Shown: positions 1 through 64,000 of the stretch, one piece after another
Layout: each line of letters starts with the position of its first letter
How positions within the stretch are numbered: position 1 is the first letter of the stretch
Assembly: GCF_056746865.1 (NCBI RefSeq)
Contig: NZ_CM163382.1
Length of the DNA: 64,000 nt
Reading direction: 5' to 3' (one strand)
Made by a program: the position numbers and the translations under genes
The notes under the pieces: generated by a model
Databases searched by the model: none
The model's input: the letters and a program-made list of their open reading frames with translations, nothing else
Told to the model about the DNA's origin: nothing

Positions 1-75
1 AGCCGCAGTACCACCAGCTTGAGTTCGACACCCGGCTGTGGCTAACGCAGTTGTCGCTTGGGCAGGACAAAATCT
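1..75 (+). CDS. 3' end of an upstream CDS entering the window (frame 3, stop TGA at 73-75); by synteny possibly ygjP
   Basis: Only frame open from position 1 to a stop at 73-75; the other two forward frames hit stops at 20-22 and 43-45. Identity is by gene order only, not by sequence recognition. Confidence 0.35.
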
Positions 76-153
76 GAAAATGATGTCAGGCGTTATCTTT
101 TCTTCCTATAGCGCCTAAAATCGACCTCCCCCCTTTCGTTAAGGATAACGACC

Positions 154-837
154 ATGCAGCCCCGCCTTCTTCTCCGTATTTGTTTTTCTCGCCGGACTCT
201 TAAGATTGGCTGTTTATTGTTGCTTATAGCAGGAGCGACCATTTTTATTGCCGATCGCGTTATGGTCAACACCAGCAAGCAGCTGACCTGGAGCGATGTC
301 AACGCAGTTCCGGCGCGTAACGTGGGTTTATTGCTGGGGGCGAGGCCGGGTAATCGCTACTTTACCCGACGTATTGATACCGCAGCAGCGTTGTACCACG
401 CCGGAAAAGTGAAATGGCTACTGGTAAGTGGCGATAACGGACGTAAAAATTACGATGAAGCCTCAGGTATGCAGCAGGCTTTGATCGCTAAAGGCGTACC
501 GGCGAAAGTGATCTTCTGCGACTATGCCGGATTCTCAACGCTTGATTCCGTGGTGCGTGCCAAAAAGGTGTTTGGTGAAAACCATATCACCATTATTTCG
601 CAAGAATTTCATAACCAACGCGCCATCTGGCTGGCAAAACAGTACGGCATCGACGCTATCGGCTTTAACGCGCCAGACCTCAATATGAAGCACGGTTTTT
701 ATACTCAGTTACGGGAGAAACTCGCCAGAGTCAGCGCGGTGATTGACGCCAAAATCCTCCATCGCCAGCCGAAATATCTCGGGCCATCGGTCATGATTGG
801 GCCGTTTAGTGAGCATGGCTGTCCGGCGCAGAAATAA
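154..837 (+). CDS. ygjQ: DUF218/SanA-like inner-membrane protein YgjQ
   Basis: 227-aa ORF with an N-terminal hydrophobic segment; AAGGA Shine-Dalgarno about 7 nt upstream of the ATG; protein recognised and synteny with ygjR/alx. Confidence 0.85.
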
Positions 838-915
838 TGCGTATCTGCGCACGTCGAAGATGAAAAAGGCGTGCTACATTGACGGCAGAATCCCTTTATG
901 GAGTATCCACGCGTT

Positions 916-1902
916 ATGATACGTTTCGCTGTGATTGGTACGAACTGGATCACTCGCCAGTTCGTCGAGGCCGCCCATGAGAGCGGTAAATACAAGTTAA
1001 CCGCCGTATATTCCCGCAGCCTTGAACAGGCCCAGCACTTTGCCAATGATTTTTCTGTCGAGCATCTGTTTACGTCGCTGGAAGCGATGGCAGAAAGCGA
1101 TGCCATTGACGCGGTGTATATTGCCAGCCCGAATGCCCTGCACTTTTCCCAGACACAACTTTTCCTTAGCCACAAAATTCATGTGATTTGCGAGAAGCCG
1201 CTGGCATCGAATCTGGCGGAAGTGGATGCCGCCATTGCCTGTGCGCGGGAAAATCAGGTGGTGCTGTTTGAGGCATTTAAAACCGCCAGCCTGCCGAACT
1301 TTCATCTGTTACGCCAGGCACTGCCGAAAGTCGGCAAACTGCGTAAAGTCTTTTTCAACTATTGCCAGTATTCCTCGCGGTATCAACGTTACCTGGATGG
1401 TGAGAATCCCAACACCTTTAATCCGGCATTCTCTAACGGTTCAATTATGGATATCGGCTTTTACTGCCTGGCGTCGGCGGTGGCATTATTCGGTGAACCG
1501 AAAAGCGTGCAGGCAACCGCCAGTTTGCTGGCAAGCGGTGTGGATGCCCACGGCGTGGTGGTGATGGATTACGGTGATTTCAGCGTTACGTTGCAGCACT
1601 CAAAAGTGAGCGATTCTGTCCTGGCAAGCGAGATTCAGGGCGAAGCAGGATCGCTGGTGATTGAAAAACTGTCTGAATGCCAGAAAGTTTGCTTTGTTCC
1701 GCGTGGCAGCCAGATGCAGGATCTCACCCAACCGCAGCATATTAATACCATGCTCTACGAAGCAGAGCTGTTTGCTGAACTGGTGGATGAACATCTGGTG
1801 GATCATCCAGGGCTGGCGGTCAGTCGCATCACCGCCAAACTGCTGACCGAGATCCGCCGCCAGACTGGGGTGATTTTTCCGGCAGATAGCGTAAAACTAT
1901 AA
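916..1902 (+). CDS. ygjR: Gfo/Idh/MocA-family NAD(P)-binding oxidoreductase YgjR
   Basis: ORF track 898..1902; N-terminal Rossmann-like MIRFAVIGTNWITRQF; start moved to the second in-frame ATG to give the remembered 328 aa. Confidence 0.85.
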   Translation: MIRFAVIGTNWITRQFVEAAHESGKYKLTAVYSRSLEQAQHFANDFSVEHLFTSLEAMAESDAIDAVYIASPNALHFSQTQLFLSHKIHVICEKPLASNLAEVDAAIACARENQVVLFEAFKTASLPNFHLLRQALPKVGKLRKVFFNYCQYSSRYQRYLDGENPNTFNPAFSNGSIMDIGFYCLASAVALFGEPKSVQATASLLASGVDAHGVVVMDYGDFSVTLQHSKVSDSVLASEIQGEAGSLVIEKLSECQKVCFVPRGSQMQDLTQPQHINTMLYEAELFAELVDEHLVDHPGLAVSRITAKLLTEIRRQTGVIFPADSVKL

Positions 1903-1974
1903 TTGCCAAAGTAAAGCAGTGTAAAAGGCATGTAACAGACCATTGACTGACTGAATGGTCTGTCATACTTTGTT

Positions 1975-2133
1975 ACCTGCAAAGGGGAGTAACTTCATTG
2001 CCGGTCGATCGTCATTACGATGTGTGAAAAACCACATCCGGTCACCGGGCAACCCGAAAGGAATACGCAGACGTATTCCTTTTTTGTTGTAAGTGAGACC
2101 TTGCCGGAAGGCGAGGTCTATGCATAAAAAGCA
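1975..2133 (+). promoter_or_regulatory. sraF: alx 5' leader: yybP-ykoY-type (Mn2+/alkaline-pH responsive) riboswitch element, also known as SraF
   Basis: Conserved-looking motifs aaaggggagta (about 1981) and gtgagaccttgccgg (about 2094) directly upstream of alx; family assignment is from established knowledge of the alx leader. Confidence 0.6.
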
Positions 2134-2167
2134 GCGGCTGACGTCTTCCGACGTTGGCCGTTTTTTT
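2134..2167 (+). terminator. Leader attenuator hairpin followed by a T7 run, upstream of the alx start codon
   Basis: Imperfect GC-rich inverted repeat (cggctgacgtc ... gacgttggccg) followed by ttttttt at 2161-2167, 18 nt before the alx ATG. Confidence 0.55.
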
Positions 2168-2184
2168 ATGTGTAAGGAACTTCT

Positions 2185-3150
2185 ATGAATACTGTCGGCA
2201 CGCCGTTGCTATGGGGCGGATTCGCTGTTGTTGTCGCCATTATGCTGGCTATCGACCTGTTGTTGCAGGGGCGTCGTGGGGCACATGGCATGACCATGAA
2301 ACAGGCTGCGGCCTGGTCGCTGGTCTGGGTGACGCTGTCGTTACTGTTTAACGCCGCTTTCTGGTGGTATCTGGTGCAAACCGAAGGTCGCGCCGTTGCC
2401 GATCCACAGGCACTGGCCTTTCTCACGGGTTATCTGATTGAGAAATCGCTGGCGGTCGATAACGTCTTTGTCTGGCTGATGTTGTTCAGCTATTTCTCTG
2501 TTCCGGCGGCGTTACAACGGCGCGTGCTGGTGTATGGCGTGCTCGGGGCGATTGTTCTGCGTACCATCATGATCTTCACTGGCAGCTGGCTGATTTCGCA
2601 GTTCGACTGGATCCTGTATATCTTCGGTGCCTTCCTGCTGTTTACCGGCGTGAAGATGGCGCTGGCCCATGAAGATGAATCAGGCATTGGCGACAAGCCG
2701 CTGGTGCGCTGGCTACGCGGTCATTTGCGCATGACCGACACCATCGACAACGAGCATTTCTTTGTGCGTAAGAATGGCTTGCTGTATGCCACGCCGCTGA
2801 TGCTGGTGCTGATTCTGGTGGAATTGAGCGACGTGATTTTCGCCGTGGATAGCATTCCGGCTATCTTCGCCGTGACCACTGACCCGTTCATTGTGCTGAC
2901 CTCAAACCTGTTTGCGATCCTCGGCCTGCGTGCGATGTATTTCCTGCTGGCGGGCGTAGCAGAACGTTTCTCGATGCTCAAATATGGCCTGGCGGTGATT
3001 CTGGTGTTTATCGGTATCAAGATGCTGATTGTCGACTTCTACCATATTCCAATCGCCGTCTCGCTGGGCGTGGTGTTTGGCATTCTGGTGATGACGTTTA
3101 TTATCAACGCCTGGGTGAATTATCGGCATGATAAGCAGCGGGGAGAATGA
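2185..3150 (+). CDS. alx: TerC-family inner-membrane protein Alx (putative Mn2+ exporter)
   Basis: 321-aa multi-pass membrane ORF; sequence recognised; sits downstream of the riboswitch leader. Confidence 0.93.
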
Positions 3151-3249
3151 TTCGCTGTATATTAAGCCATTACTAGAGATAACTCATTCCAGACAAAGGT
3201 GAGCTATTAATTATGTAATCGGCTTATAGCTCTTTACAAAAAGACCGCA

Positions 3250-3530
3250 CGGGTGTTGGTGGCGTCAAAATCGCCGAAGCGTTCCCTGGAGGCCGGGGCG
3301 ACGCGCATGGATGCGCGGCGAGGGCGCATCTTACAGGGACGTTCCCTTGCGCCCGACCCGGTAGCCGCAAGGGATAAGCTGAGGGAACCGCGCAGCGGCG
3401 ATTTTGTTCGCCAGAGCCTGGGGGTGCAGGGGGCGGCGGCGATTGGCCGCCCCCTGCGCGCTCCCTGCGGCATTGACTTTATATGGCATAGCACATTAAA
3501 GGAGCGCAACCGTTCTCATATTCCAAATAG
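3250..3530. repeat. GC-rich structured intergenic element with nested inverted repeats (unclassified repeat family)
   Basis: Arm gtcaaaatcgccgaagcg (about 3263-3281) pairs with cgcagcggcgattttg (about 3391-3406); separate 9-bp G/C stem gggggcggc...gccgccccc at about 3430-3455. The ORFs called here have no RBS and repeat-like composition. Confidence 0.4.
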
Positions 3531-3765
3531 TTTTGCCCATATGTTATCTAATCAGCCTTAGTAGCCAGTCCTTCCCTCTGTTTATGTCAAATAAATGTAA
3601 CCATGAAGTTGCAAAATATGACCTCTCTTTAAAATCCAGCATTTTTCGCTTCCCGAAGCTGTAACTTTCCTTATACTCGACCTTGCAAACACTTTGTTAC
3701 ATCCTGAAAGATGCGTCGACAGAACGCACCAGGGATGTGCGACAACACAATGAAAGGATCGAAAA

Positions 3766-5010
3766 ATGACTACGCAACGTTCACCGGGGCTATTCCGGCG
3801 TCTGGCTCATGGCAGCCTGGTAAAACAAATCCTGGTCGGCCTTGTTCTGGGGATTCTTCTGGCATGGATCTCAAAACCCGCGGCGGAAGCTGTTGGTCTG
3901 TTAGGTACTTTGTTCGTCGGCGCACTGAAAGCCGTTGCCCCCATCCTGGTGTTGATGCTGGTAATGGCGTCTATTGCTAACCACCAGCACGGGCAGAAAA
4001 CCAATATCCGTCCTATTTTGTTCCTCTATCTACTGGGCACCTTCTCTGCTGCTCTGGCCGCAGTAGTCTTCAGCTTTGCCTTCCCTTCTACCCTGCACTT
4101 GTCCAGTAGCGCGGGTGATATTTCGCCGCCGTCAGGCATTGTCGAAGTGATGCGCGGGCTGGTAATGAGCATGGTTTCCAACCCCATCGACGCGCTGCTG
4201 AAAGGTAACTACATCGGGATTCTGGTGTGGGCAATTGGCCTCGGTTTCGCACTGCGTCACGGTAACGAGACCACCAAAAACCTGGTCAACGATATGTCGA
4301 ATGCCGTCACCTTTATGGTGAAACTGGTCATTCGCTTCGCACCGATCGGTATTTTTGGTCTGGTTTCTTCTACCCTGGCAACCACCGGTTTCTCCACACT
4401 GTGGGGCTACGCGCAACTGCTGGTCGTGCTGGTTGGCTGTATGCTGCTGGTGGCGCTGGTGGTTAACCCCTTGCTGGTGTGGTGGAAAATTCGTCGTAAC
4501 CCGTTCCCGCTGGTGCTGCTGTGCCTGCGCGAAAGCGGCGTGTACGCCTTCTTCACCCGCAGCTCTGCGGCGAACATTCCGGTGAATATGGCGCTGTGTG
4601 AAAAGCTGAATCTGGATCGCGATACCTATTCCGTTTCTATTCCGCTGGGTGCCACCATCAATATGGCGGGCGCAGCAATCACCATTACCGTGTTGACGCT
4701 GGCTGCGGTTAATACGCTGGGTATTCCGGTCGATCTGCCCACAGCGCTGCTGTTGAGCGTAGTGGCTTCTCTGTGTGCCTGTGGCGCATCCGGCGTGGCG
4801 GGGGGTTCTCTGCTGCTGATCCCACTGGCCTGTAATATGTTCGGTATTTCGAACGATATCGCCATGCAGGTGGTTGCCGTCGGCTTTATCATCGGCGTAT
4901 TGCAGGACTCTTGCGAAACCGCGCTGAACTCTTCAACTGACGTGCTGTTCACTGCGGCAGCTTGCCAGGCAGAAGACGATCGTCTGGCAAATAGCGCCCT
5001 GCGTAATTAA
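3766..5010 (+). CDS. sstT: Na+-coupled serine/threonine symporter SstT
   Basis: 414-aa membrane ORF; sequence recognised (DAACS family); GAAAGGA RBS upstream. Confidence 0.93.
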
Positions 5011-5014
5011 TTGT

Positions 5015-5566
5015 TTAACCCCTTTCGTCTACGGCGGAAGGGGTTTTCTCTACTTTAAACGGATCAATTCCCCTTTTCTGCATCCGCCAGAAACGAATGA
5101 TATTCAGACCATTCATCAGCAGAAAACTCCCCTCAATCATCGTGCCGCCTATCGACCCCGCCCAGAAGTTGTGAATCACCCAGCAACACGTTGAAAACCA
5201 CATTACGCAGCGCATGGTCAGCCCTTTACAGCGGAACAGCGCCCAGGTACTGACAATCGTGCCGATTACCGGCAGTAGTTCGACAGGATGATGGAACTTC
5301 GCGAGGCCAATTCCGCCAGTCAGCACAATAAAAATCGCCATTACCCATAAGCTGCGCGTGCGTAAAGTAATCAGCGTACGAATGGCATTAAGGATGGCAC
5401 TGGCACCAGCGGGATAGGTGCCCAGAAGAAAAAAATGTACGCCAATAACGGCGCTATAGACCGAAAGCTGCTTTTTGAAGCGACGTTCGTCACGATTGAA
5501 AAATGTTGTGATACCGATCAGAAAGGCGATGACACCCACGCCCTGGGCCAGCCAATACGCGGTCAT
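5015..5566 (-). CDS. ygjV: Inner-membrane protein YgjV
   Basis: 183-aa hydrophobic ORF, recognised; convergent with sstT. Confidence 0.85.
   Translation of the reverse strand: MTAYWLAQGVGVIAFLIGITTFFNRDERRFKKQLSVYSAVIGVHFFLLGTYPAGASAILNAIRTLITLRTRSLWVMAIFIVLTGGIGLAKFHHPVELLPVIGTIVSTWALFRCKGLTMRCVMWFSTCCWVIHNFWAGSIGGTMIEGSFLLMNGLNIIRFWRMQKRGIDPFKVEKTPSAVDERG
5017..5046. terminator. Stem-loop between convergent sstT and ygjV, lying inside the last codons of ygjV
   Basis: cccctt...aagggg inverted repeat (about 5019-5044) followed by ttttctc, starting 7 nt after the sstT stop. Confidence 0.5.
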
Positions 5567-5648
5567 GATAAATCCTTAGCAGGTATGGAAAAGCAAACGG
5601 CGCTTCACATTATGAAACGCCGTTTTTTATTAACAACTCATTTCGACT

Positions 5649-7136
5649 TTATAGCGTTACGCCGCTTTTGAAGATCGCCAGTTCGCGGAAGTCGTTACGC
5701 TCGTTGCAGGTTTGTTTACCATTGGCAAACTCAACGATGGTATCGATAAATTCTTCCAGCAACTGCGGCATCGCTTTACCGTGGATCAGCTGACCCGCGT
5801 CAAAGTCGATCCAGTGTTTTTTCTTCGCCGCCAGTTCACTGTTGGTGGCGATTTTCACCGTCGGCACAAATCCACCATACGGCGTGCCACGACCAGTACT
5901 GAACAGCACCATATGGCAGCCCGCACCCGCCAGGGCGCTGGTCGCTACGGCATCGTTACCCGGCGCACTTAACAAGTTCAGCCCCGGTGTTTTCAGACGC
6001 TCACCGTAACGCAGCACGTCAACCACGACGCTGGAACCCGCTTTCTGGGTACAGCCAAGTGATTTGTCTTCCAGCGTGGTGATACCGCCCGCTTTGTTCC
6101 CCGGCGATGGGTTTTCATAGATCGGCTGGTCATGGGCAATAAAGTACTGCTTGAAGTCATTGACCATGGTGACCAGTTTTTCAAACGTTGCTTCGTCGCG
6201 GCAATGGTCCATCAGCAACTGCTCTGCGCCAAACATCTCCGGCACTTCGGTCAGTACGGTAGTACCGCCGTTAGCAATCACGTAGTCAGAGAAACGCCCC
6301 AGCATCGGGTTAGCAGTAATACCAGAAAGACCGTCAGAACCACCGCACTCCAGACCAAACTTCAGTTCGCTGAGTTTGCCTGGCTCGCGCTTGTCGTTGC
6401 GCATCACGTTATACAGCTGATGCAGATGCTCGATCCCGGCTTCGATCTCATCATCCTGCTGTTGGCAGATCATGAAATGAACGCGTTCAGGATCGATATC
6501 GCCCAGCGTTTCACGGAATGCGGTAACCTGGTTGTTTTCACAGCCCAGACCAATCACCAGCACTGCGCCTGCGTTCGGGTGGCGCACCATGTTTTGCAGC
6601 ATGGTGCGGGTATTAATGTGATCGTCGCCCAGCTGTGAGCAGCCGTAGGTGTGGCTGAAGAGGAACACGCCGTCGGTACCTTCAGCGTTGTTGGTCTCTT
6701 TCAGAAAACGGTTCTGGATCTGCCGCGCGATGCCGTTAACACAGCCCACGGTTGGCAGGATCCACAGCTCATTGCGCACCCCGACATCGCCGTTAGCGCG
6801 ACGATAGATCTGCACTTCACGATCTGCCGCTTGCGCAGGCAGATCCTGAAAATCAGGTTGATAGCGATACTGATCCAGATCGCTCAGATTCGTGCGCGTA
6901 TTGTGGGCGTGAACGTGTTCCCCCGCCGCAATATCCGCCAATGCATAACCAATCGGCAGGCCATATTTGATGACGTTGGCCCCTTTTGCGATATCCGTTA
7001 ACGCAAATTTATGTCCACGAGCAACATCCTGGCGCAGCGTAACAGTCTGGTTGTCGACACTGACTTCTGTGCCTTCCGCCAAATCTGCTAAAGCGACCGC
7101 GACGTTATCCAGCGCATGGATCTTGATGTATTGCAT
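5649..7136 (-). CDS. uxaA: Altronate dehydratase UxaA
   Basis: 495-aa ORF; N-terminal SAF-like region and conserved dehydratase core recognised; immediately downstream of uxaC on the same strand. Confidence 0.95.
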   Translation of the reverse strand: MQYIKIHALDNVAVALADLAEGTEVSVDNQTVTLRQDVARGHKFALTDIAKGANVIKYGLPIGYALADIAAGEHVHAHNTRTNLSDLDQYRYQPDFQDLPAQAADREVQIYRRANGDVGVRNELWILPTVGCVNGIARQIQNRFLKETNNAEGTDGVFLFSHTYGCSQLGDDHINTRTMLQNMVRHPNAGAVLVIGLGCENNQVTAFRETLGDIDPERVHFMICQQQDDEIEAGIEHLHQLYNVMRNDKREPGKLSELKFGLECGGSDGLSGITANPMLGRFSDYVIANGGTTVLTEVPEMFGAEQLLMDHCRDEATFEKLVTMVNDFKQYFIAHDQPIYENPSPGNKAGGITTLEDKSLGCTQKAGSSVVVDVLRYGERLKTPGLNLLSAPGNDAVATSALAGAGCHMVLFSTGRGTPYGGFVPTVKIATNSELAAKKKHWIDFDAGQLIHGKAMPQLLEEFIDTIVEFANGKQTCNERNDFRELAIFKSGVTL

Positions 7137-7150
7137 ATCAACCCCAGACC

Positions 7151-8665
<1,515 letters not shown>

Positions 8666-8776
8666 TCAATAAACGTAGTTAAAAAAATTACTCTCAAAGT
8701 GGTAAATCTCGCTGCAGGCCGCGCCAGTACTGGCCTCGCTGTCGTCAGGTAATGTCCCTACAAATATTCCCACATT

Positions 8777-8792
8777 TGTGATGGCTCTCACC
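8777..8792. promoter_or_regulatory. Candidate CRP site in the uxaCA / exuT divergent control region
   Basis: tgtgatggctctcacc approximates TGTGA-N6-TCACA in the about 480-bp divergent intergenic region; role inferred from known cAMP-CRP control of hexuronate genes. Confidence 0.4.
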
Positions 8793-9045
8793 TTTTAAAG
8801 TTGTATGACAAGTTATCTTTCTGCCGTCGCAAATCATAAGTCGACGGAATGCAAATTGCCGATTCATTCATTTGTTAGATGAATCGGGTTAACCGGTACG
8901 GAAGCCGAATTAGCACGAAACTTTCATGGCAACGTTCGGGGCGTGCCGGTTTTTTTTCGGTTACCCGGTCGTAACTAACATCTTCAGCCTCTGGCGGGAT
9001 GATGGCCGCGCTTCCTGCGGATATAACAAAACGATGAGGTTTTAC

Positions 9046-10344
9046 ATGCGTAAAATTAAAGGGTTACGTTGGTATATGATCGCACTGGTGACGCTCGGCA
9101 CCGTGCTTGGTTACCTGACGCGTAACACTGTGGCGGCAGCTGCGCCAACTCTGATGGAAGAGTTAAACATCTCCACCCAACAGTATTCCTATATCATCGC
9201 AGCCTATTCTGCTGCTTATACGGTCATGCAACCGGTAGCGGGTTATGTACTGGATGTGCTGGGTACGAAAATCGGTTACGCAATGTTTGCTGTACTGTGG
9301 GCCGTATTCTGTGGTGCAACCGCGCTGGCAGGTAGCTGGGGTGGCCTGGCGATTGCTCGTGGTGCGGTCGGTGCCGCGGAAGCAGCGATGATCCCGGCGG
9401 GTCTGAAAGCCAGCTCCGAATGGTTCCCGGCGAAAGAGCGTTCCATCGCAGTAGGCTACTTTAACGTAGGTTCTTCTATTGGTGCGATGATTGCGCCGCC
9501 GCTGGTTGTATGGGCAATCGTGATGCACAGCTGGCAGATGGCATTTATCATCTCCGGTGCATTGAGCTTTATCTGGGCAATGGCATGGCTGATTTTCTAT
9601 AAACATCCGCGCGACCAGAAGCATCTGACCGATGAAGAACGCGACTACATTATTAATGGTCAGGAAGCCCAGCACCAGGTGAGCACGGCGAAGAAAATGT
9701 CCGTTGGTCAGATCCTGCGTAACCGTCAGTTCTGGGGTATTGCACTGCCGCGTTTCCTGGCAGAACCGGCCTGGGGTACTTTTAACGCGTGGATCCCGCT
9801 GTTCATGTTTAAAGTTTACGGCTTTAACCTGAAAGAGATCGCGATGTTTGCCTGGATGCCGATGCTGTTTGCTGACCTCGGTTGTATCCTCGGTGGTTAC
9901 CTGCCGCCGCTGTTCCAGCGTTGGTTTGGTGTTAACCTGATCGTTTCTCGTAAGATGGTCGTAACGCTGGGTGCTGTGCTGATGATTGGCCCGGGTATGA
10001 TCGGTCTGTTCACCAACCCGTATGTCGCAATTATGCTGCTGTGTATCGGTGGTTTTGCTCACCAGGCACTGTCTGGCGCGCTGATTACGCTCTCTTCTGA
10101 CGTGTTCGGTCGTAACGAAGTGGCAACGGCAAACGGTTTAACCGGGATGTCCGCATGGCTGGCAAGTACGCTGTTTGCGCTGGTTGTCGGTGCACTGGCT
10201 GACACCATCGGCTTCAGCCCGCTGTTCGCAGTTCTGGCAGTATTTGACCTGCTGGGTGCGCTGGTTATCTGGACGGTGTTGCAGAACAAACCGGCGATTG
10301 AGGTGGCGCAGGAAACACATAACGATCCTGCACCGCAACATTAA
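9046..10344 (+). CDS. exuT: Hexuronate (galacturonate/glucuronate):H+ symporter ExuT (MFS)
   Basis: ORF track 8926..10344; start set at MRKIKGLRWYM (432 aa) with GAGG 8 nt upstream; 12-TM MFS pattern. Confidence 0.93.
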   Translation: MRKIKGLRWYMIALVTLGTVLGYLTRNTVAAAAPTLMEELNISTQQYSYIIAAYSAAYTVMQPVAGYVLDVLGTKIGYAMFAVLWAVFCGATALAGSWGGLAIARGAVGAAEAAMIPAGLKASSEWFPAKERSIAVGYFNVGSSIGAMIAPPLVVWAIVMHSWQMAFIISGALSFIWAMAWLIFYKHPRDQKHLTDEERDYIINGQEAQHQVSTAKKMSVGQILRNRQFWGIALPRFLAEPAWGTFNAWIPLFMFKVYGFNLKEIAMFAWMPMLFADLGCILGGYLPPLFQRWFGVNLIVSRKMVVTLGAVLMIGPGMIGLFTNPYVAIMLLCIGGFAHQALSGALITLSSDVFGRNEVATANGLTGMSAWLASTLFALVVGALADTIGFSPLFAVLAVFDLLGALVIWTVLQNKPAIEVAQETHNDPAPQH

Positions 10345-10373
10345 GGCTTCGTGTAAGTTTTAGTTTCCCTTCA

Positions 10374-10399
10374 AAGCCGCCTTCTCAGGCGGCTTTTTC
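10374..10399 (+). terminator. Rho-independent terminator downstream of exuT
   Basis: aaagccgcc-ttctc-aggcggc stem-loop followed by ttttt. Confidence 0.8.
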
Positions 10400-10473
10400 A
10401 TCACTGTGAGTAGAGCTAAACTCGCAAAAGTGGTATAACAAATATAGTCTGCCGTATCATGCCTGGAGCGCAT

Positions 10474-11250
10474 ATGGAAATCACTGAACCACGCCGTTTG
10501 TATCAACAACTTGCCGCTGATCTGAAAGAGCGCATCGAACAGGGCGTCTATCTGGTGGGTGATAAACTGCCTGCTGAGCGCTTTATTGCCGATGAAAAGA
10601 ACGTCAGCCGTACGGTAGTTCGTGAAGCCATCATCATGCTGGAAGTTGAAGGCTATGTGGAGGTGCGTAAAGGTTCAGGTATTCACGTGGTTTCCAACCA
10701 GCCGCGTCATCAGCAGGCGGCGGACAATAATATGGAATTCGCCAATTACGGTCCGTTTGAGTTGCTCCAGGCTCGCCAGCTCATCGAAAGTAATATTGCC
10801 GAGTTCGCGGCAACTCAGGTAACGAAACAGGACATCATGAAACTGATGGCCATCCAGGAGCAGGCGCGCGGCGAACAATGCTTCCGTGATTCCGAGTGGG
10901 ATTTGCAGTTCCACATTCAGGTAGCCCTGGCGACGCAGAACTCCGCCCTGGCGGCTATCGTTGAAAAAATGTGGACCCAACGTAGCCATAACCCGTACTG
11001 GAAAAAACTACACGAACACATTGATGCCCGTACTGTCGATAACTGGTGCGATGACCACGATCAGATCCTCAAGGCGTTAATTCGCAAAGATCCTCATGCT
11101 GCCAAGCTGGCAATGTGGCAGCATCTGGAAAACACCAAAATCATGTTATTTAACGAAACCAGCGACGATTTCGAGTTCAATGCCGACCGCTATCTGTTCG
11201 CAGAAAACCCGGTAGTGCATCTCGATACGGCCACCAGCGGCAGCAAATGA
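10474..11250 (+). CDS. exuR: GntR/FadR-family hexuronate regulon repressor ExuR
   Basis: ORF track 10459..11250; start at [13 protein letters not shown] (258 aa); N-terminal winged-HTH and FCD-like C-terminal domain. Confidence 0.93.
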
Positions 11251-11594
11251 AATTTCCATCCGACAGGCGCTGCAATGCGCCTGTTTGCTTCGTCGGTAAG
11301 CGAAAAGTATAAAGTGTCAGCCTGTGTAAATCCTCTCGCCACCCTCCCCTGCAATCAGCAAAATCAGACTCCACGGACATGTAATTTTGATAACGAACAA
11401 CGTTGACCTTTGTTACAATTAGATTCAATTTGAATTTATGCTTTTGAATGCTTTCTTATCTCACGATTTAACAGGGAATAGTTCAGGCTGTGTTGATGTA
11501 TCAAACCCGCAAAACATACCAAAACAGCAATAACATTGCGGTAGTGCATCTTTTAAAACCAGCGTGGCGTTAACCGATTCACCAGGAATAATGA

Positions 11595-12257
11595 ATGGAA
11601 CTTTTGACCCAATTGCTGCAAGCCCTGTGGGCGCAGGATTTTGAAACCCTGGCCAATCCGTCGATGATTGGCATGTTGTATTTTGTCTTGTTTGTAATTT
11701 TGTTCCTTGAAAACGGCTTGCTTCCGGCGGCCTTTTTACCGGGCGACAGTTTACTGGTGTTGGTCGGCGTATTGATTGCGAAAGGCGCGATGGGCTATCC
11801 GCAAACGATTCTGCTGCTGACCGTTGCCGCCAGCCTCGGTTGCTGGGTCAGCTATATTCAGGGGCGATGGTTGGGCAATACCCGCACTGTACAAAACTGG
11901 CTATCTCATTTACCCGCGCATTATCATCAACGCGCACACCATCTTTTTCATAAACACGGTTTATCGGCGCTGTTAATTGGTCGCTTTATTGCATTTGTCA
12001 GAACACTGCTGCCGACGATTGCCGGATTATCAGGGCTGAATAACGCGCGCTTTCAGTTCTTCAACTGGATGAGCGGTCTGCTGTGGGTATTGATCCTGAC
12101 AACTCTGGGTTACATGCTCGGCAAAACGCCGGTATTTTTAAAGTACGAGGACCAGCTGATGTCATGCCTGATGCTGCTCCCGGTGGTGCTGCTGGTGTTT
12201 GGCCTGGCAGGTTCTCTGGTCGTGTTATGGAAAAAGAAATATGGAAATCGGGGGTAA
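11595..12257 (+). CDS. yqjA: DedA-family inner-membrane protein YqjA
   Basis: 220-aa ORF, recognised. Confidence 0.9.
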
Positions 12258-12260
12258 GGG

Positions 12261-12644
12261 ATGCAAATACCTCGCATGTCGCTTCGCCAGCTAGCCTGGT
12301 CCGGCGCTGTTTTACTTCTGGTCGGCACACTGTTGCTGGCCTGGTCCGCGGTTCGCCAGCAAGAGTCTACGCTGGCGATTCGTGCCGTTCATCAAGGGAC
12401 AACGATGCCAGACGGTTTTTCAATCTGGCATCACCTTGACGCTCACGGCATTCCTTTCAAAAGTATCACCCCCAAAAATGACACTCTGTTAATTACCTTT
12501 GACTCCAGCGACCAGAGTGCCGCCGCAAAAGCGGTCCTCGACAGAACATTGCCCCATGGCTACATCATCGCGCAGCAGGACAATAATAGTCAGGCTATGC
12601 AGTGGCTGACCCGGTTGCGGGATAACTCTCATCGCTTCGGATAA
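12261..12644 (+). CDS. mzrA: MzrA (YqjB), membrane modulator of the EnvZ/OmpR two-component system
   Basis: 127-aa ORF with a single N-terminal TM segment, starting 4 nt after the yqjA stop (likely co-transcribed). Confidence 0.88.
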
Positions 12645-12790
12645 CTTCCTGTTATCCGAAACATATCACTGACTTTGGTGATTTCACCGTAACTGTCTAT
12701 GATTAATGAGGCGGTGGTTAACACTACCGCTTCGTTGTCTGGACAATCGTTCCTTTGTAATAGGTCCGAATCACAATGGAAGGTTCAAGA

Positions 12791-13159
12791 ATGAAATACC
12801 GCATCGCTTTAGCTGTTTCTCTCTTTGCTCTTAGTGCCGGTAGTTATGCCACTACCCTGTGTCAGGAAAAGGAGCAAAATATCCTTAAGGAGATCAGCTA
12901 TGCCGAAAAACACCAAAACCAGAATCGTATTGACGGTCTGAATAAAGCCCTGAGTGAAGTCCGGGCCAACTGTTCAGATAGCCAGCTGCGTGCCGATCAT
13001 CAGAAGAAAATCGCAAAGCAGAAAGATGAGGTGGCGGAACGCCAGCAAGATTTAACCGAGGCGAAGCAAAAAGGCGATGCCGATAAGATTGCCAAACGCG
13101 AACGGAAACTGGCAGAAGCGCAGGAAGAGCTGAAAAAGCTGGAAGCGCGCGACTACTAA
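12791..13159 (+). CDS. yqjC: DUF1090 periplasmic protein YqjC (signal peptide, coiled-coil rich)
   Basis: ORF track 12776..13159; start at MKYRIALAVSLFALSAGSYA (signal-peptide-like); Lys/Glu/Ala/Gln-rich helical body. Confidence 0.85.
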   Translation: MKYRIALAVSLFALSAGSYATTLCQEKEQNILKEISYAEKHQNQNRIDGLNKALSEVRANCSDSQLRADHQKKIAKQKDEVAERQQDLTEAKQKGDADKIAKRERKLAEAQEELKKLEARDY

Positions 13160-13196
13160 CTCACAATAGTCACTACTTACTCACCTGGAGAAAACT

Positions 13197-13502
13197 ATGT
13201 CGAAAGAACACACTACGGAACATCTGCGTGCTGAGTTGAAATCCCTTTCCGATACGCTGGAAGAGGTGCTTAGCTCATCTGGCGAGAAGTCGAAAGAAGA
13301 GTTGAGTAAGATTCGTAGCAAAGCGGAGCAGGCACTGAAACAGAGCCGTTATCGCCTGGGTGAAACCGGTGATGCCATCGCCAAACAAACCCGTGTCGCG
13401 GCGGCGCGTGCCGATGAGTATGTGCGTGAAAATCCATGGACGGGCGTGGGCATTGGCGCTGCAATCGGTGTAGTGCTCGGCGTTCTGCTATCGCGTCGTT
13501 AA
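13197..13502 (+). CDS. yqjD: Ribosome- and membrane-associated stationary-phase protein YqjD (ElaB/YgaM family)
   Basis: 101-aa ORF with a C-terminal TM anchor (GVGIGAAIGVVLGVLLSRR); GGAGA RBS upstream. Confidence 0.88.
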   Translation: MSKEHTTEHLRAELKSLSDTLEEVLSSSGEKSKEELSKIRSKAEQALKQSRYRLGETGDAIAKQTRVAAARADEYVRENPWTGVGIGAAIGVVLGVLLSRR

Positions 13503-13504
13503 TT

Positions 13505-13909
13505 ATGGCGGACACTCATCACGCGCAAGGGCCCGGTAAAAGCGTTCTGGGCATCGGGCAGCGAATTGTTTCCATCATGGTTGAAATGGTGGAAACACGT
13601 CTGCGGCTGGCGGTGGTGGAGCTGGAAGAGGAAAAAGCGAATCTCTTTCAACTTTTACTGATGCTGGGCCTGACGATGCTTTTCGCTGCATTTGGTCTTA
13701 TGAGCCTGATGGTGCTGATTATTTGGGCGGTTGATCCGCAATATCGCCTGAATGCGATGATTGCCACCACCGTGGTGTTGCTGCTACTGGCACTGATTGG
13801 CGGTATCTGGACGTTACGTAAATCGCGTAAATCCACCTTGCTGCGCCATACACGCCATGAGCTGGCAAACGATCGGCAGCTGCTCGAGGAGGAGTCCCGT
13901 GAGCAGTAA
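13505..13909 (+). CDS. yqjE: Inner-membrane protein YqjE (DUF1469)
   Basis: ORF track 13436..13909; start set at MADTHHAQGPG, 3 nt after the yqjD stop; two hydrophobic segments. Confidence 0.85.
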   Translation: MADTHHAQGPGKSVLGIGQRIVSIMVEMVETRLRLAVVELEEEKANLFQLLLMLGLTMLFAAFGLMSLMVLIIWAVDPQYRLNAMIATTVVLLLLALIGGIWTLRKSRKSTLLRHTRHELANDRQLLEEESREQ

Positions 13910-14198
13910 AGTCGAACGTGAACGACGTAAGGCGCAACTGCTTAGCCAGATCCAGCAACAACGGCTGGATCTTTCTGCCAGTCGTCGTGAATGGCTGGAG
14001 GCAACAGGCGCTTACGATCGTCGCTGGAATATGCTGCTAAGTCTGCGCTCCTGGGCGCTGGTTGGCAGTAGCGTGATGGCGATCTGGACGATTCGCCATC
14101 CTAATATGCTGGTCCGCTGGGCCAGACGCGGTTTTGGCTTATGGAGCGCCTGGCGTCTGGTTAAAACGACCCTCAAGCAGCAACAGCTTCGCGGTTAA
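13899..14198 (+). CDS. yqjK: Small protein YqjK
   Basis: ORF track 13797..14198; GTG start at 13899 inside a GGAGGAG RBS-like stretch, overlapping the yqjE 3' end by 11 nt; 99 aa. Confidence 0.75.
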   Translation: MSSKVERERRKAQLLSQIQQQRLDLSASRREWLEATGAYDRRWNMLLSLRSWALVGSSVMAIWTIRHPNMLVRWARRGFGLWSAWRLVKTTLKQQQLRG

Positions 14199-14384
14199 TA
14201 ACCTCTCTGGCCGGAGCCATTCCGGCCTTATCCCTCAAATTTTTTGAAGATTTTTGACAGTTTTCCTTGCTAACAATCATCATTCACCACGTTTATGATT
14301 CTCTCCATCGACAGCAACGACGCTAATACCGCGCCCTTGCACAAAAAAACAATCAGCAGCCTGAGTGGCGCAGTGGAGAGTATG

Positions 14385-14777
14385 ATGAAAAAATTAGAAG
14401 ATGTTGGTGTACTGGTAGCGCGCATTTTAATGCCGATTCTGTTTATTACCGCAGGCTGGGGAAAAATTACTGGCTACGCGGGTACCCAACAATATATGGA
14501 AGCGATGGGTGTCCCAGGCTTTATGCTGCCGCTGGTGATTCTGCTTGAGTTTGGTGGTGGTCTGGCAATCCTGTTCGGTTTCCTGACTCGCACCACAGCC
14601 CTGTTTACTGCGGGCTTTACGCTGCTGACGGCATTTTTATTTCACAGCAACTTTGCTGAAGGCGTCAACTCGCTGATGTTCATGAAAAACCTGACAATTT
14701 CTGGCGGATTCCTGCTGCTGGCAATTACCGGTCCGGGCGCGTATAGCATCGACCGCCTGCTGAATAAAAAGTGGTAA
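14385..14777 (+). CDS. yqjF: DoxX-family inner-membrane protein YqjF
   Basis: ORF track 14295..14777; start at MMKKLEDVG (130 aa); multi-TM. Confidence 0.85.
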   Translation: MKKLEDVGVLVARILMPILFITAGWGKITGYAGTQQYMEAMGVPGFMLPLVILLEFGGGLAILFGFLTRTTALFTAGFTLLTAFLFHSNFAEGVNSLMFMKNLTISGGFLLLAITGPGAYSIDRLLNKKW

Positions 14778-14846
14778 GCACGCGCTATACTTAACGATAA
14801 AAAACGAGGAGGAAGCTCCTCGTTTTTGCTATTGGAGGAGAGAAAT

Positions 14847-15833
14847 ATGGGTCAACTGATTGACGGCGTCTGGCATGACACCTGGTACGATACCAAATCT
14901 ACCGGCGGTAAATTTCAACGTTCAGCTTCCGCATTTCGTAACTGGCTCACTGCCGATGGCGCGCCAGGCCCCACTGGCACAGGCGGTTTTATCGCAGAGA
15001 AAGATCGTTATCATCTCTATGTTTCACTCGCCTGCCCGTGGGCGCACCGCACGCTGATCATGCGTAAACTCAAAGGACTGGAACCGTTTATTTCCGTTTC
15101 CGTAGTGAACCCGCTGATGCTGGAAAACGGCTGGACCTTTGATGACAGTTTTCCGGGTGCAACCGGCGATACACTCTATCAACATGAATTTTTGTATCAG
15201 CTTTATCTCCACGCCGATCCACACTACAGCGGACGAGTTACTGTTCCCGTGCTGTGGGACAAAAAGAACCACACCATCGTCAGCAACGAATCAGCAGAAA
15301 TCATCCGCATGTTCAATACCGCGTTTGATGCGCTGGGCGCGAAAGCTGGTGATTACTACCCATCAGCCCTGCAAACGAAAATTGACGAACTTAACGGCTG
15401 GATTTATGACACCGTTAACAATGGCGTGTATAAAGCCGGTTTTGCCACCAGCCAGCAAGCCTACGACGAGGCGGTAGTGAAAGTGTTTGAATCGCTGGCG
15501 CGACTGGAGCAGATTTTAGGCCAGCATCGTTACCTGACCGGCAACCAGCTAACCGAAGCCGATATTCGCCTGTGGACCACGCTGGTGCGTTTTGATCCGG
15601 TGTATGTCACCCACTTCAAGTGTGATAAGCACCGCATCAGCGATTACCTGAATCTGTATGGTTTCCTGCGCGATATCTACCAGATGCCGGGGATTGCCGA
15701 AACTGTCAATTTCGATCACATCCGTAATCACTACTTCCGCAGCCATAAGACCATCAACCCTACGGGGATTATTTCAATTGGTCCGTGGCAGGATCTCGAT
15801 GAACCGCATGGACGAGATGTTCGCTTCGGTTAA
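14847..15833 (+). CDS. yqjG: Glutathionyl-hydroquinone reductase YqjG (Xi-class GST)
   Basis: ORF track 14826..15833; start at MGQLIDGVW (328 aa) with GGAGGAG RBS; CPWAHR active-site motif present. Confidence 0.92.
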   Translation: MGQLIDGVWHDTWYDTKSTGGKFQRSASAFRNWLTADGAPGPTGTGGFIAEKDRYHLYVSLACPWAHRTLIMRKLKGLEPFISVSVVNPLMLENGWTFDDSFPGATGDTLYQHEFLYQLYLHADPHYSGRVTVPVLWDKKNHTIVSNESAEIIRMFNTAFDALGAKAGDYYPSALQTKIDELNGWIYDTVNNGVYKAGFATSQQAYDEAVVKVFESLARLEQILGQHRYLTGNQLTEADIRLWTTLVRFDPVYVTHFKCDKHRISDYLNLYGFLRDIYQMPGIAETVNFDHIRNHYFRSHKTINPTGIISIGPWQDLDEPHGRDVRFG

Positions 15834-15858
15834 AAAAAGGCACCTTACGAGGTGCCTC
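15833..15858. terminator. Stem-loop terminator downstream of yqjG
   Basis: aggcacc-ttacg-aggtgcct hairpin immediately after the yqjG stop, flanked by an A-run upstream and T-rich sequence downstream. Confidence 0.6.
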
Positions 15859-15885
15859 TGATTATTAGCTAAGTGCGTGTTATTT

Positions 15886-15985
15886 ATGTCGGATGCGGCG
15901 TGAACGTTTTCTCCAACTTACAAAACGTTTATATTCAATATGTTACAATGCCGCGTAGGCCAGATAAGCGTAGCGCATCTGGCGA
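15886..15985. repeat. REP/BIME-like palindromic repeats
   Basis: gtcggatgcggcgtgaacg and gccgcgtaggccagataagcgtagcgcatctggcg resemble the REP consensus (GCCGGATGCGGCG... / ...CTTATCCGGCCTAC). Confidence 0.55.
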
Positions 15986-16124
15986 TTTTGCGCTTGTCAT
16001 CAGTCTTAGCGCGCCTTCACGGCACTTTATTAATTCCTTGAACGAATATTTACTGCCATTTCATTCACGTCTATTCTTAATTTGCTGCTTTAAAAACAAG
16101 TGATTGAGCAAAATTGAGGCAAAA

Positions 16125-16490
16125 ATGGACTGGTATCTGAAAGTACTAAAAAATTATGTCGGTTTCCGGGGTCGTGCGCGGCGCAAAGAGTACTGGATGT
16201 TTATTCTGGTCAACATCATCTTTACGTTCGTGCTGGGGCTGCTGGATAAAATGTTAGGCTGGCAACGCGCTGGTGGCGAAGGCATCCTGACAACAATCTA
16301 CGGTATTCTGGTGTTTTTACCGTGGTGGGCGGTTCAGTTCCGCCGCCTGCACGACACCGACCGCTCGGCGTGGTGGGCACTGCTGTTCTTAATCCCGTTT
16401 ATCGGCTGGCTTATTATCATCGTCTTTAACTGCCAGGCGGGTACGCCAGGCGAAAACCGCTTTGGACCTGATCCAAAACTGGAACCTTAA
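16125..16490 (+). CDS. yhaH: DUF805-family inner-membrane protein YhaH
   Basis: ORF track 16104..16490; start at MDWYLKVLKNYVGF (121 aa); paralogous to the next gene, yhaI. Confidence 0.88.
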   Translation: MDWYLKVLKNYVGFRGRARRKEYWMFILVNIIFTFVLGLLDKMLGWQRAGGEGILTTIYGILVFLPWWAVQFRRLHDTDRSAWWALLFLIPFIGWLIIIVFNCQAGTPGENRFGPDPKLEP

Positions 16491-16731
16491 AACAAATCTG
16501 CTCGCCGGATGTCTGACTCATCCGGCTTTTATCATCATGTTGATGAATGAATAATTTACTAATGTTTAGTTAAAATATTTCAATGTCGTTATATAAATTA
16601 CATATAAAAAACAACCATATATTTATCTTAAATATTAAAACCTTTATAACATCCGAAAAAGAAAGATACGAATAGCATTTACACAATACCCGGAATAGAC
16701 TTTCGTCACTTTTAATTAAAGGGATGTTTTT

Positions 16732-17034
16732 ATGCAGTGGTATTTATCCGTATTAAAAAATTATGTTGGTTTCTCTGGTCGCGCACGTCGTAAAGAGTAC
16801 TGGATGTTTACTCTGATTAACGCCATCGTCGGCGCTATTATCAATGTCATTCAATTGATTTTAGGTTTAGAGTTTCCGTTCCTTTCTCTCATTTACCTGG
16901 CAGCAACAATCATTCCGGTCATTGCTCTGTGCGTTCGTCGTCTGCATGATACTGACCGTTCAGGTGCGTGGGCGCTTCTCTATCTGGTACCGATCATTGG
17001 CTGGTTAGTTCTGTTTGTATTTGCCTGTTGGTAA
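16732..17034 (+). CDS. yhaI: DUF805-family inner-membrane protein YhaI, 3' end disrupted by IS1 (reading frame ends ...FVFACW* with the stop inside IS1)
   Basis: ORF runs into the IS1 end at 17030; N-terminus MQWYLSVLKNYVGFSGRARRKEYWMF is paralogous to YhaH; removing IS1 and one TSD copy restores a 118-aa frame. Confidence 0.85.
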   Translation: MQWYLSVLKNYVGFSGRARRKEYWMFTLINAIVGAIINVIQLILGLEFPFLSLIYLAATIIPVIALCVRRLHDTDRSGAWALLYLVPIIGWLVLFVFACW

Positions 17035-17044
17035 TGACTCCAAC

Positions 17045-17548
17045 TTATTGATAGTGTTTTATGTTCAGATAATGCCCGATGACTTTGTCATGCAGCTCCA
17101 CCGATTTTGAGAACGACAGCGACTTCCGTCCCAGCCGTGCCAGGTGCTGCCTCAGATTCAGGTTATGCCGCTCAATTCGCTGCGTATATCGCTTGCTGAT
17201 TACGTGCAGCTTTCCCTTCAGGCGGGATTCATACAGCGGCCAGCCATCCGTCATCCATATCACCACGTCAAAGGGTGACAGCAGGCTCATAAGACGCCCC
17301 AGCGTCGCCATAGTGCGTTCACCGAATACGTGCGCAACAACCGTCTTCCGGAGCCTGTCATACGCGTAAAACAGCCAGCGCTGGCGCGATTTAGCCCCGA
17401 CGTATCCCCACTGTTCGTCCATTTCCGCGCAGACGATGACGTCACTGCCCGGCTGTATGCGCGAGGTTACCGACTGCGGCCTGAGTTTTTTAAATGGCGG
17501 AAAATCGTGTTGAGGCCAACGCCCATAATGCGGGCGGTTGCCCGGCAT
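17045..17548 (-). CDS. insB: IS1 transposase InsB (expressed as an InsAB' fusion by -1 frameshifting)
   Basis: 167-aa ORF recognised as IS1 InsB ([16 protein letters not shown]...). Confidence 0.95.
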
Positions 17549-17742
17549 CCAACGCCATTCATGGCCATATCAATGATTTTCTGGTGCGTACCGGGTTGAG
17601 AAGCGGTGTAAGTGAACTGCAGTTGCCATGTTTTACGGCAGTGAGAGCAGAGATAGCGCTGATGTCCGGCAGTGCTTTTGCCGTTACGCACCACCCCGTC
17701 AGTAGCTGAACAGGAGGGACAGCTGATAGAAACAGAAGCCAC
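17467..17742 (-). CDS. insA: IS1 InsA (zinc-finger/HTH transposition inhibitor)
   Basis: 91-aa ORF with CPSC...CSHC zinc-finger motif; canonical IS1 InsA sequence. Confidence 0.95.
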
Positions 17743-17805
17743 TGGAGCACCTCAAAAACACCATCATACACTAAATCAGTAAGTTGGCAGCATCACCTTG
17801 CCTGT

Positions 17806-17865
17806 TTAGAGGGCAATTCTGGCAGCAATCGTTACGGAAACGATCCGAAATTTGGTTCAAATTAA
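17806..17865 (+). pseudogene. yhaI: Displaced 3' fragment of yhaI (would encode the C-terminal LEGNSGSNRYGNDPKFGSN*), separated from the gene body by IS1
   Basis: In-frame continuation of the yhaI reading frame once IS1 and one TSD copy are removed. Confidence 0.75.
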
Positions 17866-17875
17866 TATTAAAATT

Positions 17876-17893
17876 GGGGCGATATTTCGCCCC
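17876..17893. terminator. Bidirectional stem-loop terminator between convergent yhaI and yhaJ
   Basis: ggggcgatatttcgcccc perfect hairpin flanked by A/T-rich sequence on both sides. Confidence 0.65.
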
Positions 17894-17915
17894 TTGTTAT
17901 TAACAATAACAAATA

Positions 17916-18812
17916 TTATTTTCCGCTAAAAAGTTTGGGAATTTCCCGCAGACACCAGGATTTCGCTTCCCCCATACTGTCACGACGCCAGGCCATAATA
18001 ATATCGATCTCGCTGGTCGATTCCGGGCTGACGACACGCAACCGCCCTTCCGCAATATCTTTTTCGACCATCGGATACGGCATCGTCGCCACGCCAAGCC
18101 CCGCCAGTAATGCCTGACGTTTATCTTCAATCGTGCTCACCGTTAAGCGCGGCTGTTTGTCCAGCAGCTGTACGGTCAACACCGGGCGCTCACGAGCGGT
18201 ATCCGCCACCGCAATTCCACGATATTTCACGCGCGTCACTTCAGATAACGGTTCCGGCTCCTGATGAATCGGGTGATCAGGCGCGGCAACGTAGACGTTC
18301 ATTAACGTATAGAGCTTGCGCGAGTTGATCTCCGACGAGGAACGAAAATGCATATCCGGCGCGATAACAATATCCGCCCGCCCCTGCTCCAGCCGTTCCC
18401 ACGCCCCCGCCAGCACTTCGGTGATAATTGCCAGTTGGGTATTGGCTTTTGCCGCCAGTTTGTCGATTAACGGGAAAAAGGCAGGTGTCGGTACCAGCGC
18501 CTCGGTCACAATGGTGAGATGCGTTTCCCAACCGCGCGCGAGAGCTTCCGCATCGGTAGTCAGTTTATCTGCGGCTTCCAGCAAAACGCGCCCTCGCTCC
18601 AGCAACATCCTCCCGACATTGGTGAATTTGGTGCGATGGCCCGAGCGGTCAAACAGCACCACATCCAGCTCTTCTTCCAGTTTTTGCATGGTGTAGCTAA
18701 GTGCGGAAGGCACGCGTCCCAGCTCATCCGCCGCCGCCGCAAAACTGCCCCGGCGATCGATCGCATCCATAACCCGTAGTGCTTCCAGCGTTAATGCCCT
18801 TTCTTTGGCCAT
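17916..18812 (-). CDS. yhaJ: LysR-family transcriptional regulator YhaJ
   Basis: 298-aa ORF; N-terminal HTH (LTLEALRVMDAIDRRGSFAAAADELGRVPSALSYTMQKLE) plus LysR substrate-binding domain. Confidence 0.92.
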   Translation of the reverse strand: MAKERALTLEALRVMDAIDRRGSFAAAADELGRVPSALSYTMQKLEEELDVVLFDRSGHRTKFTNVGRMLLERGRVLLEAADKLTTDAEALARGWETHLTIVTEALVPTPAFFPLIDKLAAKANTQLAIITEVLAGAWERLEQGRADIVIAPDMHFRSSSEINSRKLYTLMNVYVAAPDHPIHQEPEPLSEVTRVKYRGIAVADTARERPVLTVQLLDKQPRLTVSTIEDKRQALLAGLGVATMPYPMVEKDIAEGRLRVVSPESTSEIDIIMAWRRDSMGEAKSWCLREIPKLFSGK

Positions 18813-18916
18813 TTCGTTCTCATTCAGGAAATTTGAACATACCGGGCAGAATATCTGGCTAACAATGTAGCGTCCAGCCCCTTACCATAAAAGGAAGTAA
18901 AGAGAGGTCAAGAATT

Positions 18917-19618
18917 ATGATTACTACCCGAACTGCCAGGCAGTGTGGACAAGCAGACTACGGATGGTTGCAGGCCCGGTATACTTTTTCCTTTGGACAC
19001 TACTTCGACCCGAAATTGTTAGGCTATGCCTCCCTGCGCGTGCTTAACCAGGAAGTGCTGGCCCCAGGTGCCGCCTTTCAGCCGCGAACCTATCCCAAAG
19101 TCGATATTTTAAATGTGATTCTGGATGGAGAAGCAGAGTATCGCGACAGCGAAGGCAATCATGTTCAGGCCAGCTCCGGTGAGGCGTTGCTGCTCTCTAC
19201 CCAGCCGGGTGTCAGCTATAGCGAACACAATCTCAGCAAAGACAAACCGTTAACGCGAATGCAGCTTTGGCTGGATGCCTGCCCGCAGCGAGAGAATCCG
19301 CTGATTCAAAAGCTGGCGCTTAATATGGACAAGCAGCAATTAATCGCCTCGCCAGAGGGTGCGATGGGAAGCCTGCAATTACGCCAACAAGTGTGGCTGC
19401 ACCATATCGTGCTCGACAAAGGCGAAAGTGCGAATTTCCAGTTGCATGGGCCACGCGCGTATTTGCAATCGATTCACGGGAAATTTCATGCGCTTACGCA
19501 TCATGAAGAGAAAGCGGCGCTAACCTGCGGTGATGGGGCGTTTATTCGTGACGAGGCTAACATTACGCTGGTTGCCGATTCCCCACTGCGCGCTTTGCTG
19601 ATAGATTTGCCTGTCTAG
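18917..19618 (+). CDS. yhaK: Pirin-like bicupin protein YhaK
   Basis: 233-aa ORF recognised; divergent from yhaJ. Confidence 0.9.
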   Translation: MITTRTARQCGQADYGWLQARYTFSFGHYFDPKLLGYASLRVLNQEVLAPGAAFQPRTYPKVDILNVILDGEAEYRDSEGNHVQASSGEALLLSTQPGVSYSEHNLSKDKPLTRMQLWLDACPQRENPLIQKLALNMDKQQLIASPEGAMGSLQLRQQVWLHHIVLDKGESANFQLHGPRAYLQSIHGKFHALTHHEEKAALTCGDGAFIRDEANITLVADSPLRALLIDLPV

Positions 19619-19640
19619 TTGTTTTTACAGGGAGATGATG

Positions 19641-19805
19641 ATGAGTAAAAAATCGGCCAAAAAGCGTCAGCCAGTGAAGCCCGTGGTGGCGAAAGAACCT
19701 GCTCGCACCGCCAATAATTTTGGCTATGAAGAGATGTTGAGCGAGCTGGAAGCCATCGTCGCGGATGCTGAAACGCGTTTAGCCGAGGATGAAGCTACCG
19801 CGTAA
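19641..19805 (+). CDS. yhaL: Small protein YhaL (54 aa)
   Basis: Short ORF MSKKSAKKRQPVKPVVAKEP... with GGAGA RBS, 22 nt after yhaK; below the ORF-track length cutoff; remembered as annotated in K-12. Confidence 0.6.
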   Translation: MSKKSAKKRQPVKPVVAKEPARTANNFGYEEMLSELEAIVADAETRLAEDEATA

Positions 19806-19810
19806 AGACA

Positions 19811-19920
<110 letters not shown>

Positions 19921-19937
19921 TACCCAAAACCTGGCGT

Positions 19938-21248
19938 TTATCTGGCCTTGCTCGCCATAATCTCGATAATCTGCCGATCCGTTTGCTGCATCGAATGGCT
20001 TGCTAACGCACACAGGTTGGCAATCGACTGCTCAACATCATGCGCCACAATCCCTTCATTGCCGGTCACGGCGGTATCATCCAGCGCCATTAACACCGCT
20101 TTCCACGCAGCCGAAGCACTGGTCGAAACCTTCATCGCGCAGCTGTTCGACGCACCATCGCAAATCATGCCGCTGACATCGCCGATCATACTGCTGATCG
20201 CCATCGAAATGGTTTCATAACGCCCATCCACCAGCCATGCCATCCCGGCGGCGGCCCCCATTGCTGCGGTCGTTGCGGCACAAAGCGCAGACAAACGCGG
20301 TAACTGGTTATGGATGTAAATCGCGCTCAAATGCGAAAGCATCAGCGCACGCGCCAGCCGTTCATCATCCGCTCCGAAGTGTTCTGCTACCACCACCACA
20401 GGCATTGTTGCGGTGATCCCTTGGTTACCCGAGCCGGAGTTACTCATTGCCGGAAGCGTAGCGCCGCCCATACGCGCATCGGATGCCGCGCTGGTACGAA
20501 TCACAATGGATGAAGAGAGATCTTTCGCCAGCAAACCGCGCGCGCACTGTTTTTCCAGCGTCGCACCAATATGCAGCCCCCAGTTACCGCTCAAACCTTC
20601 CTGCGATAACGCACAATTTAACTTCGCAGAATCGAGAATAAAGCGGATCGCCGCAAACGGGACTTCATTGACGAACTTCAGGATCTCAGCCAGCGTCGTC
20701 CTGGAAAGCACCGTCAGCGGCGACTCTTGCTCGCCCTCTGTCACACACGCCTGCTGGGTAAACACCACACCATTGTGCGTCTCAATATGCACAATGTTGG
20801 TATGCCCGCCGACAATGGTGACACACGCCCACTTCTCACCGTTCCAGACTTTGGCGCGTGAGAAGAGGATTTCATCGCAAGGTTCCTGGATCTTAACTGA
20901 GACTTTCCCCGCCGCCAGCAGTGCTTTGGCATCGGCAATTGCCTGCGCAGTTGCATCTTTCAGCACTTCCAGCCCGGCGTTAGCATTTCCACCTAACGCT
21001 CCCAGCGCCGCCGCAATCGGCAGCCCCACCATTCCCGTGCCGGGAACGGTGACGCCCAGACCGTTCTTCATCAGATTTGGCGAAACCCAGGCTTCTACAC
21101 GTTCAACCGGACCTTCCAGTTCAGCCGCAGCAACCGCCGCTGCCAGCGCCAGTGAAATCGGTTCAGTACACCCCAGCGCCGGTTTTACCTCCTCCTGAAC
21201 GGCGAGGATGTAACGCTGCCATAACGGATTTAAAGTCGAATCAAACAT
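19938..21248 (-). CDS. cyuA: L-cysteine desulfidase CyuA (YhaM)
   Basis: 436-aa ORF recognised (serine dehydratase-like/UPF0597 family). Confidence 0.9.
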
Positions 21249-21275
21249 ATTAAAAACCTTAAAATTTCAGGTAAA

Positions 21276-34716: not shown

Positions 34717-35862
34717 TCACCCCACGTTGCGCATTCCAATCGCCAGTGTCGCGGCGATATTACGTGAAGCACGGTAAATATTGTCATAAGCCCCGCGGAA
34801 TGCTTCGTCCAACGTACCAATACTGGTCAATACGCTGAAGACCGCATCAATGCCATGCTGATGTACAACGCCAACATCATTGGTCAGGCTACCCGCAATG
34901 CCAATCACCGGTTTATGGTACTTTTTCGCCACGTTTGCGACGCCAATCGGAACCTTGCCGTGAATACTCTGGCTGTCAATACGCCCTTCACCGGTGATCA
35001 CCAGTGTACAATCGTGAATATGTTCCTCCAGATTCAGCGCCGTAGTGACGATTTCAATACCACTTTTCAGTTCCGCACCAAGAAACGCCATTAGCGCCGC
35101 GCCCATACCACCCGCAGCTCCTGCGCCGGGGACATCTTTCACATCAACATGCAGCGCTTTTTTAATGACATCGGCATAGTGAGAGAGGTTATTGTCCAGC
35201 TCAACAATCATCGCTTCACTGGCTCCCTTTTGTGGGCCAAAGATGCGCGATGCACCGTTATCGCCCACCAGCGGATTGGTGACATCACAAGCGACGCGAA
35301 TGACGCAATCTTTTAAGCGCGGATCGAGGCCGGAAATATCAATATCATTCAGAGTATTAAGACTACCGCCGCCAAAACCAATTTCATTGCCGTTGGCGTC
35401 GCATAATTTCGCCCCCAGCGCCTGTACCATGCCTGCACCGCCATCATTTGTAGCGCTACCGCCAATGCCGATAATAATGTTTGTCGCGCCGCTCTCCAGC
35501 GCCTGCAGGATTAACTCGCCTGTGCCACGTGAAGTGGTCACGAGTGGATCGCGTTTTTCCGCAGGTACCAGCTCCAGCCCACTGGCCGCCGCCATTTCAA
35601 TAAACGCGGTTTTGCCATCGCCGGAGATCCCCCAACTGGCATTCACCTTCTCGCCCAGCGGCCCTGTAACCCAGGCGTGACGTTCGGAACCCTGGGTGGC
35701 TGCAATCATCGCTTCCACCGTTCCTTCGCCACCGTCGGCAACCGGAACAGAAACGTACTGTGCATCAGGAAAAATTTCCCGAAATCCTTTTTCTATCGCC
35801 TGCGCAACCTCGCTGGCAGATAAACTTTCTTTATAAGAGTCTGGGGCGATTACGATTTTCAT
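34717..35862 (-). CDS. garK: Glycerate 2-kinase GarK
   Basis: ORF track 34717..35943; start at MKIVIAPDSYKESLSA (381 aa); the upstream extension overlaps a REP-like element. Confidence 0.92.
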   Translation of the reverse strand: MKIVIAPDSYKESLSASEVAQAIEKGFREIFPDAQYVSVPVADGGEGTVEAMIAATQGSERHAWVTGPLGEKVNASWGISGDGKTAFIEMAAASGLELVPAEKRDPLVTTSRGTGELILQALESGATNIIIGIGGSATNDGGAGMVQALGAKLCDANGNEIGFGGGSLNTLNDIDISGLDPRLKDCVIRVACDVTNPLVGDNGASRIFGPQKGASEAMIVELDNNLSHYADVIKKALHVDVKDVPGAGAAGGMGAALMAFLGAELKSGIEIVTTALNLEEHIHDCTLVITGEGRIDSQSIHGKVPIGVANVAKKYHKPVIGIAGSLTNDVGVVHQHGIDAVFSVLTSIGTLDEAFRGAYDNIYRASRNIAATLAIGMRNVG

Positions 35863-35883
35863 ACCTATGCCTGTTACCACATG

Positions 35884-35957
35884 ACGCCGGAGGGCGTTTC
35901 TCTTATTCGGCCTGGATTCCAGGCCCGGATTGCAATACGCCATCCGGGCACGACGTC
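35884..35957. repeat. REP-like palindromic elements between garR and garK
   Basis: ggcctggattccaggcc and gcccggattgcaatacgccatccgggc palindromes. Confidence 0.45.
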
Positions 35958-35958
35958 A

Positions 35959-36843
35959 TTAACGAGTAACTTCGACTTTCGCCAGTTTTTCGTAGTAGCA
36001 CGCCAGGGCGCTATGATCTGCCGTTCCTAAACCATCTGCTCGCACTGCCTGCATCATCTCCATAACCGCAGCTGTGAGCGGCAGTTGCGCGCCGACGCCG
36101 TGGGAAGTATCCAGCGCATTTGCCAGATCCTTAATATGCAGATCAATACGGAAGCCCGGCTTGAAGTTGCGGTCCATCACCATCGGCGCTTTGGCATCCA
36201 GCACGGTACTGCCCGCCAGTCCACCGCGAATTGCCTGATACACCAAATCCGGGTTAACGCCCGCTTTGGTTGCCAGCGTTAACGCTTCTGACATCGCGGC
36301 AATATTCAGCGCCACAATGACCTGATTTGCCAGTTTGGTGACGTTACCTGCACCGATTTCCCCGGTATGCACCACGGAACCCGCCATCGCTTTCATCAAA
36401 TCATAGTATTTGTCGAAAATAGCCTTGTCGCCGCCCACCATCACTGACAGCGTACCGTCGATAGCTTTCGGTTCACCGCCGCTCACCGGAGCATCCAGCA
36501 TATCAATGCCTTTCGCTTTCAGCGCTTCGCTGATTTCACGGCTTGCCAGCGGTGCGATAGAACTCATATCGATCAATACCGTACCTGGCTTCGCGCCTTC
36601 AATAATGCCATTCTCACCCAGCGCCACCTCTTTCACATGAGGGGAGTTTGGTAGCATGGTTATGATGACGTCGCACTGTTCAGCGATCGCTTTAGCCGTA
36701 GAGGCTGTTTCTGCACCTGCAGCAATCACGTCAGCAATAGCTTCTGGGTTACGGTCAGCAACCACCAGCGAGTAACCTGCTTTCAGAAGGTTTTTACTCA
36801 TTGGTTTACCCATAATCCCCAGGCCAATAAAACCAACTTTCAT
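35959..36843 (-). CDS. garR: Tartronate semialdehyde reductase GarR (2-hydroxy-3-oxopropionate reductase)
   Basis: ORF track 35959..36858; NAD-binding GFIGLGIMG motif; start at MKVGFIGLG (294 aa), with two further in-frame ATGs upstream. Confidence 0.92.
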   Translation of the reverse strand: MKVGFIGLGIMGKPMSKNLLKAGYSLVVADRNPEAIADVIAAGAETASTAKAIAEQCDVIITMLPNSPHVKEVALGENGIIEGAKPGTVLIDMSSIAPLASREISEALKAKGIDMLDAPVSGGEPKAIDGTLSVMVGGDKAIFDKYYDLMKAMAGSVVHTGEIGAGNVTKLANQVIVALNIAAMSEALTLATKAGVNPDLVYQAIRGGLAGSTVLDAKAPMVMDRNFKPGFRIDLHIKDLANALDTSHGVGAQLPLTAAVMEMMQAVRADGLGTADHSALACYYEKLAKVEVTR

Positions 36844-36878
36844 AGTCATATCAATCATCTCTCTTGTTGCGGTGGTGG

Positions 36879-37649
36879 TTATTTTTTAAAGGTATCAGCC
36901 AGTTTCTGAGTGGCAGAGCGGAAGACGCCGAGATCGCTGCCGACAGCCACAAACGTCGCACCCCATTCCAGATAACGACGCGCATCGGCTTCGACCGGTG
37001 CGAGGATACCGCTGGGTTTGCCGTGCGCACTGGCACGGTTAAAAATATGCTGAATTGCTTTTTGTACATCCGGGTGCGAGGCATTGCCGAGATGGCCTAA
37101 TGCCGCAGCCAGATCGCTGGGGCCGACGAAGATACCGTCTACGCCTTCGGTAGCGGCAATGGCATCGACGTTATCTACGCCCTGCTGACTTTCTATCTGG
37201 ACCAGAATGGTGATGTTCTTGTTCGACTGAGCGAAATAATCCGCCACGGTGCCAAACATATTGGCGCGGTGAGAAACGGAGACGCCGCGAATGCCTTCCG
37301 GTGGGTAACGGGTTGATGCCACCGCCTGCTCTGCTTCCTCTTTTGTTTCTACAAAAGGAATCAGGAAGTTATAGAAACCGATATCCAGAAGACGCTTAAT
37401 AATTACCGGCTCGTTGGTCGGCACTCGCACTACTGGCGCGCTGGCGCTGCCTTTCAGGGCCATTAACTGCGGAATAAACGTGGAGATATCGTTTGGCGCA
37501 TGTTCGCCATCCAGCACCAGCCAGTCAAACCCAGCCAAACCAAGAACTTCAGTGCTAATCGGGTTAGAGAGTGCTGACCAGCAACCAATTTGTACCTGTT
37601 TCGCAGCCAGTGCGGCTTTGAATTTATTCGGGAAAACATCGTTATTCAT
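36879..37649 (-). CDS. garL: 5-keto-4-deoxy-D-glucarate aldolase GarL
   Basis: 256-aa ORF recognised (HpcH/HpaI aldolase family). Confidence 0.93.
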
Positions 37650-37664
37650 CGCTTATACCTTTGC

Positions 37665-38999
37665 TTATTTCTGCAATTCCATACGTTTAATGTCGCCAAC
37701 TACAAAGAGGTAGCAGACCATCGCCATCAGCGCTGAACATCCCACGAAAACCAGTGCTGCATTGAAGGAGTGCAGTTCACTTACCAGATAGCCAATCACC
37801 AGTGGAGTGACAATGGAGGCAACATTGCCAAAGACGTTAAAGACGCCGCCGCAGAGGCCAACAATCTCTTTCGGCGCGGTGTCAGAAATTACCGGCCAGC
37901 CCAGCGCACCAAATCCTTTGCCAAAGAAAGCCAGCGCCATCAGCATGACCACCAGCGTGGTGTTGTTGGTGTAGTTACATAAGATGATGGTGGAAGCCAG
38001 CAACATTCCCAGCACAATCGGTAGCTTACGTGCCAGGGTCAGGGACAAACCGCGTTTGATCAGATAATCCGAGAAGACACCTCCCAGCACGCCGCCCGCA
38101 AAGCCACACAGTGCCGGAATCGAGGCGACCAGACCCACTTTCAGAATCGACATGCCTTTTTCCTGCACCAGATAAATTGGGAACCAGGTGAGGAAAAACC
38201 AGGTGATGGTGTTGATAAAATATTGTCCGAAAAATACGCCCAGCATCATGCGGTTAGAGAGCAATTGCTTGATGTAATGCAGTTTGGGACCGCTTGCTGC
38301 CGCACTGCCCGGCTTTTTATGGTCCATATCGACCACCGCGCCATTTTCTGAGATAAACTTCAGCTCTTCCGCAGACATACGTGGGTGATCTGTCGGGTTA
38401 TGAATCAACTTGATCCACAGCGCCGTCAGCACAAAACCAATTACCCCCATAACGGTAAAGACGTGCTCCCAGCCCCAGGCGAAAGTCAGCCAGCCAAGCA
38501 GCGGCGAAAAGAGCGCCAGCGAGAAATATTGCGCCGAGTTAAAGATGGCGGAGGCAGTACCACGTTCTTTCGTCGGGAACCAGGCGGCGACAATACGGGC
38601 GTTCGCCGGGAATGATGGCGCTTCCGAGAACCCCAGCATAAAGCGCATAAAGAACATGGAGATCCCTGCCCAGGCCAACGGGAACATATCAACAAAGCCT
38701 TGCAGGAAGGTGAACAGCGACCAGAAAAAGAGGCTGTAGGTGTAAACTTTTTTCGAGCCAAACTTATCAAGCAACCAGCCGCCGGGGATTTGCATCAGCA
38801 GGTAGGCCCAGCCAAAAGCGGAGAAGATGTAACCCATCGAAACCGCACTTAACTGCAACTCTTTTGCCACTTCGGTACCAGCAATAGACAGCGTTGCACG
38901 ATCGGCGTAGTTAACGGCGGTAACAATAAAAATAATCAGTAATATTAAATAGCGGGTATGCACGCCTTTCTTTTTTACGTCAACGGTGTCCAGAATCAT
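37665..38999 (-). CDS. garP: Galactarate/glucarate/glycerate transporter GarP (MFS)
   Basis: 444-aa 12-TM ORF recognised; first gene of garPLRK. Confidence 0.93.
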   Translation of the reverse strand: MILDTVDVKKKGVHTRYLILLIIFIVTAVNYADRATLSIAGTEVAKELQLSAVSMGYIFSAFGWAYLLMQIPGGWLLDKFGSKKVYTYSLFFWSLFTFLQGFVDMFPLAWAGISMFFMRFMLGFSEAPSFPANARIVAAWFPTKERGTASAIFNSAQYFSLALFSPLLGWLTFAWGWEHVFTVMGVIGFVLTALWIKLIHNPTDHPRMSAEELKFISENGAVVDMDHKKPGSAAASGPKLHYIKQLLSNRMMLGVFFGQYFINTITWFFLTWFPIYLVQEKGMSILKVGLVASIPALCGFAGGVLGGVFSDYLIKRGLSLTLARKLPIVLGMLLASTIILCNYTNNTTLVVMLMALAFFGKGFGALGWPVISDTAPKEIVGLCGGVFNVFGNVASIVTPLVIGYLVSELHSFNAALVFVGCSALMAMVCYLFVVGDIKRMELQK

Positions 39000-39373
39000 T
39001 TTATTTACCTCGGGTACTTATGCTGATTTTTATTATTATGGGGAAGGTGTTATTTATGAGTTTTATTTATGCCGTTACGGCAATGAACTCGGGAATTAGT
39101 ATAAGCAGCGCGAGAATAATAATCATTGTGCAAATGCTAATTTAATTAATACTATTTAAATATTATTTTGAGCATATGCACATAAGGTTGCGCGCTAAAG
39201 CACAGATTTGCGCTTTACCTTACCGTGCGGCACTGCAATCCCTGAAATGATTGACATTGATCACATTTCTGCGTTTAAACTCCTGACATTCTTATTTCAC
39301 CCAATGAAGTCATTTATTTTTAAATGAGACCAGGTCCTCATTTTAATAACCCCTGGCTGGAGAATATTGCACA

Positions 39374-40945
39374 ATGGCCAACATCGAAATCAGACAAGAA
39401 ACGCCAACTGCGTTTTATATAAAAGTTCACGACACAGATAATGTGGCAATTATTGTTAATGATAATGGCCTGAAAGCAGGAACGCGTTTTCCGGATGGGC
39501 TGGAATTAATTGAACATATTCCCCAGGGGCATAAAGTCGCATTGCTGGACATTCCGGCTAATGGTGAAATTATTCGTTATGGCGAAGTGATTGGTTACGC
39601 CGTGCGCGCAATCCCACGCGGAAGCTGGATCGACGAATCAATGGTTGTACTACCGGAAGCGCCGCCGTTACACACGCTGCCACTGGCAACCAAAGTCCCG
39701 GCCCCCTTACCGCCACTGGAAGGATACACCTTTGAGGGCTATCGCAATGCCGATGGCAGCGTGGGCACCAAAAACCTGCTCGGCATCACCACCAGCGTCC
39801 ACTGTGTGGCAGGCGTGGTGGACTATGTAGTAAAAATCATTGAACGCGATCTGCTACCGAAATACCCGAACGTCGATGGCGTGGTGGGGCTGAATCATTT
39901 GTACGGTTGTGGCGTGGCGATTAACGCACCGGCGGCAGTTGTGCCTATTCGTACCATTCACAATATTTCGCTGAACCCTAACTTTGGCGGCGAAGTAATG
40001 GTGATTGGTCTGGGTTGTGAAAAGTTGCAGCCTGAACGCCTGCTGACTGGAACGGATGATGTGCAAGCTATTCCAGTAGAAAGCGCCAGCATTGTCAGTT
40101 TGCAGGATGAAAAGCATGTCGGTTTTCAGTCCATGGTCGAGGATATTTTGCAGGTCGCCGAACGCCATTTGCACAAACTGAATCAACGGCAGCGAGAAAC
40201 CTGTCCGGCTTCAGAACTGGTTGTCGGCATGCAGTGCGGCGGTAGCGATGCGTTTTCTGGCGTAACGGCAAACCCGGCGGTTGGGTATGCGTCTGATCTA
40301 CTGGTGCGCTGCGGCGCAACGGTGATGTTTTCAGAAGTCACGGAAGTGCGTGACGCGATCCATCTGCTGACACCACGCGCAGTGAACGAAGAGGTCGGCA
40401 AACGGCTGCTGGAGGAGATGGAGTGGTACGATAACTATCTCAATATGGGAAAAACCGACCGCAGCGCCAACCCTTCGCCGGGCAACAAGAAAGGCGGTCT
40501 GGCAAACGTGGTGGAGAAAGCGCTCGGCTCCATTGCTAAATCGGGTAAAAGTGCAATTGTTGAAGTGCTGTCGCCCGGTCAACGCCCGACTAAACGCGGA
40601 TTAATTTACGCCGCGACGCCAGCCAGTGATTTTGTCTGTGGCACACAACAGGTGGCTTCAGGGATTACCGTGCAAGTGTTTACGACCGGTCGCGGTACGC
40701 CGTACGGCCTGATGGCGGTACCCGTCATTAAAATGGCGACCCGCACCGAGCTGGCGAACCGCTGGTTTGATTTAATGGATATTAATGCGGGCACCATCGC
40801 TACCGGCGAAGAAACTATTGAAGAGGTGGGCTGGAAGTTGTTCCACTTTATTCTCGACGTCGCCAGCGGGAAGAAGAAAACCTTCTCAGATCAATGGGGA
40901 CTGCATAACCAGCTGGCGGTGTTTAACCCGGCACCGGTGACCTGA
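39374..40945 (+). CDS. garD: Galactarate dehydratase GarD
   Basis: 523-aa ORF paralogous to UxaA (SAF N-domain plus dehydratase core); divergent from garP across an AT-rich control region. Confidence 0.95.
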
Positions 40946-40965
40946 TTTCTTTTGGAACGTCCCTC

Positions 40966-40996
40966 GCAAAACATGGCCTTAGTGCCATGTTTTTAT
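40966..40996 (+). terminator. Rho-independent terminator downstream of garD
   Basis: aaaacatggc-cttagt-gccatgtttt hairpin followed by T-rich sequence. Confidence 0.75.
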
Positions 40997-41093
40997 TGTT
41001 TAAAGTCCCCACGTCCATTAATAATGCATTTGCATTACCTTAGTTCAAGCTTATAATTTGAGCAGAAAACAGGCTGTAAAAGGACAGTGAATC

Positions 41094-41429
41094 ATGCCCG
41101 CTAATGCTCGCTCTCACGCTGTACTGACCACTGAATCAAAGGTCACGATACGCGGACAAACAACTATCCCCGCGCCAGTGCGTGAGGCCTTAAAACTGAA
41201 GCCAGGCCAGGACAGCATTCATTACGAAATTCTGCCTGGTGGGCAAGTATTTATGTGCCGACTGGGAGATGAACAGGAGGATCATACTATGAATGCATTT
41301 TTGCGTTTTCTGGATGCAGATATCCAGAACACCCCGCAAAAAACTCGTCCATTCAACATTCAACAAGGAAAGAAACTTGTCGCTGGCATGGACGTCAACA
41401 TTGATGATGAGATTGGCGACGACGAATAA
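41094..41429 (+). CDS. prlF: Type II antitoxin PrlF (SohA), AbrB/SpoVT-like fold
   Basis: 111-aa ORF recognised; stop overlaps the yhaV start by 1 nt. Confidence 0.92.
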   Translation: MPANARSHAVLTTESKVTIRGQTTIPAPVREALKLKPGQDSIHYEILPGGQVFMCRLGDEQEDHTMNAFLRFLDADIQNTPQKTRPFNIQQGKKLVAGMDVNIDDEIGDDE

Positions 41430-41893
41430 TGGATTTTCCACAAAGGGTTAATGGTTGGGCGCTATATGCTCATCCCTGTTTTCAGGAAACCTACGACGCT
41501 TTAGTTGCCGAAGTCGAGACATTAAAGGGAAAAGATCCTGAAAATTATCAGAGAAAAGCCGCCACAAAGTTATTGGCGGTAGTCCATAAAGTGATTGAGG
41601 AGCATATCACGGTCAATCCATCATCACCGGCATTCCGTCATGGCAAGTCGTTAGGCTCTGGGAAAAATAAAGACTGGTCACGGGTAAAATTTGGTGCTGG
41701 TCGTTATCGTCTCTTCTTTCGTTATAGTGAAAAAGAGAAAGTCATCATTCTGGGATGGATGAACGATGAAAACACTCTGCGCACCTACGGTAAAAAAACA
41801 GATGCTTATACCGTATTCAGCAAAATGTTAAAAAGAGGACATCCTCCTGCCGACTGGGAAACCCTCACCCGAGAGGCAGAAGAAACCCATTGA
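41429..41893 (+). CDS. yhaV: Type II toxin YhaV (ribosome-dependent mRNA endonuclease)
   Basis: 154-aa ORF recognised; translationally coupled to prlF. Confidence 0.92.
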   Translation: MDFPQRVNGWALYAHPCFQETYDALVAEVETLKGKDPENYQRKAATKLLAVVHKVIEEHITVNPSSPAFRHGKSLGSGKNKDWSRVKFGAGRYRLFFRYSEKEKVIILGWMNDENTLRTYGKKTDAYTVFSKMLKRGHPPADWETLTREAEETH

Positions 41894-41947
41894 TGGTGTT
41901 CACAATGCCCGCCGAACGCATTCGTGTTGACCAGCGGGCACCCTTTC

Positions 41948-42757
41948 TCACTCCCCGACCAGAATCACTTCAACCCCAGCCTTTCGCAGGCCTTCCAGAC
42001 TATCCGCAGGAATGCCTTCATCAACAATGATCATGTCGATACGTTGAGTATCAATGATCTTATGTAAACTGGAACGATTGAACTTACTGGAATCGGTGAC
42101 CACGATGATCCGTTCCGCAACTTCGCACATCCGGCGGTTTAAACGGGCTTCATCTTCATTATGCGTACTGACGCCGCGCTCCAGATCGATCGCATCTACG
42201 CCAAGAAACAGCATATCGAAGTGGTAATTTTGCAGCGATTGTTCAGCCTGATCGCCGTAAAAAGATTGCGACTGACGGCGCAAATGCCCGCCGGTCATCA
42301 GCAGCTCAACGCCTTCCGCTTCCAGCAACGCATTAGCCACGTTCATACCGTTGGTCATCGCAATTACGTCAGTGTGCTTGCGCATCAGACGAGCAATCTC
42401 AAAAGTGGTGGTCCCGGAATCGAGGATCACCCGATGACCTGGCTGAATCAACTCAACGGCAGCTTTCGCAACGCTGCGTTTCATCGCGGTGTTCAGCGCG
42501 CTTTTATCTTCCACTGATGGCTCGACTGACGGCGTGGTGCTATCGCAGATCAACGCGCCGCCATAGGCACGCACAGCGATCCCCTGCTTTTCCAGAAACG
42601 CCAGATCGTTGCGGATCGTCACAGTAGATACGCCATACAATGCCGACAGATCGTTAACCTGCACACTCCCTTGCTGTCGCAGACGCTGAATGATCTGTTC
42701 TCGTCGCTCGCTGGTGCCTGTCATTCGCTTCTCACCTGAAGCGTCGGTATTACTCAT
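41948..42757 (-). CDS. agaR: DeoR-family repressor AgaR of the aga/kba cluster
   Basis: 269-aa ORF with N-terminal HTH and DeoR C-terminal sugar-phosphate-binding domain. Confidence 0.93.
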
Positions 42758-43005
42758 AGTAAGTCCTTTCGTAAAACTTTCGTTTCATTTCGTTTTGCCT
42801 ATTAACGCCTTTCTATTAAGCAAATGCAAGCCCACCTTACCCATTGGCGCAAGCTACTCTCGTTTCAGTGGCTTTCATTATGTTTCTTTTGTGAATCAGA
42901 TCAGAAAACTATTATCTTTCGTTTTATTTTTATCTCACCATGGCGCAGTATCAACTGAAACAAAACGAAAGATTAATATCGCAGTAATCTGAACTGGAGA
43001 GGAAA
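42758..43005. promoter_or_regulatory. agaR / kbaZ divergent control region with repeated CTTTCGTTT-type AgaR operator motifs
   Basis: Several copies of tttcgttt / aaacgaaag (e.g. ctttcgtttcatttcgtttt near 42776, tctttcgttttatt near 42917, caaaacgaaag near 42961). Confidence 0.6.
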
Positions 43006-44286
43006 GTGAAACATCTGACAGAAATGGTGAGACAGCACAAAGCGGGCAAAACAAATGGGATTTATGCCGTTTGTTCCGCACATCCGCTGGTGCTGGAAGC
43101 TGCAATCCGCTACGCCAGTGCAAACCAAACGCCGTTACTGATTGAAGCGACCTCCAATCAGGTGGACCAGTTCGGCGGTTATACCGGAATGACGCCCGCC
43201 GATTTTCGCGGCTTTGTTTGTCAGCTCGCCGACTCGTTGAATTTCCCACAGGATGCGTTGATTCTGGGTGGCGACCATCTGGGTCCAAATCGCTGGCAAA
43301 ACCTGCCTGCCGCTCAGGCAATGGCCAATGCCGATGATTTGATTAAAAGCTACGTGGCGGCAGGATTCAAAAAAATTCACCTTGATTGCAGCATGTCCTG
43401 TCAGGACGATCCGGTTCCCTTAACTGATGACATCGTGGCTGAACGCGCCGCACGTCTGGCGAAAGTGGCGGAAGAAACCTGTCGTGAACACTTTGGCGAA
43501 GCCGATCTGGTGTATGTCATTGGTACCGAAGTACCGGTACCTGGCGGCGCGCATGAAACCTTAAGCGAGCTGGCGGTCACCACGCCGGATGCCGCCCGCG
43601 CCACGCTGGAAGCCCATCGTCACGCCTTTGAAAAGCAAGGTCTGAGTGCCATCTGGCCACGCATCATTGCTCTGGTGGTTCAACCCGGCGTCGAATTCGA
43701 TCACACCAACGTTATTGATTATCAGCCCGTCAAAGCGACCGCCTTAAGCCAGATGGTCGAAAACTACGAAACGCTGATTTTCGAAGCGCACTCTACCGAT
43801 TACCAAACGCCGCAATCGTTGCGCCAGCTAGTGATTGACCACTTTGCCATTCTGAAAGTTGGCCCGGCGCTGACCTTCGCCCTGCGTGAAGCTCTGTTCT
43901 CTCTGGCAGCGATTGAAGAAGAACTGGTGCCAGCAAAAGCCTGTTCTGGTCTGCGTCAGGTGCTGGAAAACGTGATGCTCGACCGCCCGGAATACTGGCA
44001 AAGCCACTACCACGGTGACGGCAACGCGCGTCGTCTGGCGCGTGGTTATAGCTACTCGGATCGCGTGCGCTATTACTGGCCGGACAGCCAGATTGATGAC
44101 GCTTTCGCTCATCTGGTTCGTAATCTGGCGGATTCACCAATTCCGCTACCGCTCATCAGCCAGTATTTGCCGCTGCAATACGTGAAAGTTCGCTCCGGCG
44201 AGCTGCAGCCAACACCACGGGAACTCATTATCAACCATATTCAGGACATCCTGGCGCAGTACCACACAGCCTGTGAAGGCCAATAA
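43006..44286 (+). CDS. kbaZ: Tagatose-bisphosphate aldolase non-catalytic subunit KbaZ
   Basis: 426-aa ORF with GTG start and GGAGAGG RBS; recognised. Confidence 0.92.
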
Positions 44287-44308
44287 GCAAAACAAAGAGG
44301 AACACGCT

Positions 44309-44782
44309 ATGCCAAATATTGTTTTAAGCCGGATTGATGAGCGTTTGATTCACGGTCAGGTCGGCGTTCAGTGGGTCGGATTTGCGGGGGCAAATCTGGT
44401 GCTGGTAGCCAACGATGAGGTTGCCGAAGATCCGGTACAACAAAACCTGATGGAAATGGTACTGGCAGAAGGGATCGCCGTACGTTTCTGGACGCTGCAA
44501 AAAGTTATCGACAACATCCACCGCGCCGCCGATCGACAGAAAATCCTGCTGGTTTGTAAAACACCTGCCGATTTCCTGACGCTGGTGAAAGGTGGCGTTC
44601 CGGTGAATCGCATTAACGTTGGCAATATGCACTACGCCAATGGCAAGCAACAAATCGCCAAAACGGTTTCTGTGGATGCGGGCGATATCGCAGCATTTAA
44701 CGACCTGAAAGCCGCTGGGGTGGAATGCTTCGTTCAGGGCGTCCCGACAGAGCCTGCTGTGGACCTCTTTAAATTACTTTGA
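44309..44782 (+). CDS. agaV: PTS N-acetylgalactosamine-specific IIB component AgaV
   Basis: ORF track 44273..44782; start at MPNIVLSRIDERLIHGQ (157 aa); mannose-family IIB with active-site His. Confidence 0.92.
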   Translation: MPNIVLSRIDERLIHGQVGVQWVGFAGANLVLVANDEVAEDPVQQNLMEMVLAEGIAVRFWTLQKVIDNIHRAADRQKILLVCKTPADFLTLVKGGVPVNRINVGNMHYANGKQQIAKTVSVDAGDIAAFNDLKAAGVECFVQGVPTEPAVDLFKLL

Positions 44783-44792
44783 GGGATTCATC

Positions 44793-45572
44793 ATGGAAAT
44801 CAGTCTGTTGCAGGCATTCGCGTTGGGCATTATCGCCTTTATCGCTGGCCTGGATATGTTTAACGGCTTAACCCATATGCACCGCCCGGTGGTCCTCGGC
44901 CCGTTAGTCGGGCTGGTACTTGGCGATCTGCATACCGGTATTTTAACCGGCGGTACGCTGGAACTGGTGTGGATGGGGCTGGCCCCGCTGGCAGGCGCAC
45001 AACCGCCTAACGTGATTATCGGTACTATCGTCGGCACGGCGTTTGCCATTACTACTGGCGTGAAACCCGATGTCGCGGTCGGTGTCGCCGTACCTTTCGC
45101 TGTCGCAGTACAGATGGGGATTACCTTCCTGTTCTCGGTGATGTCTGGCGTAATGTCCCGCTGCGACCGGATGGCGGAGAACGCCGATACTCGCGGCATT
45201 GAACGCGTGAACTATCTGGCACTGCTGGCACTCGGCACTTTCTATTTTCTCTGCGCTTTCCTGCCTATCTACTTCGGCGCGGAACATGCAAAAACCATCA
45301 TTGATGTCCTGCCGCAACGATTAATCGACGGCCTCGGCGTCGCGGGCGGCATCATGCCAGCAATCGGTTTTGCCGTGCTGCTGAAAATCATGATGAAAAA
45401 CGTCTACATCCCCTACTTCATCCTGGGCTTTGTTGCCGCAGCCTGGCTCAAGTTACCGGTGCTGGCTATTGCTGCCGCCGCGCTGGCGATGGCGCTGATC
45501 GACCTGCTGCGTAAATCTCCTGAACCGACTCAACCTGCGGCACAGAAAGAGGAATTTGAAGATGGCATCTAA
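44793..45572 (+). CDS. agaW: PTS N-acetylgalactosamine-specific IIC component AgaW (full length)
   Basis: 259-aa multi-TM ORF, paralogous to AgaC. Confidence 0.9.
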   Translation: MEISLLQAFALGIIAFIAGLDMFNGLTHMHRPVVLGPLVGLVLGDLHTGILTGGTLELVWMGLAPLAGAQPPNVIIGTIVGTAFAITTGVKPDVAVGVAVPFAVAVQMGITFLFSVMSGVMSRCDRMAENADTRGIERVNYLALLALGTFYFLCAFLPIYFGAEHAKTIIDVLPQRLIDGLGVAGGIMPAIGFAVLLKIMMKNVYIPYFILGFVAAAWLKLPVLAIAAAALAMALIDLLRKSPEPTQPAAQKEEFEDGI

Positions 45573-46440
45573 TCAAACCACCCTGCCGAACGTCAGTGAA
45601 AACGAAGAAACACTGCTGACTGGCGTCAATGAAAACGTGTATGAAGATCAGAGCATTGGCGCAGAGCTGACAAAAAAAGATATCAACCGCGTCGCCTGGC
45701 GTTCCATGCTGTTACAAGCGTCTTTTAACTACGAACGTATGCAGGCTTCCGGCTGGTTGTACGGTCTGCTGCCTGCTCTGAAAAAGATCCACACTAATAA
45801 ACGCGACCTGGCGCGCGCCATGAAGGGGCATATGGGTTTCTTCAATACCCATCCGTTTCTGGTGACGTTTGTTATCGGCATTATCCTTGCGATGGAGCGT
45901 TCTAAGCAGGACGTTAACAGTATTCAGAGCACCAAAATTGCCGTCGGTGCGCCGCTCGGCGGGATTGGCGATGCAATGTTCTGGCTGACGCTACTGCCGA
46001 TTTGTGGCGGGATTGGTGCAAGCCTCGCGCTACAAGGCTCTATTCTTGGCGCTGTCGTCTTTATTGTGCTGTTCAACGTGGTACACCTGGGGCTGCGTTT
46101 TGGTCTGGCGCATTATGCTTATCGCATGGGCGTGGCGGCGATTCCACTCATTAAAGCGAATACCAAAAAAGTCGGCCATGCTGCGTCAATCGTTGGGATG
46201 ACGGTAATCGGCGCGCTGGTAGCAACCTATGTTCGTTTAAGCACCACGCTGGAAATCACCGCTGGCGATGCAGTGGTTAAGTTACAGGCTGATGTTATCG
46301 ACAAACTGATGCCTGCCTTCTTACCGCTGGTCTACACCCTGACCATGTTCTGGCTGGTACGCCGCGGCTGGAGTCCGCTGCGCCTGATTGCAGTTACCGT
46401 GGTTCTCGGTATCGTCGGTAAATTCTGTCATTTCCTTTAA
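45556..46440 (+). CDS. agaE: PTS N-acetylgalactosamine-specific IID component AgaE
   Basis: 294-aa ORF, paralogous to AgaD (shared ...SFNYERMQA... motif); start may be 2 codons downstream. Confidence 0.88.
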   Translation: MKMASNQTTLPNVSENEETLLTGVNENVYEDQSIGAELTKKDINRVAWRSMLLQASFNYERMQASGWLYGLLPALKKIHTNKRDLARAMKGHMGFFNTHPFLVTFVIGIILAMERSKQDVNSIQSTKIAVGAPLGGIGDAMFWLTLLPICGGIGASLALQGSILGAVVFIVLFNVVHLGLRFGLAHYAYRMGVAAIPLIKANTKKVGHAASIVGMTVIGALVATYVRLSTTLEITAGDAVVKLQADVIDKLMPAFLPLVYTLTMFWLVRRGWSPLRLIAVTVVLGIVGKFCHFL

Positions 46441-46457
46441 ATACAATGAGGTATTAG

Positions 46458-46892
46458 ATGTTAAGTATTATTTTGACAGGGCATGGCGGATTTGCCAGCG
46501 GCATGGAAAAAGCAATGAAGCAAATCCTCGGCGAGCAATCGCAGTTTATCGCCATCGATTTTCCGGAAACCTCAAGCACCGCGCTGCTTACATCGCAGCT
46601 TGAAGAGGCCTTCGCCCAACTGGATTGTGAAGACGGCATTGTTTTTCTGACAGATTTGCTGGGCGGCACGCCGTTTCGCGTAGCTTCAACGCTGGCGATG
46701 CAAAAACCGGGCTGTGAAGTGATCACCGGCACCAATTTGCAACTGCTACTGGAGATGGTGCTGGAGCGCGAAGGGTTAAGCGGTGAAGAGTTCCGTGTGC
46801 AGGCGCTGGAGTGTGGACACCGTGGGCTGACCAGTTTGGTGGACGAGTTAGGCCGCTGCCATGAAGAATGTCCGGTCGAGGAAGGAATATGA
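46458..46892 (+). CDS. agaF: PTS IIA component AgaF (mannose family)
   Basis: 144-aa ORF with GGAGA-like RBS; IIA fold pattern (ILTGHGGFASG). Confidence 0.88.
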   Translation: MLSIILTGHGGFASGMEKAMKQILGEQSQFIAIDFPETSSTALLTSQLEEAFAQLDCEDGIVFLTDLLGGTPFRVASTLAMQKPGCEVITGTNLQLLLEMVLEREGLSGEEFRVQALECGHRGLTSLVDELGRCHEECPVEEGI

Positions 46893-48022
46893 CACACGTT
46901 CTGCGCGCCAGAAGGCTGCTGACTGAAGAGGGATGGCTCGATGACCATCAGTTGCGTATTGCTGACGGTGTAATCGCAGCAATCGAACCGATTCCAGTGG
47001 GCGTGACTGAACGCGATGCGGAACTGCTCTGCCCCGCTTACATCGACACCCATGTACACGGTGGTGCGGGCGTTGATGTAATGGATGACGCGCCGGATGT
47101 GCTCGACAAGCTGGCAATGCACAAGGCACGCGAAGGTGTCGGCAGTTGGTTACCGACCACCGTAACCGCGCCGCTTAATACCATTCATGCGGCGCTGAAA
47201 CGTATTGCTCAACGTTGCCAACGCGGCGGACCTGGTGCGCAAGTGCTGGGGAGTTATCTCGAAGGACCATACTTCACGCCGCAGAATAAAGGCGCGCATC
47301 CGCCGGAGCTGTTTCGCGAGCTGGAAATTGCCGAGCTGGATCAGTTGATTGCCGTTTCTCAGCACACCTTGCGCGTGGTAGCGCTGGCACCGGAAAAAGA
47401 AGGGGCATTGCAGGCCATCCGCCATCTTAAACAGCAAAACGTACGGGTGATGCTGGGGCATAGCGCGGCGACCTGGCAACAAACCCGTGCCGCGTTTGAC
47501 GCTGGTGCCGACGGCCTGGTGCATTGCTATAACGGGATGACAGGTTTACATCACCGCGAACCGGGAATGGTTGGCGCGGGATTAACGGACAAGCGCGCCT
47601 GGCTGGAACTGATAGCCGATGGTCATCATGTGCATCCGGCGGCGATGTCGCTGTGTTGTTGCTGTGCAAAAGAGAGAATCGTGCTCATCACCGACGCGAT
47701 GCAGGCAGCAGGGATGCCGGATGGTCGCTATACGTTATGTGGTGAAGAAGTGCAGATGCACGGTGGCGTTGTCCGTACCGCGTCCGGTGGGCTGGCGGGC
47801 AGTACGCTGTCTGTCGATGCGGCAGTGCGCAACATGGTTGAGTTGGCGGGTGTAACGCCTGCCGAAGCCATCCATATGGCGTCGCTGCATCCGGCGCAAA
47901 TGCTGGGTGTTGATGATGTTCTGGGATCGCTTAAACCGGGCAAACGCGCCAGCATCGTTGCGCTGGATAGCGGGCTGCATGTGCAACAAATCTGGATTCA
48001 GGGTCAATTAGCTTCGTTTTGA
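46889..48022 (+). CDS. agaA: N-acetylgalactosamine-6-phosphate deacetylase AgaA (full length, NagA homologue)
   Basis: ORF track 46868..48022; start at MTHVLRAR (377 aa) overlapping the agaF stop; metal-binding HxH motif (DTHVHGG). Confidence 0.9.
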   Translation: MTHVLRARRLLTEEGWLDDHQLRIADGVIAAIEPIPVGVTERDAELLCPAYIDTHVHGGAGVDVMDDAPDVLDKLAMHKAREGVGSWLPTTVTAPLNTIHAALKRIAQRCQRGGPGAQVLGSYLEGPYFTPQNKGAHPPELFRELEIAELDQLIAVSQHTLRVVALAPEKEGALQAIRHLKQQNVRVMLGHSAATWQQTRAAFDAGADGLVHCYNGMTGLHHREPGMVGAGLTDKRAWLELIADGHHVHPAAMSLCCCCAKERIVLITDAMQAAGMPDGRYTLCGEEVQMHGGVVRTASGGLAGSTLSVDAAVRNMVELAGVTPAEAIHMASLHPAQMLGVDDVLGSLKPGKRASIVALDSGLHVQQIWIQGQLASF

Positions 48023-48094
48023 TGGTTTGCTCCTTTATTGGGCCTTCACTTCCCCCGTAAGGCCTTTCTTTTTCTTTCGTTGTGCTCTGTGCAG

Positions 48095-48160
48095 GGTATC
48101 GGATGCGACGCTGACGCGTCTTCTTTGACCTACGGTACGCCGCATCCGGCAATCGGTGAA
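48095..48160. repeat. REP/BIME element downstream of agaA
   Basis: atcggatgcgacgctgacgcgtcttctttgacctac plus inverted partner cgccgcatccggc. Confidence 0.65.
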
Positions 48161-48371
48161 CATAGCAACGTCATCACGCCATCCTTTAATCTTCCCTTGT
48201 CTTTTCTTTCAACGATCACAAATTTCGTTTTATTTCTTTTTTCTCCATTGAACTTTCAGTTTCTTTTCTATAGATTTTAATCAACGAAAGACATCACCAA
48301 GTGAAATGAAACGAAAGGTAAGCGAAAGCGACAACGCCCGACGTCAAGTTCATCAGACTAAGGATTGAGTT
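48161..48371 (+). promoter_or_regulatory. agaS upstream control region with AgaR-operator-like CGAAAG/CTTTCG repeats
   Basis: ttcgttttatttc, caacgaaagacatcacc and tgaaatgaaacgaaaggtaagcgaaagcg motifs upstream of the agaS ATG. Confidence 0.55.
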
Positions 48372-49526
48372 ATGCCAGAAAATTACACCCCTGCTGCTGC
48401 CGCAACCGGTACATGGACTGAAGAAGAGATCCGCCATCAGCCTCGCGCATGGATCCGTTCACTCACCAACATCGACGCGCTACGTTCCGCGCTCAATAAC
48501 TTCCTTGAACCGTTACTGCGCAAAGAGAATCTGCGGGTAATCCTGACCGGAGCCGGAACCTCGGCATTTATCGGTGACATCATCGCGCCGTGGCTCGCCA
48601 GCCATACAGGTAAAAACTTCAGCGCCGTACCGACCACCGATCTGGTCACCAATCCGATGGACTACCTGAATCCAGCTCATCCACTGCTGTTGATCTCCTT
48701 CGGTCGATCCGGCAACAGCCCGGAAAGCGTCGCCGCCGTGGAACTGGCAAATCAATTTGTACCCGAGTGCTATCACCTGCCGATCACCTGCAACGAAGCG
48801 GGCGCTCTTTACCAAAACGCGATCAACAGCGACAACGCGTTTGCCCTGCTGATGCCCGCAGAAACGCACGACCGCGGCTTTGCGATGACCAGCAGCATTA
48901 CCACCATGATGGTCAGCTGCCTCGCGGTTTTCGCACCTGAGACGATCAACAGCCAGAGCTTCCGCGACGTGGCGGATCGTTGCCAGGCGATCCTGACCTC
49001 ACTGGGCGATTTCAGCGAAGGTGTGTTTGGTTACGCACCGTGGAAACGGATCGTTTATCTCGGCAGCGGTGGCTTACAGGGCGCAGCACGCGAGTCGGCG
49101 CTGAAAGTACTGGAACTGACGGCGGGTAAACTGGCGGCCTTTTATGATTCCCCGACCGGATTCCGTCATGGCCCGAAATCGCTGGTCGATAACGAAACGC
49201 TGGTGGTGGTATTTGTCTCCAGCCACCCTTACACCCGTCAGTATGATCTTGATCTACTGGCTGAACTTCGCCGCGATAACCAGGCAATGCGCGTAATCGC
49301 CATCGCCGCGGAAAGCACAGACATCGTTGCTGCCGGTCCACATATTATCCTGCCGCCGTCCCGTCACTTTATCGACGTTGAGCAGGCATTTTGCTTCCTG
49401 ATGTACGCCCAGACGTTTGCACTTATGCAGTCGCTGCACATGGGCAATACGCCGGATACCCCATCAGCCAGCGGCACCGTTAACCGCGTGGTGCAAGGCG
49501 TAATCATTCATCCGTGGCAGGCATAA
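48372..49526 (+). CDS. agaS: Galactosamine-6-phosphate deaminase/isomerase AgaS (tandem SIS domains)
   Basis: 384-aa ORF recognised; AGGA RBS. Confidence 0.93.
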   Translation: MPENYTPAAAATGTWTEEEIRHQPRAWIRSLTNIDALRSALNNFLEPLLRKENLRVILTGAGTSAFIGDIIAPWLASHTGKNFSAVPTTDLVTNPMDYLNPAHPLLLISFGRSGNSPESVAAVELANQFVPECYHLPITCNEAGALYQNAINSDNAFALLMPAETHDRGFAMTSSITTMMVSCLAVFAPETINSQSFRDVADRCQAILTSLGDFSEGVFGYAPWKRIVYLGSGGLQGAARESALKVLELTAGKLAAFYDSPTGFRHGPKSLVDNETLVVVFVSSHPYTRQYDLDLLAELRRDNQAMRVIAIAAESTDIVAAGPHIILPPSRHFIDVEQAFCFLMYAQTFALMQSLHMGNTPDTPSASGTVNRVVQGVIIHPWQA

Positions 49527-50399
<873 letters not shown>

Positions 50400-50565
50400 T
50401 CATTAGTTTTTTATGATTTATCCCAATGTACTTCCCGATTAATATCGGGGAGTGCCTTAATGGTAAAGGAGATAACTAAACCTTAATAAATACATCAGTA
50501 CAATATCGCAACAATAATATATTTAAAAAAATTATATTATTCAACTTTATGGTGAGGATTACACA

Positions 50566-51042
50566 ATGAGCAGTCCAAATATTCTCTTAACCCGTATTGA
50601 TAACCGTCTGGTTCACGGTCAGGTTGGCGTGACCTGGACATCTACCATCGGTGCAAATCTGCTGGTAGTCGTGGATGATGTTGTCGCTAACGATGATATT
50701 CAACAGAAATTAATGGGTATTACCGCGGAAACCTACGGCTTTGGCATTCGTTTCTTTACTATCGAAAAAACCATTAATGTCATCGGCAAAGCTGCACCGC
50801 ATCAAAAGATCTTCCTGATTTGCCGTACGCCACAAACGGTACGTAAATTGGTAGAAGGTGGCATTGACCTGAAAGATGTCAACGTCGGCAATATGCATTT
50901 CTCGGAAGGGAAAAAGCAAATCAGCAGTAAAGTTTATGTCGATGACCAGGATCTCACGGACTTACGTTTTATTAAACAACGTGGCGTGAATGTTTTCATT
51001 CAGGACGTCCCTGGCGATCAAAAAGAACAAATCCCTGACTAA
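50566..51042 (+). CDS. agaB: PTS galactosamine-specific IIB component AgaB
   Basis: 158-aa ORF paralogous to AgaV (LTRIDNRLVHGQVGVTW). Confidence 0.92.
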   Translation: MSSPNILLTRIDNRLVHGQVGVTWTSTIGANLLVVVDDVVANDDIQQKLMGITAETYGFGIRFFTIEKTINVIGKAAPHQKIFLICRTPQTVRKLVEGGIDLKDVNVGNMHFSEGKKQISSKVYVDDQDLTDLRFIKQRGVNVFIQDVPGDQKEQIPD

Positions 51043-51080
51043 ATCTAAAATCGCCTTAATATTGGTTTGAGGTAATAAAA

Positions 51081-51884
51081 ATGCATGAAATAACCCTACT
51101 CCAAGGATTATCCCTGGCGGCGTTAGTTTTCTTTCTGGGGATTGATTTTTGGCTGGAAGCCTTATTTTTATTCCGCCCGATAATCGTTTGTACCCTAACT
51201 GGCGCTATTCTCGGTGATATTCAGACTGGCTTAATTACCGGTGGTCTGACAGAGTTGGCTTTCGCCGGATTAACCCCTGCAGGTGGTGTTCAGCCGCCCA
51301 ACCCGATTATGGCGGGTCTGATGACCACCGTCATTGCATGGTCTACGGGCGTTGATGCCAAAACGGCAATTGGTCTTGGCCTGCCGTTTAGTTTGTTAAT
51401 GCAGTACGTCATTCTGTTCTTCTATTCCGCTTTCTCATTATTTATGACCAAAGCCGATAAATGCGCGAAAGAAGCGGATACGGCAGCGTTTTCCCGACTT
51501 AACTGGACAACGATGCTCATCGTCGCTTCAGCGTATGCGGTGATTGCTTTCCTCTGTACTTACCTGGCACAAGGGGCGATGCAGGCGCTGGTGAAAGCGA
51601 TGCCCGCCTGGCTGACCCACGGCTTTGAAGTGGCTGGCGGTATTCTGCCTGCCGTTGGTTTTGGCTTGCTGCTGCGCGTAATGTTCAAAGCGCAATATAT
51701 CCCTTACCTGATCGCCGGTTTCCTGTTTGTTTGCTACATCCAGGTCAGCAACCTGTTGCCGGTTGCCGTACTGGGCGCAGGCTTTGCGGTGTATGAGTTT
51801 TTCAATGCGAAATCCCGGCAGCAAGCGCAACCGCAGCCCGTTGCCAGTAAAAATGAAGAAGAGGACTACAGCAATGGGATCTGA
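51081..51884 (+). CDS. agaC: PTS galactosamine-specific IIC component AgaC
   Basis: 267-aa multi-TM ORF paralogous to AgaW. Confidence 0.92.
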   Translation: MHEITLLQGLSLAALVFFLGIDFWLEALFLFRPIIVCTLTGAILGDIQTGLITGGLTELAFAGLTPAGGVQPPNPIMAGLMTTVIAWSTGVDAKTAIGLGLPFSLLMQYVILFFYSAFSLFMTKADKCAKEADTAAFSRLNWTTMLIVASAYAVIAFLCTYLAQGAMQALVKAMPAWLTHGFEVAGGILPAVGFGLLLRVMFKAQYIPYLIAGFLFVCYIQVSNLLPVAVLGAGFAVYEFFNAKSRQQAQPQPVASKNEEEDYSNGI

Positions 51885-52665
51885 AATCAGTAAAAAAGAT
51901 ATCACCCGTCTGGGCTTTCGTTCGTCACTGCTACAAGCAAGCTTTAACTACGAAAGGATGCAGGCGGGCGGTTTTACCTGGGCGATGTTGCCGATCCTGA
52001 AAAAGATTTATAAGGACGACAAACCGGGCCTAAGCGCGGCGATGAAAGATAACCTCGAATTTATTAATACCCACCCGAATCTGGTCGGATTCCTGATGGG
52101 GTTATTAATTTCGATGGAAGAAAAAGGAGAAAACCGCGACACCATTAAAGGCCTCAAAGTGGCACTGTTTGGCCCAATCGCCGGGATTGGCGATGCGATT
52201 TTCTGGTTTACCTTATTGCCGATTATGGCGGGAATTTGCTCATCATTTGCCAGCCAGGGAAACTTGCTGGGGCCGATTCTATTTTTCGCCGTTTACCTGC
52301 TTATCTTCTTCCTGCGCGTCGGCTGGACCCACGTCGGTTATTCAGTCGGCGTGAAGGCGATCGATAAAGTGCGAGAGAACTCGCAGATGATTGCTCGTTC
52401 GGCAACCATCCTCGGGATCACGGTAATCGGCGGGCTGATCGCTTCGTATGTGCATATTAACGTGGTGACATCGTTTGCCATCGACAGTACCCACAGCGTC
52501 GCGCTGCAGCAGGATTTCTTCGATAAAGTCTTCCCGAATATTTTACCGATGGCCTACACCCTGCTGATGTATTACTTCCTGCGGGTGAAAAAAGCGCATC
52601 CGGTGCTGTTAATCGGCGTGACGTTTGTTCTTTCTATTGTTTGTTCTGCATTCGGCATTTTGTAA
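51874..52665 (+). CDS. agaD: PTS galactosamine-specific IID component AgaD
   Basis: ORF track 51727..52665; start at MGSEISKKD (263 aa) overlapping the agaC stop. Confidence 0.92.
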   Translation: MGSEISKKDITRLGFRSSLLQASFNYERMQAGGFTWAMLPILKKIYKDDKPGLSAAMKDNLEFINTHPNLVGFLMGLLISMEEKGENRDTIKGLKVALFGPIAGIGDAIFWFTLLPIMAGICSSFASQGNLLGPILFFAVYLLIFFLRVGWTHVGYSVGVKAIDKVRENSQMIARSATILGITVIGGLIASYVHINVVTSFAIDSTHSVALQQDFFDKVFPNILPMAYTLLMYYFLRVKKAHPVLLIGVTFVLSIVCSAFGIL

Positions 52666-53433
52666 ATGGAACGAGGCACCGCGTCTGGCGGTGCCTCTTT
52701 ACTTAAGGAATTTCATCCTGTGCAAACCCTTCAACAAGTTGAAAACTATACGGCGTTAAGTGAACGTGCCAGCGAATATTTATTGGCCGTGATCCGTAGC
52801 AAACCGGATGCCGTGATTTGCCTGGCGACCGGAGCCACGCCATTACTGACGTATCATTATCTGGTAGAAAAAATCCACCAGCAGCAGGTTGATGTCAGCC
52901 AGCTCACCTTCGTGAAGCTCGACGAATGGGTGGATCTGCCATTAACGATGCCTGGCACCTGCGAAACTTTCCTGCAACAGCATATCGTGCAGCCGCTGGG
53001 GCTACGTGAAGACCAACTCATCAGCTTTCGCTCCGAAGAGATAAATGAGACAGAGTGCGAACGGGTAACGAACCTGATTGCGCGCAAAGGCGGTCTGGAT
53101 TTATGCGTTCTCGGATTGGGGAAAAACGGTCATCTTGGGCTGAACGAACCGGGAGAAAACCTGCAACCGGCCTGCCATATCAGTCAACTTGATGCCAGAA
53201 CACAGCAACATGAGATGTTAAAAACCGCGGGCCGTCCTGTGACTCGTGGGATCACCTTAGGCCTGAAGGATATTCTCAATGCCCGCGAAGTTTTGTTACT
53301 GGTGACTGGCGAAGGAAAGCAGGATGCGACAGAACGTTTTCTCACGGCTAAAGTCTCTACCGCTATCCCGGCTTCATTTTTATGGCTGCATAACCATTTC
53401 ACATGCGTGATTGATGAAATGTGTCGTCGTTAA
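52666..53433 (+). CDS. agaI: Putative galactosamine-6-phosphate deaminase/isomerase AgaI (NagB-like)
   Basis: ORF recognised; start uncertain (ATG at 52666 without RBS, or GTG at 52720 with AAGGAA RBS); a hairpin aggcaccgc...gcggtgcct lies at 52673-52697. Confidence 0.85.
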   Translation: MERGTASGGASLLKEFHPVQTLQQVENYTALSERASEYLLAVIRSKPDAVICLATGATPLLTYHYLVEKIHQQQVDVSQLTFVKLDEWVDLPLTMPGTCETFLQQHIVQPLGLREDQLISFRSEEINETECERVTNLIARKGGLDLCVLGLGKNGHLGLNEPGENLQPACHISQLDARTQQHEMLKTAGRPVTRGITLGLKDILNAREVLLLVTGEGKQDATERFLTAKVSTAIPASFLWLHNHFTCVIDEMCRR

Positions 53434-53482
53434 CTCGCCAGGTAAAGGCGTTGTAGCGCTATTCCTGCTGCGACGCCTGTAA

Positions 53483-54346
53483 TCACTCTCCCTGCTGCTC
53501 CAGCGCATACTTATACAGCGCATTTTTCTTCACGCCGTGAATTTCTGCGGCCAGCGCCGCCGCTTTTTTCAGCGGCAGTTCTGCCTGTAGCAGCGCCAGC
53601 GTGCGCAGGGCATCAGCAGGCAGGTCATCTTCCTGCGCTTTATGGCCTTCGACAATCAGTACCATTTCGCCTTTGCGACGGTTTTCATCTTCTTTGACCC
53701 ACGCCAGCAGCTCGCCAACGGGCGCGCCGTGAATGGTTTCCCAGGTTTTGGTTAGCTCACGCGCCAGAACCACGTAGCGGGATTCGCCTAATACCGCAAC
53801 GATATCTTCCAGGCTATCTAACAGACGGTGGGTAGATTCATAAAAAATCAGCGTGCGCGGCTCCGCTTCAATGGCTTTTAGCGCATCACGGCGGCCTTTT
53901 GATTTGGCAGGTAAAAAGCCTTCATAACAAAAACGATCGGATGGTAAACCCGCGGCGCTTAACGCAGTGATAGCAGCACACGGCCCGGGTAGCGGCACCA
54001 CGCGAATCCCCGCTTCACGGCAGGTACGCACCAGATGGTAGCCAGGATCGTTAATTAGCGGCGTTCCGGCATCGGAAACCAGCGCAATGTTTTGCCCCTC
54101 TTGCAGCTTCGCCAGCAGCGTTTCGGCTTTTTGTTGTTCGTTATGGTCGTGCAGCGCAAACAACCGAGCATTAATCCCAAAATGTTGCAGCAATAAACCG
54201 GTGTGACGCGTATCCTCGGCGGCAATCAGATCAACGGCCTGTAATACCTCCAACGCACGCTGGGTGATATCCGCCAGATTGCCGATTGGCGTCGGTACAA
54301 TGTAAAGCTGGCCCTGAGAATTATCCGCCGATTGGTGTTGTTTCAT
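53483..54346 (-). CDS. rsmI: 16S rRNA (cytidine1402-2'-O)-methyltransferase RsmI (YraL)
   Basis: 287-aa ORF recognised (tetrapyrrole-methylase fold, [14 protein letters not shown]). Confidence 0.92.
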
Positions 54347-54410
54347 TGTGTCGTCCGTATTGCCGATTTAATATTGAGCATTGCGTAAAAAAAATATCAC
54401 TGGATACATT

Positions 54411-56447
54411 ATGGTACCCTCAACATTTTCTCGTTTGAAAGCCGCGCGTTGTCTGCCTGTTGTTCTGGCAGCCCTGATTTTCGCCGGTTGTGGCACCCAT
54501 ACTCCCGATCAGTCCACTGCTTATATGCAGGGCACGGCGCAGGCTGATTCTGCCTTTTACCTGCAACAGATGCAGCAAAGTTCTGATGATACCAGGATCA
54601 ACTGGCAATTACTCGCCATTCGTGCACTGGTGAAAGAAGGTAAAACCGGACAGGCGGTGGAGTTGTTTAACCAACTACCGCAAGAACTGAACGATTCTCA
54701 GCGTCGCGAGAAAACACTGCTGGCGGCAGAGATTAAACTGGCGCAGAAAGATTTTGCTGGCGCGCAAAACTTGCTGGCGAAAATCACACCTGCAGATTTA
54801 GAACAAAACCAGCAAGCGCGTTACTGGCAGGCAAAAATCGATGCCAGCCAGGGGCGTCCTTCCATTGATTTACTGCGCGCGTTAATTGCTCAGGAACCGC
54901 TGCTCGGTGCGAAAGAAAAGCAGCAGAATATTGACGCCACCTGGCAGGCGCTCTCCTCCATGACTCAGGAACAGGCGAATACGCTGGTGATCAATGCCGA
55001 CGAAAATATTCTGCAAGGCTGGCTGGATCTGCAGCGCGTCTGGTTTGATAACCGTAACGATCCCGACATGATGAAAGCCGGGATCGCCGACTGGCAGAAA
55101 CGTTATCCGAACAACCCGGGCGCGAAAATGCTGCCAACGCAGTTGGTTAACGTAAAAGCGTTTAAACCCGCATCGACCAACAAAATCGCCCTGATGTTGC
55201 CACTGAATGGCCAGGCAGCGGTATTTGGTCGCACTATTCAGCAAGGCTTTGAAGCGGCGAAAAATATCGGCACTCAGCCAGTGGCGGCTCAGGTAGCTGC
55301 CGCACCTGCCGCAGACGTAGCAGAACAACCTCAGCCGCAAACCGTGGATGGCGTTGCCAGCCCGGCACAAGCCTCGGTTAGCGATCTGACCGGTGAACAA
55401 CCTGCGGCCCAGCCGGTGCCTGTAAGCGCCCCGGCGGCAACCACCGCAGCGGTAAGCGCACCCGCGAATCCATCCGCAGAGCTGAAAATCTACGATACAT
55501 CATCACAACCACTTAGCCAGATCTTAAGCCAGGTTCAACAGGATGGCGCGAGTATTGTGGTCGGTCCGTTGCTGAAAAATAACGTTGAAGAGTTGCTGAA
55601 GAGCAACACCCCGCTGAACGTGCTGGCACTGAACCAGCCGGAGAACATCGAAAACCGCGTCAATATTTGTTACTTCGCGCTTTCACCGGAAGACGAAGCG
55701 CGCGATGCAGCGCGTCATATTCGTGACCAGGGTAAACAAGCGCCGCTGGTGCTGATCCCACGCAGTTCATTGGGCGATCGCGTAGCCAATGCGTTTGCGC
55801 AAGAGTGGCAGAAACTGGGTGGCGGCACCGTTCTGCAACAAAAATTTGGTTCCACCAGCGAATTACGCGCGGGTGTTAACGGCGGTTCTGGTATTGCTTT
55901 AACGGGTAGCCCGATTACTCCCAGAGCGACAACCGACTCCGGCATGACGACCAACAATCCAACGCTGCAAACCACGCCAACCGATGACCAGTTCACCAAT
56001 AATGGCGGTCGTGTCGATGCGGTGTACATTGTGGCAACGCCGGGTGAAATCGCTTTTATCAAACCGATGATCGCCATGCGTAACGGCAGTCACAGCGGTG
56101 CGACGCTGTACGCCAGCTCCCGCAGTGCGCAAGGGACCGCTGGCCCGGATTTCCGCCTGGAGATGGAAGGCTTGCAGTACAGCGAAATCCCGATGCTGGC
56201 AGGCGGTAATCTGCCGTTAATGCAGCAGGCGCTCAGCGCGGTGAACAACGATTATTCGCTGGCTCGCATGTATGCGATGGGCGTTGATGCCTGGTCGTTG
56301 GCAAATCATTTCTCACAAATGCGCCAGGTTCAGGGTTTTGAAATCAACGGTAATACCGGAAGTCTGACGGCTAACCCGGATTGCGTGATTAACAGGAAGT
56401 TATCATGGCTACAGTACCAACAAGGTCAGGTAGTCCCCGCCAGTTAA
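54411..56447 (+). CDS. lpoA: Outer-membrane lipoprotein LpoA, activator of PBP1A
   Basis: ORF track 54381..56447; start at [14 protein letters not shown]...AGCG (lipobox; 678 aa); TPR N-domain and Ala/Pro/Gln-rich linker. Confidence 0.92.
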
Positions 56448-56800
56448 CCACCAAACAGACCGGCGATGCGTGGGAAGTACAAGCGCGTCGCTGGCTGGAA
56501 GGCAAAGGACTGCGGTTTATCGCCGCTAACGTGAACGAGCGTGGCGGCGAGATCGATCTGATAATGCGTGAAGGCCGGACCACCGTTTTTGTCGAGGTGC
56601 GTTACCGCCGCTCTGCGCTTTATGGCGGCGCGGCAGCCAGTGTGACCCGCAGCAAACAACACAAATTATTACAGACTGCCCGCTTGTGGCTCGCGCGTCA
56701 TAATGGGAGTTTTGATACTGTGGATTGCCGGTTCGATGTGGTAGCCTTCACCGGGAATGAGGTTGAGTGGATTAAGGATGCCTTTAATGACCACTCATAA
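56405..56800 (+). CDS. yraN: UPF0102 protein YraN (predicted endonuclease-like)
   Basis: 131-aa ORF recognised; overlaps the lpoA 3' end by 43 nt. Confidence 0.85.
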
Positions 56801-56819
56801 TTAAGGTTTAAGGATTAGC

Positions 56820-57410
56820 GTGCAAGAAAGAATTAAAGCTTGCTTCACTGAAAGCATTCAAACTCAAATTGCGGCGGCAGAGGCGCTTCCGGATGCCATC
56901 TCCCGTGCAGCCATGACGCTGGTTCAGTCTCTGCTCAATGGCAACAAAATCCTCTGTTGTGGTAATGGAACTTCCGCTGCCAATGCACAGCATTTTGCTG
57001 CCAGCATGATCAACCGTTTCGAAACGGAGCGGCCCAGCTTACCTGCCATTGCACTAAATACTGATAATGTTGTCTTAACGGCGATTGCCAACGATCGCTT
57101 ACATGATGAAGTGTATGCAAAACAGGTGCGGGCGCTGGGTCATGCGGGAGATGTATTGTTAGCCATTTCCACCCGTGGCAACAGCCGCGATATTGTAAAA
57201 GCGGTAGAAGCTGCCGTTACGCGTGATATGACCATTGTGGCATTAACCGGCTATGACGGCGGTGAACTTGCAGGTTTGTTAGGGCCACAGGATGTGGAGA
57301 TCCGCATTCCTTCGCATCGTAGTGCTCGCATTCAGGAGATGCATATGCTGACGGTAAATTGCCTGTGCGATCTGATCGATAACACGCTTTTCCCTCACCA
57401 GGATGTTTAA
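56820..57410 (+). CDS. diaA: DnaA initiator-associating protein DiaA (SIS domain)
   Basis: 196-aa ORF recognised. Confidence 0.92.
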
Positions 57411-57419
57411 GGAGAATAC

Positions 57420-57995
57420 ATGAAGGCATTATCGCCAATCGCAGTCCTTCTTTCCGCGCTGCTGTTGCAAGGTTGTGTTGCCGCTGCCGTAGTGGGTACC
57501 GCTGCTGTGGGTACCAAAGCCGCAACTGATCCACGCAGTGTCGGCACCCAGGTGGACGATGGTACCCTGGAAGTGCGCGTAAACAGCGCATTGTCGAAAG
57601 ACGAACAGATTAAGAAAGAAACCCGTATTAATGTCACGGCTTATCAGGGCAAAGTGCTGCTGGTTGGGCAGTCACCAAACGCTGAACTTTCGGCTCGCGC
57701 TAAACAAATTGCGATGGGCGTCGACGGTGCCAACGAAGTGTATAACGAGATTCGTCAGGGCCAGCCGATTGGTCTGGGCGAAGCGTCTAACGATACGTGG
57801 ATCACCACCAAAGTGCGTTCGCAGCTGTTAACCAGCGACCTGGTGAAATCGTCCAACGTGAAAGTGACCACCGAAAACGGTGAAGTGTTCCTGATGGGGC
57901 TAGTGACTGAACGTGAAGCGAAAGCGGCGGCAGATATTGCCAGCCGGGTAAGCGGCGTGAAGCGGGTAACCACAGCGTTTACGTTTATTAAATAA
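57420..57995 (+). CDS. dolP: Outer-membrane lipoprotein DolP (YraP), dual BON domain
   Basis: 191-aa ORF with lipoprotein signal (LLQGC) recognised; GGAGA RBS. Confidence 0.92.
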   Translation: MKALSPIAVLLSALLLQGCVAAAVVGTAAVGTKAATDPRSVGTQVDDGTLEVRVNSALSKDEQIKKETRINVTAYQGKVLLVGQSPNAELSARAKQIAMGVDGANEVYNEIRQGQPIGLGEASNDTWITTKVRSQLLTSDLVKSSNVKVTTENGEVFLMGLVTEREAKAAADIASRVSGVKRVTTAFTFIK

Positions 57996-58057
57996 GCCAT
58001 TGATCGGTCGTTGAAGTAAATATTCACACCTTAGCCGACCTGTTCCCCTCACCCTAA

Positions 58058-64000: not shown

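What the first reader, a model, noticed from the sequence alone, without database searches (positions are those of the whole stretch)
55260..55500. Low-complexity Ala/Pro/Gln-rich linker inside LpoA
The LpoA ORF contains a stretch (…[68 protein letters not shown]…) that looks intrinsically disordered and sits between the N-terminal TPR domain and the C-terminal domain. Such linkers vary in length between strains and could tune the reach of LpoA across the periplasm.
Basis: seen in the sequence. Interest (0 to 1): 0.2.

Follow-up and report, generated by a model that had tools for sequence, protein, structure and literature searches.

The report
Known disordered loop inside LpoA
The Ala/Pro/Gln-rich stretch is real and disordered, but it is the already published "flexible region 1" of E. 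coli LpoA: a floppy surface loop inserted inside the C-terminal domain, not a linker between the two domains, so it cannot set how far LpoA reaches across the periplasm.

Summary
Window 55260-55500 encodes LpoA residues 284-364, and the quoted peptide is exact. Residues 285-351 are strongly biased (A 28%, P 15%, V 13%, Q 12%, no K/R); 0 of 5000 shuffles reach that bias.

The TPR-like domain ends near residue 249. The true junction (K249-K258) is 10 residues long in all 109 Enterobacteriaceae sequences examined, is confidently modelled, and is reported rigid by NMR. The stretch lies about 30 residues inside the C-terminal LppC (periplasmic-binding-protein-like) domain, between helix α1 (270-286) and strand β2 (357-362). 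Both ends are pinned side by side, so it cannot lengthen the molecule.

Jean et al. 2014 (PMC4111904) already described it as "region 1" (N285-P351): flexible by NMR, absent from H. influenzae LpoA, function unknown.

- **Across the family:** the loop is 3-11 residues in 83 of 106 representatives and 14-102 in the rest.
- **Within Enterobacteriaceae:** it is 62-142 residues.
- **Within E. coli:** length is nearly fixed. Of 5,424 complete genomes, I found 11 with a 3-residue deletion and 1 with a 10-residue repeat expansion.

One small addition: a conserved island (V-x-S-P-x-x-A-x-V-S-D-L-T, residues 315-327) sits in the otherwise hypervariable loop.

Verdict: ordinary and already known.

The parts
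54411..56447 (+). lpoA coding sequence (678 aa plus stop), outer-membrane lipoprotein activator of PBP1A
   Evidence: ORF. The ATG at 54411 matches the RefSeq lpoA CDS length in E. coli C600, N96 and RMDEC465. Pfam LppC PF04348, E = 4.3e-135. PDB 2MHK and 6DR3 match at 99% identity.
54411..54491 (+). Signal peptide ending in the lipobox cysteine C27 (…LIFAG-C)
   Evidence: Sequence. C27 is invariant in the 104-sequence alignment.
54492..55154 (+). N-terminal TPR-like all-helical domain (residues 28-248)
   Evidence: phmmer match to 2MHK (query 27-256) and 6DR3 (31-252). All-helical in the AF2 model, last helix 243-249.
55155..55184 (+). True interdomain junction K249-K258, short and rigid
   Evidence: Defined and shown rigid by NMR in PMC4111904. 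The 10-residue blocks covering it (241-260) have mean pLDDT 94 and 92. The segment is 10 residues in 82 of 106 representatives and in 109 of 109 Enterobacteriaceae sequences.
55182..55268 (+). First strand and helix of the C-terminal domain (β1 258-263, α1 270-286), upstream of the low-complexity stretch
   Evidence: DSSP on the AF2 model. Aligns to the first residues of the H. influenzae C-domain crystal 3CKM (query 257-291 to chain 3-37). Mean column conservation 0.99 in Enterobacteriaceae.
55263..55463 (+). Region 1 (N285-P351): disordered Ala/Pro/Val/Gln-rich, acidic loop inserted between α1 and β2. This is the core of the finding.
   Evidence: Composition and shuffle test. pLDDT below 50 and coil. 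Absent from H. influenzae LpoA. Published as flexible region 1. GC 66% against 53% for the rest of the gene.
55299..55307 (+). Site of a natural 9-nt (3-residue, A297-P299) deletion allele
   Evidence: 11 complete E. coli genomes match a deletion-bearing query without a gap. Strain 4621 has a 675-aa LpoA lacking residues 297-299.
55353..55391 (+). Conserved island V315-T327 ([13 protein letters not shown]) at the middle of the loop
   Evidence: The columns V, S, P, A, D, L, T are at least 90% conserved in 109 Enterobacteriaceae sequences, while the flanks are 0.56-0.61. Variants are present in two more distant insert-bearing relatives, and nothing recognisable further out.
55422..55479 (+). 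Imperfect 30-nt tandem repeat (1.9 copies; [10 protein letters not shown] / [10 protein letters not shown])
   Evidence: TRF, 79% matches; the repeat finder family D1. Expanded to 3 copies in E. coli AST85, giving a 688-aa LpoA. AST85 is the only one of 5,424 genomes with this expansion.
55479..55496 (+). Strand β2 (357-362, LKIYDT), where the ordered C-terminal domain resumes
   Evidence: AF2 DSSP. The alignment to H. influenzae LpoA resumes at query residue 352. D362 is nearly invariant.
55887..56003 (+). Region 2 (S493-N531): second Thr/Asn/Pro-rich flexible insertion in the same domain
   Evidence: Gap in the alignment to H. influenzae LpoA (query 473-529). pLDDT below 50 at 510-521. Composition. 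Published as flexible region 2.

Best explanation
The stretch is the published 'flexible region 1' of E. coli LpoA. It is a lineage-specific, intrinsically disordered expansion of a surface loop, the α1-β2 connection in the first lobe of the C-terminal LppC (type I periplasmic-binding-protein-like) domain.

**Shown**
- In most LpoA homologues this connection is a tight turn of 3-11 residues.
- In Enterobacteriaceae and some relatives it has grown to tens of residues, and up to 142.
- It is always poor in hydrophobic and basic residues and net acidic.
- Because both ends are held together by the fold, it forms a floppy loop. It does not change the length of the rigid TPR-plus-C-domain rod that spans the periplasm.
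- It grows and shrinks by tandem duplication or slippage of short low-complexity units. Examples are the 30-nt unit in E. coli, the AQ, AQPA and TQPT units in Enterobacter, and a 31-residue duplication in one relative.
- It is under weaker purifying selection than the folded parts (pN/pS 0.09-0.31 against 0.04-0.06).

**Inferred**
- Most of the loop is tolerated spacer whose only physical effect is flexible acidic bulk on the domain surface.
- The one part likely to have a sequence-specific role is the conserved central island VxSPxxAxVSDLT.
- The core activator function (binding and stimulating PBP1A) does not need the loop, because orthologues such as H. influenzae LpoA lack it.
For: **Position in the fold**
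- AF2 secondary structure and pLDDT.
- phmmer alignment to H. influenzae full-length LpoA 5KCN and C-domain 3CKM, which breaks at query 291/352.
- Foldseek: 5VAT TM-score (target-normalised) 0.79-0.81; 3CKM 0.89; LivJ/LivK-type binding proteins follow.

**Disorder**
- Composition and pLDDT.
- NMR assignment of flexible residues within N285-P351, and IUPred above 0.5 (PMC4111904).

**Lineage specificity**
- The loop is 3-11 residues in 83 of 106 family representatives and 14-102 in the other 23.
- It is 62-142 residues in Enterobacteriaceae, while region 2 stays almost always 61-62 and the junction stays 10.

**Repeat-driven indels**
-.

**Selection and variation**
- Relaxed but non-neutral selection.
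- Near-fixed length in E. coli.

**Alternatives excluded**
- No RNA family.
- No family for the antisense ORF.
Against: - No function has been demonstrated for the loop. Jean et al. state that it is unknown.
- The conserved island and pN/pS well below 1 show the loop is not simply neutral filler, so 'mostly tolerated spacer' may understate its role.
- The near-fixed 71-residue length across 5,424 E. coli genomes could reflect selection on length. It could equally reflect the lack of perfect repeats in the E. coli DNA.
- I could not obtain model coordinates, so I did not determine where the loop emerges relative to the PBP1A-binding face.
- The natural large-deletion alleles are singletons from draft assemblies or metagenome-assembled genomes. 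By established knowledge lpoA is dispensable when PBP1B-LpoB is present, so those alleles do not prove dispensability.
Confidence: 0.9

Rival explanations
1. The stretch is the flexible linker between the TPR domain and the C-terminal domain, and its length sets how far LpoA reaches from the outer membrane towards PBP1A.
For: - The stretch is disordered and about 67 residues long.
- Its length differs between genera.
- LpoA must span the periplasm (PMC4111904).
Against: - β1 and α1 of the C-terminal domain precede the stretch and β2 follows it.
- The real junction K249-K258 is short, well modelled, constant in length and rigid by NMR. The 145 Å length is explained by the two rigidly stacked domains.
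- H. influenzae LpoA lacks the stretch yet has the same two-domain architecture.
Confidence: 0.03
2. A tethered short linear motif. The conserved island VxSPxxAxVSDLT (315-327) is a binding or fold-upon-binding element held on variable spacers. It captures a periplasmic partner, such as PBP1A, another synthase or hydrolase, or peptidoglycan. The low-complexity flanks only provide reach and flexibility.
For: - The island is at least 90% conserved at 7 positions across 109 Enterobacteriaceae sequences, although the flanks change in sequence and length from 62 to 142 residues.
- Variants persist in two relatives at about 58-63% identity.
- In E. coli the island lies at the loop midpoint.
- pN/pS is below 1 in the region.
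- Jean et al. raise possible folding on partner binding.
Against: - The island has the lowest pLDDT of the protein (blocks 311-330 are about 33-34), so there is no sign of docking onto LpoA itself.
- No recognisable island is found in insert-bearing homologues outside the Enterobacteriaceae-like group, such as Sodalis.
- Rare natural alleles delete it: P0006 and P0008 in E. coli and P0064 in Salmonella.
- In Enterobacter it is not central in the loop.
- No partner is known.
Confidence: 0.22
3. A contingency or VNTR-type locus. Repeat copy number in the stretch changes frequently between strains, generating functional or antigenic diversity of LpoA.
For: - An imperfect 30-nt tandem repeat is present and is expanded in one genome.
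- Short-unit copy-number differences occur between Enterobacter strains.
Against: - In E. coli only 12 of 5,424 complete genomes carry the length variants I could find.
- The repeat is only 79% matched and 1.9 copies.
- All changes are in frame and small.
- LpoA faces the periplasm, by established knowledge of outer-membrane lipoproteins of this type, so it is not an obvious target of diversifying selection.
Confidence: 0.03
4. The low-complexity stretch reflects something else encoded in the DNA, such as an antisense gene or a structured RNA, rather than a property of LpoA.
For: A 172-aa antisense ORF overlaps 54882-55400.
Against: - The antisense ORF has no Pfam match (best E = 0.54).
- No Rfam family matches at E ≤ 1.
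- GC-rich Ala/Pro codon runs commonly leave the opposite strand open.
- The + frame is conserved as protein across genera.
Confidence: 0.01

Closest known systems
'Region 1' (N285-P351) of E. coli LpoA, as described by Jean et al. 2014, Structure 22:1047 (PMC4111904)
   Same: It is the same residues in the same protein. That paper reports a 67-residue stretch absent from H. influenzae LpoA, flexible by NMR, IUPred above 0.5, located within the C-terminal domain, function unknown.
   Different: Nothing differs in kind. The window's allele differs from K-12 by two residues in the stretch (AT for TS at 345-346). Added here:
- a census of loop length across the family and within E. coli;
- the repeat-driven indels;
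- the conserved island.
H. influenzae LpoA (PDB 5KCN, 5VAT, 5VBG, 3CKM)
   Same: The same two-domain architecture and fold: TM-score 0.79-0.81 for the full length and 0.89 for the C-domain. Flanking sequence is conserved on both sides of the loop.
   Different: It has only a short turn where E. coli has about 67 extra residues, and it also lacks most of region 2.
N-terminal disordered tether of LpoB, the PBP1B activator
   Same: Both are disordered, low-complexity segments in an outer-membrane lipoprotein activator of a class A PBP. (This comparison rests on established knowledge, not on a test here.)
   Different: In LpoB the disordered segment lies between the lipid anchor and the globular domain, so it really does provide reach. 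The LpoA stretch is a closed loop within a domain and cannot.
Region 2 of the same protein (S493-N531)
   Same: A second lineage-specific flexible insertion in the same domain, also low in pLDDT and absent from H. influenzae.
   Different: - Thr/Asn-rich rather than Ala/Pro/Gln-rich.
- Almost constant in length, 61-62 residues, across Enterobacteriaceae.
- More conserved: 0.83 against 0.56-0.75.

Membership tests
LpoA / LppC family (PF04348) | Sequence match to the LppC family model above its curated cut-off | tested here: met
   451.9 bits against a cut-off of 28.8, E = 4.3e-135. RefSeq annotates the same gene as lpoA in 5,424 E. coli genomes.
LpoA / LppC family (PF04348) | Lipoprotein signal peptide with a lipobox cysteine | tested here: met
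   …LIFAG-C27. C27 is invariant in 104 aligned homologues. No dedicated lipoprotein predictor was run.
LpoA / LppC family (PF04348) | N-terminal TPR-like helical domain followed by a type I periplasmic-binding-protein-like C-terminal domain | tested here: met
   2MHK and 6DR3 at 99% identity. AF2 model pLDDT 86. Foldseek hits to 5VAT, 3CKM and LivJ/LivK-type proteins.
LpoA / LppC family (PF04348) | Binds and stimulates PBP1A | not testable with these tools
   Known for E. coli LpoA from the literature. The window protein is 99% identical to the main E. coli cluster.
Interdomain linker | Lies between the last element of one domain and the first element of the next | tested here: not met
   β1 (258-263) and α1 (270-286) of the C-domain precede it and β2 (357-362) follows it. 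3CKM, which is the C-domain only, aligns on both sides. The true linker is K249-K258.
Intrinsically disordered / low-complexity region | Compositional bias, depletion of order-promoting residues, no confident structure | tested here: met
   (0 of 5000 shuffles reach the bias; 3% bulky hydrophobic residues). (pLDDT below 50, coil). NMR and IUPred in PMC4111904.
Intrinsically disordered / low-complexity region | Fast sequence and length evolution relative to the folded flanks | tested here: met
   - Column conservation 0.56-0.75 against 0.92-0.99.
- Length 62-142 in Enterobacteriaceae and 3-102 across the family.
- pN/pS 0.09-0.31 against 0.04-0.06.
Tethered short linear motif | A short conserved island within a variable disordered region | tested here: met
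   VxSPxxAxVSDLT is at least 90% conserved at 7 positions in 109 Enterobacteriaceae sequences but is lost in more distant insert-bearing homologues.
Tethered short linear motif | An identified binding partner or induced structure | not testable with these tools
   Only single chains can be modelled here. The AF2 single-chain model gives no local confidence peak at the island.
Contingency / VNTR locus | Frequent copy-number change of tandem repeats between strains of a species | tested here: not met
   In E. coli, 1 genome with a repeat expansion and 11 with a 9-nt deletion among 5,424. None lacks more than 40 nt. The feature is met in Enterobacter, where length varies between strains.

The most novel reading that the evidence does not exclude
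The conserved island VxSPxxAxVSDLT (LpoA 315-327) is a functional short linear motif, presented at the apex of a variable-length acidic disordered loop. It recruits or senses a periplasmic partner specific to Enterobacteriaceae, for example part of PBP1A or another cell-wall enzyme. This would give the so far function-less 'region 1' a defined role.
Probability: 0.2. Interest if true: 0.4.

Novelty: already known. Interest (0 to 1): 0.1.

Why it matters
It matters little for discovery. The stretch, its disorder, its absence from H. influenzae and its position inside the C-terminal domain were published in 2014.

The useful outcome is a correction. The stretch is not the interdomain linker and cannot tune LpoA's reach, so it should not be used as evidence for strain-specific 'ruler' tuning of peptidoglycan synthesis.

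The modest additions could guide a simple deletion or mutation experiment on a region whose function is still unknown:
- the loop is an indel hot spot across the family;
- its length is almost fixed in E. coli but variable in Enterobacter;
- it contains one conserved island.

Tried and rejected
1. **Interdomain-linker reading.** Rejected on the fold topology and on published NMR.
2. **Antisense gene or RNA element.** The antisense 172-aa ORF has no family, and there is no Rfam match at E ≤ 1.
3. **NCBIfam scan of LpoA.** No family returned, so uninformative.
4. **Later work assigning a function to region 1.** Three further full-text searches found none. Reading PMC8536351 and PMC8824477 also found none. 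The 2017 JBC paper on full-length H. influenzae LpoA is not held.
5. **Naming the organisms behind distant representatives by cluster look-up.** This gave few names: Sodalis, Limnobaculum and one 'Enterobacter kobei'. I ran no further search on a low-value question.
6. **Rare E. coli LpoA variants with large deletions as evidence of dispensability.** Such singletons also delete folded parts, for example 161-185 and 395-434. By established knowledge lpoA is non-essential when PBP1B-LpoB is present. They therefore prove little.
7. **Full census of small indels in all 5,424 genomes.** Not possible with 60 rows per search. I used two evenly spaced samples plus targeted queries built from known variant alleles.

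Full report
**Observation.** The window carries a + strand ORF at 54381..56447. With the ATG at 54411 it gives a 678-aa protein, the length RefSeq annotates for lpoA in E. coli C600, N96 and RMDEC465. Nucleotides 55260-55500 encode residues 284-364, and the translation matches the quoted peptide exactly.

Residues 285-351 are A 28%, P 15%, V 13% and Q 12%, with no Lys or Arg, five acidic residues and 3% bulky hydrophobic residues, against 24.5% elsewhere. They include the lowest-entropy 40-residue windows of the protein. No shuffle out of 5000 reaches their A+P+Q content.

**Identity of the gene.**
- Pfam LppC matches at E = 4.3e-135.
- The E. coli LpoA N-domain structures 2MHK and 6DR3 match at 99% identity.
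- 5,424 of 5,426 complete E. coli genomes carry the segment inside a gene annotated lpoA.
- The neighbours are rsmI (divergent, upstream) and yraN (downstream), as in the RefSeq records.

**Where the stretch sits.** This is the main correction.
- phmmer against solved structures aligns H. influenzae full-length LpoA (5KCN) in three blocks: query 37-291, 352-472 and 530-677.
- The crystal of the H. influenzae C-terminal domain alone (3CKM) already aligns to query 257-291 before the break.
- An AlphaFold2 model built on a 104-sequence alignment (mean pLDDT 86, pTM 0.81) has the last TPR helix at 243-249. It then has β1 at 258-263, α1 at 270-286, coil over 287-356 (pLDDT below 50 at 295-299 and 301-345), β2 at 357-362 and α2 at 368-377.
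- The model matches 5VAT at a target-normalised TM-score of 0.79-0.81 and 3CKM at 0.89, followed by LivJ/LivK-type binding proteins.

The stretch is therefore an expanded α1-β2 loop inside the first lobe of the C-terminal domain, about 30 residues downstream of the domain boundary. The real junction falls in blocks with mean pLDDT 92-94.

**Already published.** Jean et al. 2014 (PMC4111904) report the following:
- They name them region 1 (N285-P351) and region 2 (S493-N531).
- They assign flexible NMR resonances to both and report IUPred above 0.5.
- They define the interdomain linker as K249-K258 and show that the two domains tumble together (a rigid connection).
- They explain the roughly 145 Å length by the stacked domains.
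- They state that the function of the flexible regions is unknown.

Three further literature searches and two papers read found no later functional assignment.

**Comparative census across the family.** I aligned 106 full-length representatives, taken from a library clustered at 50% identity, and counted the residues between the anchors K284 and E356.
- E. coli has 71 residues.
- 83 representatives have 3-11.
- The other 23, mostly the closest relatives, have 14-102.
- The interdomain segment is 10 residues in 82 of the 106.

**Comparative census within Enterobacteriaceae (109 sequences).**
- The loop ranges from 62 to 142 residues, with one 32-residue Salmonella singleton.
- By genus: Escherichia 71, Salmonella 74-76, Citrobacter 69-78, Pseudescherichia 87-100, Enterobacter and Lelliottia 102-123.
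- Region 2 is almost always 61-62 residues, and the junction is always 10.
- Insert-bearing homologues are uniformly acidic and poor in basic residues. Most are also poor in hydrophobic residues. The dominant residues change between lineages, from A/P/Q/V here to T/S/N/D elsewhere.

**Variation within E. coli.**
- All 5,424 matching complete genomes cover at least 80% of the 201-nt region, so none has lost more than about 40 nt.
- In two evenly spaced samples of 60 records each, 119 rows have identical length.
- The exception, strain AST85, has a 688-aa LpoA with three copies of VSAPAASTAA-type units instead of two. This is an expansion of the imperfect 30-nt repeat found at 55422-55479. A query built from that allele shows AST85 is the only such genome.
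- A query built with a 9-nt deletion finds 11 genomes that match without a gap. One of them, strain 4621, encodes a 675-aa protein lacking residues 297-299.
- The broader protein collection holds singleton E. coli variants with larger in-frame deletions in the loop (Δ292-325, Δ292-331). It also holds singletons deleting folded segments, so these carry little weight.

So the length is not strictly invariant, but about 99.8% of complete genomes share it. Other small-indel alleles could exist that I did not query for.

**Variation within Enterobacter.** By contrast, strains assigned to the same species differ in loop length through copy number of AQ, AQPA and TQPT units. One relative carries a 31-residue tandem duplication.

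**Constraint.** Among four E. coli alleles, pN/pS in region 1 is 0.09-0.31, against 0.04-0.06 in the rest of the gene (counts are small). Selection is weaker there but not absent. Column conservation in Enterobacteriaceae is 0.61 and 0.56 in the two flanks of the loop and 0.75 in a central island. The island V315-x-S-P-x-x-A-x-V-S-D-L-T327 has seven positions at 90% or more. Recognisable variants occur in two relatives at about 58-63% identity, and none further out. The AF2 model gives the island no confidence peak.

**Interpretation.**
- *Shown.* The stretch is a disordered, lineage-specific loop expansion within the C-terminal domain. It changes length by duplication or slippage of short units. 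Its two ends are adjacent in the fold.
- *Follows from the above.* It cannot extend the N-to-C span of LpoA, so the 'reach' hypothesis fails.
- *Inferred.* Most of it is tolerated flexible acidic spacer. If any part has a specific role, it is the conserved island, possibly as a tethered binding element. I put that at about 0.2.

The core activator function does not need the loop, since orthologues without it exist. This argument is indirect.

**Alternatives checked.** The antisense 172-aa ORF has no family. No Rfam family matches.

**Verdict.** This is a correct sighting of an already described feature, with the wrong structural assignment and an unsupported functional idea. Interest is low.

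Noticed in passing
window 55887-56003 (LpoA residues 493-531): A second, Thr/Asn/Pro-rich flexible insertion (published 'region 2'). Unlike region 1 it is nearly constant in length (61-62 residues) across Enterobacteriaceae. Two E. coli protein clusters (P0004, P0010) share a 16-residue deletion, 508-523, within it.
   Followed up: partly
window 55422-55479; locus L001 1260-1349: An imperfect 30-nt tandem repeat ([10 protein letters not shown] / [10 protein letters not shown]). E. coli AST85 carries a third copy, giving a 688-aa LpoA. It is the only such genome among 5,424.
   Followed up: yes
window 55299-55307; locus L005: Eleven complete E. coli genomes carry an in-frame 9-nt deletion (residues 297-299, 675-aa LpoA). 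I did not check whether they form one lineage.
   Followed up: partly
proteins P0074, P0096, P0107, P0116, P0085 and P0047: In Enterobacter and Lelliottia the same loop varies between strains through copy number of AQ, AQPA and TQPT units. P0047 has a 31-residue tandem duplication, giving a 142-residue loop.
   Followed up: partly
window 54381-54410: The mechanical ORF starts at a TTG ten codons upstream of the ATG used by RefSeq. The annotated 678-aa form begins at 54411.
   Followed up: no
window 56405-56447: The yraN ORF starts 43 nt before the lpoA stop codon, in a different frame. The same overlap is annotated in the RefSeq records.
   Followed up: no
E. coli genome collection: Sixteen genomes carry a divergent lpoA allele lineage, 80-90% identical over region 1 and 90-95% over the 601-nt stretch (strains N96 and AST85 were the sampled members, at 91.3% and 87.6%). 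One record has an additional match on a plasmid. Two of 5,426 genomes have no match at all.
   Followed up: no
protein P0124: A 598-aa LpoA labelled Enterobacter kobei has only a 10-residue α1-β2 loop and a shortened region 2. It is 59% identical to the query, less than typical Enterobacter LpoA, so it may be a divergent lineage or a mislabelled source rather than a simple deletion.
   Followed up: no
window 54882-55400, minus strand: A 172-aa antisense ORF overlaps lpoA, including the first two-thirds of region 1. It has no Pfam family (best E = 0.54) and is most likely a by-product of the GC-rich Ala/Pro codons.
   Followed up: yes
proteins P0003, P0009, P0015 and P0007: Singleton E. coli LpoA variants have in-frame deletions inside folded parts (for example 161-185, 395-434 and 202-277). 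They may be non-functional alleles or assembly artefacts.
   Followed up: no
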